Assembly: GCA_964291215.2 (NCBI GenBank)
Contig: OZ219790.1
Coordinates: 1,408,001-1,472,000, forward strand
Length of the DNA: 64,000 nucleotides
Direction of reading: 5' to 3'
From: Alphaproteobacteria bacterium
Lineage (GTDB): Bacteria > Pseudomonadota > Alphaproteobacteria > MPNO01 > UBA830
Shown: positions 1 through 64,000 of the stretch, piece after piece
Layout of the letters: every line of letters begins with the position of its first letter
How positions within the stretch are numbered: position 1 is the first letter of the stretch
Notes under the pieces: generated by a model
Seen by the model: only the letters and a program-made list of their open reading frames with translations
Told to the model about the DNA's origin: nothing
Databases searched by the model: none
Translations under genes and position numbers: made by a program

Positions 1-1362
1 CGCCAGCGTGTGCATGAAGATGGCGCGGGCGACACGGGAGGCGTAGGGCGGCAGTCCCCCGTGATGCGCGGCGTCTATCTCCTCGGCCAGCGCCGCCTTG
101 CCGCCCGGCCCCCCGGACACGTCGTTGGAAATGGCCGGCGCGAACGCCGACTGCCCGAGACGGGTCACGATCTCCTGCCGGACGGGTTCGTGGCCCGGGT
201 CGATATGGTGCAGGTGGATGGCCGTCGCGTCGGCCGGCCGCTCCGCCCACAGATGGGCCACCGTGCGCGCAAGAAGCCGCAACATGCCCCGCACACGCTG
301 GAAATTGCCGAGCGTCGCCGTCTTCGCCGTCAGCGTGTCCAGAACCTCCGGGTGAAGGGGATAGCTCGAAAGGAACGCCGCGGCCGCTTCCGGGCGGTTG
401 GCAGCCTCCGGCAAAGCGTCCGCGTGGGCGCTCCACTGCGCCCGGTAGGCGTCCGCGGCAGCAGCGGCCGCCGCCTCGTCTATCGACTCGAACAGACGGC
501 GGCGGAGCACCCGGGCCGTCTCGTCCTCTTCGGTGGGGTTGAGCAGTGTCGCCTTGCGCGCCGACACGCTCTCCGCCTCCGCCATGCCGTCGGCGATGAA
601 CCGATTCTCGTCGCGGTAAGCGTCGGTCGCCCGTCCGTCCTTGCCGATCGCCAGCGTATGGACGAGAGCGGCGTTCGGCGCGCCTTCCACGGCCTTGAAC
701 AGCGAGGTCAGGAACGCCGTCAACTGGGCGTGGCCGAGAGCCGCCGCCTTGCGCAGATAGACCGACAGCTCGTCGAGCAGGATCAGCGCCGGTTCGCCGC
801 CGAACAGCTCACGCAGCGTTTCGGCCCCGGGCGCGATCCGGCGCTCGTCGCTCGTGCGCACCCGCTCATATCCGTCCCGGCCCGCCAAGGCCGTGGCGAT
901 CTCGCCCCACGGCGTAAAGGCGAGATGCCCGCCTTCCATCCGGCGTCCGTTGGCCGGATCCGCGTTTTCCCCGTCAAAGGCGGCAATGCGCACACGGCCC
1001 CGCGGCAGAAGCGCAGGATCGACGAACTCGGAAATCCCCGGCAAATCGACGCCGCCGCCCGCAGCGTGGCACAGCGCGATCAGGCCGTGCGACTTGCCCC
1101 CGCCATAGGAGGTGTCAAGACGGAAGATCGACGCCGCTTCGCCGCCCGCGCCGCTCAGCCGGGCGCAGACATTGGCCAGAAGGCTCTTCAAACCTCTCGT
1201 CGGGTAGGTATTGGCGAAGAACCGGGCCGGATCGACATAGTCGGCCGCGCCCTCGCCAACCACCACCTGAGACAGGTCCGCCGCGAAATCGGCCTCCGTC
1301 ACGGCGCCCGCCAGGACATCTGCGCGCGGGCGGCAGGACTCGAAAATCGTCGGTATCGTCAT
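1..1362 (-). CDS. DUF499-family AAA+ ATPase, N-terminal part (runs off the window start); absent from the ORF track
   Basis: Manual translation from ATG at 1362 gives MTIPTIFESCRPRADVLAG...FAADL...FFANTYPT, Walker A TSYGGGKSH, TPWGEIA, Walker B LILLDEL, RRRLF, SYPLHPEV and FQRVRGMLRLLA. The frame is open to position 1. Confidence 0.88.
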   Translation of the reverse strand, partial: MTIPTIFESCRPRADVLAGAVTEADFAADLSQVVVGEGAADYVDPARFFANTYPTRGLKSLLANVCARLSGAGGEAASIFRLDTSYGGGKSHGLIALCHAAGGGVDLPGISEFVDPALLPRGRVRIAAFDGENADPANGRRMEGGHLAFTPWGEIATALAGRDGYERVRTSDERRIAPGAETLRELFGGEPALILLDELSVYLRKAAALGHAQLTAFLTSLFKAVEGAPNAALVHTLAIGKDGRATDAYRDENRFIADGMAEAESVSARKATLLNPTEEDETARVLRRRLFESIDEAAAAAAADAYRAQWSAHADALPEAANRPEAAAAFLSSYPLHPEVLDTLTAKTATLGNFQRVRGMLRLLARTVAHLWAERPADATAIHLHHIDPGHEPVRQEIVTRLGQSAFAPAISNDVSGGPGGKAALAEEIDAAHHGGLPPYASRVARAIFMHTLA

Positions 1363-1649
1363 CGCGCGCCCTCGGCCCTCCTGCTTCTGTCAACCGGGCC
1401 CGCTGCGCCGATCCCGGATCTCCGGAACCGCCGGCCCAGCATGTCTCCATCGGCGACAGGCCGCGGCTTCGCGCCGTCACGACACAGACGGCAGCCATCG
1501 TCGCTCCCGCCTCGTATCCGCCAGTCAACGCTTGCGCGAAACATACGCCAAAACAGGCAAGGCGGTCCAGTAGACGGCGGGCATGCGCCGCCCGTCCAAA
1601 AGGCATCCGGCGCTGCCCGAAGGCGGCCAGCGCCGGATGCCGCCCGGCC

Positions 1650-2020
1650 CACGAAGTCCTTGTCGTGCGCATCGCGAAACTCGCGCACCAGAGCGCGGTT
1701 GCGCTCCGGGATGGTGAACCGGCGCTCCAGGGCCTGCGGGTCCACCGTGATCGTGTCTGAACCGGCGAACAGCGCTTCGAATTCAGCCGGCGCAGCCTCG
1801 TCCATCGCGCTCCAGTCGCGCTGCCGCGGCGCACGGGGAACCCGTCTTCGGCGGCGGTCTTCACCGTCATCGCCCTGTAGATGCGGTAGGGCACGAGATG
1901 ACCTTTCTCGATCGCTCGGCGCAGGTCGTATCCGTATAGCCGTCGCAGGGGCTGTCACTCGTCGGCGCCGGAGCACCGCCTCCCGCCACCCAGAGGCAAG
2001 GTCTGGCCGTGAGCGGGGCG
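1650..2020 (-). pseudogene. Frameshifted internal fragment of a type I restriction enzyme R subunit (EcoAI/EcoEI-like helicase region)
   Basis: Pieces across frames read LTARPC (motif III-like, GLTATP), YDLRRAIEKGHLVPYRIYRAMTVKT and LERRFTIPERNRALVREF. There is no proper start or end. Confidence 0.55.
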
Positions 2021-2472
2021 GCGGTCGGCGCTCCGGAGGGAGGGGGCGCTGCCGCCGTTCCCATTCACCTGTCGAAGGAGCACGGCACGATGCAGGCAGC
2101 AATCGCACGGCGACGCGCGCACCTATCTCATTCATTTCGTCGGAGGCGGTCTCGAGGACAAGCGCTATGTCGTCGAGCGCTACGTCTCGAAGGCCAACGG
2201 CGAGATCGTTCCCGTCCAGCGGCACGGCACACAAGGGCCGTCGCAAGGCCCGGGGCACGATCGTCACCGCGAAGGCGTTTGAGGAGATATGTCCGGCCCG
2301 AGACGAGATCATCATCGCGACGGGGGTCAGACTGCGGCATTGCGGGGTGCAGCTGTGAGTCTGGCGCAGCCTCGGGATCTTCGCCGACCGCCGCCAGCGC
2401 GGCTGATCGTCCCGGATGTCCTGCCGGCCCGCCTCCGCCGGCCGTATTTCACCCCCCGACCTGGAGCAGCCG

Positions 2473-3464
2473 ATGAGTTACCGCGACCCCGCCGTCGGCC
2501 GCGAGCGCGAACGAGTGGCCCGGCGCACTGCCGAACATCGCGACGCCGGCCTGTGCCCGAAGTGCGGAAAGCACCAGCCGGAGCCTGATCGAAGCATTTG
2601 CGAGCCGTGCGCCGAGCGTGCCCGTGCCGCCGGCCGCGCCCGCGACGCCCGGCTGCGGGCCGAAGGCAAACCGCGCAGGGCCCCGGAGCGCGCGAAGTCC
2701 TGCCAGCGCGGCGGTCCCGCCGGCAAGCCGCCGCGCGGCGGGGGGCTGCACGAAGTGCGGCGCCAATCCTCCGCAGGACGGGCGGCGCCGGCTGCGCCGG
2801 GAAGCGCCGCGCCGCCGACCGTCGGCGCTACGCCGAGGCCAGCGCTCGGGGCGAACTCTACGGGGGCAAGGACCCGGAGGCCAAGCGCCGGAGCGCCCGT
2901 CTCGCCAGCGCGAAACGCCGGCAGGCCCGGCTCGATGCCGGCGTGTGCACCCGATGTGGCCGCCAACCTTCCATCGAGGGAGGCACGACCTGCGGGTCAT
3001 GCCTCGAAGCCCGCCGCGTCGCGGACCGCGAGCGGTACGGCGTCCACCGGGCGGCGGGCCTCTGCGTCTCCTGCGGCCGCCCGGCCATCGACGGCCAGTC
3101 CCGGTGCGGCGTCTGCGCTGCCGTCGAGGCCGAGCGCCGCGACAAGGACGGAAAGAATGAACGCGAGCGCTACGCCCGGCGGCGCGCCCGCTCCGGGTGT
3201 ACCGATTGCGGCCGGCCGGCATTCGGCGCCTGCCGTTGTCCCGCGTGCGCCGCACGGTCTCACGAGCGGTCCGCGCACTTCAGGGGCATCCCTGCATGGG
3301 ACCCGCAGTTCATCGTCGTCGAGCTCGCCACAGGGGCGGAGCACGGCCCCTACGAGCCGGAGGCCGAAGCGGCGGCCAGCCTGGTGTTCGCGAAGCTCTC
3401 GCGCGACCAGGGCGAGATCGTGAGCGACGCGCCGGTCACCGCCACGGCGACCGGCCGGTCCTGA
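2473..3464 (+). pseudogene. Arg-rich protein with about 5 tandem CxxC-x(9-11)-CxxC zinc-ribbon modules, frameshifted near 2700-2800
   Basis: Modules CPKC..CEPC, CTKC.., CTRC..CGSC, CVSC..CGVC and CTDC..CPAC are spread over three + frames. GGAG lies upstream of ATG 2473. Confidence 0.65.
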
Positions 3465-3820
3465 GCGGCCCCGTCCGGCGGGGGCGGTTTCGGGGAAGAG
3501 GACAGCGCATGCCGGGCAAGCGCCCGGCAGGGCCGGAGAGAGTGGGTCTCTCGCTTGCCGGGCTCGAACCCGAGAGGAGACCCGGCATGTTCGACCCTTG
3601 CACCGACTTCGATCCCATCGCCCCGTCCACCGGCGCCCTGCTCGCCGAGATCGGCGTGGACCCCCGACGGGTCCGCGAGACGCTGATCGACGACTACGCC
3701 CGCCGGTGCCCGGACCGCGAGGTCCCGGCGGACGGGAGTTGGAGGAAAGCAGGGGAAAGGTGTCGCGGTCCCCGTCGTTCGCATCCCATCTTCATCATCC
3801 GAAACCTGAAGGAGAATCCC

Positions 3821-4261
3821 ATGAGCTTCGGACTCAACCGCGCGGAAGTCATCGGCCGCCTCGGCGCCGACGTCACCGTGAACCACCTCGCATCGGGAGG
3901 CCGTGTCGCCAATCTGAGCATTGCGACCGACGAGAGCTACATCGACTGGAACGGCAGCGGCGAGCGCATCGACAAGACCGAGTGGCACCGGGTCGTGACC
4001 TTCCAGGACGGATTGATCGACATGCTGGTCAAGCACGCGAGGAAGGGCCGGCTGGTCTACCTCGCCGGCAAGATGCAGACCCGGCGCTGGCGCAAGGAGG
4101 GCGAGGACTCCGACCGCTTCTCCACCGATATCCTGCTGGCGCCTGGCTCGCGCATCCAGTTCCTCGATCGGCCGAACGACAACGGCGCGGCGGCGGAAGC
4201 GCCTGCCAACGGTTCGCCCGCGCCGGACAGCGACGCCGACCCGGACCAGATCCCGTTCTGA
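3821..4261 (+). CDS. ssb: Single-stranded DNA-binding protein (plasmid/ICE type)
   Basis: LNRAEVIGRLGAD, KTEWHRVV, GKMQTRRW and acidic C-terminal DQIPF; AAGGAG RBS. Confidence 0.95.
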   Translation: MSFGLNRAEVIGRLGADVTVNHLASGGRVANLSIATDESYIDWNGSGERIDKTEWHRVVTFQDGLIDMLVKHARKGRLVYLAGKMQTRRWRKEGEDSDRFSTDILLAPGSRIQFLDRPNDNGAAAEAPANGSPAPDSDADPDQIPF

Positions 4262-4281
4262 TACCGCATTTCGCTCCCAAA

Positions 4282-4315
4282 GAGGGCCGGCGCCCCGCGC
4301 GTCGGCCCTTTCTTC
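4282..4315 (+). terminator. Probable rho-independent terminator after ssb
   Basis: Hairpin agggccggcgc...gcgtcggccct followed by ttctt. Confidence 0.6.
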
Positions 4316-4439
4316 ATGCAGGCAGGTTCGAGTCTCGCCGCGGCGCATACGGGAGTGGGAGCAAGGCTGGAAGCGGGTGAACCGCGCGAGGAGGAGAGGG
4401 AGGCCGCTCGCGCACCCATCACGCGACCCGGAGAACCCG

Positions 4440-4661
4440 ATGAGCACCATCTCCTTTCGCCGCATCACCACCGACGAAACCCGCCTCTACCGGGACGGCG
4501 ACCATGTCGGCGACGTCCACGCCTTCGACGACAACATCCGGCCGGAGCGCAGGGTGTTCGTCATACATCTCGACGAGGACCCGCGCGGGCCGGTGTATCT
4601 CCACGACCGCATCCGCGAGGTCGCCGGGGGCCTGGTCCTCTCCCATCCCCTGTGGGGTTGA
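4440..4661 (+). CDS. Small hypothetical protein
   Basis: GGAG RBS, host-like codon usage, MSTISFRRITTDETRLYRDGDHVG... Confidence 0.55.
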   Translation: MSTISFRRITTDETRLYRDGDHVGDVHAFDDNIRPERRVFVIHLDEDPRGPVYLHDRIREVAGGLVLSHPLWG

Positions 4662-4832
4662 CGCAAGGGCGGGCAGCGGCGCCTCCGGCGCCGTGCCGGC
4701 CGAACCGCCGATGGGGTCCGTGCTGTTGGAGAGAATTGGCCGAGTGCTGCGCTGTCCCATTGTGCCACACGGGCTCCCTCCGCCAACCCCGCCGGAGGCG
4801 GGGTCCTCCACTCCGCTGGCGCTCCGTTCCGG

Positions 4833-4959
4833 CCGGGACTCGGAATGAAACGGCGCTGGCGCCTGGCACCATGCGCGACCGTGGCTCCGCGCTCGCTCAC
4901 GCTCGCTTGTGCGCCCGCACCACTCGCGCATCCCGCCAGGCAATTCACTCCGGCCCCGG
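4833..4959. promoter_or_regulatory. Long nested imperfect hairpin (possible ssDNA promoter or priming signal)
   Basis: Arms ccgggactcggaatgaa / ttcactccggccccgg and atgcgcga / tcgcgcat, with gctcgctcacgctcgc in the apex. Confidence 0.45.
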
Positions 4960-5040
4960 TGGCTGTGGTCCGCGCGCGTGACTCAACAGGACATCACAGC
5001 GGGGATCGGCCCCGAACGTGAAAACCGAAAGGAAAACGAC

Positions 5041-6012
5041 ATGACCTTCAATACCGACACCATCAAGACCGCAGCACAGTCCGCAACCGCGATCGTCTGC
5101 GACAACGCCGCCCTCTACGGCGCAACCCCCGAGCGCGACGAGTTCGACAACCGCGACGTCTGGGACGAGGACGATGCCATCACCGCCGTCGCCGAAGCCT
5201 TCCGCATCCTCAGCCAGGGCGTCGCGCCCGACGGCACCCAGATGGCCGACGAACGCGAACACCTCCTCTGGGGCTTCGTCAACATGCTCCACGCACAGCG
5301 CCTCGACCGCAGCGTCGACAAGCTCACCCCCGAACTCCAGGACCTCCAGCGCACCCAGGACGGCTCCGAGATCAGGTCCCTCGAACTGGACCTCACGACC
5401 GACCGCGCCCAGTGCCTCACCGCACGCCGCGACGCCTTCAAGACCTTGCGCAACGAAGCCGCCGAAGCCTACCGAGCAGACACCGGCGACACCTGGCGGC
5501 CCCGGCGCGGCAGCCACGCCAGCCAGACCGGACATCTGACCTCCGCCGCCATCGACGCCCGCGACTTCGTCCGCGCCCGCAAGGACCGCAAGACACAGGC
5601 ACACCTGCCCCAGGTAACCCTCGTCGCCATCGCCGGCGGCAAGAACGTCACCGACCCCGCCGCCGTGATCGCCAGGCTCGACCAGGCCCGCGCCAAGTAT
5701 GCGGACCTCGTCCACGGCGGCGGCCCCGGTGTCGAGAAGATCGCCGCCAGCTAGGCAGAGCGCAACGGCGTCCACCAGATCGTCTGCAAGCCCGACTGGG
5801 ACCGCCACGGTCGCGCCGCTCCGTTCCGCCGCAACGATGAACTGCTCAACCTCCTGCCCAGGGGCGTCATCGCCTTCCCCGGCTCCGGCATCACCGAGAA
5901 CCTCGTCGACAAGGCACGCACTCTCGGCATCCCGGTCATGCGCTGCGGCGGCGGCGCGGTCCGTCTCCATAGGCGCATACCCGTCGCGCTGCAGTGCCGC
6001 CGGCACTGCTGA
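5041..6012 (+). pseudogene. DUF2493 (YspA-like SLOG) protein with an internal TAG at 5752-5754
   Basis: LLWGFVNMLH and VHGGGPGVEKIAAS*AERNGVHQIVCKPDWDRHGRAAPFRRNDELL...VIAFPGSGITENLVDKAR. Homology continues in frame past the stop, which is probably TGG>TAG. Confidence 0.85.
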
Positions 6013-6584
6013 CCCGCCCACTGCCGGCGCTGCTGCCGGACCAGCACGGCACGGTGCTTCGCATCGCTGCCCGCAGTCGTGCAGGCGCCGCCGTCGGCGC
6101 CTCTGATCGCAACGGCTATCGCAACCGTCACCGCACCCGCGCGGCTGACGCCGCGGTAACGGGTGCGCCATCACCGTCTGCGTCTGCGGTAATGTGTGAG
6201 CAGCACGCGATCACCCTGAACCGCCCCGCTTTCGTCGAGCACGCTTATATCGCGGTAACATGTGCGCGGCGTCCTTCGGCTCCGCGGAACATGTGCGGCG
6301 GCGCCCGTGCTGCCGAGGTAACGCCTCCGGCTTCGATGCGCCATGTGTGAAGACTGCCGCCCACTGTTTGCACTCCGCGCCGCGTTCTGTTACCTTTGTG
6401 TCCAGACGACAACGCGGAACGCGCTCGAAGATCGCAGGCTGGTCGTCTCGCTCAATCGTCGCGACGGCTCCATTGCCTTGTGACGCCGGCGTTTCAGGCG
6501 ATGGTGGTGTGCAGGGCAACTTCGCCCGATCTCGACTCCGTTCGGGGTTTTACCGTCACACTCCACGCAATCCAAGTGAAGACG

Positions 6585-6909
6585 ACTTGACGGCGTTCGT
6601 CTACCGCTCTCTTCGAGAGGCAGGGTGCCGGAATGCTCCCGGTCCCGGGTGTCCGTCGGGGGCGGTCCGCCCCCGGCGTCGCCACCGCATGCGCGTTCAT
6701 CGCGTAGTAGCCAAGAACTTCCGTCGGCCCTTCAGCCACCGCGACGAATATCTGCGTGACGTCGTCTTTCTGCTGCTTCCTCGCACTGAGCCCCGGAAAG
6801 TTGTCGAGGCGCTCGGTTACGCAGGAAAGCCCAACCGGTCGTGCCGGCCGGGATCGAACGACTCGATGACGATTCGGGGGACTTTTGAGCCTTCGCGGTC
6901 ACCGGGCAT
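6585..6909 (-). pseudogene. GNAT acetyltransferase toxin (TacT/AtaT type), frameshifted and truncated
   Basis: Fragments IESFDPGRHDR..F, ERLDNF, ARKQQKDDVTQIFVAV..VLGYYAMNAHAV..IPA..LSKRAVDERRQ; lies directly downstream of DUF1778. Confidence 0.75.
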
Positions 6910-6919
6910 TGGCGATCCG

Positions 6920-7205
6920 GGACCGGTAAGTCGCTAACCGCGTCCCGCGCCGCCCGTGACGGCGGATTTTCCAACGTCTCCGGCAGCGCCCGCCTGTCGC
7001 GCCCGGAGAGCGTCGTGGTCTGATGCTCGCGCAGAATGCGTTTAGATTCCCTGGCCGCCGATGCCTGGACGAACGTCGTGAGGTTGACGCCGGTCAACTC
7101 GGCCGCCCGCGCAATGCGGTTCCTGTCGCTCGGCCTGACCCGCATCCCGATATTGTCGGTCGCCCTCTCCTCCGGGGACGCCGTGACATCGCTGAAGTTC
7201 AACAC
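6920..7205 (-). pseudogene. DUF1778 (TacA/AtaR-type) RHH antitoxin with a damaged C-terminus
   Basis: IGMRVRPSDRNRIARAAELTGVNLTTFVQASAARE...TTTLSGRDRRAL..LENPP. Confidence 0.8.
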
Positions 7206-7572
7206 GATCGCACCTCTTCTCGTTGTCCCGACAACGCGGGTGCAGTCCCGGCGGCCGTCAATCCGCAAAATCCGATAATCTGATGACACTTGCCGCTTTG
7301 CCTTGTAACCGTTCACCCCTCCGCCGGTATGGTTCCGGCCTCGCAGCCTGCCGATCATGGCTTCGGGCGAGGAAACTCGAAACCCACTCCAGAATGTTGA
7401 TGTCTCGGGGACCGATCAATTGAACCAATCCGCTCCACGTTTCATCCGGCGGGGCGAGTGCCTCAAGGGCACTGATCGCGGTTTTGGCGTCCACCACCGG
7501 CTGACGCATCCTACGGAACGCCGGCGGCCGATGTGCCGGACCCGAGCATTCCGTGCTGGCGAACGAAGCCCG

Positions 7573-7818
7573 TCAGGGGCGAAAACTGATCAGGCCGCTC
7601 TCGATCAGGTACCAGGCGAGGCCCCAGAGTGCGGCTGCGATCACCGTCGTGGCCGCAACCTTGGCTCTCAGCCGCGGCCGCATCGGTGCGCTCTCGACAT
7701 TGCCGGCCTCCGTCGCCTCGCCGGCCTCGTGATAGGACCTGGCCCCTATCGGCAGCGTCATGAAGAACACGAGCCACCACAGCACCGTGTAGACCAGAGC
7801 CCCGGAAAACCAGGTCAT
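7573..7818 (-). CDS. DUF1467 family membrane protein
   Basis: YTVLWWLVFFMTLPIG..SAPMRPRL; usual position after rnj in Alphaproteobacteria. Confidence 0.85.
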   Translation of the reverse strand: MTWFSGALVYTVLWWLVFFMTLPIGARSYHEAGEATEAGNVESAPMRPRLRAKVAATTVIAAALWGLAWYLIESGLISFRP

Positions 7819-9467
7819 ATCCTCACCACGTGTATCTCGGTCACCGGCCGTTTCCCGACGCACTCGCGGAGATAGGACTGAACCGCCTTGCGGCCGACCT
7901 TGGCGATCTCGTGGTCGTTGCGGCGCCGCTTTCCGCGCATGTTGGTGACGGCCTGGCGAAGGATCTCGATCGTGTCCTCGAGAATCTCGTCCTCGGCGCC
8001 GTCGTGGAGGACGCCTGTCAGCGAGAGCTGCGGATCTCCGATGACCCAGCCGTCGTGGTCAAGCACCACCGTCGCCACTGCGGCGCCATCGAACCGCATC
8101 CGGTGACGCTCCTTCAACACGTTGCTGGCAAGCGGAACGAGACGGTAGCCGTCGACCGCAAGACGTCCCGCCCGGACTTCGTCGCAGATCTCCGCACCGC
8201 TGGCGCCGATGCGCAGCATCTCTCCATTCTCGGCGATCGCCGTGCGCGGGATTCCGCCAGCCTCGGCGAGTTGCACATGTTCGTGCAGATGCCGCGATTC
8301 GCCGTGGACCGGTATCAGCATGTCCGGCTTCAGCCAACCATACATCTGGCGGAGTTCGTCGCGGGCGGGATGACCGGACACGTGAACAAACGCATCCTGC
8401 TCAGTGATCACCTCTATGCCGCGCCGCGCCAGCTGGTTCTGGACCCTGCCGATGGCTCTTTCGTTGCCCGGTATCTCGCGTGACGAGAAGATGACCGTGT
8501 CGCCCGCGTCGAGCGAGACGTGGCGGTGGCTGCCCGCGGCGATCTGGGCAAGAGCCGCACGCGGCTCGCCCTGGCTGCCGGTCACTGCCATGAGCACCTC
8601 GTGCCGCGGCAAGCTCGCGACGAGGGCCTCCGGAACGAACTCCGTCATGCCGTCGAGATAGCCGCACTCGCGCGCGATCTCCTCGATGCGCCGCAACGAG
8701 CGGCCGACCAGCGCCGGCTGACGCCCGGTTTCGCCAGCGATCCGGTTGACCGCAGCCATGCGCGCAACGTTGCTCGCAAAGCTCGCCAGCGCGACACGGC
8801 CCGGGCATTTCCGGACAACCTCGAGGAGGCTGTCACCGAGCGCCGCCTCCGAGCCCGCGACACCGTCGACGAATGCGTTGGTCGAATCGCAGATCAGCGC
8901 GTGAACACCCTCGTCCCCGAGACGGCGAAGCGCCGCCTCATCGGTGCGGCTGCCGATCACCGGTGCCGGGTCGATCTTCCAGTCCGTGGCGTGGACCACC
9001 ATCCCGCCCGGCGTGCGAATGGCGAGAATGTGGCCTTCGGGAATGGAATGGGCGGCGGCGACATAGGTAACGCCGAACGGCCCGATGCGAATCGTCTCGC
9101 CGGTGCGCACCGTGGTCAACGGGACCTCGCCGGCAAGCCCGGCCTGTTCCAGCTTGCGGAGAAGCAGGCCGCGGGCGAAGGGCGTGACGTAGATCGGACA
9201 GCCAAGCTCCGGCCACAGATGGGGAACCGCACCGATATGGTCCTCGTGGGCATGCGTGATCACCAGCCCGAGCAGCCGGTCGCCGAGGTCAAGCGCGAAC
9301 GCGGGATCGGGGGTCATGACGTCGACGCCGGGGGTCGTGTCGTCGCCGAACGCGATTCCCGCATCGACCATGATCCAGTGATCGCCGATGCCGTAGAGGC
9401 TCATGTTCATGCCTATTTCCCCGGCCCCGCCAAGAGGCACGAAGAACAGTTCGTCGGTATCCGTCAC
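7815..9467 (-). CDS. rnj: Ribonuclease J
   Basis: [36 protein letters not shown]; the GTG start overlaps the coaX stop. Confidence 0.95.
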
Positions 9468-10234
9468 GACACGTTTCTCCCAAAGACGCTCACCAGCCCG
9501 CGCAGCGTCAGGTCCCGGTCCACTTTCCCGATGACATCGGTGGCGGCACCAAAAAGCGGCGCCAGCCCTCCGGTCGCAACCACTGGCAGTTCGCCGCCGG
9601 CCTCGGCGTGAATGCGCGCGACGAGACCTTCGATCAGGCCGACATAGCCCCAGTAGACTCCCGACTGCATGGCACTCGACGTCCGCTTGCCGATCACCGT
9701 CGGCGGCCGTTCCACGGATATCCGGGGCAACATCGCCGCGGCCTGGTGCAGGGCTTCGACGGACAGGTTGATCCCGGGCGCGATGCAGCCGCCGCAATAG
9801 TTGCCGTCCCCATCAATGACGTCGAACGTGGTCGCGGTTCCGAAATCCACGACAATCAGCGGGCCGCCATAGGTCTCGTGAGCCGCGAGCGCATTGACGA
9901 GCCGGTCGGCGCCGACCGATTCGGGGGAGTTCACCAGCGCCTCGATCCCGAGCCGGACTCCGGGCTCGCCGACAACGACCGGCTCCACCCCGAGAAAGTC
10001 GCGGCACAGGGTCTTGAGGCTGAACAGCGTGTCGGGAACCACGGTTGCGATGACCGCACCGTTGATGTCCGCCGGTGCGAACTCCGACAATCCCATCAGC
10101 TGCATGAGCCACACACCGTACTCGTCCGCGGTCCGCCGGTAGTCGTTGGAACGGCGCCAGACTCCGCGCTGCTCGGTTCCGTCATAGAGAGCGAAGACGA
10201 TGTTCGTGTTGCCCGAATCGATGGTGAGAAGCAT
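9464..10234 (-). CDS. coaX: Type III pantothenate kinase
   Basis: [26 protein letters not shown]. Confidence 0.95.
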
Positions 10235-10238
10235 GGCG

Positions 10239-10991
10239 CTATTGCCCCACGGCGACATCGCCGGCGGCAATGATCCGCCGCACGCCGGCAGCATCGATAA
10301 GAGCGAGAGCGCCATCGCCGTCGAGGCCGTCGAATCGGCCGTTGACCGCGCCGGCGGCGGTGGTCGCGCAGAGCGCGTCGCCACGGCGCAGGCCGTGCGC
10401 CTGCCAGGCGGCGCGCACCGGCGCGAAACCGGCTGTCGCCCAGCACCGGTGCCACGCAGCGAGCGCCGGATAGAGCCCGTCGAGCATCCGTTCAGGCGAC
10501 ACCCGCCGGCCGCCCTCGGCAAGGACGCTGGTCGCCGGCAACCGCATCGAGGAAGCGGGCGGCACAGCGGCAAGATTGACGCCGATACCCGCGACGAAGC
10601 CGCCCTCGCCGGCCTCGATCAGGATTCCGGCGACCTTCCGGCCCCGGCAAAGCACGTCGTTGGGCCATTTGAGGGTGAAGGCCGGTCCAGGGGCAAGCGC
10701 GGCGAGTGCCTCGCGGACCGCGACCCCCGCCACCAGGGCAAGCTGGCCGGCATGGCGGCTGGTCACGACGGGCAATACCATGCTGGTGTGGAGGTTGCCG
10801 GACGCCGAATGCCAACTTCGACCGTCGCGCCCACGCCCGGCGCTCTGGGTAGCGGCAACGAACACGTCGCCCGGCTGCGCTGCACCGGCGGCCATCCGGC
10901 GTAGCGCCTCGGCGTTGGTGCTGTCGAGGGTGGCAAAGCCATGCAGCCTGTACGCCCCGGGCATTTCCGGGCAGGCGGCCCCGGCAGCCAT
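10239..10991 (-). CDS. birA: Biotin--protein ligase
   Basis: DSTN, QSAGRGR, KWPND, KVAGIL, GIGVN. Confidence 0.95.
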
Positions 10992-10994
10992 GGT

Positions 10995-12452
10995 CTAGCT
11001 GCCCGCGAACAGGACGGCTGCCGCCGCCTCGGCGGCAGCGACCACCGGCGCCGGATAGACGAAGAACAGGAGCGTGAACAGGGCCGCTGCGGCCATGACG
11101 ACGCCGACCTCGCGGCCCGAACCCTGGTCAAAGGCCTCTTCCGCCTGGTCGAAATACATGATCTTGACAATCCGGAGATAGTAATAGGCGCCGACCACGC
11201 TGGTCAGGATGCCGACGACGGCCAGCAGGTACAGCCCTTCGTTGACTGCCGCAAGGAAGACATAGAGCTTTCCGAAGAATCCGGCAAGTGGCGGAATTCC
11301 TGCCATAGAGAACATGAAGATCGCCATCGCGCAGGCCATCATGGGCTGGGTGCGCGCGAGGCCCGCGAGATCGCCGATCTCCTCGACCTGCGCGCCCTGG
11401 CGCCGCATTGCAAGCACGCAGCAGAAGGCCCCCGCATTCATTGCGAGATAGATCGCCATGTAGAGCGCGACGCCGCGCACCCCTTCCTCCGAGCCCGCCG
11501 CAAGGCCGACCAGCGCGTAACCGACATGGCCGATCGAGCTGTAGGCGAGAAGCCGCTTGATGCTCGTCTGCCAGATCGCGGCCAGCGCACCGAGGATCAT
11601 CGACGCGACCGAGAGCAGGATGATGATCTGCTGCCACTCGCCGAACAGCTCGCCGAACGGTCCGACCATCGTGCGCACCAGCAGCCCGACCGCGGCGATC
11701 TTGGGCGCGACCGCGAAGAATGCCGTGACCGGCGTCGGCGCGCCCTCATAGACGTCGGGCGTCCACATGTGGAACGGTACCGCGGAAATCTTGAAGGCGA
11801 GGCCGGCGAGCAGGAACACCAGGCCAACGACGACACCGACGCCGAGGCTGAGGTCGGGACCGACGAAGAGGTCGCTCAGCTCGGAAAAGCGGGTGGTGCC
11901 GGTGAAGCCGTAGATCATCGAGATGCCGTAGAGCAGCATGCCGGACGACAGGGCGCCGAGCACGAAGTATTTCAGCCCGGCCTCGGACGATCTGACCGAA
12001 TCGCGCCGGAAGGCTGCGATCACGTAGAGCGGCAGGCTCTGCAGCTCGATCGCGACATAGAGCGACATCAGGTCGCCCGCCGACACCATCAGCAGCATGC
12101 CCACGGTCGCGAACAGGATCAGCACCGGGTACTCGAAGCGCTGGATGCCCTCGCGCTCGTTGTAGCCGAGCGACATCACGATCGCGAGCGCTGAACCGAG
12201 CAGGATCAGCCACTTCATGAAGCGCGCAAACATGTCGTCCACGAACTGGCCGCCGAAGGCAACAGCGCCCGACGCGCCCGACCAGCCCACCGCCATGACG
12301 ATCCCGGTCGCCGCGAGCGCGGCAACGGCAAGCCACGACAGCCGGCGCCCGGCATCCGGTGTCCTGAAGACACCGTAGATCAGCAGCGTCATCGCCAGAC
12401 AGGCGAGCACGAGCTCGGGCATCACCGCATGGAGATCGTGCACTGTCACCAT
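10995..12452 (-). CDS. nuoN: NADH-quinone oxidoreductase subunit N
   Basis: [33 protein letters not shown]. Confidence 0.97.
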
Positions 12453-12461
12453 CGCCCGCTC

Positions 12462-13976
12462 CTACCGACCGGCCGCGGCCAGCGGGCGGACCGCATCGAG
12501 CGCCGCGCGGTGCTGCTCGACGAGGTTGGCGACCGAAACCTCCATGACATCGAGGAACGGCGCCGGCCACACCCCCATCCAGACCGTCACCACAACCAAG
12601 GGTGCGAACACGAGAACCTCGCGGGCATTCAGATCGAGAATGGACTTCAGGTGCTCCTTCTCGAGACGGCCGAGAATCACCCGGCGGTAAAGATAGAGCA
12701 TGTAGGCGGCGCCGAGGATGATTCCCGTCGTCGCCAGGAGCGCCACCCAGGTGTTGACCTGGAAGGCCCCGACCAGCACCAGGAACTCGCCGACGAATCC
12801 GCTGGTGCCAGGCAGGCCCACGGAAGCGAGCATGAAGACCATGAACACCACCGCGTAGCGCGGCATGCGCTCCACCAGCCCGCCATAGGTCTCGATGTCG
12901 CGGCTGTGGATACGGTCATAGACGACACCGACGCAGAGGAACAGCGCCGCCGATACGAAACCGTGGCTCAGCATCTGGGCGACGGCGCCCTGCACGCCCT
13001 GATGCGTGAGCGTGAAGATACCGATGGTCACGAAGCCCATGTGCGCCACCGAGGAATAGGCAATCAGCTTCTTCATGTCCTCCTGCGCGAGCGCCACCAG
13101 CGAGGTGTAGATGATGGCAACGATGGAGAGCGCATAGATCATCGGCGTGAAAAAGTCCGTGGCCAGCGGCAGAATCGGCACCGAGAACCGCAGGAACCCG
13201 TAAGCGCCCATCTTCAGGAGCACGCCGGCGAGGATGACCGAACCCGCGGTTGGCGCCTCGACGTGGGCGTCGGGCAGCCATGTATGCACCGGCCACATCG
13301 GCACCTTGACGGCGAAGCTCGCGAAGAAGGCAAGCCACAACCACAGCTGCAGGTCGGGATCAAGCGCCACCTGCAGGAGCCTCGGAATGTCGGTGGTGTC
13401 GGCTTCCCGGAAGATCACGAGGATCGCGATCAGCATCAGCACCGAGCCGGTGAGCGTGAACAGGAAGAACTTGAAGGCGGCGTAGACCCGGCGCGGGCCG
13501 CCCCAGACGCCGATGATCAGGAACATCGGTATCAGCACGCCCTCGAAGAACACATAGAACAGCACGAAATCGAGCGCGCAGAACATGCCGACCATAAGCG
13601 TCTCGAGAACGAGGAAGGCGATCATGTACTCCCGGACCCGCTCCTGGATCGCATCCCAGCTCGCCAGCACACAGATCGGGGTGAGGAACGTCGACAGCAG
13701 CACGAAGAACACCGAGATCCCGTCGACCCCCATGTGGTAGGAGACGCCGAAGGACGGAATCCATGCCACCTTCTCGACAAACTGGAAGGCCGCGGTCCCG
13801 CGATCGAACTCGATCCACAGCAGCAGCGACAGCGCGAACACGATAAGCGACACCCACAGCGCCGTCGCGCGCGCGTTGCGCGCCACGACCCGGGCATCGC
13901 CGCGGATCATGAGAATCGCGAGCGCCCCCACCAGCGGCAGGAAGGTGATCAGGGACAGGATCGGAAACTGCAACAT
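12462..13976 (-). CDS. nuoM: NADH-quinone oxidoreductase subunit M
   Basis: [33 protein letters not shown]. Confidence 0.97.
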
Positions 13977-13988
13977 GCCGGCTTGTCC

Positions 13989-15917
13989 CTAGGCCTGGCC
14001 GAACAGGTGCCAGGTCACGATGCCGGCGACACCGACGAGCATCGCGAAGGCATAGTGGTAGATGTAGCCCGACTGCAGCGCGGCCACGCGGCGCGCGAGG
14101 TAGCGCGCCGCCGCAGCCACGCCATCGGGGCCGACGCCGTCGATGACGGCACCGTCACCGTCCTTCCACAGGCGGCGCCCGAGGCGGTGAGCGGGACGCA
14201 CGAACACGGCGTCGTAGAGCTCGTCGAAATACCATTTCGCGAGGAGGAAACGGTAGAGCCGGGGCAGGCGCGCCGCGAGCGCGCCCGGCAGGTCCGGCCT
14301 GACCATGTAGGCGTAATAGGCGCCGGCGATGCCGGCGACGCCGACCGCGACCGGAATGATCTTGACCCAGAGCGGCACATGGTGCGCGGCCGCGATCGGA
14401 TCGGTGCCCGGCCGCACGAAGATCGAATCGCCCCAGAACGCCGCCATCGCGTCGCCGGCGAAGTAGTCGTAGCCGAGCCAGCCGGCGAACACGGCGCCGA
14501 ACGCAAGCACGAACAGCGGCGCCAGCATGACCCGCGGCGATTCGTGGACATGGGCCAGCGTTTTCTCGTCGGCCTTGCTCTCGCCGTGGAAGGTCATGAT
14601 GATGAGGCGCCAGGAATAGAACGCGGTGAGCACGGCGGCAGCAATGCCCATCCAGAACGCGTACTGGCCGACCGCGCTGTGGGCGCCGAACGCCGCTTCG
14701 AGCACCAGATCCTTGGAATAGAAGCCGGCGAAGAACGGCATGCCGGCGAGCGCGAGGCTGCCGACCCACATCAGCCCGTAGGTAACCGGAATCAGGCGCC
14801 AGATGCCGCCCATCCTGCGCATGTCCTGCTCGGAGGACATTGCGTGGATGACCGAGCCCGCGCCGAGGAACAGCAGCGCCTTGAAGAAGGCGTGGGTCGT
14901 GAGGTGGAAGATGCCGGCCGCATAGGCGGAAACGCCGCAGGCGAAGAACATGTAACCGAGCTGGCTGCAGGTCGAATAGGCGATGACCCGCTTGATGTCG
15001 TTCTGGCACAGCGCCACGGTGGCCGCGAACAGCGCGGTGCTGGCGCCGACGACGGCAACCACGGTGAGCGCGACGGGCGCGTACTCGAACAGCGGCGACA
15101 GCCGGGCGACCATGAACACGCCGGCGGTGACCATGGTCGCCGCGTGAATCAGCGCCGAAACCGGGGTCGGGCCCTCCATGGCGTCGGGAAGCCAGGTGTG
15201 GAGGCCGAGCTGCGCCGACTTGCCCATGGCACCGATGAACAGGAGGATGCAGAGCGCGTCGAGCGCCGGGGTCTCGATGCCGAGAAAGGCGAGCGTCGTG
15301 CCGGCGCGATCCGGGGCCGCGGCGAATATGGCGTCATAGCTGATCGAGCCGAACATCAGGAAGACGCCGAGAATCCCGAGCGCGAAGCCGAAATCGCCGA
15401 CGCGGTTGACGATGAACGCCTTGATCGCAGCCGCATTGGCCGATGGCCGGTCGTACCAGAAGCCGATCAGCAGGTACGAGCACAACCCCACTCCCTCCCA
15501 GCCGAAGAACAGCTGCAGCAGGTTGTCCGAGGTGACCAGCATCAGCATGAAGAAGGTGAAGAGGCTGAGATAGGCCATGAACCGCGGAATGTGCGGGTCG
15601 TGGCTCATGTAGCCGATCGAGTAGACATGGACCATGGCCGAGACCACGGTGACGACGAAGACCATGACCGCCGCAAGCTGATCGAAGCGCAGCGTCCAGC
15701 TCGCCTCGAAGGCGCCGGAGATGATCCACGGGAACAGTTCGACTGCCTGCGGGCGTCCGCCGAGCGCCACCTCCGCGAGGATGACGCAGCCGAACCCCGC
15801 CGACAGCAGCATGGCGCCGCAGGTCACCAGTTGCGATCCGCGATCGCCGATCCAGCGACCGCCAAGGCCTGCGAGGACGGCGCCGATCAGCGGCAGGAAG
15901 ACGGCGGACGCATACAT
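13989..15917 (-). CDS. nuoL: NADH-quinone oxidoreductase subunit L
   Basis: GWEGVGL, GKSAQLGLHTWLPDAMEGPTPVSALIHAATMV. Confidence 0.97.
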   Translation of the reverse strand: MYASAVFLPLIGAVLAGLGGRWIGDRGSQLVTCGAMLLSAGFGCVILAEVALGGRPQAVELFPWIISGAFEASWTLRFDQLAAVMVFVVTVVSAMVHVYSIGYMSHDPHIPRFMAYLSLFTFFMLMLVTSDNLLQLFFGWEGVGLCSYLLIGFWYDRPSANAAAIKAFIVNRVGDFGFALGILGVFLMFGSISYDAIFAAAPDRAGTTLAFLGIETPALDALCILLFIGAMGKSAQLGLHTWLPDAMEGPTPVSALIHAATMVTAGVFMVARLSPLFEYAPVALTVVAVVGASTALFAATVALCQNDIKRVIAYSTCSQLGYMFFACGVSAYAAGIFHLTTHAFFKALLFLGAGSVIHAMSSEQDMRRMGGIWRLIPVTYGLMWVGSLALAGMPFFAGFYSKDLVLEAAFGAHSAVGQYAFWMGIAAAVLTAFYSWRLIIMTFHGESKADEKTLAHVHESPRVMLAPLFVLAFGAVFAGWLGYDYFAGDAMAAFWGDSIFVRPGTDPIAAAHHVPLWVKIIPVAVGVAGIAGAYYAYMVRPDLPGALAARLPRLYRFLLAKWYFDELYDAVFVRPAHRLGRRLWKDGDGAVIDGVGPDGVAAAARYLARRVAALQSGYIYHYAFAMLVGVAGIVTWHLFGQA

Positions 15918-15924
15918 CCGTCCA

Positions 15925-16236
15925 CTAACCCTTCATGAGATTGACGTCTTCAACCGCGATCGAGCCGCGGTTGCGGAAATAGACCATGATGATGGCAAGC
16001 CCGATGGCCGCCTCGGCGGCGGCGATGGCAAGCACCAGAAGCGCAAGTATCTGCCCGGTCAGGTCCTGAAGGTGCACCGAGAACGCAACCAGGTTGATGT
16101 TGGCGGCGAGCAGGATCAGCTCGATCGACATCAGGATGATGATGACGTTTTTGCGGTTGAGGAAGATCCCGAACACGCCGAGCGTGAACAGCACCGCGCT
16201 CACCGCAAGATAGTGAAAGAGCCCGACCGCCGCCAT
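15925..16236 (-). CDS. nuoK: NADH-quinone oxidoreductase subunit K
   Basis: [23 protein letters not shown]. Confidence 0.96.
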
Positions 16237-16237
16237 G

Positions 16238-16855
16238 TCAGGCGCCGCTCCCCGGCTCGACCGACCTGACGTCCACCGCGTCGCCGCGCGTGCGGCCGAC
16301 CTGAGCGCCAATGCGCTGGCGGCGCACGCCTTCGCGCGTGCGCAGCGTCAGCACGATGGCCCCGATCATGGCGACGAGCAGGATCACGCCGGCCGCCTGG
16401 AAGAGGAAGACATAGTCGGTGTACAGCACATTGCCGATGGCGCGCGTATTGCCGATGGCCGGATCGGCGGGCAGCGCCGGCGCTGCCCGCGCCGCCTCGC
16501 TCCCGGGTGCCGCCGCCCAGGTGCCGAGGACAAGGACGAGCTCGGCGAGCAGCACCAGCCCCACGAGGCCGCCGACCGGCAGGTACTGCAGGAAGCCGGT
16601 GCGCAGCTCGGCGAAGTCGATGTCGAGCATCATGACGACGAACAGGAAAAGCACCGCGACCGCACCGACATAGACGATGACGAGGATCATCGCGATGAAC
16701 TCGGCGCCCATCAGCACGAACAGCCCCGCAGCGTTGAAGAAGGCAAGGATCAGGAACAGCACCGAATGCACCGGATTGCGCGCGGAGATCACCATCACGC
16801 CGGCGGCGACCGCGACCGCGGCGAAGGCATAGAAGGCGATGACGGAGACGATCAT
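16238..16855 (-). CDS. nuoJ: NADH-quinone oxidoreductase subunit J
   Basis: [27 protein letters not shown]. Confidence 0.96.
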
Positions 16856-16859
16856 CGGA

Positions 16860-17348
16860 TCACCTGTAGGGCGCGTCGGCGGAAAGCCGGGCGGCGAGAT
16901 GGCTTTCCCAGCGGTCGCCGTTGTCGAGCAGCCGCTCCTTGTTGTACATCAGCTCTTCGCGGGTTTCGGCGGCGAACTCGAAGTTTGGCCCCTCGACGAT
17001 GGCGTCGACCGGACAGGCCTCTTCGCAGAAGCCGCAATAGATGCACTTGGTCATGTCGATGTCGTAGCGCGTCGTGCGCCGGCTGCCGTCGGCCCGCGGC
17101 TCGGCTTCGATGGTGATCGCCTGGGCGGGGCAGATTGCCTCGCACAGCTTGCAGGCGATGCAGCGCTCCTCGCCGTTGGGATAGCGGCGCAACGCATGCT
17201 CGCCGCGGAAGCGCGGGCTCAGCGGCCCCTTCTCGAACGGGTAGTTGAGCGTTACCTTCGGCCGCAGCATGTATCTGAGCGTGAGCACCAGTCCGGAAAC
17301 CAGTTCCGAGAGCAGAAGTGCCCTGAGCGGGCGTGTCACGAGGGCCAT
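16860..17348 (-). CDS. nuoI: NADH-quinone oxidoreductase subunit I
   Basis: Two 4Fe-4S motifs, [12 protein letters not shown] and [12 protein letters not shown]. Confidence 0.97.
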
Positions 17349-17365
17349 CGCGTCCTCCCCTGCCG

Positions 17366-18400
17366 TCAGCGGACCGGCAACCAGTCGAAGGCGACGAGCG
17401 CGCCCGCCGTCAACGCCACCCACAGAAGCGTGAACGGCAGGAACACCTTCCAGCCGAGCCGCATCAGCTGGTCGTAGCGGTAGCGCGGGAACGTCGCACG
17501 CACCCATATGAACACGAACAGGCAGACCGCGATCTTGAGCGCGAACCAGACGACGCCCGGAATCCACGTAAACGGCACGAAATCGAACGGCGGAAGCCAA
17601 CCGCCGAGGAACAGCACCGCAGTCATGGCGCTCATGAGAACCATGTTGCCGTACTCGCCAAGTGAGAACAGGGCGAAGGTCATCGACGAGTATTCGACAT
17701 TGTAGCCCGACACCAGCTCGGCCTCGGCCTCGGGGAGGTCGAACGGGTGGCGGTTGGTCTCGGCCAGCGCCGAGATCAGGAAGATCACGAACATCGGCGC
17801 CAGCGGCAGCCAGAACCAGTTCCAGAATCCGCCGCCCTGCTGGGCGAGCACGATGTCGGAGAGATTGAGCGATCCGACGCACAGCAGCACGGTGATGATC
17901 ACGAACCCGATCGCAACCTCGTAGGACACCATCTGCGCGGCCGAGCGCAGGGCGCCGAGGAAGGCGTATTTGGAATTGCTTGCCCAGCCGGCCATGATGA
18001 TGCCGTAAACGCCGAGCGAGGAGATCGCGAAGATGTAGAGTACGCCGACATTGATGTCGGCAAGCACCCAGCCGACATCAAACGGCACCACCGCCCAGGC
18101 GACGAGGCTGAGGACGAAGGTAAGCATCGGCGCGACCATGAACACCACCCGGTTGGCGCCCGAGGGGATGATGGTCTCCTTGAACAGCAGCTTGACGGCG
18201 TCGGCGATGGGCTGGAAGAGCCCGAACGGACCGACCACGTTCGGCCCCCGGCGCAGCTGCATGGCGGCGATGATCTTGCGTTCGGCGAAGGTGAGATAGG
18301 CGATGGTAGCCATGACCGGAATGATGATCAGCAGGATGTAGGCGACTGTTTCGAGCCCGGGCCACAGATAGCCGTCGAGGAACTCAGACATCGCCGCCAT
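17366..18400 (-). CDS. nuoH: NADH-quinone oxidoreductase subunit H
   Basis: [33 protein letters not shown]. Confidence 0.97.
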
Positions 18401-20447
18401 CCCCGCCGCCGGCCGCAGGCGTGAACGCCGCCGTGCAGGCGGCCATCGTCGCCGAGGCGCGCGACACCGGATCGGTCATGTAGAAATTGGCGAACGGGAT
18501 CGCAAACGGCGCGTCCGAGACGCTGCCATCGCCGCCGAACGGTGCCCACGGCGCCGGTTCGACCCCGTCGGGCGCACCGAGCGGCGGCGCGAGTTCGGCC
18601 ATGCGCGCCCGCACCGCCGGGAGGTCGTCATAGGGGAGCGTCCGTCCGAGCTCTGCGGACAGCGCACGGACAATCGCCCAATCCTCGCGCGCTTCACCGG
18701 GCGGGAACATCGCCCTCCGGCCGCGCTGGGCGCGGCCCTCGGTGTTGACGTAGGTGCCGTCTTTCTCCGTGTAGGCGGCGCCCGGCAGCACGACATCAGC
18801 GGCATGCGCCCCGGCATCTCCGTGATGCCCCTGGTAGATGACGAACGCACCGGCTAGCTTCGCTGTATCGATCTCGTCGGCGGCGAGCAGGTACACGGCA
18901 TCGAGGTCGCCCGCGGCGGCGCCGTCGAGAATGGCGCCGACATCGCGGCCGCCCGCGCCCGGGACCAGCCCGAGATCGAGGCCGGCGACCCGCGCTGCAG
19001 CCGTGTGCAGAACGTTGAAGCCGTTCCAGTCGTCGCCGACCATACTGCAGGACTCGGCGATCCCGCGCGCCAGCGTCAGCACCGCGGCGCCGTCGGGGCG
19101 CGCGATCGCCCCCTGCCCGACCACCAGCATCGGCCGCTCGGCGCCGGCGAGCACCGCCGCGAACGGGTGACTGCCGTCGGCGATCGCGGCCAGAACCGCC
19201 GGATCGGTTCCGAGATGCTCGAAGCGGTAGGTGAGGTCCGCCGCCTCGCCGACCAGCCCGACGGGGAAGCGTCCCGCAAGCGAGCGCTTGCGCAGCCGGG
19301 CATTGACGAGCGCCGCCTCGCGGCGCGGATTGGTGCCGATCAGCAGGCAGGCGCCCGCCTCCTCGATGCCGGCGATGGTGGTGTTGAAGAGATAGGCCGC
19401 GCGCGGCGATGCCGGCAGGCGCGCGCCGTCCTGGCGGCAGTCAACATGCGGCGAGCCAAGGGCCGCCATCAGGTCCTTGAGCGCGACCATCGATTCGGCG
19501 TCGCACTGGTCGCCGGCAATCGCCGCGATGCGGCTGCCGGGAACGCCGTCAAGCCGCTCGGCAATGGCAGTAAACGCCTCGGGCCAGGTCGCCGGCCTGA
19601 GCCGCCCGTCGCGGCGCACATAGGGGCGGTCGAGGCGCTGACGCGCGAGCCCGTCGCAGGCGTAACGAGTCTTGTCCGAGATCCACTCCTCGTTGATGTC
19701 CTCGTTCAGCATCGGCAGGATGCGCATGACATCGCGGCCGCGACTGTCGATCCGGATGTTGCTGCCGACGGCGTCCATGACGTCGACCGATTCGGTCTTG
19801 ACTAGTTCCCATGGCCGGGCGGCGAAGGCGTAGGGCTTCGAGGTCAGCGCGCCGACCGGACAGAGGTCTATGATGTTGGCCGACAGCTCCGAGGCGATGG
19901 TGCTCTCGACATAGGTGCCGACCTCCATGTGCTCGCCGCGTCCGGTCGCTCCCAGCACCTCGACGCCGGCGACTTCGGTCGAGAACCGGATGCAGCGCGT
20001 GCAATGGATGCAGCGCGTCATGTGGGTCTCGATCAGGGGTCCGAAATCCTTGTCGGCGACGGCGCGCTTGTTTTCCAGGAAGCGCGAGCGGCCGGCGCCG
20101 TAGGCCATGGCCTGGTCCTGGAGGTCGCATTCGCCGCCCTGGTCGCAGATCGGACAATCGAGCGGATGGTTGATAAGCAGGAATTCCATGACGCCGTGGC
20201 GCGCCTTGCGCACGGTCTCGGTTGCAGTGCGGATGACCATGCCGTCGGCGGCCGGCATCGCGCAGGAGGCGATCGGCTTCGGCGAGCGCTCCATCTCGAC
20301 GAGGCACATGCGGCAGTTGCCGGCGATCGAGAGGCGTTCGTGATAGCAGAAGCGTGGGATTTCGGCGCCGGCCTGCTCGCAGGCCTGCAGCACCGTGAGG
20401 CCGGCGGCGACCTCGATCTCGACGCCGTCGATGGTGAGCGTGGGCAT
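18384..20447 (-). CDS. nuoG: NADH-quinone oxidoreductase subunit G
   Basis: [33 protein letters not shown]. Confidence 0.97.
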
Positions 20448-20464
20448 GGCCGGACTCCCGGACG

Positions 20465-21742
20465 TCAGGCCGCTACCGCGCGGCGGCGCGCGATGCGGTC
20501 CTCGATCTCGTCGCGGAAGTGACGGACGAGGCCCTGGATCGGCCAGGCCGCGGCATCGCCGAGAGCGCAGATCGTGTGGCCCTCGATCTCGCGCGACACG
20601 TCGAGCAGCATGTCGATCTCCGCAACCTCGGCCTCGCCGCGCACCAGCCGCTCCATGACGCGCCACATCCATCCCGTGCCCTCGCGGCACGGGGTGCACT
20701 GGCCGCAGCTCTCGTGCATGTAGAATTTCGAGAGCCGCGCGATGGCGGCGATGACGTCGGTCGTGTCGTCCATGACGATGACGGCAGCCGTGCCAAGTCC
20801 CGAGGACACCTCGCGCAGGGCGTCGAAATCCATCAGCACGCTGTCGCAGATCGAGCGCGGGATCAGCGGCACCGAGGAGCCGCCCGGGATGACCGCCTTG
20901 AGCCGGTTCCAGCCGCCGCGCACGCCGCCGGCATGGCGCTCGATGAGTTCGCGCAGCGGGATGCTCATCTCCTCCTCGACATTGCAAGGCTGGTTCACGT
21001 GCCCCGAGATGCAGAAGATCTTGGTACCGGTGTTGTTCTCCCGGCCGAAGCCCGCGAACCACGACGCGCCGCGGCGGCAGATGGCCGGCGCGACGGCGAT
21101 GGTCTCGACATTGTTGATCGTGGTCGGGCATCCGTAGAGCCCGGTATTGGCGGGAAACGGCGGCTTGATCCGCGGCTGGCCCTTCTTGCCCTCGAGGCTC
21201 TCGAGAAGCGCCGTTTCCTCACCGCAAATATAGGCGCCGGCGCCGCGGTGGACGAAGATGTCGAAATCGTAGCCGCTGCCGCAGGCGTCCCTGCCCACGA
21301 GTCCGGCCTCGTAGGCCTCATCGACCGCCGCCTGCAGCACCTCGGTCTCGCGGAAAAACTCGCCGCGCACGTAGATGTAGGCGGCCTCGGCTCCCATCGC
21401 GAAACCCGCGATCAGGCATCCCTCGACGAGCTTGTGCGGATCGTGGCGCAGGATGTCGCGGTCCTTGCAGGTGCCGGGCTCCGATTCATCAGCATTGACC
21501 ACGAGATAGGCCGGGCGGCCGTCAGATTCCTTGGGCATGAACGACCATTTGAGGCCGGCGGGAAAGCCCGCGCCGCCGCGGCCGCGGAGGCCGGACTCCT
21601 TGATCTCGTTCACGATCCAGTCGCGGCCGCGGGCGAGGATGTCGCGGGTACCGTCCCAGTCGCCGCGCGCCCGCGCCGCCGCCAGCCGCCAGTCCTCGAG
21701 GCCGTAGAGATTGGTGAAGATGCGGTCCTTGTCGGTCAGCAT
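20465..21742 (-). CDS. nuoF: NADH-quinone oxidoreductase subunit F
   Basis: [30 protein letters not shown]. Confidence 0.97.
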
Positions 21743-22338
21743 TGCGGTGTCTTCCCGGTAGACCCGGCCAGGGTGGTCGGCGCGCCCGCCGGAGCCGATG
21801 CCTGGCGTCCGGCCATCGATCCCGGTGCCGGGGCGCCGCCCTTGCGGATCGTGCGTACGAGTTCCCGCGCACCCTCGGGATCAACATCCTCGTAGTAGTC
21901 GTCGTCGATCCACACGATCGGCGCGTTCACGCAGGCGCCGAGGCACTCGAACTCGCTCAGCGAGAACAACCCGTCCGCGCTGGTCTGGCCGGTGGCGCAG
22001 CCGAGCTCGTCCTCGAGGGCGGAGACGATGCCGGCGCTGCCGCGCAGCCAGCACGGCGTCGTCGTGCACACCCGGAGCTCGTGGCGCCCGCGCGGGCTGT
22101 CGTGGAACATCTCGTAGAAGGAGACGATCTCATAGACCCGGATCGGCGCCATGTCGAGCATGTCCGCGACATGGTCGATGGCCGCGCGCGGCAGCCAGCC
22201 GCCGCACTGGCGCTGGGCGAGATCGAGAAGCGCGAGCACCGCGCTGGCCTGGCGCCCCGCGGGATACCTGGCGACATGGGCGGCGGCGAGGCGGCCGTTC
22301 TCGGCGGTGAACGCGAAGCTGTCAGCGGCGCCGGTCAT
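21736..22338 (-). CDS. nuoE: NADH-quinone oxidoreductase subunit E
   Basis: [21 protein letters not shown]. Confidence 0.96.
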
Positions 22339-23516
22339 CGGTCGATCTCGCCGAACACGATATCCATGGAGCCGACGATCGCGACCATGTCGGCCAGCAT
22401 GTGCCCGCGCGACAGGAAGTCGGTCGCCTGCAGGAAGGCAAAGCCCGGCGCCCTGATCTTGCAACGGTAGGGCTTGTTGGAGCCGTCGGCGACGAGGAAC
22501 ACGGCGAACTCCCCCTTGGGCGCCTCGACCGCGGTGTAGGTTTCGCCCGCGGTCACGTGATAGCCCTCGGTATAGAGTTTGAAGTGGTGGATCAGCGCCT
22601 CCATCGAGCGTTTCATCTCGATGCGCGGGGGCGGCGCGATCTTGGGGTCGCTCGTATGCACGGGGCCAGCGGGCAGGTTCTCGATGCACTGGCGGATGAT
22701 GCGCAGGCTCTGGCGCATCTCCTCGACGCGGACGAGATAGCGGTCGAAGCAGTCGCCGTTGCGGCCAACCGGGATATCGAACTCCATCAGCCTGTAGACG
22801 TCGTAGGGCTGCGCCTTGCGCAGGTCCCAAGGCACGCCGCTGGCGCGGAGCATGGGTCCGGAAAAGCCCCAGTCGAGTGCGTCGTCGCGGTCGACGACGC
22901 CGATGTCGACCGTGCGCTGGCGGAAGATGCGGTTGTCGGTGAGCAGCGCCTCGACATCGTCGATGATGGCGGGAAAGCTGTCACAGAACGCGGCGATGTC
23001 CTCGACCAGCCCCGACGGCAGGTCGCGGTGCACGCCGCCCGGGCGGAAATAGGCTGCGTGCAGCCGCGCCCCGGACACGCGCTCGTAGAACTCCATCAGC
23101 TTCTCGCGCTCCTCAAAGCCCCACAAGAGCGGCGTCATCGCGCCGACATCGAGGGCGAAGGCGCTGATGTTGAGGATGTGGTTGAGCAGCCGCGTGATCT
23201 CGCTGAACAGCACCCGGATATACTGTCCGCGAAGCGGCACGGCGATGCCGGCAAGCTTCTCGACGGCAAGCGCGAAGGCGTGCTCCTGGCACATCGGCGA
23301 CACGTAGTCGAGGCGGTCGAAATACGGCACCGCCTGGAGATAGGTCTTGTATTCGATCAGCTTTTCGGTGCCGCGGTGGAGGAGGCCGATATGCGGGTCG
23401 CAGCGTTCGACGATCTCGCCGTCCATCTCGACGACAAGCCGCAGCACGCCGTGCGCCGCCGGATGCTGCGGCCCGAAATTCATGGTCAGGTTCTTGATCC
23501 CGGCATCGGTCATCAT
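22335..23516 (-). CDS. nuoD: NADH-quinone oxidoreductase subunit D
   Basis: [16 protein letters not shown]-terminal DIVFGEIDR. Confidence 0.97.
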
Positions 23517-24130
23517 GCGGCCTTCCCGTCATCCCCGGCCTTCTCGTCGCCGGGCAGGATGTGGGGGGCGCCCTCCCACGGGCTCATGAAGTCGAAGTTG
23601 CGGAAATCCTGGGTCAGCTTCACGGGCTCCTGGATCACCCGCTTCTGCTCCTCGTCGTAACGCACCTCTACATAGCCGGTCAGCGGGAAGTCCTTGCGCA
23701 ACGGATGGCCCTCGAAACCGTAATCGGTCAGCATGCGGCGCAGATCCGGATGGCCGGAAAACGCGATGCCGAACATGTCCCAGACCTCGCGCTCGAACCA
23801 GCCGGCGGCACTGAAGAGCGGGACCGCGGACGGAACCGGCTCCGACTCGCCGGCCGTCACCTTGACGCGGATGCGCTGGTTGTGGGTCAGGCTCAGGAGA
23901 TTGTAGACGACTTCGAAGCGCTCGCCGCGCTCGGGATAGTCGACCGCGGTGATGTCGGCAAGCATCTTGAACAGGCAGCTGGGGTCGTCGCGCAGGAACT
24001 TGAGGACGGCGAGGAGTTCGTCGCGCCCGGTCTCGAGCACCAGCTCGCCGTGCGTGATCTCCGACGCCGACGACGCGAGCGGCGGCGCCGATCGCACATA
24101 CTCTGCAAGTTCGTGGAGCGCTTCGTCCAT
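23513..24130 (-). CDS. nuoC: NADH-quinone oxidoreductase subunit C
   Basis: [21 protein letters not shown]. Confidence 0.97.
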
Positions 24131-24154
24131 CAGTTTTCGACAACCTGCCCTGGC

Positions 24155-24673
24155 CTAGCGCGCGATGGTGCTGGTACGTCCGATTTTCTTCTGCAACTGC
24201 AGGATTCCGTAGAGAAGCGCCTCAGCCGTCGGCGGACAACCCGGAACATAGACATCGACCGGCACGATGCGATCGCAGCCGCGCACCACGGAATAGGAAT
24301 AGTGGTAGTAGCCGCCGCCGTTGGCGCAGCTGCCCATGGAGATCACCCAGCGCGGCTCGGCCATCTGGTCGTAGACCTTGCGCAGCGCCGGCGCCATCTT
24401 GTTGGTGAGCGTACCCGCGACGATCATCACGTCGGACTGGCGCGGCGACGGGCGGAAGATCGCGCCGAAGCGGTCGAGGTCGTAGCGGCTGGCCGCCGTA
24501 TGCATCATCTCGACGGCGCAGCAGGCGAGCCCGAAGGTCATCGGCCACAGTGAGCCGGCCTGCGCCCACGACACCAGCCGGTCCAGTCGGGTAACCAGGA
24601 ATCCCTTGTCGCCGAGTTCGCGCCCAGCCGCCGCCGACAGCGCGGGCGTCACGCCGGAATCACCTACTCCCAT
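24155..24673 (-). CDS. nuoB: NADH-quinone oxidoreductase subunit B
   Basis: [16 protein letters not shown]; the start overlaps the nuoA end. Confidence 0.96.
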
Positions 24674-25029
24674 TCCAGAGCCCCCTTGCGCCATTCATAG
24701 ACGAAGCCGACGGCAAGCACGCCGAGAAACGCCATCATCGACCAGAACCCGAACAGGCCGGTATCGGACAACGAGACCGCCCACGGAAACAGGAACGCGA
24801 TCTCGAGGTCGAAGATGATGAACAGGATCGCGACCAGATAGAATCGGACGTCGAACTGGCCGCGCGCGTTGTCAAAGGCGTCGAAGCCGCATTCGTAGGC
24901 CGACACCTTCTCGGGGTCGGGGCGCTGGCGGGCGACGATGTAAGACGCGATCACCGCCGCGGCAGCCATGCCTGCGGCGATCCCGATGAACAGCAGGATG
25001 GGCAGGTATTCCCGCAGCATGTCGTGCAT
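24664..25029 (-). CDS. nuoA: NADH-quinone oxidoreductase subunit A
   Basis: [26 protein letters not shown]. Confidence 0.96.
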
Positions 25030-25220
25030 GTGCGCGCTCCGCATATGGCTGGTTCCATCCCGGCAGGCACGGACATGCCGGACCGTGCGAGCAGCAGGGC
25101 CGCTCCGGCCGCGCCCGGTGGCGCGACGCCGGGCCGTTTATACGGCCAATGGAACAGGAATTCAAAGTCCCCTGCGAATCTCCGCACCCGGCCGCCGGGG
25201 CGGCAGACAGACAGGGAATG

Positions 25221-25298
25221 TGGCGGGAGTGACGGGACTCGAACCCGCGGCCTCTGGCGTGACAGGCCAGCGCTCTAACCAAACTGAGCTACACCCCC
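25221..25298 (-). tRNA. tRNA-Asp (GTC)
   Basis: GGGGGTGTAGCTCAG...CCTGTCACG...GGTTCGAGTCCC...CCA. Confidence 0.96.
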
Positions 25299-25550
25299 GG
25301 GGAACCCGGCCGCCGCGCGGACGCGGGGCGCGAGCGTTGTCGTTCGCCCGACAGGAGCGTCAATCTACACCATGGCCGGGCCGCCGTCCACAGCAATCTT
25401 GCGGACCATCGTCCGGTCAAGCCTCCCCGCCGTGCGCGCGCCCGGCGGCGGCGGTTCGACAGCCGCGGGCCTTTGTGCCACGGTCGGCCGCGAGCCTGCA
25501 TCCCGCCGCACCCGCCCGGATGCAGCGTCCAGGCCACGGGAGACGACCTC

Positions 25551-26519
25551 ATGAAATACCGCACACTCGGCTGCTGCACCGACGAGATTTCTGCGATCGG
25601 GCTCGGCTGCATGACGATGACCGGCCTCTACGGGCCGGCCGACGACGGCAAATCGGTGGCCACCGTCCAGGCCGCGCTCGATGCCGGGATGAACTTCATC
25701 GACACCTCCGACTTCTACGGCGCGGGCCAGAACGAGGAGATGCTCGCCGGTGCGCTCAAGGGCCGCCGCGACACGGCCTTCATTGCCACCAAGTTCGGCA
25801 ATCTCGGCAGCCGCGCCGACGGTCGGCCGGAGTACGTCGCCGAGGCCTGCGAAAGGAGCCTTGCCCGGCTCGGGATCGACGTGATCGATCTCTATTTCCA
25901 GCACCGCGTCGATCCCGACGTGCCGATCGAGGACACGGTCGGTGCCATGGCGCGCCTCGTCGAACAGGGCAAGGTGCGCTGGCTCGGCCTCTCCGAAGCC
26001 GGGCCCGAAACCATCCGCAGGGCGCACGCGACGCATCCGATCGCGGCGCTGCAGACCGAGTATTCCCTGTGGACGCGCTTCGTCGAGACCGACTACCTCG
26101 CGCTCCTGCGGGAACTCGGCATCGGCTTCGTCGCCTATTCGCCGCTCGGCCGCGGCATGCTGACAGGCGCCATCGAGGGATTCGGAAGCCTCGCGGAGAA
26201 CGACCGCAGGAAGGACCACCCCCGCTTCAAGGAGGGCAACATCGAGGCCAACGTCAGGATCGTCCGGCCGCTTGCGGATATCGCGGCCGAAAAGGGCGTA
26301 AGCAGCGCGCGGCTCGCCCTCGCCTGGCTACTCGCGCAGGGCGACGACATCGTGCCGATTCCGGGCATGCGCCGGCGCGCCCACCTCGCGGACAACATCG
26401 TGGCAGCCGATCTCGAACTGTCGCCCGAGGAGGCGCGGCGGATCGGCGATTCGATAGCCGCGGGCGCGGTGGCGGGCACGCGCTATCCCGAACAGCAGCT
26501 TCCCGGCCTCGGTCTCTGA
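25551..26519 (+). CDS. Aldo/keto reductase
   Basis: GLGCM, DTSDFYG, ATKFG, YFQHRVD, YSPLGRG, PIPG. Confidence 0.93.
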   Translation: MKYRTLGCCTDEISAIGLGCMTMTGLYGPADDGKSVATVQAALDAGMNFIDTSDFYGAGQNEEMLAGALKGRRDTAFIATKFGNLGSRADGRPEYVAEACERSLARLGIDVIDLYFQHRVDPDVPIEDTVGAMARLVEQGKVRWLGLSEAGPETIRRAHATHPIAALQTEYSLWTRFVETDYLALLRELGIGFVAYSPLGRGMLTGAIEGFGSLAENDRRKDHPRFKEGNIEANVRIVRPLADIAAEKGVSSARLALAWLLAQGDDIVPIPGMRRRAHLADNIVAADLELSPEEARRIGDSIAAGAVAGTRYPEQQLPGLGL

Positions 26520-27179
26520 GCCCGACAACGGCCGGCCCGTGGCCACCGCGCCGACGCTCCGGAACCGGTGGAGGCACGGACATCCGCAGCCAGCCTGGTC
26601 GAGCGGTGGATGCGCCGGTCGGGAAAGGCGGCAACGGTTCCGCGATCTCGGCGACGGCAGGAGATTCCACAAGCAAGGTCGCTGCCGGCGGGTGACCGCC
26701 GTCGGCAGCCGCCCGGAGTTCGGAAAGCTTGCACACGGGATGCCAGCAATATCACCACGTGGCATCGTCGATGTATTGCGAGGCGATCTCTTCTCCCCCT
26801 CTGCCTCGCGCATCCGCCGACCGGACCGACACGGAATCGTCGCGAACCGGGAACGCGTTGTTCCTTCCATCATGCCGGCAGCTGCAAGGACAAACTCGCG
26901 GGCGGCCCGCGAGCAGACTGCACGTTCGCATTCCGGCCTCGTCCGGACAGCCCGCATGCCGCGCTGGCACGGAACGTGTCCAGCCGCCCCAGGACCAGCG
27001 CCGGCCGATGTTCCGCCGCCGGGCGACGCCAGCATCGGGGTGATGTCTCGCCACCGTTCCCGGGCGAGATGCCCGGCTGCGCGCGGTGTCGTCGCCGGCC
27101 GCCATTCATCACGAGGGTCGTCCGCGACGGAAATTGGTGTACCCTGCGCGCGACGACGGCAAAGGGAGGGCAGCGCTCC

Positions 27180-28214
27180 ATGAATCCCGTACCGATCGGC
27201 GTCTTCGACCATGTCGACCGCCGCCCCGAAGTTTCGCTCAAGCAGACCTACGAGGACCGCCTCAAGCTCGTCGAGGCCTATGATCGTGCCGGGTTCTACG
27301 CCTACCAGATCGCCGAGCACCACGCGACGCCGCTCGCTATGGCGCCGTCGCCGGGGATCTTCCTGTCCCTGGTCGCGCAGCGAACCGAGCGCATCCGCTT
27401 CGGGCCGATGGTCTACGTGCTGCCGCTGCATCATCCGCTCCGCCTTCTCGAGGAGGTGTGCATGCTGGACCAGCTCTCGGCGGGCCGGTTCGAACTCGGG
27501 GTCGGGCGCGGCGTGTCACCGCTCGAGCTCGCGCATTACGGCGTCGACCGCAACGAGGCACGGACGATATATGACGAGACCCTGGAGATCCTCCTCAAGG
27601 GCCTGGCCATGGGCGCAGACGACCTCACCCATCATGGCCGGCATTTCGATTTCGAGAACGTGCCCGTAGCCTTCGAGGCCGTACAACGACCGCACCCGCC
27701 GGTCTGGGCGGGCATCGGCACGGCAGACGGCGCGCGGCGCGCCGGGGCGCTCGGCCGGAACGTGCTGACCAATTCGCCACTCGCCTTCGCCGGCGAGATC
27801 ATGAAGCTCTATGCCGACGCCTATGCCGAGAACCACGGCGGTGGGGAGCTGCCGAAGATGGCCGTCTGCCGCCACATCTACGTGGCGCCCACGGACGCTG
27901 AGGCGGTGGCGGTGATGCGCGGGGCCTACAGGGCGTGGTGGGATCACTTCATCGCGCTGTGGAAGCGCCACGGCGCCGATGTTGTGGTCGCTCAGTACGA
28001 GGAGGATTTCGATGCCTCGCGGGCCAAGGACCTGTTCGTCGTCGGCTCGCCGGCTACGGTCGCCGCCGAGATCGAGCGCTCCCTCGAAGTGTCAGGCACC
28101 AACTACTTCGTCGCCCGCTTCGCGTACGGCTCGCTCACCTACGAGCAGTCGCGCGCCGCGCTCGACCTGTTCGTCGACGAGGTGATGCCGAAGGTGGGCC
28201 TCCGCATACAGTAA
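27180..28214 (+). CDS. LLM-class flavin-dependent oxidoreductase (luciferase-like)
   Basis: AEHH, LPLHHPLRLLEEVCMLDQLSAGRFELGVGRG, QRPHPPVW. Confidence 0.92.
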   Translation: MNPVPIGVFDHVDRRPEVSLKQTYEDRLKLVEAYDRAGFYAYQIAEHHATPLAMAPSPGIFLSLVAQRTERIRFGPMVYVLPLHHPLRLLEEVCMLDQLSAGRFELGVGRGVSPLELAHYGVDRNEARTIYDETLEILLKGLAMGADDLTHHGRHFDFENVPVAFEAVQRPHPPVWAGIGTADGARRAGALGRNVLTNSPLAFAGEIMKLYADAYAENHGGGELPKMAVCRHIYVAPTDAEAVAVMRGAYRAWWDHFIALWKRHGADVVVAQYEEDFDASRAKDLFVVGSPATVAAEIERSLEVSGTNYFVARFAYGSLTYEQSRAALDLFVDEVMPKVGLRIQ

Positions 28215-28244
28215 CGGGAACCTCTCTCAAGGCTGGAAGAGTAA

Positions 28245-29388
28245 GGGCTATCGCCAAAATAAATAGGTCATTATGTCCGTGGCGTGAGGGTGTAGTTCCA
28301 CTCGCCGTGGAACAGGTCTCTGCGGATGGCGAGGCCATCCATCTGATCGTCGCTGACCTTGACCCCGAGCGGATAGCTGTTCTCGTCGAGGTACGAGCGT
28401 ATGGTGAGGCCGGTGGCGGCGATCAGCTTGACGATCACCTGGTAGCTGACGAGGGGCCGGCCGCGCCAGTTCCGGGTGATGTGGCAGAACATCCGGTGCT
28501 CGATCTTGTTCCACTTTCCGGGCGGGAAGCGGGCCACCGACACCTTCAACCCGAGTTCGTCGGCGAGGTGCTGCAGCTTCCACAGCCGGTTGCGGCTGCT
28601 GCCGTCGGCGGTGATCAGCAGGCGCCCGGCATAGAGCAGTTGGCCCATCTGCCGCCACCAGCGGCGCAGGGTCTCGACCGCGAATGCCGCCGTGTCATGT
28701 CCGACGCTGACCCGGCCGGCATTGGCGGTGAGATCGTAGACCCCGCAGGGGATCGCCTTGCCGAGCTCGGGGAAGTCATGCACGTTGACGGCTTCAGGGT
28801 CGCCCTTGGGCCGCCATTGCGGTACTGGATTTCCTTCTTCTTGGTGTCACCACAGGCTGGCCTCTGGAACGCGCGCACCCGGCGCGTCGGAACTGCGCAT
28901 CCCGGTGCTGGCGGCCTTCCAGCGTCTTGCGATTGGCCTGGAGGCTGTACCCCGGATCGTGGAGCAGCCGGTTCACCGTGCGCTCGCTGACCCTCGACCG
29001 CAAGACGGTCCGCCAGCGGCACTGTGAAACCGCAATGAACTCTCCGGATCGCCGCGCGTCATCGGTTCAAGCTCGCGCGCCGCCACCAAACCCGGATCCG
29101 TCACCCGCTTGCGCCCGCCGCCGGGGCGACGCAAACGTCCTGAAGGAATCTCACTCGAAGACTCGCAGGCTGCGTCCGAATCAAGCTCCTCCGGCGCGAA
29201 CGGTGCCCATCCCCGTCGCCTCGACCACTCGCCCGATGGCACGGGCCGCCGCCCACAGGCGCCGCGCACGTTCGTTCAGAACCGGACGCAACACCACAAA
29301 CTTGGATCGCAGCGTATCGACCATCGCTTCCATGGCATCATCGATGGCAAATCCACACCAAAAAAACAATCTATTTTGGCGTGAGTCC
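28245..29388 (-). mobile_element. ISAzo13-family IS with a degraded transposase
   Basis: Fragments LNERARRLWAA, RRPGGGRK, YSLQANRKTLEG, HDFP, KWNKIEHRMF, HGEWNY; imperfect TIRs gggctatcgccaaaata / ggactcacgccaaaata; TAA on both flanks. Confidence 0.9.
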
Positions 29389-29656
29389 TAAGCGTTCGCT
29401 CGTGCGGTGATGACGATCTGCGGCGGGTTTATTTGGGCGGTTGCAAGAAGGGCGCTGGTAATCGGAATTCGGCTGTGCTATCAGGTCGTGCATGGTCATG
29501 TGCATCAAGGATTTCGTGTCATCATCGGGTGCGGACGCCGCTGGCGACGTGCCGCAGTCGTCGTGTCGTGATTCGGTCACCTGGAAGTCCCTGTACGATC
29601 GCGAGCGTATTCGAGCCGAGGCTGCGGAGGGTCGCTGTGAGGATCTGCGCTTGTGT
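29389..29656 (+). mobile_element. IS66-like left end and transposase N-terminal remnant
   Basis: The empty site reconstructs GTAAGCGTTCG (IS66-type end). It is followed by the coiled-coil WKSLYDRERIRAEAAEGRCEDLR. Confidence 0.55.
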
Positions 29657-31479
29657 TGTCGGTTGGATAAACCGGCGGGATTTCGGCGATTCGCCGCGCT
29701 TTTCAGGATCGTGTTTCTTTCCTGTTGTCAGGTCCTGTTGTCGCGGTTTCAGTGTTTGTCTGTTTGTCTCTGTGAACCCCGCCCGTTTTCTTCCCTGTTG
29801 TCGTTCCGGTCCGGTTCCGGTTTTTCTGCCGGCATGTGATCCGGGCTCCTGAGGGTTGTCGGGAGGGTTCTAGTAGTCCACCGACATTGTATTGATGATT
29901 TTTGGTGGGTAGTATTTCCGTGTCGGCGTTCGTTGGAATCTGGACAGTGCGGATATCCACACGGGCAAGATGCCGAACGGGCAGGCAGCAGCGGCCCCAT
30001 GCGCAGGTCCGGACAACGGGCATGCCCGCAGGTCTTCGGGGCAATGACAGGAGCGGCGCATATGGCCAACTCCCAAGGCAGGAAGCTCTACCGCGTGACC
30101 CTTTCAACGCAGGAGCGCCAGGATCTGAAGGCGATCGTCGACGGTACCGGGGCCGCCTGGCACAGGTCCTGATGCTGAGGGGCGCTTGTCGATGCCGACA
30201 TTGCGCAAGGGCTGGGCATCGGCACGGCGACGGTCGAGCGTTTGCGCAAGCGCTGCGTCCTGGAGGGACGCCGCCCTCAGCCGCAAGGAGCAGGTGAACC
30301 GCCGGCCAAAACGGCTGGACGGGGCGATGGAGGCGAAGCTGATCTCGTCCCCGCCCGAGGGCTGTGGACGCTGCTCGCCGGCCGTCTGGTGGAGATCGTC
30401 GAGCGCATTTTGGAAGAGACGGTCAGGAAGACGCTAAAAAAGAGATCAAGCCGTGGCTGAACTGGTGCATTCCACCGCACCGGAGGGCACAGTTCGTGGC
30501 GGCGGTGTGCTTGACATTTATCAGCGGGACTTTGCCAGGGACGAGGTGCTGAGACCAGCCGGCAGCAGACGAAGGAAACCCCCCGTCCTCCGGTCAGCCG
30601 GAGGTGGTCGACTATGAATATGAGCGCAACGGCACGGCCAACCTCTTCATGGCCTTTGCGCCCAACGAGAACTGGCGCACGGTGAAAGTCACCGACCGCC
30701 GCGGGACTGGGCGCACTTCATCCGGGAGCTTGCCGACGACCATTTCCCCGATAGAAAGATCGTACTGGACAATCTGAACACGCACAGTCGCTGTATGAAG
30801 CCTTCGAGCCTGAGGAGGCGGGTACGAAAGCGGTTCGAGTTTCGCTACACGCCGAAGCACGGGAGCTGGCTCAACATGGCCGAGATCGGTGCGCTGTCGC
30901 GGCAGTGCCTTCGGCGACGCATTCCCGACCGTGACACCATGCGGCGGGAGACGGCGGCGTGGGTGGAACGGCGCAATGCGGCCGATGTCACTGTCGACTG
31001 GCGTTTCACGACGAAGGATGCCCGGACGAAACTGAAGTCTATATATCCATCAATCTAATAATGTCATACTGCTAGTGTTTCGCGGGACCGTCTGCTTCCC
31101 TGTCGTCCGGGCCCGGGGCGCCCTCGCGACGCCAGCACCAACAGATCAGCCTCGCCGCAAGGAGCCCTCCCAACGTCAGGACCATCGTCCTCGCGCAGGA
31201 CCACGATGAGACCGGAGAACGTCAGGCAGAAACCCTGCGCACAAGGCTGAAGGTCCCCCTCGCGTCACGCTCCACAGACGCCGACCGCAAGAAAACGCCG
31301 ACTGGAACGACATCATCAACACCAGAGCACAGGACCCGACAACAGGCAGAAAACGAAGACCGCGCGGCCTCTCGTCAACGCCGCATGTCCTCGTACCCGT
31401 GTTCGCCCAATCCACACGGCCAACCGCTCAAAAGCGCGGTTCTCCGCCGAAATCCCGCCGTTCTGAATCGCCGCCGACA
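29657..31479. mobile_element. Non-coding element with long inverted arms (TGTC...GACA ends, IS21-like), itself interrupted by IS630
   Basis: cggcgggatttcggcg..ccgcgctttt occurs at both ends in inverted orientation. An inner inverted block reads acaggacc(t/c)gacaacagg. Confidence 0.6.
29870..31075 (+). mobile_element. IS630-family IS with a degraded transposase
   Basis: DYEYERNGTANLFMAF, LDNLNTH, FRYTPKHGSWLNMAEI, WRFTTKDARTKLKSIYP; CTAG at both ends and imperfect TIRs. Confidence 0.9.
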
Positions 31480-31484
31480 GCTTA

Positions 31485-31735
31485 CAGGAGGTGGAGGAAC
31501 GGCTGGAGGTGGCGGAGGACGCCTGCTCGTGCTGCGGCACGTTGCCAACGGTTCGCACCAGGATCATCGAGATCAAAAGCGGCGGATTGTCCGCCCGCGC
31601 CGGGGCTGTGACTGCCCCGGTTCACCGAGCGAGGTGGCGGCTGTTTCCCGGCGCCGCATTCGGGTGTGGACGCATGTGCTGCACGAGCACTTTGCGTGCA
31701 TGCGCGCCGAGTCGCGCGCATGGCTTCCCTATCGA
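31485..31735 (+). pseudogene. IS66 transposase zinc-finger-region remnant
   Basis: EERLEVAEDACSCCG..RTRIIEI..RRIVRPR..CDCPGSP..RLFPG..VWTHVLHE, read across frames. Confidence 0.55.
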
Positions 31736-31803
31736 AGGCCGTTTGAGATATAATCGCGTACAATCGCACCCCGACGAGGCTGATGGAGCGCCGGAGGCTA
31801 GAA

Positions 31804-32859
31804 ATGACCTTCCTCAACAGTTTCGAGGCCGTCCACTATCGAGGCATAGATGGCCTGTCGTTCCCACACCTTGCACGCGCAAACCTCATCACGGGTGTGA
31901 ATGGAGTGGGAAAGACGGCGGTCCTGGAAGCAATGTGGTTATTTACCGGGCGAGACAACACATCCCTGCTGTGGAATCAACATGTGCAACGCACCGATAA
32001 GCCAGTACTTAACCCTGTTGCAAGGCTGGCGAAAGAAGCACTGGAACTCCGGGGCAAGGAACGAGGTTCATGCCATAGTCTTAGGGCTGCTTACCGGAAA
32101 TTGGCGGATATAGAAAGAAACGACAAAATTCTGACAGGACCTGTGCCAGGAACTCTACCTGAGATAGCGCCGGTGATCGCGCGCATCGATATCGAGTTAG
32201 ATGAAAGCGCTGTGAGTGAAGAAACTACAGGAACAACGATAACGCCTTGGGGGGGCGTTGTATTCAAAAAACCGCAAATACCTGCGGAACGAAATAATTC
32301 TATTATTTTTGGAACAAGTTTCCACCCCCCAACACAAAACGATTTTCTTCTACGATATTCGGATATGGTCAGAGCGAACTTCAAGAATAGTTTTACGGAA
32401 GCGGTCAACATGATTCTTCCGAAAATTCGCGATATAGAAATCCTTACGAACGAAATCGGTGAGTCGTATCTTTCTGCTCACACGAACGACGGTATGCAGT
32501 TACCGCTCCACGACTTGGGTGGCGGTGTCCAGCAGTTGTCCCAGTTGTACTTGGGTTTTTTCGGCTCTCGCGGTGGTGCATTTTTTGCGGATGAAATGGA
32601 AAACGGACTGCATCATTCCGTTCTGGAAAATGTTTGGTCCCATTCGCGCACGTGGATGCGCGAATGGGACGTGCAATTGGTGGCAACGACCCATAGCGGC
32701 GAGTGCATCCGGGCGGCGATGGCTGCGTTCGAGGACGCACCGGACGAACTGGCAATTCACAAGCTCTACAGGAACGGTGAAACGGGGAAAGTGGAGGCGA
32801 CGACCTTCACCAGCGGGGCCTTGGAAGGTGCGCGCGAGATCAATCTGGAGACCCGGTAA
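31804..32859 (+). CDS. ABC-type (AAA_15/AAA_21) ATPase
   Basis: YRGI, Walker A GVNGVGKT, signature LGGG, Walker B/D-loop FADEMENGLH, H-loop TTHS; visibly lower GC; TATAAT at 31749-31754. Confidence 0.9.
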   Translation: MTFLNSFEAVHYRGIDGLSFPHLARANLITGVNGVGKTAVLEAMWLFTGRDNTSLLWNQHVQRTDKPVLNPVARLAKEALELRGKERGSCHSLRAAYRKLADIERNDKILTGPVPGTLPEIAPVIARIDIELDESAVSEETTGTTITPWGGVVFKKPQIPAERNNSIIFGTSFHPPTQNDFLLRYSDMVRANFKNSFTEAVNMILPKIRDIEILTNEIGESYLSAHTNDGMQLPLHDLGGGVQQLSQLYLGFFGSRGGAFFADEMENGLHHSVLENVWSHSRTWMREWDVQLVATTHSGECIRAAMAAFEDAPDELAIHKLYRNGETGKVEATTFTSGALEGAREINLETR

Positions 32860-33506
32860 TGGCGGCCGCGGACGATGGTGCGCCAAGGCTGGAAATACGT
32901 TCGGACTGTCTCTTGCTTGTGGAAGGTCGGGACGAGGTCAACCTGTTCGACCCGCTCCTCAAACACTCTCTCGGCACCACAGGGAAGCGGGACATACAGA
33001 TTATCGATGCGGGGGGAAAGCACAGATTCCGAAATAATCTCGCGGCAATCGCAGCTGCCGCCCGCGTACCGCCGCCACTCCGTGCAATCGGCGCGGTTCG
33101 GGATGCGGACGACAACGCTCGAAGCGCATTCCAGAGCATTTGCTACGCGCTTCGCGATGCCGGCTACGAACCGCCTTCGGCCCATGGAGCGGTTTCGGAC
33201 GGCAACCCGCGGGTGGGCGTTTTCATTCTGCCGGACGGCGCAGGAACCGGCGCTGTCGAGACCCTCTGTCGGCAATCCGTCACCGGGGATAAGGCAAGCC
33301 GGTGCGTCGAAGCCTTTATCGACTGCCTGAAGGAGCGGCGCGTCCTGTGCCCCCGGAATGAGGACAAGACCTTCGCCCATGCTTACCTGGCCGCCGGGAA
33401 GGACCCCGTGGCGCGGGTCGGCGAAGGCGCCCGGCAGGGTGTGTGGGATTTCGGTTCCGAGGCGTTCGCGGAAATGTCCGATTTCCTCCGAGAACTGTTC
33501 GCATAG
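32859..33506 (+). CDS. DUF3226-like (TOPRIM-like) protein, translationally coupled to the ATPase
   Basis: LLLVEGRDE, DAGG, GAVRDAD, GVFILPD..GAVETLC, KTFAHAYLA; TAATG overlap. Confidence 0.75.
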   Translation: MAAADDGAPRLEIRSDCLLLVEGRDEVNLFDPLLKHSLGTTGKRDIQIIDAGGKHRFRNNLAAIAAAARVPPPLRAIGAVRDADDNARSAFQSICYALRDAGYEPPSAHGAVSDGNPRVGVFILPDGAGTGAVETLCRQSVTGDKASRCVEAFIDCLKERRVLCPRNEDKTFAHAYLAAGKDPVARVGEGARQGVWDFGSEAFAEMSDFLRELFA

Positions 33507-33532
33507 GTGCTGTCTGGAATTAGTCGGAACTT

Positions 33533-33583
33533 GCAAGCGTTCGTCGTGCGGTGATGACGATCTGCGCACGAACGAACGCTTGC
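33533..33583. repeat. 51-bp palindromic mini-element related to the IS66-like end at 29389
   Basis: gcaagcgttcgtcgtgcg...cgcacgaacgaacgcttgc; about the first 33 bp are nearly identical to 29390-29421. Confidence 0.75.
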
Positions 33584-33636
33584 CACGTCCGGATACCTAT
33601 TGATCGCGGGCCGCGGCAAGGAGTATCAATAATGGT

Positions 33637-33870
33637 ATGAAAACAACCGTCTCGATTCCCGACGACATTTTCGAACGCGCCGAGCGACTGGCCTTGCAGA
33701 AACGGCGGTCCCGGAGCGAAGGGTACGCGGCCGCGCTCGACGAGGATCTCGCGCGCCATGCGCAGGACGAGGTCACGGACGTAATGGACCGGGTATACGG
33801 CAAGGTCGGAGAGAACGATCGTGCCTTCCTTCCCGCAGCCGGCAAGCAGGTGCTCGCCGACACCGAATAG
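33637..33870 (+). CDS. CopG/RHH antitoxin (ChpI/MazE-like)
   Basis: MKTTVSIPDDIFERAERLA..RSRSE.YAAAL; followed by a MazF-like start. Confidence 0.75.
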   Translation: MKTTVSIPDDIFERAERLALQKRRSRSEGYAAALDEDLARHAQDEVTDVMDRVYGKVGENDRAFLPAAGKQVLADTE

Positions 33871-34181
33871 TGATCTCCCGGGGCGATGTGTGCCGGGCCG
33901 GGCGGGGACAGGAGGATCTCGGCGACATGCGGCCGAGGGATCCAGGCTGCTCGCTTCACGACCATACCCTGATCCAGCCGAAGACAGAATTCTCCCACAA
34001 CATCGCGCTCTCGACCCAGACCATATTTCCGAGCCTGATCATCCAGGCACGGTCCGATACCCTGGCTACCCGTCACGTGATTCCGGAGGGCATTGACCGG
34101 TATGAGCTGATCTGGACGTTTTTCGGCCATGCGGAAGACGATGCGGGGACACAGCAGGCGTCCAAAGCCTGCATGACGTGA
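33870..34181 (+). pseudogene. Chimeric relic: a few MazF/PemK N-terminal codons joined to a C-terminal fragment of a Rieske ring-hydroxylating alpha subunit
   Basis: VISRGDV.. followed by QTIFPSLIIQ..TLATRHVIPEGIDRYELIWTFFGHAEDD (NagG-like). Confidence 0.6.
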
Positions 34182-34228
34182 CCCCGCCAGCCGCCACGGA
34201 GCGCATCGAAAATTCTCGGAACAGGGGT

Positions 34229-34304
34229 TGGTGGGCGGTGACGGGATCGAACCGCCGACCTACGCGGTGTAAACGCGTCGCTCTCCCAGCTGAGCTAACC
34301 GCCC
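34229..34304 (-). tRNA. tRNA-Val (TAC)
   Basis: GGGCGGTTAGCTCAG...TTTACAC...GGTTCGATCCC...ACCA. Confidence 0.96.
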
Positions 34305-34354
34305 GGTGGCGGGATCTTATCACGGCGGATCGCCCGCCGCACCATGTTCCGGGC

Positions 34355-35812
34355 TCAGGAAAACGCCTCGGGGAACTTCTGTCGCACCTCGGCGGCCAGT
34401 TCGGGCGACGTCATCGCGACATCCGGAAAGTCGTCTATATGCTCGTAGGGAATGCAGGCATCGATGACAACCCTGCTGTTGTAGAGCCGGTCGTCGAAGA
34501 CCATCGTGTCGAGACGCGACGACCAGTTGCGGTCGAGCACCGTGAAGTCGCGCTTCGGATCAGACCGCGTTCCCATGGCCCAGATGACGTCGTTGATGTC
34601 GGTCGGATCGATGTCGTCGTCGACGACAACGATGTAGCGCCCGACATAGCCTGTCGGGTTGACCTGCGAGGCCACAAGCCCGACCTGGTTGGCATGGCCG
34701 AAATAGCGCTGCTTGATCGACACCGCGACGAAGGTACGGCCCGACCCGGCCTGATGGACCCAGACACCCTTGACGTCCGGAATGCCGGCGCCCTCGAGCG
34801 AATCGAGAAGCCCGGCCGAACGGATGAAGCAACGCTCGAACAGGTGCGAATGAGGCGGCTTCTGGCTAGCGGCGCAGGTCAGGATGGGATTGTCGCGATA
34901 ATAGGCCCGCTCGATATGGATCAGCGGTTCCTCCCGGGCGGCGCCGGCATAGTAGCCGGTCCATTCGCCGAACGGCCCCTCGAGCGCGGTCTCGTCCGCA
35001 GATACCCACCCCTCAAGCACCAGTTCCGAGCGGGCCGGGAACGGCAGTCCGGTAACCTCGCCCTCGACGCATTCGAGCGGCTGTCCCGCGAGACCGCCGG
35101 CCCAGTCGAGTTCAGGGACGTTATCGGCGAGCGTATAGCGCGCAGCGACATAAGTCGCCGGGTCGATGCCGACGACGATGACCATCGGGCATTTCCGGCC
35201 CTCGCTCAGATATTTGTCGCGATGGATCCGGCCCTGCTTGCCGTTCGAGATGTACGACGTGGCGAGGTTCCTGCCGTTGAGCATGACGCGGTAGGTGCCG
35301 ACATTGACGCGGCCGCTGTCGGGATCGCGGGTAACAACACCGCAGGCGGTTCCGATATAGCGCCCGCCGTCCTTCTCGTGGTGCACAGGCACGGGAAACT
35401 TCGCGAGATCGACATCATCGCCACGGTCGATGTTCTCGAGCACGGGACCGTCGGCGACGATGCGCGGCGGCATCGGCTCGTACTGGCGGATCCTCTTCCT
35501 GTAGAGGTCGAGCATGGCGCGCCGGTCGCCTGAGACAGATGGGTCGAGTCCGAGCGCGAGGGCGAGACGCAGCGGCGAACCCAGCATGCCATAGAGGCAG
35601 CGGAAGCCCTCCGGATAGTCCGTTACGCGGTCGAACAGCAACAGCGGCGAGCGGTCGACCTTCTCGCGATAGAGAACCTCGGTGACGGCGCCGATTTCCT
35701 TGTCCCAGTGAGCGCCGTCGACGGTCCGCAACTCGCCGCCATCGGCGACCGCGGCGAGGAAGTCGCGGAGATCGGTCTGCACCTGCCGGTTGGAGCCGGT
35801 CTGGCCTGTCAT
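34355..35812 (-). CDS. UbiD-family (prFMN-dependent) decarboxylase
   Basis: DGGRYIGT, NVGTYR, EGPFGEWTGYY, VVDDDIDP. Confidence 0.92.
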   Translation of the reverse strand: MTGQTGSNRQVQTDLRDFLAAVADGGELRTVDGAHWDKEIGAVTEVLYREKVDRSPLLLFDRVTDYPEGFRCLYGMLGSPLRLALALGLDPSVSGDRRAMLDLYRKRIRQYEPMPPRIVADGPVLENIDRGDDVDLAKFPVPVHHEKDGGRYIGTACGVVTRDPDSGRVNVGTYRVMLNGRNLATSYISNGKQGRIHRDKYLSEGRKCPMVIVVGIDPATYVAARYTLADNVPELDWAGGLAGQPLECVEGEVTGLPFPARSELVLEGWVSADETALEGPFGEWTGYYAGAAREEPLIHIERAYYRDNPILTCAASQKPPHSHLFERCFIRSAGLLDSLEGAGIPDVKGVWVHQAGSGRTFVAVSIKQRYFGHANQVGLVASQVNPTGYVGRYIVVVDDDIDPTDINDVIWAMGTRSDPKRDFTVLDRNWSSRLDTMVFDDRLYNSRVVIDACIPYEHIDDFPDVAMTSPELAAEVRQKFPEAFS

Positions 35813-35964
35813 TTCGTTCCTCCGTCCGCGCCGGCCGCACCACGGACGACCGAAAGGTTCCGCTGCAGAGCGGCCGGGCAGTTTCTCCCGGGATCGGACG
35901 GCGGCGCGGGACCGGCAGCGGGGCAAGCCGGGAGCCGCAGCGCGCCGCTCCCGGCCGGGTCAGG

Positions 35965-37473
35965 TCAGTCGCAGAGGTGGCCCCACTTCTCGCGCGATTC
36001 CTGGGCAATTTCCCGCGACGGCGCGTTCACCGGCGGAAACTCGTCCTTCCAGTGAAACGGGCGGCACGCGTCGATGATCGCACGGCTGTTGGTGAGGTTG
36101 CCCTTCTCCTTCTCCCACGGCGGAATCCGCGGATCAAGATGGGTGGACCAGGCATTGTGGATGATGTCGATCGACGTTGCCGGATCCGACCGCGTGAGCA
36201 TCGCCCAGATGAGTTCCTCGAGATCCGAGACGTCGACATCCTCGTCGGTGACGATGACGTACTTGCCGGCATAGGCGCCAACATGGCACTGGCAGGCGAT
36301 ATGGCCGGCCTGCCTAGCGTGGCCGGGATAACGCTGCTTGATCGAGACGCCGATCAGCATACGCGCAGTGCCGACCTCGTGAAGCCACGCCGCGGTGACG
36401 TCAGGCACGCCGGCCTTGGCGATGTTCTCCTTGAGGAGAGCCGAGCGCGTCACGGCACGGTAGCGCGCAAGCTCGTCAGGCGGACGCTGCGGCGGACAGC
36501 CGAGGAGGATGGGATTGTTGCGATAGTAGACCGCCTTGACTTCCATCACCGGCTCCTCGCGCATCAGCGAACCGTAATAGCCGGTCCACTCTCCGAAGGG
36601 GCCCTCAGGCCGCTTGTCAACCGGATGCACGAACCCCTCGAGCACGATTTCCGCGTCGGCGGGGAACGGAAGACCGGTATGCCGGCCCTCGATCATCTTC
36701 ATCGCCTTGCCGCGGAAGCCGCCAACGACATCGAACTCGCAGACGCCGGGCGGGACCTCGGAGCATCCCATCAGGAAGGTCATCGGATCGCCGCCGCAGA
36801 CGATGATCGCCGGCATCGGTTCGTTCCGCTGCTGGTACTTGTCGCGGTGGATGCGCCCGTGCTTGCCCGGCGAGATGTAGAAGCCAACCTCGTTCCTGCT
36901 GTGGACCATGACGCGGTAGGTGCCGATGTTGATCCAGCCGGTGTCCGGATCACGGGTCACATTGTAGGACCCGGTGCCGATGTAGCGGCCGCCATCCTGT
37001 TCGTGCCACATCGGGGTCGGGAAGGTCTCGACATCGATGTCGTCGCCCTCCATGACGTTTTCGAGGACAGGGCCGTCGGTGACGATCTCGTGCGGGATCT
37101 CGCGGAGATCCGCCATGTAGTTCTCGCGGAAGGAATCGGTGAGCTCGAGCTTCCGCATTTCGGCATCAAAGCCGAGCGTCATGTTGGCCCGCTTGCCGGC
37201 GAAGAAGTTGACCAGTACCCGCGAGCCGTCGAGCGATCCGGGAATGTTCTCGAAAACCACGCAGGGCGCCTTCTCGTCATGAAGCACCACTTCCGAGGCC
37301 ATGCCGATGTCGCGTTCCCAGGTCGCGCCCTCAACATGCTTCACCTCGCCAAGCTTCTCCGCTTCCTCAAGCCAGTCGCGAAGATTGTCGTACGGTATGC
37401 GAAGCTCGTTCGGGGCGAGGGCAACGGGCCCGCCGGACACCTTGCCAATCGCATTTCCCATATCGTCGGCCAT
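35965..37473 (-). CDS. UbiD-family (prFMN-dependent) decarboxylase
   Basis: DGGRYIGT, NIGTYR, EGPFGEWTGYY, VTDEDVD. Confidence 0.92.
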   Translation of the reverse strand: MADDMGNAIGKVSGGPVALAPNELRIPYDNLRDWLEEAEKLGEVKHVEGATWERDIGMASEVVLHDEKAPCVVFENIPGSLDGSRVLVNFFAGKRANMTLGFDAEMRKLELTDSFRENYMADLREIPHEIVTDGPVLENVMEGDDIDVETFPTPMWHEQDGGRYIGTGSYNVTRDPDTGWINIGTYRVMVHSRNEVGFYISPGKHGRIHRDKYQQRNEPMPAIIVCGGDPMTFLMGCSEVPPGVCEFDVVGGFRGKAMKMIEGRHTGLPFPADAEIVLEGFVHPVDKRPEGPFGEWTGYYGSLMREEPVMEVKAVYYRNNPILLGCPPQRPPDELARYRAVTRSALLKENIAKAGVPDVTAAWLHEVGTARMLIGVSIKQRYPGHARQAGHIACQCHVGAYAGKYVIVTDEDVDVSDLEELIWAMLTRSDPATSIDIIHNAWSTHLDPRIPPWEKEKGNLTNSRAIIDACRPFHWKDEFPPVNAPSREIAQESREKWGHLCD

Positions 37474-37675
37474 TAGCCTGTTTCCTTCTGCTGATTTGCT
37501 GATGATTGCCGGATAGCGACTGCGGTTGCCGCCCGCCACGCAATGTCCTGCTGACCACTGCCGATAATACGGCGATCCGCCCCGCAGCACAAACCGGCAC
37601 CCCATGATCAATGACGGATCACGGGGTGTGCGGGTCCCGGATGGCAGCGGACGCAGGCATGAATCGGCCCGGGGG

Positions 37676-38377
37676 TCACCGGGCCTCACGCGCCCTTATC
37701 GCATGGAAGAGATGGGTTACTAATGCGGCGCCGAAGACGGGCGCCAGCAAGTTAATCACTGGAATCATCATCATGAAGGTGATCGCGACACCGGCCACGA
37801 ACAGCGGACGGCGATGTGATTTCCGCCAGTCCGCGGCCTGTGCCGGCGGCAACCGCCGCAGAATCACGATGTCGGCATATTCCCGCCCCACGAGCCAGCC
37901 GTTGAGCAGGTAGAACAGCGTCAGGCTCACCACCGGAACCAGGAGCCCGACAAGGTAGACCGGGGCGGCAAAGAGGTTGACGGCGACGAGAAGCGCGGTA
38001 AAGCGGATACTGGCGGCAACGCTGTCGGTCAGCCCGAGCCCCGGAACCGGAGGCAGCTCCGGATAGTTGATCTCCTCGACGCGGGCGACGACGCGATCGA
38101 GAAAGAACGCAGCGACATTCTGCGCGACGACGACAAAGCAGAACCACAACAGCATCGCGAAACCGGCCACCGCGAGAAGGCCGGCGATGACGCTGGCCAG
38201 CCAGCCCGGCAGCAGGCCCGCCGCCCACGCTCCGGGATCGAGGCTGTCAACGCCGACAAACAGCAGCGCGAGCACCGCAGCGAACAGAGCCATGGTCCAG
38301 AGCACGATTGCCATGAGGACGGCGCGTATCCGGGCGTCGCGCAAGTCGGCAATCCCGCGAACAAGTGCTCTGATCAT
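37676..38377 (-). CDS. EI24/CysZ-domain membrane protein
   Basis: FFLDRVVARVEEINYP, NGWLVGREY, IPVINLLAPV. Confidence 0.85.
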   Translation of the reverse strand: MIRALVRGIADLRDARIRAVLMAIVLWTMALFAAVLALLFVGVDSLDPGAWAAGLLPGWLASVIAGLLAVAGFAMLLWFCFVVVAQNVAAFFLDRVVARVEEINYPELPPVPGLGLTDSVAASIRFTALLVAVNLFAAPVYLVGLLVPVVSLTLFYLLNGWLVGREYADIVILRRLPPAQAADWRKSHRRPLFVAGVAITFMMMIPVINLLAPVFGAALVTHLFHAIRAREAR

Positions 38378-38540
38378 GACCCTTCACTCGTCGTGTACAC
38401 GCTATTCCTGCGCCGCCAGGCGCCGACCCCGGACAGCGGCCGGCGAATCCGTTCCAATCCGCTGCACCATGTCATACCCTGTCCGGGCCCCGGGCACTTC
38501 CCGGCCCGATGAGCGATGCCCGACAGCCGACGAGGACAAC

Positions 38541-40367
38541 ATGCACGACCATCCGGACGATTTTTCCCGCCACGAAGCTCCCGTCAACCTGCCGTCCAAC
38601 AGGGCGGACCCCGAATATGTTTCGGACGCCATAGCGGAGCTGCTTGGCGCGATGGATTTCGGGTATGTGTTCCTTCTTCCCGGCGCAAGCTACCGGGGCC
38701 TGCACGACTCCCTGGTCAATCACAACCGCAACCTGAACCCGCAGATCATTCTTGCAACCAGCGAACTCTCGGCCGCATCGATGGCGCACGGCTACGCCAA
38801 GGCCGCCGGCAAGCCGTCGCTCTGCATACTGCACGACCTCGTCGGCGTCATGAACGGCTCCATGGGCCTCTACAACGCCTGGTGCGACCGCGCGCCCGTG
38901 GTCTTCCTCGGCGGCGCGGGACCGCTCGATCCCGACCGGAGGCGGTTCATCGACTGGGTCCATTCCGCAAGCACCCAGTCCGATATCGTCAAGAAGTGGG
39001 TGAAGTGGGCCGACGAGCCTCCGACCGCCAACACCATGCTCAAATCCATTCTCCGCGGCCGCAAGATCGCCGCCACCCCGCCGGCCGGGCCCGTTTACGT
39101 CTCCATCGACAGCCACGTCCAGGAGGAGCCCGCCGGCGAAGACATCGAGATGCCAGATCCGGGCCTTGCGCGTTTCGACCCGCCGGCGCCGATGGCGCCG
39201 AACGCCGAGGCCCTTGCCCGGGCTTCCCGATGGATCGCCGGTGCAGAATTTCCCGTAATCGTCGGCGGACGCCTCGGAATCCACGAGAGAATGCGCGCAC
39301 CCCTGATCGAGCTTCTCGACCTGTCCGGCGCCGGCGGCCTCAACGACCGCGCCGTCTTCTGCTGGCCGAGCGATCATCCGCAGAACCTCTCGGGCGACCG
39401 CAACGCGCTTCTTGAAGCGGACGTGGTGGTGTGCATCGATGTCATCGACATCAACCAGACGATGGGGGCCTACGCGGTTCGCAGGCGGTCGGACCAACTC
39501 GAGGCGAGGCAGAAGCCGCCGCCGAGGGTTGTCGACCTCTCGCTCAATGCCGTAGATCACACATCCTGGTCAGGTTTCGGCGGGCCGGTTCCGCCGATCG
39601 ACCTGCAGATTGCCTGCGAGCCCGAGCACGGGCTGCGGTGCCTGATCGCGGAGCTGAAGACGGCGATCGGAGAGAGCGCCACCGCCGAGGCACGCATGGT
39701 GGAGCGCAAGGAGAGGCTGGCAGCGCGCCACGACGCGTTGCGCGCAGCCCAGGCCGAGGCGGCGCAAACCGGCTGGGATTCGTCGCCGCTGAAGATCGAG
39801 CGCATGATCCACGAGGTCTATCAGGCGGTGAAAGACCGGCCCTGGCTGCTCGCAACCGCCAACCACCGCAGTTTCAGCGAGGCGGTATGGAGTTTTCCGG
39901 GCGCCGGCGCCTACCTTGGCGCCGACGGCGGGGGCGGCGTCGGCTACAATGCGTCCGCAGCGATTGGCGCCGCGCTCGCCTGCCGCAGCCAGGGCCGCTT
40001 CTGCGTCGCGATCGGTGGAGACGGAGACTACCTGATGGCGCCCGGCTGCATATGGACGGCCGCCCATTACGGCATTCCGCTCCTCTACGTGATCAACAAC
40101 AACTCGACCTGGGGCAATGACGAGGTGCACCAGATGGAGGTTGCACACAATCGAAGTCGACCGTCCGAAAACGCCTGGATCGGCCAGGCGATGCGCGATC
40201 CGGCGATCAATTTCGCCAAAGTCGCGCGCGGTTTCGGGGCTTGGGCCGAGGGTCCCGTCAGCGACCCGGACAGCCTCGCCCGGGCACTTGGCGAAGCCGT
40301 GCGCGAAGTCGAGAAAGGGCGCGTCGCGGTGCTCGACGTCGCCACGAGCCTGGGTGCCATCTCGTAG
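38541..40367 (+). CDS. Thiamine-diphosphate-binding enzyme (ALS/benzoylformate decarboxylase-like)
   Basis: PGASYRGLHDSLVN, E..AASMAHGYAK, GDGD...NNS motif. Confidence 0.9.
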   Translation: MHDHPDDFSRHEAPVNLPSNRADPEYVSDAIAELLGAMDFGYVFLLPGASYRGLHDSLVNHNRNLNPQIILATSELSAASMAHGYAKAAGKPSLCILHDLVGVMNGSMGLYNAWCDRAPVVFLGGAGPLDPDRRRFIDWVHSASTQSDIVKKWVKWADEPPTANTMLKSILRGRKIAATPPAGPVYVSIDSHVQEEPAGEDIEMPDPGLARFDPPAPMAPNAEALARASRWIAGAEFPVIVGGRLGIHERMRAPLIELLDLSGAGGLNDRAVFCWPSDHPQNLSGDRNALLEADVVVCIDVIDINQTMGAYAVRRRSDQLEARQKPPPRVVDLSLNAVDHTSWSGFGGPVPPIDLQIACEPEHGLRCLIAELKTAIGESATAEARMVERKERLAARHDALRAAQAEAAQTGWDSSPLKIERMIHEVYQAVKDRPWLLATANHRSFSEAVWSFPGAGAYLGADGGGGVGYNASAAIGAALACRSQGRFCVAIGGDGDYLMAPGCIWTAAHYGIPLLYVINNNSTWGNDEVHQMEVAHNRSRPSENAWIGQAMRDPAINFAKVARGFGAWAEGPVSDPDSLARALGEAVREVEKGRVAVLDVATSLGAIS

Positions 40368-40397
40368 CGCGCCCCCAGCTGGCGGGTCCGCTCCCGA

Positions 40398-41384
40398 TCA
40401 TTGCAGCAGATCGTCCTCGCCGGCGATGAAACGCGGCTCCTCGCCGACAAGCAGCCGGCGCGCGTTCTCGGCGCCGCGGCGGACAAACCCGGCGATGGCG
40501 CCATCGGTCATCGCCGAATTGTGCGGCGATGCGATCACGTTGGGTTGCTCAAGGAACGGATAGTCAAGCGCGAACCGGCCGTGGCGGATCGGCTCGACCC
40601 ACCAGGCCTCGAGACAGGCGGTGAATTCCGGCTGCGCCTGCAGGTGACGGTACAGGGCCCCCTGATCGACGATCTCGCCGCGCGCGACATTGACGAGGAT
40701 GGCGTCCCGCTTCATGCGCCCGAGACGGGCGGCATCGAGAATTCCCTCGGTCCGCCGCGTCAACGCCACCGTGATCACGAGGATGTCCGAGGCCTCCAGC
40801 ACCCGGTCAAGATCGTCGAGCGTGCCAATGAAATCGACCGGATCCTCCGTTCTCCCGGACCGGTTGAGCGCCTGGATCCGGACATCGAGGTGCCGCATGA
40901 GCCGTGCGACCTCGCGACCGGTCTGGCCGTAACCGAGAATGCCGCAGACCCGGCCGGCGAGACGCTTCGTCGACTTGAACTGGTTGAACTTGCCGCCACG
41001 CATCGCCTCGTGTTCCTGTGGCAGGCGCTTTGCCGCACTCAGGGCCATGGCCAGCACATGCTCGGCCATCGGTTCGGCATAAGCACCGGCGTTGTAGGCC
41101 ACCGAGATATGGCCGGGCCAGGAACGGAGCGGCAGGAAGTCAATCCCCGCGGTCAGGCACTGGAGGAGCCGGCAGTTGTCGAGCCTGCCAATGGCGTCAC
41201 TGCCGAGATCGGTGAAAGGATCGTAGCTCAGCAGAACGTCACTCGCGCGAAGGACGGCGTCGCGATCGCTATCCTTCTCGTCAGGCCAGTAGCGAATCTC
41301 GGCGATGTCCGCCAGCGCGTCCGCTATCGCTGCGCGCTCCGCCGCTCTGGCGGCGAAGGTCACGAGCACCGTCGGGCGCGTCAT
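40398..41384 (-). CDS. D-2-hydroxyacid dehydrogenase family protein
   Basis: AEHVLA, GILGYGQTG, VNVARG, SPHNS. Confidence 0.9.
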   Translation of the reverse strand: MTRPTVLVTFAARAAERAAIADALADIAEIRYWPDEKDSDRDAVLRASDVLLSYDPFTDLGSDAIGRLDNCRLLQCLTAGIDFLPLRSWPGHISVAYNAGAYAEPMAEHVLAMALSAAKRLPQEHEAMRGGKFNQFKSTKRLAGRVCGILGYGQTGREVARLMRHLDVRIQALNRSGRTEDPVDFIGTLDDLDRVLEASDILVITVALTRRTEGILDAARLGRMKRDAILVNVARGEIVDQGALYRHLQAQPEFTACLEAWWVEPIRHGRFALDYPFLEQPNVIASPHNSAMTDGAIAGFVRRGAENARRLLVGEEPRFIAGEDDLLQ

Positions 41385-41484
41385 GGCGCAATCCGGCCCC
41401 GATCCGGCTTCGCAGGCGGGCGTGCGGCCGCACCGAGCATCGCGTCCAAGTCTTGACTTTCCATCTCTTCCTGATCCCTCCGGC

Positions 41485-42577
41485 TCAGTCGCGAATGTCC
41501 TGTAGGAACCACTCGGTGGGAATCGTCCGGCCGCGCCCTTCGGCGAGCGCCTTGCGATAGACAAGGCCGCCGACCGCGACGAACCGGAGGCCCTGGTTGC
41601 CGACATTCTGGTAGAAGGTGATTTCGGTTTCGGAACTCCGTCCCGGCGACGAGGTCGCAATAATCGGGATAGGCCATCCGAAAATTGCTCCGCCCGCGGC
41701 TCTGCAGCGGCAGGCGCCGCATCTCGTCGTCGGTGCCCGCGATGAAGGCCATCGGCGAATGGCCTACGCCGCTTTTCAGGCGTGTGCCTCCCTTGACCTC
41801 GATTCCCGGAGTTCCCTGGCGAATTCGAACGTCTAAGCGCTCGAGCGCGGCGCGGCTGATCTCGTCCGGGCCGAGATTGGTGACGTGCATGCCGGGCTCT
41901 AGCCAGTCCGCCTCGAAAGTGGGCTCCATCGAATCCGTCGCAGGCGCGAGAATATCGACGCCGCGCACCGCTTCGCGGGCGCTGTCGACCGGCACGACCT
42001 CGACTCCGAGTTCGCCGCCCATCTCCTCGGCGAAACGCTCGCGGTTTGCCGGCGTCGGGCTGTAGACCTTCACGCTCTCGATTCTGCGCACGGCGCAAAA
42101 TGCCTCGAGGTAGGTGTGCGCCATGCCTCCCGAACCGAGCAGGCCGACGACGCCGGAATCGCTCCGCGACAGATGGCGCACACCGATCCCGGCCCCGCCA
42201 CCTACCCGCACGTGCTGGATCACACCGTCATCGATCACGGCCAAGGGCTCGCCGTTCCGGATCGAGAACAGGGCGTCGAGCCCGCAATGGGTTCCCGGCT
42301 CGACGCAGTACTTGTCCTTGCTCCAGCGTCCCGAGGCATCGCGCGGCCAGGTGATGACGTCGGACTTCATGCGGATCGCGAAGATTCCGTCGAAGACGCC
42401 TTCCATGGTGCCCCAGCGATAGTCTCCGTCATCGCGTTCGCACGGCGCGTACATGTCGAGGCGGGGCCGGTAAGCAGCGTTTCCGGACGGGATCGCGCAG
42501 AAGGCCTGCTCCTGGACGTCTATGCAATCCTCTATCGAGAGGAGTTCGGCAACAAGGGCATTGTCGATTATCAGCAT
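41485..42577 (-). pseudogene. Ornithine cyclodeaminase/mu-crystallin family, frameshifted near 41635
   Basis: GLLGSGGMA, VYSPT, EPGMHV; the C-terminus ITFYQNVGNQGLRF...EWFLQDIRD* is in a different frame. Confidence 0.8.
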
Positions 42578-42729
42578 GACGCCTCCTGCATCGGTTCAGG
42601 GGCCGGTACGCACCGGAAATCAGGCACCGGCCGCAGACGCGGCTCGGGCAGCGCCGACGATCCCGTGTGATACGGCTGCGACAGGATACTCCATAGTCGG
42701 AGTGGAGACAGGCCGCGCGGCGCGCCTTT

Positions 42730-43719
42730 CTATACCCGGAATTCGCTCTGCACCTCTTCGGGGAAGAGCTCTTCGACCGCGACCCGGCGGCGGCAGACGC
42801 CCTGCTCGAAACCGTACTGCAGGAACGCCTCGAGTGTGGTGCGGTTCTTCTCTATGCCGTAGGGAAAGAAATCACCGCCGAACAGGCGTTGGGCGCGGCG
42901 CGCGCTCTCATAGCACCAGGCGAAGGGCAGGCGTGTGGCGGTGATCTCGAGGGCGCGGGCCATGGCGCGGTTCTTCGCCTCCTCGAAGGCCTTGAAGAGA
43001 TTCATCGCGATCCAGCGATTGGCGTGGAACACGTCCCCGCGAATCGCGATGACATGCATGATCGGAAAGATCCCGGTGTCGCGATAATAGGCCTCCTCGA
43101 TCTCCTGATAATCCGCATAGAGATGGACTATCTCGTCGCTGCCGTCCTCGACCGGCGCCGGCGGATGGGCAGCCATGACGCAGTCGATCTCGCCGGAGAG
43201 AAGCAGGTCGGTCAGCGACCGGTCGGGGCGCGGCGTGTAAGAGACCCCGTCGGGAAGATGCAGCTGCACCTTCTCCTGACGCCCCGGCTGGTTGACGCCG
43301 GCCTGCACCCATTCGATCTCCTGGAGCGGGATGCCGACATTGTGGACGAGCCAGCCGCGGGTGTAGATCGATGCCGTTTGCGCCCATTCCGGAATGCCGA
43401 GCCTCTTGCCGCGAAGGTCGCCGGCATCCTTGATCGCGCTTCCCGCCGGCACAAAGAGCGACGACTGGCGGAACACGCGCGACGGGAACACCGGAATGGC
43501 GGTGACGCTGTCGTCGTCCTGGGACTTGAGCGCGATATACTTGCCGAACGACATCTCGGAGACGTCCCATTCCCGGAACTTGGTGAACCGGTAGAATGTC
43601 TCCTCGATTTGCAGGTTGAGGTAGCGGAGGTCTATGCCCTCGGCGCCAATGTCGCCGCGGGTCAGGTCCCGCATGTGCTCGTAGTCGCTGCCCGCGAAGG
43701 TAAGCGTCAGTGCGTTCAT
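42730..43719 (-). CDS. 4,5-dihydroxyphthalate decarboxylase-like protein (SBP fold)
   Basis: DVSEMS, IPVFPSRVFRQS, GIPEWAQTA, TGIFPIMH, PYGIEKNR. Confidence 0.85.
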   Translation of the reverse strand: MNALTLTFAGSDYEHMRDLTRGDIGAEGIDLRYLNLQIEETFYRFTKFREWDVSEMSFGKYIALKSQDDDSVTAIPVFPSRVFRQSSLFVPAGSAIKDAGDLRGKRLGIPEWAQTASIYTRGWLVHNVGIPLQEIEWVQAGVNQPGRQEKVQLHLPDGVSYTPRPDRSLTDLLLSGEIDCVMAAHPPAPVEDGSDEIVHLYADYQEIEEAYYRDTGIFPIMHVIAIRGDVFHANRWIAMNLFKAFEEAKNRAMARALEITATRLPFAWCYESARRAQRLFGGDFFPYGIEKNRTTLEAFLQYGFEQGVCRRRVAVEELFPEEVQSEFRV

Positions 43720-43798
43720 TAAAGGACCTCCCTCCTTGTCAAGATTGCGAAGGGCCTGACGCCCACCGTCATCCGCGGTGCCACAGGAAGAGCGGCAG

Positions 43799-44545
43799 TC
43801 AGGCCACCTTCCTGCGCCAGCGCATCTGCCTGTCCATCTCGTCGCCGGCCTTGGCGATACCGTCGAGATAGTGCTCCCAAACCATCAGATTCTCCTCGCA
43901 GGCATCCACGACCTCGTCCTCCATGCGAAGCTTGCTCGCATACTTGGCGACCGTCTGCCATCCGAGGTTCGAGTGCTTGATATCGGCCTCGGAATGCATG
44001 CCGAAGAACAAGCGTTGCTCCTCGTTGAGACCGAACATCTTGCCCCAGCGACGATTCTCGTTGCCGAACCAGCCCTTTTTGCGGACTTCGCCGTTGCCGT
44101 AGCCCGGGATGTTGGAGCGCTCGGCGCAGGTGTTGGCCATCAAGCCGAGCAGCCAGTGCCGGTTGCTCATCAGGCCGTCCCAAGCGCGCCAGGCGAGACG
44201 GGTCGACGGCAGGAGCGGCGCGCCGATGATGTCCTCTCGCTCCATCCCGCAATCGACGCCGAGATCCTCGAGCACCTTCCAGTGTGGACGCCCGTCGCCA
44301 TGCTCGACATCGGAGACGATCTCTTCGACACAGGCCTCGAGAATGCCGAGCTTCACATCCCACTCGGGACAGTTGGTCGCGACCCGCAGCTTGAGGACGG
44401 AATTGCGCTGCCGCGTGTTCTGACGGTGCTGCATCACGAATGTGTAGGCCCGGCCCTTGGTCAGCGGCTGGTTGATCAGGGCAACGCGTTTCGAATAGTC
44501 GTCGACGACCCTGTCGAGTTCGGCAATCACGGTCTTGGCGCTCAT
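43799..44545 (-). CDS. Heme-oxygenase-like diiron (PqqC/CADD-like) redox enzyme
   Basis: Helical protein with a candidate metal-ligand pattern: EE...H, E, and HxxxDxxH (HSEADIKH). Confidence 0.7.
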   Translation of the reverse strand: MSAKTVIAELDRVVDDYSKRVALINQPLTKGRAYTFVMQHRQNTRQRNSVLKLRVATNCPEWDVKLGILEACVEEIVSDVEHGDGRPHWKVLEDLGVDCGMEREDIIGAPLLPSTRLAWRAWDGLMSNRHWLLGLMANTCAERSNIPGYGNGEVRKKGWFGNENRRWGKMFGLNEEQRLFFGMHSEADIKHSNLGWQTVAKYASKLRMEDEVVDACEENLMVWEHYLDGIAKAGDEMDRQMRWRRKVA

Positions 44546-44637
44546 GCTGACGCTCCTCCTTGTCCGATGTTGGTAACGGGCTCCGAATCTATCCTCGAAG
44601 GACGGCTGCGTTCAAACACTGTCCGGCAATATGAGAT

Positions 44638-44652
44638 ATATCGAAATCCTAT
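44638..44652. promoter_or_regulatory. LysR/Nac-type box ATA-N9-TAT upstream of the diiron enzyme gene
   Basis: ATAtcgaaatccTAT in an AT-rich intergenic patch. Confidence 0.5.
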
Positions 44653-44674
44653 ACCAGGGCGTTCGACAGTCGAT

Positions 44675-45595
44675 TTACGGATTGCGCCAGCGGCCCCCGC
44701 TCGTGGCGATGATGTTGGCGATCACCCGGTCGATGATCCGGCGCACGGCGCGGGACACGTTGGTTTCGAGGTAGTCGGAAGCGCGGGCAAAGTAAAGCGT
44801 ACGCGATACCCGCGGGCGGGCAATGCGCATGGCCGAGAGCCGACCGGCCTCGGCCAGGGACTGGACCGCGGCGAAAGGCAGGATCGTCGCGCCGATGCCG
44901 CCCTCGACGAGTTCGCGCATCGTCGCAACCGAGTTGATCTCGAGACAGATGTCGAGCGACAGGCCGCGTTCCCGCGCCGCCGTCTCGACGGTCTCGCGGA
45001 GCCCGAACCTGGCCTCGGGGAGGATCAGGCGCTCACGGCTGGCCTCGCTGAGGGACACCACCGCTTCGCGCTCCGGCGCCCGCCCCGGGCGCACGAGATA
45101 GAGGTCCTCGACCAGGAGCGGCTCGGCCACGATGCCGCGAGCGGCCGCGGGATTGTAGGTAAAGCCAATGTCAACCGAGTTCTCGTCCAGCCTCTGCATG
45201 ATCTCCTCGCTCATGCCCTCGACGAGCTTGAGGGCGATTTCGGGATGGGTGGCGCGGCACGCGGAGATCACCGGTGTCGCCAGCAGCGCGGTCGCGGTCG
45301 GCGTGATGCCCAGCGCGATCTCGCCCCGCGGCGGGCCGGAAAGGTCGGTGACCTCGTGGCGCGCGCGCTCGACCTGGCGGATGATGGCGACGGCATGCTT
45401 GAGAAGGAGCTCTCCTGCCTCGGTCGGCTCGACCCCCCGCGAATGCCTGACGAGGAGCAGCGTTCCGAGTTCCTCCTCGAGCTTCTTGACCTGGGCCCCG
45501 AGCGCCGGCTGGGCGACACGCAGCCGGTTCGCAGCGCGGGTGAAGCTGCGGGCCTCGACGATTTCCGCGAAATAGCGAAGCTGGCGGATGTCCAT
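44675..45595 (-). CDS. LysR-family regulator (Nac/TcuR-like)
   Basis: MDIRQLRYF..SFTRAA..VAQPALG..LEEELG..RHSRGV. Confidence 0.93.
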   Translation of the reverse strand: MDIRQLRYFAEIVEARSFTRAANRLRVAQPALGAQVKKLEEELGTLLLVRHSRGVEPTEAGELLLKHAVAIIRQVERARHEVTDLSGPPRGEIALGITPTATALLATPVISACRATHPEIALKLVEGMSEEIMQRLDENSVDIGFTYNPAAARGIVAEPLLVEDLYLVRPGRAPEREAVVSLSEASRERLILPEARFGLRETVETAARERGLSLDICLEINSVATMRELVEGGIGATILPFAAVQSLAEAGRLSAMRIARPRVSRTLYFARASDYLETNVSRAVRRIIDRVIANIIATSGGRWRNP

Positions 45596-45638
45596 CCTTG
45601 TCCTTCCATCGCGATTTGCTATATGTTTCGGCCTCATC

Positions 45639-45653
45639 ATACAAAAACGCTAT
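45639..45653. promoter_or_regulatory. LysR/Nac-type box ATA-N9-TAT between the divergent lysR and MFS genes
   Basis: ATAcaaaaacgcTAT. Confidence 0.5.
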
Positions 45654-46148
45654 CTATCGGCCACCCGGTCGCGGGACGGCGTCCGGACGGCAGCGTTGTC
45701 GGAAACCGGGCGCGGCCGGACGCATGGCGACCGGCCACGGGAATTCCGGCGCTTGTGCGGCCCCGAACCGTGTGCAAGCCTTGATCGCGGGAACCGGTGT
45801 GGGCGGGACGGCAGGAGAGACGGGTCGTGACGAGCAGTTCCGCGCTTTTTCCTGCCGGCGCAGATTTTCAGCGGTGAGCGCTCCCCGCGAGGCGGCCGAC
45901 ATCACGCCATTGAACCGGCTGGCTATCTTCGCGGCCGGCTTCTTCAGTCTGAGCCAGATCCCGATGATGACGCTCATCGTGCCGCTGTGGGCGGCCGACA
46001 TCGGCGCCGGCCCGCTGTGGATCGGAATCGCGGTTTCGCTGCGCGCCGCCCTTGCGATGGTCTTTTCGATCCAGGCCGGCGCGCTGATGGACAGGCTCGG
46101 CACTGCCCGGGTCTGCAGCGTTCTCGGCGTGGCCGCCGCGCTGCTCGC

Positions 46149-47850
46149 GTCGGGTAGGCCGCTGGCGCGCGCATCCTTAGGCGGAGGCTTTATCCGTCAC
46201 CGCTCTTTCGATTGCGGGCGGGTTCGCAGAATCGCCATAGACCACGTTTCCAGCAGCCCCCCTAAAATTCCGTACGTCCGGTTTTCCCGGTTCAAGCATC
46301 AGGCACCCACTTGGAGTTCGGTGCGAAGCCTTCCCACGCCATGGTCAAGGTCGGGTAGGCCACTGGCGCGCGCATCCGTAGGCAGAGGCTTTGTCCGTCA
46401 CCGCTCTTTCGATTGCGGGCGGGGTCGCAGTTCTCCCATAGACCACGTTTCCAGCAGCCCCCCTAAAATTCCGTACGTCCGGTTTTCCCGGTTCAAGCAT
46501 CAGGCACCCACTTGGAGTTCGGTGCGGAGCCTTCCGCCGGACACGCCATGGTCAAGGCTGACCCAACCGTACCCACGGCATCTCCGAGCGTTTGCTCCGT
46601 CCTTCGACCTCGCGGCCTTTGTCGGTCGGTGCCAGTTTCTGAGCACTGGCGTTGACCTACCGCGGAACAGGCCACCTGAGCCCTGAGGTCCTCGCTCAGG
46701 ACGGGTTGTGTTGTCCCGCCCGTCAACGCTTAATCAACCTCATCCGCCAGTCAGGAGGACTCCGCGTCCTTTCCCGTTTCCCGGTTATGGACGCGGTCCT
46801 TGACATTCAAGGGTCACTTCATCCTGTCCGTCCTCCTCACCTTCCGATCTTTCACTGCTGTACTGTCCCGGATTGCCGCCGTCTCTACCACCGGGGAACC
46901 CGATGCGTGCTCTCCAGTTCTTCCGCATCGACGCTGGCCATCGGGCAGTCAGCAGGCCCTTGGCATTCCCGTTTACCCCACTAATCAGCTTCGTGTGGGA
47001 TGGTTATTTCGGGGCTTCATCCAATCGTTCGCTTTCGCTGCGGCCCTCCGGTTTGCTCGCCGCCCTGGCTGACCGAACCGGCTGGACACTGTGTTCCAGC
47101 CAGCCCACAACGGCTTTCTACGTCCCAGCTCGCTGATCCAGGGTCACCCCTGAACCAATGCTACGGCGCCAAACTGGAAATTGCGCCGGCGGGACTCGCA
47201 CCCGCAAGTACAGCATCTAGACTCGCTGCACGCTGACCCAACCATACCCACGGCATCTCCGAGCGTTTGCTCCGTCCTTCGGCCTTGCAGTCTGTCGGTC
47301 TGCGTACCGGCTTGACCTGCCGCATAGGCTACCTGAGCCCTGAGGTCCTCGCTCGGGACGGGTTGTGTTGTCCCGCCCCTTAGGCGACCTCATCCGCCAG
47401 TCAGGAGGACTCCGTGTCCTTTCCCGTCTCCCGGTTATAGACGCGGTCCTTGACGGGTCTCTTCATCCTGTCTGTCCTCCTCACCTTCCGGTCTTTCACT
47501 GCTGATCTGTCCCGAATTGCCGCCGTCTGTACCCCGGGGAACCCGATGCGTGTTCCTCAGTTCTTCCGCATCGACACTGGCCATCGGGTAGCAACCTTGG
47601 CGTTCGCCGTCTATCCCACAATCAGCTTCGTGTGGGTGGGGAATTTCGGGGCTTCCCGTTCGCTTTCGCCCTCCGGTTTGCTCGCCGCCCTGGCTGACCG
47701 GACCGGCTGGACATTGCGTTCCAGCCAGCCCACGACGGCTTTCTACGTCCCAGCTCGCTGATCCAGGGTCGCCCCTGAACCAATGCTACGGCGCCAAACT
47801 GAGAATTGCGGGACTTTCACCCGCAAGATCAGCAGCTAGACTCGCTGCAC
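46149..47850 (-). mobile_element. ORF-less group II intron, outer member of a twintron (46149-46349 plus 47232-47850, 820 nt)
   Basis: The minus strand begins GTGCAGCG and ends CCTACCCGAC. It has a DV/DVI-like gggaaaaccggacgtacggaattttagggggg, a precise insertion with no TSD and no RT ORF. Confidence 0.85.
46350..47231 (-). mobile_element. ORF-less group II intron, inner member of a twintron (882 nt)
   Basis: Same termini as the outer copy and colinear homology with it. It is inserted precisely at atggtcaag|gctgaccc. Confidence 0.87.
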
Positions 47851-48888
47851 GCTCGCCTATCCCCTGTGGCCCTCGATCAGCGGCCTGCTGCTGTTGCAGA
47901 CCCTCCTCGGCTTCCTGCACGTCACGTGCTGGATCGGCGCCCAGGCCATGATCGGCACCCTCGCCGGCGGCAACCCGGGGACCATGGGCCGCTTCACCTT
48001 CGTCACCACGCTCGGCACCTTCCTCGGCCCCCTCCTGGTCGGGCTGGTCTGGGAGTTTCTCGGACCGTGGGGCGCCTTCACGCTAGTGTCAGGCTGGTCG
48101 CTCGCCTTCGCCCTGACCGCAGCCGCGACCCCGCGCGCTGGCGGCGCCGCGTCCCGCGCGTCTGTCCGACCCGCGGACCTGGCCCCGAAATGGGCCGACT
48201 ACGCGGCCGGCTTCGGGCTTCTGCGGTCGCCGATCATCGCCTGCTTCATGGTGATCTCCGCCGCGCTTGCCGCCACCTACGCCATGCGCCACACCTTTCT
48301 TTCGGCCTTTCTCGACGGGATCGCGTTTCAGGGCACCGAGATCGGCATCATCTTCGGCTCAATGGCCCTTTCGGGCGGCATCGCGGGCCTGACAGTCGGC
48401 TATCTGTCGCGTTATGTCCGGCCGCACTGGCTCACGATAGCGGCGACCGTGCTCGGTGCCCTGAGTTTCTCGACCCTGCCCCTGTTTACGGGATTCTGGG
48501 CGCTGCTGGCCGTGTCCCTGGCAACCGGAATCTGCACGGGACTGGCCTTCCCGCTGGTCCTGTCGATCCTGACCCGGGAAATATCCATCGGCGACCAGGG
48601 GCTCAGCGCCGGACTGCGGTCCACGACCAACAGGACGGCATCGCTGACGATTCCGGTGATCATGGGGGCGGTGATCGCCGCCACCGACATAGCGTTTGGT
48701 TTCTTCGTCATGGGCGCCGTCGTCATATGCATCGTCGCGGCGCCGGTGCCGTTTCTCGTGCGCGCGCTCAGGCGCGCGAGCCATTCCTGAGACAGGACGC
48801 GCCGCTGGCGGCAGCACCCGCCGTTGACGTTTCGCCGGCACCCGACTAGCCTTCGGCTATCGCGTTCCAGGCGGCAGGGAGCACGGTC

Positions 48889-49701
48889 ATGAAGCTAAAC
48901 CGCGACCAGATCGACCGGTTCCACGAGACCGGTTATCTGATGCTGCAGAACCTGTTCTCGGAGGCCGAGGCGCAGATCCTCCGCCAGGCAGCTGCCGAGG
49001 TCTACGCCATGGACCGCGAGGAGGTGCTGTGCGAGAGGGACGGCGTGTCGCCGCGCACCGCCTTTGCGGCGCATTGCTACCATGACGCCTTCCGGCGGCT
49101 CGGTCGCCATCCACGCCTGATCGAGCCGGTCATGCAGATCCTCGAAGGGCACGTCTACATGCATCAGTACAAGGTCAACGCCAAGGTGGCTTTCGACGGC
49201 GATGTCTGGCAATGGCACCAGGACTACGGCACTTGGTCGCGCGACGACCTGATGCCTGAAGCGCGGGCAATGAACATCGCGCTGTTCGTCGACGACGTCA
49301 CAGAATTCAACGGCCCCCTGTGGATCATACCAGGCTCGCACCGCGAGGGCGTTTTCGATGCCGGCCACGACCTCAAGACCACCAGCTACCCGCTGTGGAC
49401 GCTGGACAAGGCCACGGTCACCACACTGGCGGAACGGGGCGGCATCTTTTCGGCCAAGGGCAACGCCGGCAGCGTGCTGATGTTCCACAGCAACGTCGTG
49501 CACGCGTCTTCACCCAACCTGTCGCCCTGGGGGCGGACGATCGTCTATCTCTCGCTGTGCCATGTGGACAACCACATCCGGCGCTTCAAGAGGCCGGAAT
49601 GGATCGCGCATCGCGATTTCGCGCCCATCGAGGCGCTTCCGGACGATTGCCTGACCGCGCCGGCACCGACACAAGCGGGGGCAGCGGAACGGGTGGCGTG
49701 A
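48889..49701 (+). CDS. PhyH-family Fe(II)/2-oxoglutarate dioxygenase (ectoine/proline hydroxylase-like)
   Basis: WQWHQDY (HxD), NGPL..IPGSH, FHSNVVHAS. Confidence 0.9.
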   Translation: MKLNRDQIDRFHETGYLMLQNLFSEAEAQILRQAAAEVYAMDREEVLCERDGVSPRTAFAAHCYHDAFRRLGRHPRLIEPVMQILEGHVYMHQYKVNAKVAFDGDVWQWHQDYGTWSRDDLMPEARAMNIALFVDDVTEFNGPLWIIPGSHREGVFDAGHDLKTTSYPLWTLDKATVTTLAERGGIFSAKGNAGSVLMFHSNVVHASSPNLSPWGRTIVYLSLCHVDNHIRRFKRPEWIAHRDFAPIEALPDDCLTAPAPTQAGAAERVA

Positions 49702-51089
49702 ACCTTCACCGCCTCCTGCTCGACCGCCAGGTTCTGGACGATCCCGTCCGGATCGGAATTGTCGGCTGCGGCAAGTTCGCCTCGATGTTCCTGGCCCAGG
49801 CAATCCGCACGCCGGGCATCCATGTCGCCGCCATCGCAGATCTTAACCCGGAGGCCGCACGGCACAGGCTGACGCGCATCGGCTGGCCGGCCGAACGCCA
49901 TGCGGCGGCGAACTGCGCCGCGGCGCTGCACTCCGGTGGCACCTGGGTTACGGAAGATGTCGAAGCGCTGTTCGCCGAAGACTCGATCGAGCTCGTGATC
50001 GACGCCACCGGCGATCCGGCCTCCGGCGTGCAGCATGTCCTGCTGGCCTGCCGCCACGGCACGTCGATCATCATGGTCAATGTCGAGGCTGACGCGCTGG
50101 CCGGGCCGCTGCTGGCACAGAAGGCGCGCGAAGCCGGCATCGTCTATTCGCTGGCCTATGGCGATCAGCCGGCCCTGATCTGCGACCTTGTCGACTGGGC
50201 GCGAACCAGCGGGTTCGAGGTCACCGCCGCCGGCCGCGGCCACAAATGGCTGCCCGAATACCAGTTCTACACCCCGGACAATGTCTGGGACGGTTACGGC
50301 CTGACGCCGCAACAGGCCGAACAGGGCGGCCTCAACCCGAAGATGTTCACGTCCTTCCTCGACGGCACCAAGCCGGCGATCGAGAGCACAGCGGTCGCCA
50401 ACGCCACCGGGCTCACGCCGGCGCCCGACGGGCTTGGCTATCCACCCGCCAGCATTGACCAGCTGCCGAACGTCTGCCGGCTGCGGTCCGAAGGCGGCGC
50501 GCTCGACCACAAGGGGCAGGTGGAGGTCGTCTCGTCGCTGCGGCGCGACGGCCGGCCGCTCGATTACGACATCCGGTTCGGCGTTTTCGTCGCGTTCGAG
50601 GCGAACTCAGACTACATCGCCCGGTGCTTCGAGGAATACGGCCTGCAGACCGACGACAGCGGCCGTCATGCCGCCATGTACAAGCGCTGGCACCTGATCG
50701 GGCTGGAGCTCGGCGTCAGCGTCGCCAGCGTGGCGCTCCGCCGCGAACCGACGGGCGTAGCGACCGGCTGGCGGGCCGACGCCGTGGCAGTCGCCAAGCG
50801 CGATCTGCAGGCGGGCGAGATGCTCGACGGCGAGGGCGGCTACACGGTTTCGGGCAAGCTGATGCCGGCCGCGCGCTCACTGGCGGAAAGCGCCTTGCCC
50901 ATGGGCCTCACCCATCAGGTTCGCCTGGTCAACCCGCTCGCGAAGGGACAGCTTGTCCGGTGGTCCGATGCGGCGGCAGACTCCACGCATCCGGCCGTGC
51001 AACTTCGCCGGGAGATGGAAGACCTCAACCGAGCTGCACTGCTCCAAACCATCGACAGCGCTCCTGTCAACCTTCTCCTGAGGTCTTGA
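49698..51089 (+). CDS. Homoserine-dehydrogenase-like NAD(P) oxidoreductase with a C-terminal SAF domain
   Basis: GIVGCGKF, NVEAD, YGDQP, SFLDGTK, AKRDL..GEMLDGEGGY; GTGA overlap with phyH. Confidence 0.88.
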   Translation: MNLHRLLLDRQVLDDPVRIGIVGCGKFASMFLAQAIRTPGIHVAAIADLNPEAARHRLTRIGWPAERHAAANCAAALHSGGTWVTEDVEALFAEDSIELVIDATGDPASGVQHVLLACRHGTSIIMVNVEADALAGPLLAQKAREAGIVYSLAYGDQPALICDLVDWARTSGFEVTAAGRGHKWLPEYQFYTPDNVWDGYGLTPQQAEQGGLNPKMFTSFLDGTKPAIESTAVANATGLTPAPDGLGYPPASIDQLPNVCRLRSEGGALDHKGQVEVVSSLRRDGRPLDYDIRFGVFVAFEANSDYIARCFEEYGLQTDDSGRHAAMYKRWHLIGLELGVSVASVALRREPTGVATGWRADAVAVAKRDLQAGEMLDGEGGYTVSGKLMPAARSLAESALPMGLTHQVRLVNPLAKGQLVRWSDAAADSTHPAVQLRREMEDLNRAALLQTIDSAPVNLLLRS

Positions 51090-51153
51090 CGGCAGCCCGC
51101 CGACACCATAATTCGCATGCTATCGAGTGTCGTATTTTTGCAAGTTGGCAAAC

Positions 51154-51570
51154 ATGACATCACCACGGTCCCAGCCTTTGGAAAAGCGGATCGCCCGGCG
51201 CATTGCGCGCAAGAAGGCCAGCGTCTTTCTGTGCCATGACTTCGAGGATCTTGGCAGTTACGACCAAGTAGGTCACGCGCTGAAACGCCTTATCGCCAAG
51301 GGCCGCCTCGTCAAGATCGGTTATGGCCTGTACGCCCGCACCATCATTTTACCCGTATCCGGCCGGACTGTCGTCGCCAAGCCCCTTCCCTTGCTTACGC
51401 TTGAAGCTCTGGAGCGACTTGATGTGCAAGCCATGCCATCCACATTTGCCCAGGCCAATAGTGCAGGCACCAGAATCCAAGTCCCGCCCGGACGCGTGAT
51501 CGCGGTCCGGAGCCGTATCTCCCGCAAGATCGGCTACCACGGAAAATACGTCTCCTTTGAGCACCTCCCC
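51154..51570 (+). CDS. AbiEi/DUF6088-like type IV antitoxin (3' end disturbed)
   Basis: VFL..DFEDLGSYDQVGHALKRLIAKGRLVKIGYGLYAR; precedes an AbiEii relic. Confidence 0.7.
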
Positions 51571-52127
51571 CAGTCAAGAGCTTCTTTAGGCGGTCGCCCC
51601 GGAGTTCGCCGTCGACCCGTACTTCGTCGAAAAAGATTGGCACGCCACCCAAATTATCGCCAGCATAACCACGCGGGGTTCCGCCACACCAGCGCTCGTC
51701 TTCTCGGGTAGCACGAGCCTGTCGAAAGGTTACGGTCTCGTACAGCGCTTCTCCGAAGACCTCGACTTCAAGCTCCTGCTGCCGGACTCCGGTATCGATC
51801 GCGATGCTCGCCGCAGCTATCGCGCTGCGGTCAAGGATGCGATTCGGGCCGGTGGAGCCTGAATACTATCGGAAGACGGCATAGCCGTCGGCGACGAAGG
51901 GCAATTCCTTCGCTGGCGACATAGCATATTCTCCGATGTATACGCCCTCTCAACCACTGCGTACAAGCATCAGGCTGGAAATAACCTTGAAGCCTCCGGC
52001 CCTCCGTCCGGAGCAAAGGCCTTTGCGTTCATTGGTGGCCCAGGCGCATGACCATCCCCCGGAAATCCCCGAAATCCATTGCGTCGTACCGGCGGAAACT
52101 GCTGCCGACAAACTCAGCGCCCTGACG
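51570..52127 (+). pseudogene. AbiEii/AbiGii nucleotidyltransferase toxin with a stop, frameshifts and truncation
   Basis: YFVEKDW, FSGSTSLSKGYGLVQRFSEDLDF, IRLE, ETAADKLSAL. Confidence 0.85.
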
Positions 52128-53255
52128 ATGTCGAAGGTTTCGGGCGCCCTTGACCGGGAAGACGTGGTCAGCGCCGCAGCGCCGGGTGATCAGCGTCGCC
52201 GGCGTCGTGCGGGTGATCACCTTGCCGCGAACATCGGTGCGCTCAAGGAGGTGGCCGCCAGCTCGCCGTCGTCGAAGTTCAACAGCGCGAAGGATGCGCC
52301 GGAGGCGTGAGGGCCACGGTCTCGTGGTGGCCGCCACGGATGCGCTTGCCGTCGGCGGCAAGCGCCCGGGCGAGCCCGTGGCCGAGCATGTCCTCGAGCG
52401 CCTCGGGGTCGATCGACCGGACGACCCGGTGAAGGGTCGCCCCGGAGGGCGGCTCGCGCAGCTCCGTCCTCGGGTTCCGCCGATGGCCTCGAGTTCGTCC
52501 CGGGACAGCGACCGCGCAAACTGCGCAGCTGCCTTTCATGTTCGCAAGCTCGGCGAGAACGTGAGCACACCGTGTGCTTCCTGCGCGGCGGAAGTCCTCG
52601 ATCGCCGCCAGCTCGTCGTGCAGCGAACGCATCACCTCGGAACCCCGGGGAGCGAGGAGGCAGGCCACCGCAGCGCCTGCGACAGCAGCCGTCGCGCCGC
52701 ACAACGAAAATCTCCTTGCCATGGGGATCGGTGCAGCACCCGCGGGCACCCCCCCTGGCACGCCAGCCCGCCGCCTTGTGCCCGCAAAACGCGCCGGATC
52801 GCAGAACATCTCCGCCACCTGGTGGCCGCAGGCCCAGTCGTCGGCCAGCCGCCGCGTCGCAAGAAAGAAGAAGGCGAGGTTCGGAAACGTTCCCGGCGCC
52901 GCAAGCAGTCGCGTGTTGTCAGATCAAGCCACTGCTGCTCCGGCTTCCAGCCACCGGTCGCGGCACTTGAAGGCCCCGGCCAGACCACTGCCCCCTGAAG
53001 GACGCAACATGGCGCAGCCCCGCCAGACGGCGAAACCCGAGATAGTCGTCCATCAACGCAGCGGACGCTCCTCAGGCTTCGCGAACCTCGGACAGACCCT
53101 TCCGGAGCTGCGACGTGAATCGGACAGGACGCGATGTGCTTGTGAACCGACATCCCCGCACCGTGACAACTCCAGTGCAGGAAAGCCAGCGAAAACTGCA
53201 AAAAAATCCCCTCGCACCAACCCGCGCTCCTGCAAAATCGAAGTACTGCCTTGAA
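52128..53255 (-). mobile_element. Degraded ISAs1-family transposase with an N-terminal DUF4338-like region
   Basis: Fragments AFKCRDRW..WKPEQQ..FPNLA..FCDPARFAG (DUF4338-like), IEDFRR, PPSGATLHRV..IDPEALE, ALAADGKRIRG. Confidence 0.65.
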
Positions 53256-53298
53256 AAATCAAACAGAATTTAGCACAAGATCAAATTGACCCGAGCCG

Positions 53299-53491
53299 CA
53301 GGACTTTGCCACGCTGTAGCTGATGTTTTGAATGACCGCGGAACGGGGCACAAATTTTCGCATCCTGTCGGGTTTTCTGGCTGCGGGGCTGTCTGCGGAT
53401 CGTCGCAGCTGGAAAATTGGGCCGGGTTGGGCCTGTGCAACCTCCATCCATCAGCAGTCGGCAAGATCGAATGCAGCGTGGGAGAGTCCTG
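53299..53491. mobile_element. 193-bp MITE
   Basis: TIRs caggactttgccacgctgta / caggactctcccacgctgca; flanking direct repeat acccgagcc(g/c). Confidence 0.8.
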
Positions 53492-53995
53492 ACCCGAGCC
53501 CCAGAAGCAGCTGGCACAGCCCGCTCGTCGCCTTCGATCCAAAGTAGCCCACCGGCGGTCCCCGTCGCTCTTGATGACCACCACTAACGAATCCGTCTAC
53601 AGTGTCAAATCTCCACGAAAACCCGTTCGTTGCTCTACCCCGATATCAAGCCGGAACCAGGGGGTGAGCAGTTACGCCGCCCCAACAGAACTCACCATGT
53701 TTCTGGCGCGACTTCCTATACCTCCGGAGTCCGGCACACACACCCATGCTTATGCTACGCGTGCCAACCAAGGCAGCCTGTTCGGGTCGGGCCAGCCCGA
53801 CCGAGCCCGCAGAAGTACTGCGATTGTCCCGACCCTCAACCGAAATCGATGCACGATCATCGCATCAGGCCGATTGTCTGACTTACTTGACCAGACCTGA
53901 GACTTTCGCGCCAATCAGAATGAGGCGGGGGAAGGCACCGTTTCGTGATATGGTTTTGAGTTGACCCCCTGCCCGCGCCCGGCACTTCTCCGGGT

Positions 53996-54949
53996 GTGCA
54001 GATATCTGACCTGGAAGATGGCGCAATGGTGATGCAATCGATACGGCGCCGTCTCGGTTCGGGCGAGATCATCCTTCTGGACGGCGCCACAGGAACCGAA
54101 CTCCAGCGCCGCGGGGCGCGCATGGACGGCGGCGCCTGGTGCGCGCTCGCAACCGAGACCAATCCGGACCTTCTCCTGGAGATTCATGAGGACTACGTCC
54201 GCGCCGGAGCCGACATCGTGACCGCCAACACCTACTCGAACGCACGGCACATGCTGGACGAAGCCGGGGTTCCGGACAGGGTTGCAGACCTCACGCAACG
54301 CGCGGTGGAGACTGCCATGCGAGCGCGAGACCGCGCCGCGGGCGGGCGCGATGTCGCCATTGCGCTTTCACTTTCCCATCAAATGCCGTTGATATCCGGA
54401 ACCGGCGACAGCAATCCGGAGCGGTGGCCGCCATCCCGTCAATTGCTCGATAATTTCCGCGAACTCGTTGCCGCGGGCGTCGATGCAGGCATCGACATGA
54501 TCATCCTCGAGGCGGTCTCGCGCCCCGAGCATATCGCCCTCGCATTACAGGCCGTCGACGAGAGCGGGCTGTCTTACTGGTGCGGCTTGAGCGCCGTGCG
54601 CGAGAATGGCGCGATTGTCAGCTTTGCCGGCGAACGGTTTCCGTTTTCCGAGAGTATCGCCGCGGGCCTTGCCGGGAACGCCGAGGTCGTCGGCGTCATG
54701 CACAGCGGCGTCGACGTCACCACGCCGGCCCTCGAACTTCTCAGGCAGAGCTGGCCGGGCCCCATGATGGCCTATCCCGAGTCCGGCCATTTCACGATGC
54801 CGCACTGGCAGTTCGAGGAAGTCATCTCGCCAGACGATCTGGTGAGGGAGGCCAAGGTCTGGCGCAGCCTCGGCGTGCAGGCGCTGGGCGGCTGCTGCGG
54901 CCTCAGCCTTGAACATCTTCACGCCCTCGCCAGCCTGAGGACACCCTGA
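53996..54949 (+). CDS. Homocysteine S-methyltransferase family protein
   Basis: LLDGATGTEL, HEDYVRAGADIVTANTY, GGCCG; the start is uncertain. Confidence 0.9.
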   Translation: MQISDLEDGAMVMQSIRRRLGSGEIILLDGATGTELQRRGARMDGGAWCALATETNPDLLLEIHEDYVRAGADIVTANTYSNARHMLDEAGVPDRVADLTQRAVETAMRARDRAAGGRDVAIALSLSHQMPLISGTGDSNPERWPPSRQLLDNFRELVAAGVDAGIDMIILEAVSRPEHIALALQAVDESGLSYWCGLSAVRENGAIVSFAGERFPFSESIAAGLAGNAEVVGVMHSGVDVTTPALELLRQSWPGPMMAYPESGHFTMPHWQFEEVISPDDLVREAKVWRSLGVQALGGCCGLSLEHLHALASLRTP

Positions 54950-55065
54950 CGGCGCCTAGGCCAGGATCGTGCGCCCGCCCGGGCCAGGCAACACCGCCGG
55001 GAACCGAGAACCGCAAATGGAACCGCTCGGAGACTTGGCCTCGGTGTCTCTGCGCCACCGCCGAA

Positions 55066-56732
55066 GGGTGCAGTTCTCGCATGGCGAATGCAAGTCATTG
55101 ATTTAACACGGCTGTGTGGTTAAGAAGCAGCGGCGAAAACGGGTTTTCGTGACAATCGCCCGTTTCAGGACAGGATTTTGTCACGGGCCGAGCGGTGGAG
55201 GTGGGAACGCTCTGCACCGCAAAATGCGAGATGATATCGGTGACAATCCACAGCATCAGGAGCGCTCCCATGTCAGTTTCGCAGCCTTCCGCGTCGATCG
55301 ATATTTCCGGCTTGCCGCCTCGGGTTGTCGAGGCGGTCACGCAGATAACCGCGGTTTGTCATCGGCAACTCGGTTCGCAGCGCTCTGCCGAGGCCTTTGA
55401 GGAAACGGAGCGGCGGGTGCGTGTACGCGCTGCGAGATCCCGGGTGCCGAGGCCCGGGACGACGGTGCGCCCCGGATCGAGCGGGACGGGCAGAGATGGG
55501 GCGCCGAAGACGATCATGACCTCGCCCGATGACCTTTCGGCGTGCCGCACCGGCGCGCGCTGCCGGTCGCTGATGCCGGTGGACGAAAGCCTCGTCGCCG
55601 ACTACCTGACACGGCCGGCGGCTTGGGCTGATGATGATCGGCCACTGCACGGCGCGGGAAGCAGAGGCGTTCTTCGGCAAGCTCGGCGCCATGACGCCGT
55701 CTGTGGGCACCTTGCAGCGCCTGACCATGCAGGAGCGCCGGGAAAGTCTCGGCCCCCTGGATGAGATCCGGGAAGCTGAGGACATCCCGCAGGACGCGGT
55801 CACCGCCTCGCTGGACGGTGTCATGGTGGCGGGCTGGTGAGGACGGCCGTTCCGAGGCCTGCTGGCGGCGAGGCGGCCTGTGGCACGGTCTCCTTCCACG
55901 ACGGTGAGCGCCTGAAGACCGTCTGTCTCGGCCGCATGCCCGAGGGCCGAAAGTGCACGCTGAAGGCGCAGCTCGCAAGCGAAGTCGCGCATATCAGGCG
56001 GAGACGTCCCGAGATCAGCGCCGCCGCCGACAACTGGACTTTCCTCGGGGGTCTCGAGCCCGAAACCGAGGTATGCCTGCGAGCATCTGCGCGTGGCCCA
56101 TGCAGCGGCGCCCCACTGGTTCGAGAAGTACCGCGAGATCCTGCGTCACGACCCCCGCGGCATCGACAGGGTGATCCGGGCGCTGCGCCACCTTCGCGAC
56201 ACCGCGGCGCCAAATCGACAGGGAACCGGCCTTCTTCCGCAAGCATCGCCACCGCATGCGCTACCACGCGCTGAGGCAACCGGCTCGGGAATTGTCGAGG
56301 CGGCAAACAAGACCCTTGTCACACAGCGCATGAAACGCTCCGGCATGCGCTGGCGCATCGTCGGCGGACATTCACCTTCCGCACCCTGCTCGACCGCTTC
56401 GAGAGCGCGTGGGCGGCCATGATCGGTGCAGACGACGCACCAGCCAACGACAACATCAGCCCAAATCATACCCCGGCACTGTGAGATGAACAAATGGTAC
56501 TGAGCCTGCAACTATGCCATACGAAACTCTCACCCCCACGGCGATCCCACGCTGCTAATCCGGCGACGACTGGCGAGATTTTCTCAGTTTGCGTCGTGCT
56601 GCAATCATGCCGCCAAGGTTCGATGGGGCCTTTTTGGCACGAAAATTGCGATCAAGGAGGCGATCTGTGATGAGCCCCAACGCATTCGGATTTCCCGTCT
56701 CTGAATTAGCATGGGATCGTCGTGTCTCACCC
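55066..56732 (+). mobile_element. ISKra4/UPF0236-like IS with a degraded transposase
   Basis: SLDGVMV, EAACGTVSF, ADNWTFL, GSGIVEAANKTLVTQRMKRSGMRW; GGGTG-type TIRs; 8-bp TSD ccgccgaa / acgccgaa. Confidence 0.85.
56537..56724. mobile_element. 188-bp MITE inserted in the ISKra4 right TIR
   Basis: TIRs cacggcgatccca..tgctaat / cacgacgatcccatgctaat; TSD tctcaccc(c/a). Confidence 0.8.
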
Positions 56733-56841
56733 ACGCCGAAGGTTGAGGTCTTGAAGGGACTTGAGTAGTATCCGCCGACTTTTGCTCGCCTGGTCGCACG
56801 GCAGGCCGACAATCCCAACATGCACAGGAAGCCGATCCACC

Positions 56842-57165
56842 ATGAGTGACACGACCCTTCACAGAGTCGCCAGTACGTCCGATCTCGACGAGGACGAGGC
56901 CATGCAGGTCCTCGTCGACGGCAAGGAAATCGCAATCATCAAACTCGGCGGCGAGTTCTTCGCGCTCGACGACATCTGCACCCATGCCTACGCATCGATG
57001 GCCGACGGTTATATCGAGGGCGACTGCATAGAATGCCCGCTGCACGGCGCCCAGTTCAACATCAGGACCGGCAAGGCCGAAACGCCGCCAGCAACGGAAG
57101 ACCTGAAGAGCTACGAGGTCACGGTCGACGGCGAAGACATCCTCGTCGCCGTCGCCAGCAGCTGA
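56842..57165 (+). CDS. Rieske-type dioxygenase ferredoxin
   Basis: CTH...CPLH. Confidence 0.93.
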   Translation: MSDTTLHRVASTSDLDEDEAMQVLVDGKEIAIIKLGGEFFALDDICTHAYASMADGYIEGDCIECPLHGAQFNIRTGKAETPPATEDLKSYEVTVDGEDILVAVASS

Positions 57166-57188
57166 CCACACCCGCCGGCGCCCGCGCC

Positions 57189-58409
57189 GTGAGTTCGACC
57201 TTCGCAATCGTCGGCGCCGGACAGGCCGGCGGCTGGGCGGCCAAAACGCTTCGCGACGAAGGGTTTGACGGGCGCATCGTCGTCATCGGCGACGAGCCGT
57301 ACGCGCCTTATGAACGCCCACCGCTGTCAAAGGAGGTGCTCGTCGGCGACGCCGAGAAGGAGGCCTGCCTGCTCTGGCCGCCGGAGACGCTGACCGACGC
57401 AGGGATCGAGCTGCGTCTTTCAGAGCGCGTCGCGTCGATCAACCCCGCGGCGCATACACTGGCCCTCGACGGCGGCGAAACCCTGGAATGGACCAGGCTC
57501 CTGCTGGCAACAGGAGGCTCGGCGCGCACCCTCGGCATTCCCGGGTCCGGCCTCGACGGGATCTTCACGCTCCGCACGATCGCGGACACCGAGGCGATAC
57601 GCCCGCGCCTCGTCGACGGCGCCGCTGTGCTGATCATCGGTGCCGGCTGGATCGGGCTCGAGGTCGCGGCAGCGGCAAGAAGACGCAACGCCCACGTCGT
57701 CGTCATCGAGGCCGCCGATCGCGTCTGCGCGCGGGCTCTGACCCCGGAGATGTCGGAATGGGTTCTCGGGCTTCACCAGCGCCACGGTGTCGACATCCGT
57801 CTTGGAGCGTCGGTCGCCCGTTTCGAGGGCAACGGAAGCGTGCGGGCCGCGGTGCTCGGGGACGGCAGCGAAGCGCCCTGCGACGTCGCCGTCATCGGCA
57901 TCGGGCTGGCGCCCAACACCGATCTCGCCGCCGCCGCCGGGCTCGAGATCGACAACGGCATCGTCACCGACGAGCATGGCCGCACGTCGCATCCCGACAT
58001 CTACGCGGCTGGCGACGTCACCAACCACCCGAATCCGGTTCTCGGGCGGCGCGTCCGCCTCGAATCCTGGGAAAACGCCCAGAACCAGGCCATCAGCACC
58101 GCGAAGGCAATGCTCGGCAACACTGCCCCCTACGCGGAAATCCCGTGGTTCTGGTCGGACCAGTACGACGCCAACATCCAGCTCATGGGCCTGCCCGAGA
58201 GCTGGGACGAGACCGTCGTCCGCGGCAGCCGCGACGAGGGCAGATTCATCGAGTTCTACCTTGCCGGCGGACGCCTCCAGGGCGCGGCAGCGGTCAACAA
58301 CCCCCGCGACCTGAGATTTACCCGGCGCCTGATGATGGCCGACCGGACCTATGACGCCGCGACGCTCGCCGATCCCGATGTCCGGCTGCAGAAGCTTCTC
58401 CGGTCCTGA
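57189..58409 (+). CDS. Ferredoxin reductase (GR type)
   Basis: GAGQAG, YERPPLSK, GAGWIGLE, AAGD, PWFWSDQY. Confidence 0.93.
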   Translation: MSSTFAIVGAGQAGGWAAKTLRDEGFDGRIVVIGDEPYAPYERPPLSKEVLVGDAEKEACLLWPPETLTDAGIELRLSERVASINPAAHTLALDGGETLEWTRLLLATGGSARTLGIPGSGLDGIFTLRTIADTEAIRPRLVDGAAVLIIGAGWIGLEVAAAARRRNAHVVVIEAADRVCARALTPEMSEWVLGLHQRHGVDIRLGASVARFEGNGSVRAAVLGDGSEAPCDVAVIGIGLAPNTDLAAAAGLEIDNGIVTDEHGRTSHPDIYAAGDVTNHPNPVLGRRVRLESWENAQNQAISTAKAMLGNTAPYAEIPWFWSDQYDANIQLMGLPESWDETVVRGSRDEGRFIEFYLAGGRLQGAAAVNNPRDLRFTRRLMMADRTYDAATLADPDVRLQKLLRS

Positions 58410-58435
58410 TCCGGTGTCCCGCGCCGCCGCCCGCA

Positions 58436-58873
58436 TCAGAGAAGTCCGAGGGACCGGAGTTCCTCCGCAATCTCGTCGGGAAGATCCTCGACCCCGTCAT
58501 GGCCAGCACCGGAATCGCGGGGCGCGTCAGCCGCCTCGAGATATCTCCATCCCTGGAAAGGGCGGCTCGGCCGCGGTTCAACCCGTGCGATCGCCGGGTC
58601 GAGGATGAGGGCGCAGCGCGTCCGCCCGTCATCGCCGACGACGGGCTCGATTCCGAGAATCACCTGGCGGGCGCGAATGGCGCGCCTGATCACCCAGTAG
58701 ATCGAGCCGCCGTCGAGAATCTCGGCGGCACGGCGCGGCGTCGCGCGGGTCACGTGCCGGAGCCGCACCAGGCCTCCCGCTGTGCGCGCCGCCTCGAGCC
58801 GGAGGCGCTGGCGTTCGGCAAGCCCCGAGACGCTGTCGATGCCGACCGCAAGCTTGACGAGATGCACCGTCAT
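58436..58873 (-). CDS. DUF1489 family protein
   Basis: HLVKLAVG, GGSIYWVI, PFQGWRYL. Confidence 0.88.
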   Translation of the reverse strand: MTVHLVKLAVGIDSVSGLAERQRLRLEAARTAGGLVRLRHVTRATPRRAAEILDGGSIYWVIRRAIRARQVILGIEPVVGDDGRTRCALILDPAIARVEPRPSRPFQGWRYLEAADAPRDSGAGHDGVEDLPDEIAEELRSLGLL

Positions 58874-58893
58874 CGCTGCCCGGTCCGCCACGC

Positions 58894-60297
58894 CTACAGC
58901 AGGAACCAGGCGCCGAGGCCGAGAAAGGCGAGGAACGCGACCACATCCGTGACCGTCGTCAGGAACACGCCCGACGCGACGGCCGGATCGAAGCGGGTCT
59001 GAGACAGGCCGAGCGGAATCGCGAGGCCGGCGAGACCAGCGACGATCATCGTGATCACCATGGCCGCCGCCATCACCCCCCCGATCGCGGGGTTGTCGGA
59101 CCACAGCCACGCCACGCCGCCCACGATGACCGCAAACAGGATGCCGTTGAAGAGCCCGACGAGGATCTCCTTCGACAGCATGCGCGGGGCGTTGGCCACC
59201 GTAAGCTCTTTCATCGCAATGGCGCGGACGGCAACCGTCAGCGTCTGGGTCCCCGCATTCCCGCCCATCGACGCGGCTATCGGCATCAGCACGGCGAGGA
59301 TGACGATCTGCTCGATCGTGCCCTCGAAGAAGCCGATCACGATCGACGCCGCGATCGCGGTCAGCAGGTTGAAGAACAGCCAGCCGAACCGCGACCGGCC
59401 AGTATTGAGGACGGCGTGATAGAGGTCGTCCTCGCGCACGCCACCAAGCCGCATGATGTCCTCCGCCGCCTCCTCGTGAATGACATCGACGACATCGTCG
59501 ACGGTGATCACACCGATGAGGCGGTTCGACGCGTCGACGACCGGTGCCGACACAAGGTCCTGCCTGGAGAAGACGTATGCGACCTCCTCCTGGTCCATCG
59601 CAAGCGGTATGGTGACAAGCACCGGCGCCATCAGGTCGAGTATCGCCACCGGACGCCGCGTCCGCAGCACCCTGCTGAGCGCGATCATCCCGATCGGCCG
59701 GTGGCGCGGATCGACGACGAATATGTCGTAGAAGTCGTCGGGCAGATCATCGCTCTCCCTGAGAAAGTCTATGACCTCTCCGACCGTCCAGAACGAGGGT
59801 ACCGCCACGAGCTCGCGCTGCATGAGGCGGCCGGCGCTGTCTTCGGGGAAGGCGAGACCTTCCTCGAGCATGTTCCTGAGCGCTTCGGGCACCGCATGGA
59901 GGACACGGCGCTGCATGTCCTCGCCGAGGGTCAGGATCAGCGCCAGCGCATCGTCGGAATCGAGCGCCGCGATCGCGCGCGCGATCACCGTCGTGCCCAG
60001 TTGCGCAGCGACCTCCTCGCGCACCGTCTCGTCAAGCTCGGCAAGGACCAGCGGATCGAAGAACCCGGCGAAATGCTCGACCATCAGCGTCCGCTGGGCG
60101 CCGTGCAGGATCTCGATGAGGTCGGCGACCCCGGCCGGCCCCATCGGCGCCAGGATCTCGCAAAGGGCGTCGTCGTCGCCGGCGTCAAGCGCCGCCACCG
60201 CGCTGCGCACGAGTTCTGCGTCGAGCCCGAGGAGATCCTCGGCCTGCACCGGGTGCACGGCGGGCGTCGTCTCCGGATCCGTCGCAAATTCCGCCAT
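58894..60297 (-). CDS. mgtE: Magnesium transporter MgtE
   Basis: CBS pair, [24 protein letters not shown]. Confidence 0.95.
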
Positions 60298-60382
60298 CAC
60301 GCCCCCTTCCGCATCCCGCGAAGATGGAAACGGACAGGTCCCCAAAAAACCAGGCCCGCGCGATGGCCGGCGGGCCTGCAAA

Positions 60383-60469
60383 TGGTGCGGTCGAGAAGAC
60401 TCGAACTTCCACGGGATTTCTCCCACAGCGACCTCAACGCTGCGCGTCTACCAATTCCGCCACGACCGC
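60383..60469 (-). tRNA. tRNA-Leu (GAG)
   Basis: GCGGTCGTGGCGGAATTGGTAGACGC...TTGAGGT..., long variable arm, TTCGAG, CCA. Confidence 0.95.
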
Positions 60470-60556
60470 ACCGTGCTGCAGATCTCCCGAACGCTTGATT
60501 TCCAGAGAGGATTTACCATATCAGATCGCCGACAGGGTTGCAAGGATGGGACCGCG

Positions 60557-61195
60557 ATGCATGACCCTTCTACCGTCGACTGGCGCATCGATGCGGGCCC
60601 GATCGACTATGATCTCGCCGTCGCTGCGATGGAGCGCGATGTCGCAGCCATCGCCGCCGGGACGGGGCGCGAGACCGTGTGGCTGCTGGAGCATGCCCCG
60701 CTCTACACGGCGGGGACCAGCGCCCGCGCCTCGGACCTGCTCGACCCCGAGCGGTTCCCCGTGTACCGGAGCGGACGCGGCGGAGAATACACCTATCACG
60801 GGCCCGGCCAGCGCATCGCCTACGTCATGCTCGACCTCAATCGCAGGGGTCGCGACCTGCGCAGTTTCGTGTGCGGCCTCGAGGAGTGGATGATCGCCAC
60901 CCTCGCCGGATTCGGCGTCGTCGGCGAGCGGCGCGCCGGGCGGGTCGGCATATGGGTCGCCCGTGAGGGACGCCGCGAGGACAAGATCGCGGCCATCGGC
61001 GTGCGTGTACGCCGCTGGGTGACCTATCACGGCATCTCGCTCAACGTCGATCCCGACCTCTCCCACTATGACGGAATCGTGCCCTGCGGGGTCACCGGCC
61101 ACGGCGTCACCTCGCTCGCCGATCTCGGCGTCCGCGCGTCCCCGAAAGACATCGACGACGCGCTCCGCGCATCGTTTGCGCGGGTGTTCGCATAG
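60557..61195 (+). CDS. lipB: Lipoyl(octanoyl) transferase
   Basis: [33 protein letters not shown]. Confidence 0.96.
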
Positions 61196-61202
61196 CCGCC
61201 GA

Positions 61203-61478
61203 TCAGGCCGTCGGCAGGATGGAGAATCCGTCTTCGTCGGCTGCCTCCGCACCCGCGACCCGGATCTCATCGACACGGGCCGCGGGCGGCCCCGAGCGGC
61301 AGGCATTGAAGACAGCGTCGACTGCCGCCTCTGATCCGGAGAGAACCGCTTCAACGCTCCCGTCCCGGCGGTTTCGCACCCACCCCCGGACATCGTGCCG
61401 CCGCGCCGTTTCGCAAAGCCAGGCGCGATACCAGACGTTCTGCACGCGGCCCGCGACGAAGACGTGAACGGTTTTCAC
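61203..61478 (-). CDS. acyP: Acylphosphatase
   Basis: GRVQNVWYR, GWVRNRRDGSVE, GPPAARV. Confidence 0.9.
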   Translation of the reverse strand: MKTVHVFVAGRVQNVWYRAWLCETARRHDVRGWVRNRRDGSVEAVLSGSEAAVDAVFNACRSGPPAARVDEIRVAGAEAADEDGFSILPTA

Positions 61479-62176
61479 CGGCCGTCTTCCGCCAGCGCCA
61501 GAAACGCAGCCGCAGCCTCAAGGTCGGCACGGAGCCTGGCGCCGCGTTCTTCGGCCTCCCCGTCCCTGCCCCAAGTCTCAAGTTGCCGGTTCTCGTCGAG
61601 CCGGCAGGCCTCCCACGCCTCGGCCGCACCGATCCGGCGTCCGGCAAGGGCGAGAGCAAGCACAACCGAGCCGCAGATCCCGGTCGCCGCGTGCACCGCG
61701 GTGAGCGGGAAGTCCCCGTGAGCGGCGGCAAGCTCGCGAATCCGCGCCAGCGAGCCGGGAGGTTGCGGCACCGGCAGGATGCCGTCGGTGACGTTGAGCG
61801 CCACGCCGTGCCGTTCCTGCATCCAAACGACAAGCGGATCCCACGCCGCGCACTGGGCGCGGCGGAGATCCTCGGGCCTGTCGGCGCGGTAACAGACGAG
61901 ATCCGTCTCACCGTAGCGCTGAATCTCTGTCAGCACGGCCTCGCGGTTGCCGGCGACCCGGTCGATGGTGGTGTTGGCGAGGCGGGTGAGGCGCATTGCC
62001 GAGAGATCGATGTCCGTGCCCTGCTCCGACCATTCCCGCGCCACCGCCTCGGCGAGTGCGCAGCTCGGCAGGACGAGCGCCCGCTCGCGCGGCGTCCGCG
62101 CCGGGCGGCCGTCGAGACGGATCGCGGTCCCGCCGCCACAAGGCGCCGCGTCGACTGTCGCGTATTGCCGCTTCAT
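61475..62176 (-). CDS. ATP12-family ATPase assembly chaperone
   Basis: LDGRPARTP, LTRLANTTID, TDLVCYRA, WGRD.EA. Confidence 0.9.
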   Translation of the reverse strand: MKRQYATVDAAPCGGGTAIRLDGRPARTPRERALVLPSCALAEAVAREWSEQGTDIDLSAMRLTRLANTTIDRVAGNREAVLTEIQRYGETDLVCYRADRPEDLRRAQCAAWDPLVVWMQERHGVALNVTDGILPVPQPPGSLARIRELAAAHGDFPLTAVHAATGICGSVVLALALAGRRIGAAEAWEACRLDENRQLETWGRDGEAEERGARLRADLEAAAAFLALAEDGR

Positions 62177-62862
62177 TGCCGCCGCGCCGTCCCGGCGAGG
62201 GCCGCGACGAGGCCCGGCAGATCCTCAAGTCGGCGGGCGACATGGTGGGCGCCGGAGGCGCGCAGTTTGCTCGCGTCATGGACGCCCCAGACAACCCCGA
62301 CGGCGCCGGTGCCGGCATTGCGCGCGGTCTCGACGTCATAGGTCGTGTCGCCGATCATGACGGTGTCGCGAGCATCGGCTCCGGCCTCACGCATCGCCTG
62401 GAGAAGCAGGAACGGATCCGGTTTTCCCGGGCCGCAATCGGCGGTCTGCACGGACAGGAACCGGTTCTCGAGCCCGGCATGCGCAATCAACTCGTCGATG
62501 CGGCGGCCCGACCGGCTGGTCACCAGCGCAAGGCCGTAGCCGCCGGCCACCAGCCGGTCGAGAAGGTCGTCGACCCCGGAGAACAGGCGCTCGGGCGGCC
62601 GTGCCGGCCGCGGCCGTTGGCCGCTGCTGACCTCGGCCTGATACGCCTTGATCATCTCGACCTCACGGGCGCCGCCACCGGGTATGAGCATCTCCACGCC
62701 ACGCTCCCATGGCAAGCCGATGATCTGCCTGATCGCCTCCGGACGGGCTTGCGGAAAGCCGAGCGCCTCCCAGCACGCCGTGACGCCAGCGACGATCGAC
62801 GGAATGCTGTCGAGGAGCGTACCGTCGAGGTCGAAGGCGATGAGTTTCCGCCGGCCGGTCAC
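62173..62862 (-). CDS. HAD-IA family hydrolase
   Basis: FDLDGTLLDS, KPDP, IGDTTYD. Confidence 0.9.
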   Translation of the reverse strand: MTGRRKLIAFDLDGTLLDSIPSIVAGVTACWEALGFPQARPEAIRQIIGLPWERGVEMLIPGGGAREVEMIKAYQAEVSSGQRPRPARPPERLFSGVDDLLDRLVAGGYGLALVTSRSGRRIDELIAHAGLENRFLSVQTADCGPGKPDPFLLLQAMREAGADARDTVMIGDTTYDVETARNAGTGAVGVVWGVHDASKLRASGAHHVARRLEDLPGLVAALAGTARRQ

Positions 62863-63824
62863 GAGCGTTCCACGTTCGGGTCGAAACCAAGGAATCTCCA
62901 GCTCTCGGCCATCGGCGCGCAGAGCGGCGCCTCGGAGCGGAGTGTGCCGCCCGACGGGTGCGCGATCTCTATGGCGCGGGCGTGAAGATGGAGGCCGCGG
63001 CCGGCGGGAAGGTCCGCGACAGGATCCGCCGCATCGCCGTACTTCCGGTCGCCGATGATCGGCGTCCCGAGCCCGGCGCAATGCACCCGGAGCTGGTGGG
63101 TCCGGCCGGTGAGCGGGTGGAGCGCCAGCCAGGCTGCCCGGCGGCCCGCCGCCTCGACCACCCGGTACCTGGTGACCGCCTGCCGGCCGGCGGCGCCGGC
63201 CACGACCCGTTCGCGCCCGTCCCCGCCCACGCTCTTGGCAAGCGCGCTGTCGACCACGCCGGCGCGCCGACGCGGCACTCCGGCGACCAGCGCCCAGTAG
63301 GTCTTGTGAACGTCGCGTCGGCGGAACGCTGCCGCCAGCGCCGCCGCCGCCGCCGCATGGCGGGCGACCACGAGCACGCCGCCGGTATCGCGGTCGAGGC
63401 GGTGGACCAGGCGCGGGGCTCCACCGCCATCGTCGACGAGCGCACCGAGCATGCCGTCGATATGGGTAGCGACGCCGCTTCCGCCCTGGACAGCAATACC
63501 GGGCGGCTTGTTGAGCACGATGACATCGTCGTCGCTGTGAATGACCAGCGCGCGGATCCAGGCGCGGTCCGACGGCGAAACGGTGCGGCCGCGGGCTCCG
63601 TCCGGCTGCGCCGCGGCGGCGTCGAGCGGCGGCACCCTGACGGTCTGACCCGGGGACAGGCGTGTGCCGGAGCGCACCCGGCGGCCGTCGACGCGGATCT
63701 GGCCGGTACGCAGGAGCTTCTCGAGACGTCCGTGGGTCAGCCCCGGATAGTTGCGGCCGAACCAGCGGTCGAGGCGGATATCGGCCTCGCCCGGCCCGAC
63801 GCTGTGAAAGGCAACGCGGGCCAT
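62859..63824 (-). CDS. rluC: RluA-family pseudouridine synthase with an S4 domain (RluC-like)
   Basis: RLDRW, NKPPG, VHRLDRDTGG, TGRTHQLRVH, LHA. Confidence 0.9.
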   Translation of the reverse strand: MARVAFHSVGPGEADIRLDRWFGRNYPGLTHGRLEKLLRTGQIRVDGRRVRSGTRLSPGQTVRVPPLDAAAAQPDGARGRTVSPSDRAWIRALVIHSDDDVIVLNKPPGIAVQGGSGVATHIDGMLGALVDDGGGAPRLVHRLDRDTGGVLVVARHAAAAAALAAAFRRRDVHKTYWALVAGVPRRRAGVVDSALAKSVGGDGRERVVAGAAGRQAVTRYRVVEAAGRRAAWLALHPLTGRTHQLRVHCAGLGTPIIGDRKYGDAADPVADLPAGRGLHLHARAIEIAHPSGGTLRSEAPLCAPMAESWRFLGFDPNVERS

Positions 63825-63825
63825 G

Positions 63826-64000
63826 TCAGGCAACCAGGTGCGCGAGGCGCAGCCCGGCAAACAGGCCGCCGACCGCCACCACCACCGTCGAGGCGAGATA
63901 GAGCGCGGCGAGGTCGGCGCGGCCGCGCTCGAGGAGCAGCACCAGTTCAAGCGAGAACGCGGAAAAGGTCGTGAACCCGCCAAGCACGCCGACGGTGAGG
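63826..64000 (-). CDS. crcB: Fluoride channel CrcB/FluC, C-terminal part
   Basis: GVLGGFTTFSAFSLE. Confidence 0.9.
   Translation of the reverse strand, partial: LTVGVLGGFTTFSAFSLELVLLLERGRADLAALYLASTVVVAVGGLFAGLRLAHLVA

Follow-up and report, generated by a model that had tools for sequence, protein, structure and literature searches.

The window analysed here, a 64,000-nt stretch of DNA from an alphaproteobacterium, contains an MFS transporter gene split by two homologous units without an encoded protein, one lying inside the other. This arrangement raises the questions of whether the element is a group II twintron, how one copy came to lie within its own kind, and whether either copy could still splice or move. 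Below, G000 denotes the genome carrying the window and C1 and C2 its contigs; L numbers denote loci elsewhere, and X1–X5 denote sequencing runs.

Organization of the nested element

The initial annotation described the locus as a complete unit (A′B′) between the two halves (A and B) of a homologous copy, and its coordinates were exact: A occupies 46149-46349 (201 nt), the inner unit 46350-47231 (882 nt), and B 47232-47850 (619 nt). Both units lie on the minus strand, where they start with GTGCAGCGAG and end with CCTACCCGAC as claimed, and their first ten and last ten bases are identical. The rejoined outer unit is 820 nt long and shows 92% identity with the 882-nt inner unit over ungapped columns, in agreement with the claimed nesting of homologous copies. 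Removal of the inner unit rebuilds its target site, and the same site is uninterrupted in the inner copy, as the initial annotation had also stated. The locus is thus a twintron, with a complete intron inserted at a single point of another on the same strand.

On the minus strand, the 5′ part of the outer intron (47232..47850; boundaries, alignment, and fold) contains domains I–III and most of domain IV. It is followed by the complete ORF-less inner intron of 882 nt (46350..47231; boundaries and alignment) and by the 3′ part of the outer intron (46149..46349; boundaries and fold), which contains the end of domain IV, a remnant of domain V, and a long domain VI. The insertion point of the inner unit is inside the predicted domain IV of the outer one. 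The longest stop-free stretches in the two window units are 113 and 116 aa, no ORF exceeds 116 codons, and the reverse transcriptase (RT) motif is absent from both, as claimed. The proposal of a non-autonomous group II family that needs an RT in trans is supported.

Orientation relative to the host gene and the empty allele

The MFS gene lies on the plus strand as a 5′ fragment (45871..46148; start codon not fixed) and a 3′ fragment (47851..48790), both defined by frame and Pfam. The 5′ half matched Pfam MFS_1 with an E-value of 3e-4, below the cut-off, and the 3′ half with an E-value of 1e-12. Removal of the element gives a stop-free MFS frame. However, the twintron is antisense to the gene, because both introns are on the minus strand, and the MFS mRNA cannot be restored by splicing. 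The restoration of the frame described in the initial annotation therefore holds as a fact about the DNA and not as an outcome of splicing. No sigma-70-like promoter was found at window positions 45500-49000, and none of the RNA datasets listed carried the twintron sequence.

The outer unit is flanked by a 6-nt direct repeat, which was considered as a target-site duplication. Runs X2 and X5 contain an empty MFS allele, in which contigs join the two flanks and skip exactly 1702 nt. Both copies of the 6-nt repeat are therefore older than the insertion and part of the gene, which rules out a target-site duplication and confirms that the element has none. Within window positions 46015-48116, runs X1 and X3 also contain a weakly supported joint from 46049 to 48116, with 22 letters on the short side, which possibly represents duplicated halves of MFS genes. 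Elsewhere in the window, three tRNA genes are located on the minus strand (25224-25298, 34232-34304, and 60386-60469).

Group II identity and class

A consensus fold of 14 members obtained with RNAalifold shows six domains (I–VI, named from helix order) and an unpaired or bulged A 7 bases from the 3′ end. Two-sided changes occur in 77 of 241 pairs, compared with 38.8 in shuffles (none of 500 reached 77) and 14–27 in slid controls; this control is lenient because the fold was derived from the alignment on which the pairs were counted. The bulged A of domain VI at −7 and a 3′ AC are present in 13 of the 14 aligned members, and the predicted branch-point A is at 46155 in the outer intron (unpaired in the folds) and 46356 in the inner one, in each case the seventh base from the 3′ end on the minus strand. 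The 5′ end, GUGCAG, is one base off the group II consensus (GUGYG...AY) quoted in PMC3753933.

Comparison with Rfam, which the initial annotation had proposed, gave a divided result. RF00029 matched neither the window copies nor four intact relatives. RF02003, with a cut-off of 49 bits, scored 44.3 bits on the inner copy (E-value 4e-8) and 20.1 bits on the outer copy, both below the cut-off, and 54.8–67.7 bits on all four intact relatives. The ORF-less lineage of this family is thus overlooked by the standard domain V model, and the pipeline of PMC8919778, in the part describing it, relies on RF00029. A six-domain structure is formed by the consensus of the 14 members, but the window units lack a normal domain V. 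The family thus consists of group II introns by descent, whereas the window units themselves are probably not working ribozymes.

The initial annotation also suggested a class E-like 3′ end, and this could not be upheld, since classes E and F are defined by the encoded protein according to the relevant passages of PMC3552965 and PMC3753933, and this lineage has none. Among 59 of the at least 120 loci with this domain V type, namely those with 1500 nt upstream, no RT motif was detected within 1300 nt. The RNA appears to show features published as common to IIE and IIF: alpha-prime in a terminal loop (alpha pairing judged by eye), a 5-nt domain V loop, and a long domain VI. The sections of Nagy et al. 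(2013, PMC3753933) on these classes describe the same features together with EBS1 and EBS2, with the long domain VI as a tendency of F, so that the present family leans to IIF in this respect. It differs from them in lacking a protein and in its length of ~880 nt, against the 450–700 nt quoted there. Bacterial ORF-less introns are described in the corresponding part of a 2015 review (PMC4424553) as rare unless domain V is unusual. A naturally non-canonical domain V was ruled out for this family, since its relatives carry the normal AGC triad.

Exon-binding sites and target choice

Domain I contains two hexamers that change from one insertion site to another; they were assigned as EBS1 and EBS2. 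The loop GCUGAU, initially considered as EBS1, is invariant across targets and was rejected and re-read as alpha-prime. In the inner intron, EBS1 (GCUGAC; 46948..46953, minus strand) forms six of six Watson–Crick pairs with IBS1 at 47232-47237, and EBS2 (AACCAU; 47000..47005, minus strand) pairs at all six positions with IBS2 at 47240-47245. The target so defined (47232..47245, minus strand) is in the predicted domain IV of the outer intron. Since both hexamers pair perfectly with this own-family site, the inner copy likely homed there by design. Its hexamers pair 6 + 6 with the self site versus 4 + 4 with the MFS site, and the one intact outer-type copy pairs 6 + 5 with the MFS site. In G000, the exact target of the inner copy is present seven times, always in family copies, and two of these are occupied. 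Inner copies have one mismatch to their own EBS2, and the occupied sites comprise two of seven perfect and none of six imperfect ones; self-immunity was considered on this basis and set aside, as the numbers are too few and two non-self-targeting copies have the same base.

The outer EBS2 (UCCCCA; 47637..47642, minus strand) pairs at five of six positions with the MFS antisense flank (47860-47864) and at all six with the usual site in an RT-coding intron. The outer EBS1 loop (47587..47598, minus strand) is a remnant, 6 nt short in the alignment with the sister copy G000:C2:152827-153677, and the short form is present in an X1 contig. The match of the outer EBS1 to the MFS gene was read from this sister copy, as the window's own EBS1 is partly deleted; the sister EBS1 pairs 6/6 (one G-U) with 47851-47856. 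The exon-binding sites of each copy thus match its own flank, which supports the claim of two successive target-directed insertions.

Across the family, an EBS table of 63 rows was compiled, from which 15 were dropped (nine G000 copies with deleted EBS1, two diverged fragments, one alignment gap, and three doubtful 5′ ends), leaving 48 rows of 19 types. EBS1 pairs with its own flank at 110 of 114 positions and EBS2 at 105 of 114, compared with 61.5 and 69.3 in shuffles, none of 100,000 of which reached either count; these figures describe rather than test the pairing, because the types are related to one another and the positions were picked by eye on the same data, with the best-pairing of four registers taken for EBS2. 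In the tree, the inner type clusters (98/99) with the three copies directed at the second of the RT-intron sites, a lineage from which it likely arose with both hexamers changed. The family is thus a natural set of 19 EBS1/EBS2 pairs with their targets, including self-targeting at two sites, which makes intron retargeting directly testable.

Copies of the family and their RT-coding hosts

A search of the genome for further copies and a cognate RT intron, as the initial annotation had proposed, showed that G000 contains further copies of the intron, a second twintron, and a family of RT-coding introns, although no intact RT. The ORF-less family is represented by 12 full copies, either uninterrupted or resolved, by one interrupted copy, and by seven fragments. 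Among the 15 copies with a readable EBS region, 10 are inserted in the RT-coding intron (seven at one site and three at another), two in their own family, and three elsewhere. The second self-nested twintron (G000:C2:126933-128654) is itself within an RT-coding intron, resulting in three nesting levels. The inner copies of the two twintrons (the second at G000:C2:127134-128015) are 8 substitutions apart and the outer copies 7. Because each outer copy is closer to uninvaded copies (3–6 substitutions) than to the other outer, the inner insertions of the two twintrons were probably separate events, as judged from these distances; the tree leaves the relation unresolved.

These copies bear on whether the nesting is a product of mis-assembly or of recombination between two copies. 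No contig among those listed bridges the nested junctions (best 8 of 38 pieces in one listing), a third of the genome is repeated (32% of G000 has another copy), and the family copies are mosaic, all of which would fit such an origin. X1 cover is absent at 47235-47300, and the X1 and X3 flank contigs reach only 28–30 nt into the outer ends, below the 31-nt rule. On the other hand, the junctions fall exactly at intron ends, the same 5′ junction occurs at the two twintrons with different flanks, and the inner EBS1 and EBS2 are complementary to the occupied site, unlike those of all other copies. L082 and L023, too, contain self-nested copies whose hexamers match their target, at a different site that lies between domains V and VI. 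We therefore consider an artefactual or recombinational origin of the nesting very improbable and take insertion as its source.

The RT-coding intron family, which may be class E-like, has 49 full-length copies in G000 at the threshold used. None has an intact RT frame, the longest being 386 codons, compared with 493 in the relative L259. Since G000 has no intact RT, the role of this family as the likely RT donor is one that we infer. Most RT-intron copies share common flanks, which suggests a repeated target element. Head-to-tail arrays of the RT-coding intron were also seen at G000:C2:1320039-1324958, C2:1515003-1517960, and C2:151340-157105.

The ORF-less family was not found in the 40 relatives searched. 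A domain V pattern matched 66 loci in 21 other assemblies, mostly full-length introns of ~840–900 nt without an ORF, and a looser pattern matched at least 120 loci from several phyla in the part of the collection covered. Loci L108-L227 show the same domain V type in several phyla with varying domain VI lengths. Twintrons at the V/VI site were found at L020, L026, L029, L050, L079-L082, and L022-L023; one record has them at six places and another at one, and two of them are arranged head to tail. L073:2300-3138 and L033:2288-3138 have larger internal deletions (domain IV and domain II), and the branch position of L033 is G.

Probable loss of parts of domain V and EBS1

The initial annotation noted a DV/DVI-like 3′ region in each unit. 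The region is present, but its domain V lacks 7 nt found in relatives. These bases are missing between 46491 and 46492 in the inner remnant (46464..46495, minus strand) and between 46290 and 46291 in the outer one (46263..46294, minus strand), and comprise, in the inner domain V, two bases of the triad and the 5′ strand of the lower helix. All 13 G000 copies retaining the domain V region lack them as assembled, whereas all 92 matches in other genomes, with overlapping loci counted more than once, keep them. Likewise, the AGC triad and two-base bulge are present in 13 of 13 aligned relatives and in neither window unit nor any of the 13 assembled G000 copies. The shortened junction was not found in the JGI collection. 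As assembled, neither window unit can form a normal domain V, and from the sequence the element is probably a fossil. We consider the loss likely to be real in the DNA.

Nine of ten outer-type copies lack 6 nt of the EBS1 loop, and most of them are located at sites matching the full EBS1. This argues for a loss that followed insertion and spread among resident copies.

If introns with the shortened domain V were still mobile through a trans-acting domain V or an alternative fold, the twintron may have moved as a unit. Rescue by domain V in trans has been achieved in vitro, the same loss is found in all copies across subfamilies ~8% apart, and the two twintrons differ from each other by about as much in their inner as in their outer copies, as such movement would predict. 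However, the remnant folds no better than shuffles (z 0.5), the same loss is found in 31 of the 49 RT-intron copies, no intact RT exists in G000, and the nearest relatives of the outers are uninvaded copies, though not resolved as such by the tree. Continued mobility thus appears extremely doubtful, and insertion followed by inactivation is preferred. The loss in the RT introns starts from the same triad position (e.g., C2:171717-173375) and could be due to chance at such a deletion density; its junction was not found in the genome collection.

Proposed history and comparison with published twintrons

We regard it as probable that two ORF-less introns of one family formed the twintron by two retrohoming events using an RT in trans and were later inactivated by small deletions. 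First, an intron of the outer type, which normally targets a site within the 5′ RNA portion of the RT-coding intron, would have inserted at a similar sequence on the MFS antisense strand and so disrupted the gene. Subsequently, a variant with EBS1 and EBS2 changed to read domain IV of its own family would have entered the outer copy and probably, in a separate event, another family copy. The most likely source of the RT would be the RT-coding introns, an abundant family in which most copies are inserted. Deletions of 6–7 nt would later have taken away parts of domain V and of the outer EBS1 and been passed between resident copies, probably through gene conversion. The spread is placed after insertion because introns without these parts could neither choose matching sites nor reverse-splice. 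The finding is thus a real, well-targeted, probably dead self-nested twintron.

Nesting alone is of a known kind, as self-nested twintrons and ORF-less introns within ORF-less introns have been published (PMC7049729, PMC2882425). In Thermosynechococcus elongatus, the text of Mohr, Ghanem, and Lambowitz (2010, PMC2882425) describes TeI3i inside the ORF-less TeI3h. The TeI3/TeI4 introns resemble the present family in that ORF-less members of EBS-defined families are mobilised in trans and home to domain IV of related introns, including an ORF-less host. According to that description, the ORF-less introns descend from ORF-bearing introns resident in the same genome and insert at the region where the ORF starts. 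In the present case, no member with an ORF was found, the self site is confined to the ORF-less family, the RT introns that act as hosts are of another family, and domain V is shortened. The ‘zombie’ twintron cox1i1149g2 of Lycopodiaceae mitochondria, an intron in itself (Zumkeller et al. 2020, PMC7049729), is likewise reported in the relevant section to be inserted in its own domain IV with a non-functional inner copy. In that twintron, EBS and IBS of the inner copy pair weakly, and the outer intron still splices. The twintron described here differs in the perfect pairing of its inner copy, in the damage to both of its units, and in lying antisense to its host gene.

The nested introns of Methanosarcina acetivorans (Dai and Zimmerly 2003, as summarised in PMC4424553) share repeated site-specific homing into related introns, some of them ORF-less, but to judge from the original title they homed into intron ORFs, whereas the targets here are RNA domains. 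The twintron of Trichodesmium erythraeum, shown to splice in sequence in the pertinent part of Pfreundt and Hess (2015, PMC4649490), is also a bacterial twintron in a protein-coding gene; it is in sense orientation and ORF-bearing, whereas the present one is antisense and the mRNA is not restorable.

Small deletions in repeated DNA

The domain V and EBS1 losses were compared with gaps in other repeats of G000. RT-intron copies have 10–60 gaps each, and 67 of 94 distinct gaps are 5–7 nt long; relative to L259, 1812 gaps were counted in the G000 copies and 4 in the outgroup. Over all repeats, 1908 of 3120 distinct clean gaps are 5–7 nt, with a second rise at 12, and microhomology is found at 76% of the 6–7 nt gaps versus 48% expected. 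High-copy IS families are, like the RT introns, full of 5–7 nt deletions. In PMC6054270, the lengths of deletions in bacterial pseudogenes are described by a power law, with multiples of 3 overrepresented, which would not yield peaks at 5 and 7; the 6-nt-peaked spectrum across the repeats is unlike this pattern. The repeat-wide deletions are the surprising part of the finding and the most worth following.

If the missing domain V bases were an error of assembly or polishing in high-copy repeats, the twintron would be real and catalytically intact. The 7 nt are present in the sole X1 contig listed over the gap in domain V (738.3 of 738.3 depth), as well as in X2 (6730.8 of 6730.8) and, partly, X3, and the short form was not among the contigs listed. 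The density of 6-nt gaps climbs with copy number (0.27 to 3.08 per kb), a trend that an error tied to repeats could produce, and two low-copy IS256 frames (C1:885113 and C2:3220224) are intact at 422 aa. However, three 6-nt deletions within 47523-47697 are reproduced by a 176-nt X1 contig (340x) that differs from the window there by one substituted letter and one gap letter, and a 409x X1 contig carries two more deletions. The single-copy flank depth is 44–49x, and G000 has 9–10 copies of the three deletion junctions. The view that all deletions are assembly errors was dropped because these five, which are deletions other than that in domain V, are present in X1 contigs; as X1 may be the window's own source, this support is independent of the assembly method only.

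The intact domain V may also come from another carrier in X1, because the adjoining 661x contig has letters of L082-type copies that are absent from every G000 copy, and contigs can drop variants. Multicopy RT introns of five other assemblies have two gaps, each of one base, over 54,001 aligned nt; frames of at least 420 codons are open in 66 of 80, a share biased to intact copies since these loci are the best tblastn hits. Error in the missing bases is therefore considered unlikely, and the deletions are likely real in the cell.

As to their cause, one could imagine a repeat-directed, mutagenic host process that cuts 6 (±1) bases from multicopy DNA and spreads the loss, silencing a three-tier system of parasites: RT introns, ORF-less introns for which these are the target, and a variant redirected to its own family. 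By analogy, this would be a deletion-making counterpart of fungal repeat-induced mutation. We offer this only tentatively and hold it to be rather improbable, and the same low standing applies to the reading taken jointly with its corollary that the triad was removed from every ORF-less copy and every RT broken. A dedicated host process rather than neutral decay with conversion is the uncertain step. If the deletions are real and host-driven, they would represent an undescribed bacterial shutdown of a mobile-element burst. Among the titles and opening lines of abstracts surveyed, with few subscription papers covered, no publication on 6–7 nt repeat-wide deletions or family-wide domain V loss was found.

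A cause was sought among several candidates in G000, and none was found. Argonaute Piwi, Ku, and NucS gave no match, and the MutS frame is open. CRISPR arrays at C1:574394-599719 and C2:2068685-2069553 have 96 and 17 repeats, and three RAMP genes follow another cas-like cluster; none of 111 spacers matches elsewhere in G000. No strong 4-mer was present at the deletion sites, where the top enrichments were ~1.3–1.6-fold except for one rare 4-mer. Downstream of the open mutS frame, an RT intron with an ORF-less copy (G000:C2:1638178-1642255) starts ~190 nt past the end of the gene.

Follow-up and report, generated by a model that had tools for sequence, protein, structure and literature searches.

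Group II introns nested in other group II introns have been described before. In the account of the TeI3/TeI4 introns of Thermosynechococcus elongatus by Mohr, Ghanem and Lambowitz (2010, PMC2882425), six families are defined by their EBS, ORF-less members are moved in trans, twintrons formed in domain IV of siblings, and the action of the reverse transcriptase (RT) in trans was demonstrated. A review (PMC4424553) describes nests of up to five introns in Methanosarcina acetivorans, balanced by loss through homologous recombination, and calls ORF-less introns in bacteria rare. EBS-retargeted, nested introns are already known from these two organisms, and the self-targeting twintron reported below is a new example of a published mechanism; our literature searches on ORF-less class F nests and on self-insertion had nothing closer among the papers listed.

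The window that we analysed is a stretch of 64,000 nt of genome G000 (G001 and G101-G105 are other genomes used for comparison). It holds two introns of one family, which we call family A, one inside the other and neither with an ORF (Table 1). As in T. elongatus (PMC2882425), near-identical group IIB scaffolds are split by EBS1, EBS2 and EBS3, members are ORF-less, siblings are homed into at domain IV and, in family A of G101, identical inner introns sit in diverged outer ones. The inner intron of the window fits the same description, that of an ORF-less intron homing by EBS pairing to a conserved site of a related intron. There are also differences. According to the same account, the IEP of T. 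elongatus is encoded by the outer intron, from which the ORF-less forms are derived, whereas both partners in G000 are ORF-less and the outer intron encodes no close IEP that could act in trans; among loci L021-L108 we found neither a family-A copy with an RT frame nor a close ORF-bearing parent of the family. Most other variants of family A, unlike the introns described from T. elongatus, home into a different intron family (RF02005 type, here family B), and the G000 copies are damaged.

With M. acetivorans, as reviewed in PMC4424553, family A shares repeated site-specific homing into other group II introns, and the recombination loss described there matches nests in G105 whose heads have collapsed. 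The twintron of Trichodesmium erythraeum (Pfreundt and Hess 2015, PMC4649490) is likewise one group II intron in another within a protein gene, but its introns are described as both having ORFs, lying in sense to the gene and splicing in vivo, whereas the window pair is antisense to an MFS transporter gene. Because of this orientation the window twintron cannot be removed from the MFS mRNA. The nested introns of M. acetivorans treated by Dai and Zimmerly in 2003 reportedly have intron ORFs as their targets, to go by the title of that work, whereas those of family A are non-coding ribozyme sequence (domain IV, the domain V/VI junction and domain I). A further point concerns detection: RF00029 (domains V-VI) misses even intact family-A copies at E 0.01, so that surveys based on domain V, such as PMC8919778, may miss the family.

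Table 1. Features of the twintron and its host gene (positions in the window)
Feature	Position	Strand	Remarks
Inner intron, ORF-less group IIB, family A variant v3, 882 nt	46350..47231	-	RF02003 match; 99% copy at G000:C2:128015, likewise nested
Outer intron, family A variant v1, 5' part: domains I-III and most of IV	47232..47850	-	7.8% substitutions from inner intron
Outer intron, 3' part: end of domain IV, damaged domain V, long domain VI	46149..46349	-	
Id3 hairpin of inner intron	46943..46959	-	EBS1 = 46947-46953; forms in predicted fold; covaries with 5' exons
EBS2 of inner intron	47000..47006	-	pairs with exon -8..-14
EBS3 (G) of inner intron	46885	-	pairs with first 3'-exon base, 46349
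IBS1 + IBS2, occupied target in domain IV of outer intron	47232..47245	-	14/14 paired
Empty target copy within inner intron	46548..46570	-	junction 46557/46556; mismatch 46569; 13/14 paired
Domain V of inner intron	46466..46496	-	lacks 7 nt of 5' strand including AGC triad
Domain V of outer intron	46265..46295	-	identical 7-nt loss
Remnant of outer EBS1 hairpin after 6-nt deletion	47587..47596	-	9/10 v1 copies deleted; G000:C2:153677 intact
EBS2 of outer intron	47637..47643	-	matches purine run at -10..-14 of outer exon
Host MFS transporter gene, split by twintron	45875..48790	+	start approximate; MFS_1 E 1.5e-11 on 3' part

In G001, which is about 95% identical at the MFS locus, the gene is an uninterrupted frame of 406 aa in which the exons are joined directly and without duplication. 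Identical six bases stand on each side of the outer intron; a 6-nt target duplication was nevertheless ruled out, since the empty allele of G001 has both copies. At the gathering threshold Rfam finds no intron in the window. The two copies score 44.3 and 20.1 bits with RF02003 (group-II-D1D4-4), for which the cut-off is 49, the higher score being that of the inner intron (E 4e-8), while all six intact relatives scanned lie above the cut-off (56.6-68 bits). The inner intron begins with GUGCA, which we take to be a variant of the GUGYG-like group II 5' consensus, and its last two bases are AC, an A lying seven bases ahead of the terminus; its relatives share these ends. Intron ends, a domain I-IV scaffold and EBS1-IBS1, EBS2-IBS2 and EBS3-IBS3 pairing are all present, as expected of group IIB. 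An intact domain V with the catalytic triad is found in the relatives and is lacking in the window copies and in every full copy of G000. Judged by sequence, the window copies are damaged members of a family with group IIB traits. With regard to delta-delta', the base before EBS1 is U in ten of eleven aligned variants, among which no covarying partner was identified. Our reading of the predicted fold would place the target in domain IV. An origin of the target as the leftover end of an RT gene was considered and dropped, no frame being kept across four relatives. Elsewhere the window contains three tRNA genes on the minus strand (25224-25298, 34232-34304 and 60386-60469).

A sequence-only reading of this DNA had singled out a hairpin (46943-46959), GUCAGC in the adjoining exon (47232-47237), a loop in the outer intron (47585-47597) and a second, empty site (46548-46568), and all four read as it gave them. 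It supposed the hairpin to be Id3/EBS1, and we agree, as the hairpin forms in the predicted fold and covaries with the 5' exons. EBS1 (46947-46953) pairs with exon positions -1 to -7, and EBS1, EBS2 and EBS3 together pair at 15 of 15 bases with the occupied site of the sibling. In G000 the last five exon bases precede a C or T at 6943 sites. Of these, 11 pair at 13 or 14 of 14 positions, and because all 11 lie in family-A copies the match of the guide is not due to chance. Five sibling sites that stand empty have the identical 14-mer, which scores 14 there. The unoccupied site within the inner intron was also taken for a copy of the same target. The site exists, but it differs from the occupied one at -13, one base beyond the range quoted, where an A.C mismatch (window 46569) falls in IBS2. 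The outer loop does contain GCU, as read, but it is no working short guide of 3 nt, since it is the remnant of a 6-nt deletion.

Whether such loops follow their exons was examined in relatives gathered with a domain V pattern (25 stretches from GTDB genomes and 13 from metagenomes) and by searches in G101-G105. This gave 70 parsed 5' ends, of which 59 with a full-length hairpin were kept and 11 with a deleted loop were dropped. In these 59 copies, representing 16 variants from several genomes, EBS1 pairs with its own exons at 5.75 of 6 positions, against 3.22 +/- 0.29 when exon sets are exchanged among variants. None of 10000 shuffles reached the observed pairing, and the same was true of EBS2 (18 variants, best 6-mer 5.07 against 3.46 shuffled); the variants are related, so that these P values are overstated, although the guide sequences differ widely. 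Registers of EBS1 shifted by one or two bases (four shifts) gave no signal, a one-base shift yielding 2.77 against 2.76. EBS3 pairs in 54 of 58 complete copies, with four different base combinations plus wobbles, and the four mismatches are all in G000 copies where a 6-nt deletion in the host took away the +1 base. EBS1 misfits its exon in two of the 59 copies, at the head-to-tail junction of L043 (1/6 paired) and in the chimeric L038 (3/6). The idea that near-identical scaffolds carry a retargetable guide loop is therefore borne out across 59 copies and 16 variants.

Family A is represented in G000 by 13 full and 7 partial copies, and the RT-encoding family B is far more numerous. Variants v1 and v2 sit at two sites in family-B introns; v1 is also found at three unrelated sites, one of them the MFS gene of the window. 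Variant v3 exists in two copies, and both sit in domain IV of v1 copies, as expected from the proposal that this variant lodges in its siblings. Divergence is 0.9% both between the two inner copies and between the two outer ones. Both v3 copies have their own site empty, with the A.C mismatch at -13. Two of seven perfect v3 targets and none of six with one mismatch are occupied, numbers too small for self-avoidance to be claimed. A search of 100 relatives of G000 turned up a single match, 42 nt long. Family-B introns also occur inside partial family-A copies (G000:C1:2335067 and C2:1604293), the families nesting in both directions, and several family-A copies are interrupted by insertions of 1-5 kb, several of these in or beside domain V/VI (G000:C2:97377, L042, L077, L081, L085).

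Guides directed at siblings are aimed at three different sites in three genomes (G000, G101 and G105). The guide of G101 is aimed at the domain V/VI junction of family A, a site that is mismatched in the inner intron itself. At this junction six identical inner copies are found, in outer introns that differ by 4-39 substitutions and have different guides; identical inners in diverged hosts are as expected for recent separate insertions. The site sought by the guide of G105 lies earlier in domain IV, and the guide pairs at 7 of 7 positions with its own copy. Six loci of G105 are self-nests of introns about 98% identical; L080 combines one head with two tails and L076 two heads with three tails, the latter differing by 4-5 changes. 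L076 is probably a triple nest minus one lost head. Repeated stacking, and the triple nests in related assemblies that the sequence-only reading suggested looking for, thus find a probable example in a relative, but the 13 full and 7 partial copies of G000 include none. The copies in G101, G102 and G105 look intact in sequence. Several other arrangements were seen: two whole twintrons head to tail without a spacer, the 5' exon of the second mismatching the guide (L043/L044, G101:C2:3769211-3772762); a sibling lodged at yet another family-A site, the fourth, near position 188 in domain I, its head apparently collapsed into that of the host (L053 and L078, G105:C1); and a family-B intron that houses two variants of family A, 10 nt apart and unlike in their guides (L032/L095, G102:C4).

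The G000 copies share their damage. All 13 full copies lack the same 7 nt of domain V including the triad, a region intact in the relatives; one apparently intact domain V string of G000 was discarded, as it lies in an unrelated gene. Nine of ten v1 copies lack the same 6 nt of the EBS1 hairpin. The tenth (G000:C2:153677) keeps a full EBS1, which pairs at 7 of 7 positions with eight v1 exons, that of the window included, and at 6 of 7 with two. At the three unrelated sites it pairs at 7/7, 6/7 and 6/7, for which the chance per site is 0.24% (7/7) and 2.8% (6/7). Since the exons fit the undeleted EBS1, the v1 copies were probably inserted with an intact guide that was lost later. The domain V loss is common to v1 and v3 even though these are 7.8% apart, about as far as from the intact copies of G101 (5.5-8.8%), and for this reason common descent is not an easy account of it. 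The sequence-only reading had this variant still able to invade its siblings. With domain V damaged in every full copy, this finds no support in G000, where family A is likely to be a fossil that has ceased to be mobile. A metagenomic family-A copy (L096, L100, L106) has a shortened EBS1 hairpin and an exon that fits the full guide, perhaps through a deletion of this type in a different organism.

As for a helper, none of the 82 RT loci of G000 is clearly intact; the best of their frames, of 374 aa, reaches 262.5 bits with TIGR04416, whose cut-off is 300. G102, G105 and G001 have a type of RT that belongs to introns with a comparably long domain VI, and of this type G000 has a decayed fragment only (51-54% identity). 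Nine of 18 RT matches in G101 were fetched; eight are family-B frames and one is without a frame, and these nine include no RT of the long-domain-VI type. The ORF-less family A may possibly borrow an RT across intron classes.

The deletions are part of a larger pattern. Repeat copies within G000 differ by 1364 distinct indels of up to 14 nt. Of these, 904 measure 5-7 nt, 179 measure 1 nt and 10 measure 4 nt; the lengths 5, 6 and 7 nt are each commoner than 1 nt, and events of 4 nt are rare. Deletions in bacterial pseudogenes, as described in PMC6054270, outnumber insertions, often lie between microhomologies and show some excess at 6 nt, but their sizes follow a power law with a bump at multiples of three, which is not the spectrum of G000. 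In 148 kb of single-copy DNA aligned with G001, 31 stretches of 5-7 nt are missing in G000 and one in G001. Repeats of G101, G102 and G105 have such indels in 1 of 17, 1 of 47 and 1 of 68 cases. The density of deletions rises from 0.25/kb in single-copy DNA, which is under selection, to 7.7/kb in elements of 6-20 copies and 11.8/kb above 20 copies, the last two classes comprising 7 and 5 alignments, mostly to a G101 element, while substitutions stay flat; the increase in high-copy elements is about 30- to 50-fold. Of 58 gap sites in 29 copies of family B, 48 are shared; pairs of gaps fail the four-gamete test more often (0.58-0.65) than pairs of substitutions (0.17-0.36). Examples from the window can be seen in the L113 alignments at G000:C1:1447318-1489119. 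A family-B site following the v1 target is intact in 6 cases, has lost 6 nt in 33 and has lost 11 nt in 17, the losses being successive deletions at one place between short repeats.

What makes these deletions is a separate question. No strong sequence motif marks them in G000, and microhomology is mildly raised, being absent from 24-34% of cases against 49% at random. Ku-dependent end joining was ruled out as a source, there being no Ku in G000; mutS and recA have open frames. Loops of 5 nt or more may be too large for MutS to see, which would fit the lower edge at 5 nt. Taken at face value, the alignments suggest that G000 has a lineage-specific and unexplained excess of 5-7-nt deletions, which became common to repeat copies after insertion.

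What has to be explained for the twintron is the pairing and its covariation, two nested copies, exact junctions without duplication, and the sequence missing from domain V and from the outer EBS1. Very probably, in our view, EBS1 of an ORF-less group IIB intron with three EBSs pairs with a domain IV site that is conserved within its own family, the intron having most likely retrohomed with an RT supplied in trans and its copies having most likely been disabled later by small deletions. A v2-like ancestor (3.6-4.6% away) would have been retargeted by guide mutation from a family-B intron to family A, changes in the three guide segments opening a site carried by every sibling. If established group II intron biology applies, the spliced intron RNA would pair with the DNA target through EBS1-3 and reverse-splice, and the IEP of another intron would make the cDNA. 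The EBS1 and domain V deletions would have spread among the copies after insertion, most probably through gene conversion over short tracts or through deletions that recurred at identical positions, either of which would fit.

Several other readings can be set against this one. The twintron might have been made once and then copied as a unit or by recombination at the DNA level, in which case the second nest records no second homing. Such copying would suit the 0.9% that separates the inner copies, and likewise the outer ones, the mosaic deletion patterns that show exchange between copies, and the head-to-tail twintron pair of G101. But the outer copies lie at unrelated sites that each fit the intact v1 guide, and two deletions differ between them; the identical inners of G101 are in outers with different guides; and the match between guide and target would go unexplained, so that one homing event is still needed. 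We find this rather unlikely. That v3 is a live and strict self-targeter, still stacking in its own copies within G000, seems to us hardly credible. Its own site does pair at 13 of 14 positions plus EBS3, a 98% identical relative in G105 pairs at 7 of 7 with its own site and occupies it in six loci, and L076 of G105 has three different 3' tails. Against this, in G000 the triad is missing from domain V in 13 of 13 copies, none of the 82 RT loci is clearly intact, no stack is seen, and none of six one-mismatch sites is occupied as against two of seven perfect ones, too few to test.

The remaining alternatives concern the order and the reality of the deletions. If the deletions came first, damaged copies would have stayed mobile with another intron providing domain V, or the entire reaction, in trans; in vitro, domain V is able to act in this way, sharing by 13 of 13 copies is explained most simply by descent, and four copies stand directly before a host deletion, as if inserted afterwards. 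This order is very unlikely, however, given that copies with a deleted EBS1 sit at sites fitting the undeleted guide, that the deletion markers show all four gametes, that G000 is without any intact family-A domain V, and that the G000 variants do not form one clade apart from the intact G101 copies in a tree of moderate support. The 5-7-nt deletions, those in domain V and the outer loop included, might also be artefacts of assembly or polishing, the introns being intact in the cell. They are known from one assembly only and are densest in repeats, where assembly is hardest, but single-copy DNA is affected too (31 against 1 in 148 kb), the mosaic patterns are specific to copies and have an echo at 11-13 nt, the repeats of three other assemblies lack them, and we know of no assembly error of 5-7 nt. 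An artefact is thus improbable, though a little less so than deletions before insertion.

Returning to homing by a retargeted guide followed by decay, we see two kinds of interest in it. Sixteen guide variants on one scaffold of 860-890 nt, three of them aimed at their own family, form a natural panel on which it could be tested whether an ORF-less intron can work with an RT from another class of introns, and whether mismatches to the own site evolve in self-targeters; such mismatches are present in G000 and G101 and not in G105. The deletion spectrum, if real, matters more than the twintron. One speculative suggestion, which we hold tentatively and consider somewhat doubtful, is a deletion ratchet directed at repeats: deletions of 5-7 nt would arise genome-wide and be copied preferentially between copies, until one lethal lesion (in domain V or EBS1, or an RT frameshift) drives a whole element family extinct, the victim here being a non-autonomous intron lineage that lived on another intron class and repeatedly re-aimed its guide at itself. 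If true, this would be a bacterial counterpart of fungal RIP, and a deletion density rising with copy number would, if real, be an undescribed route to the extinction of mobile elements; our literature searches on the 5-7-nt pattern had nothing like it among the papers listed.

Two observations on the repeat content of G000 may be added. Repeated DNA is contained in about 38% of the sampled 1-kb tiles (118 of 308), and there are at least 378 matches to one transposase, many of them in pieces.
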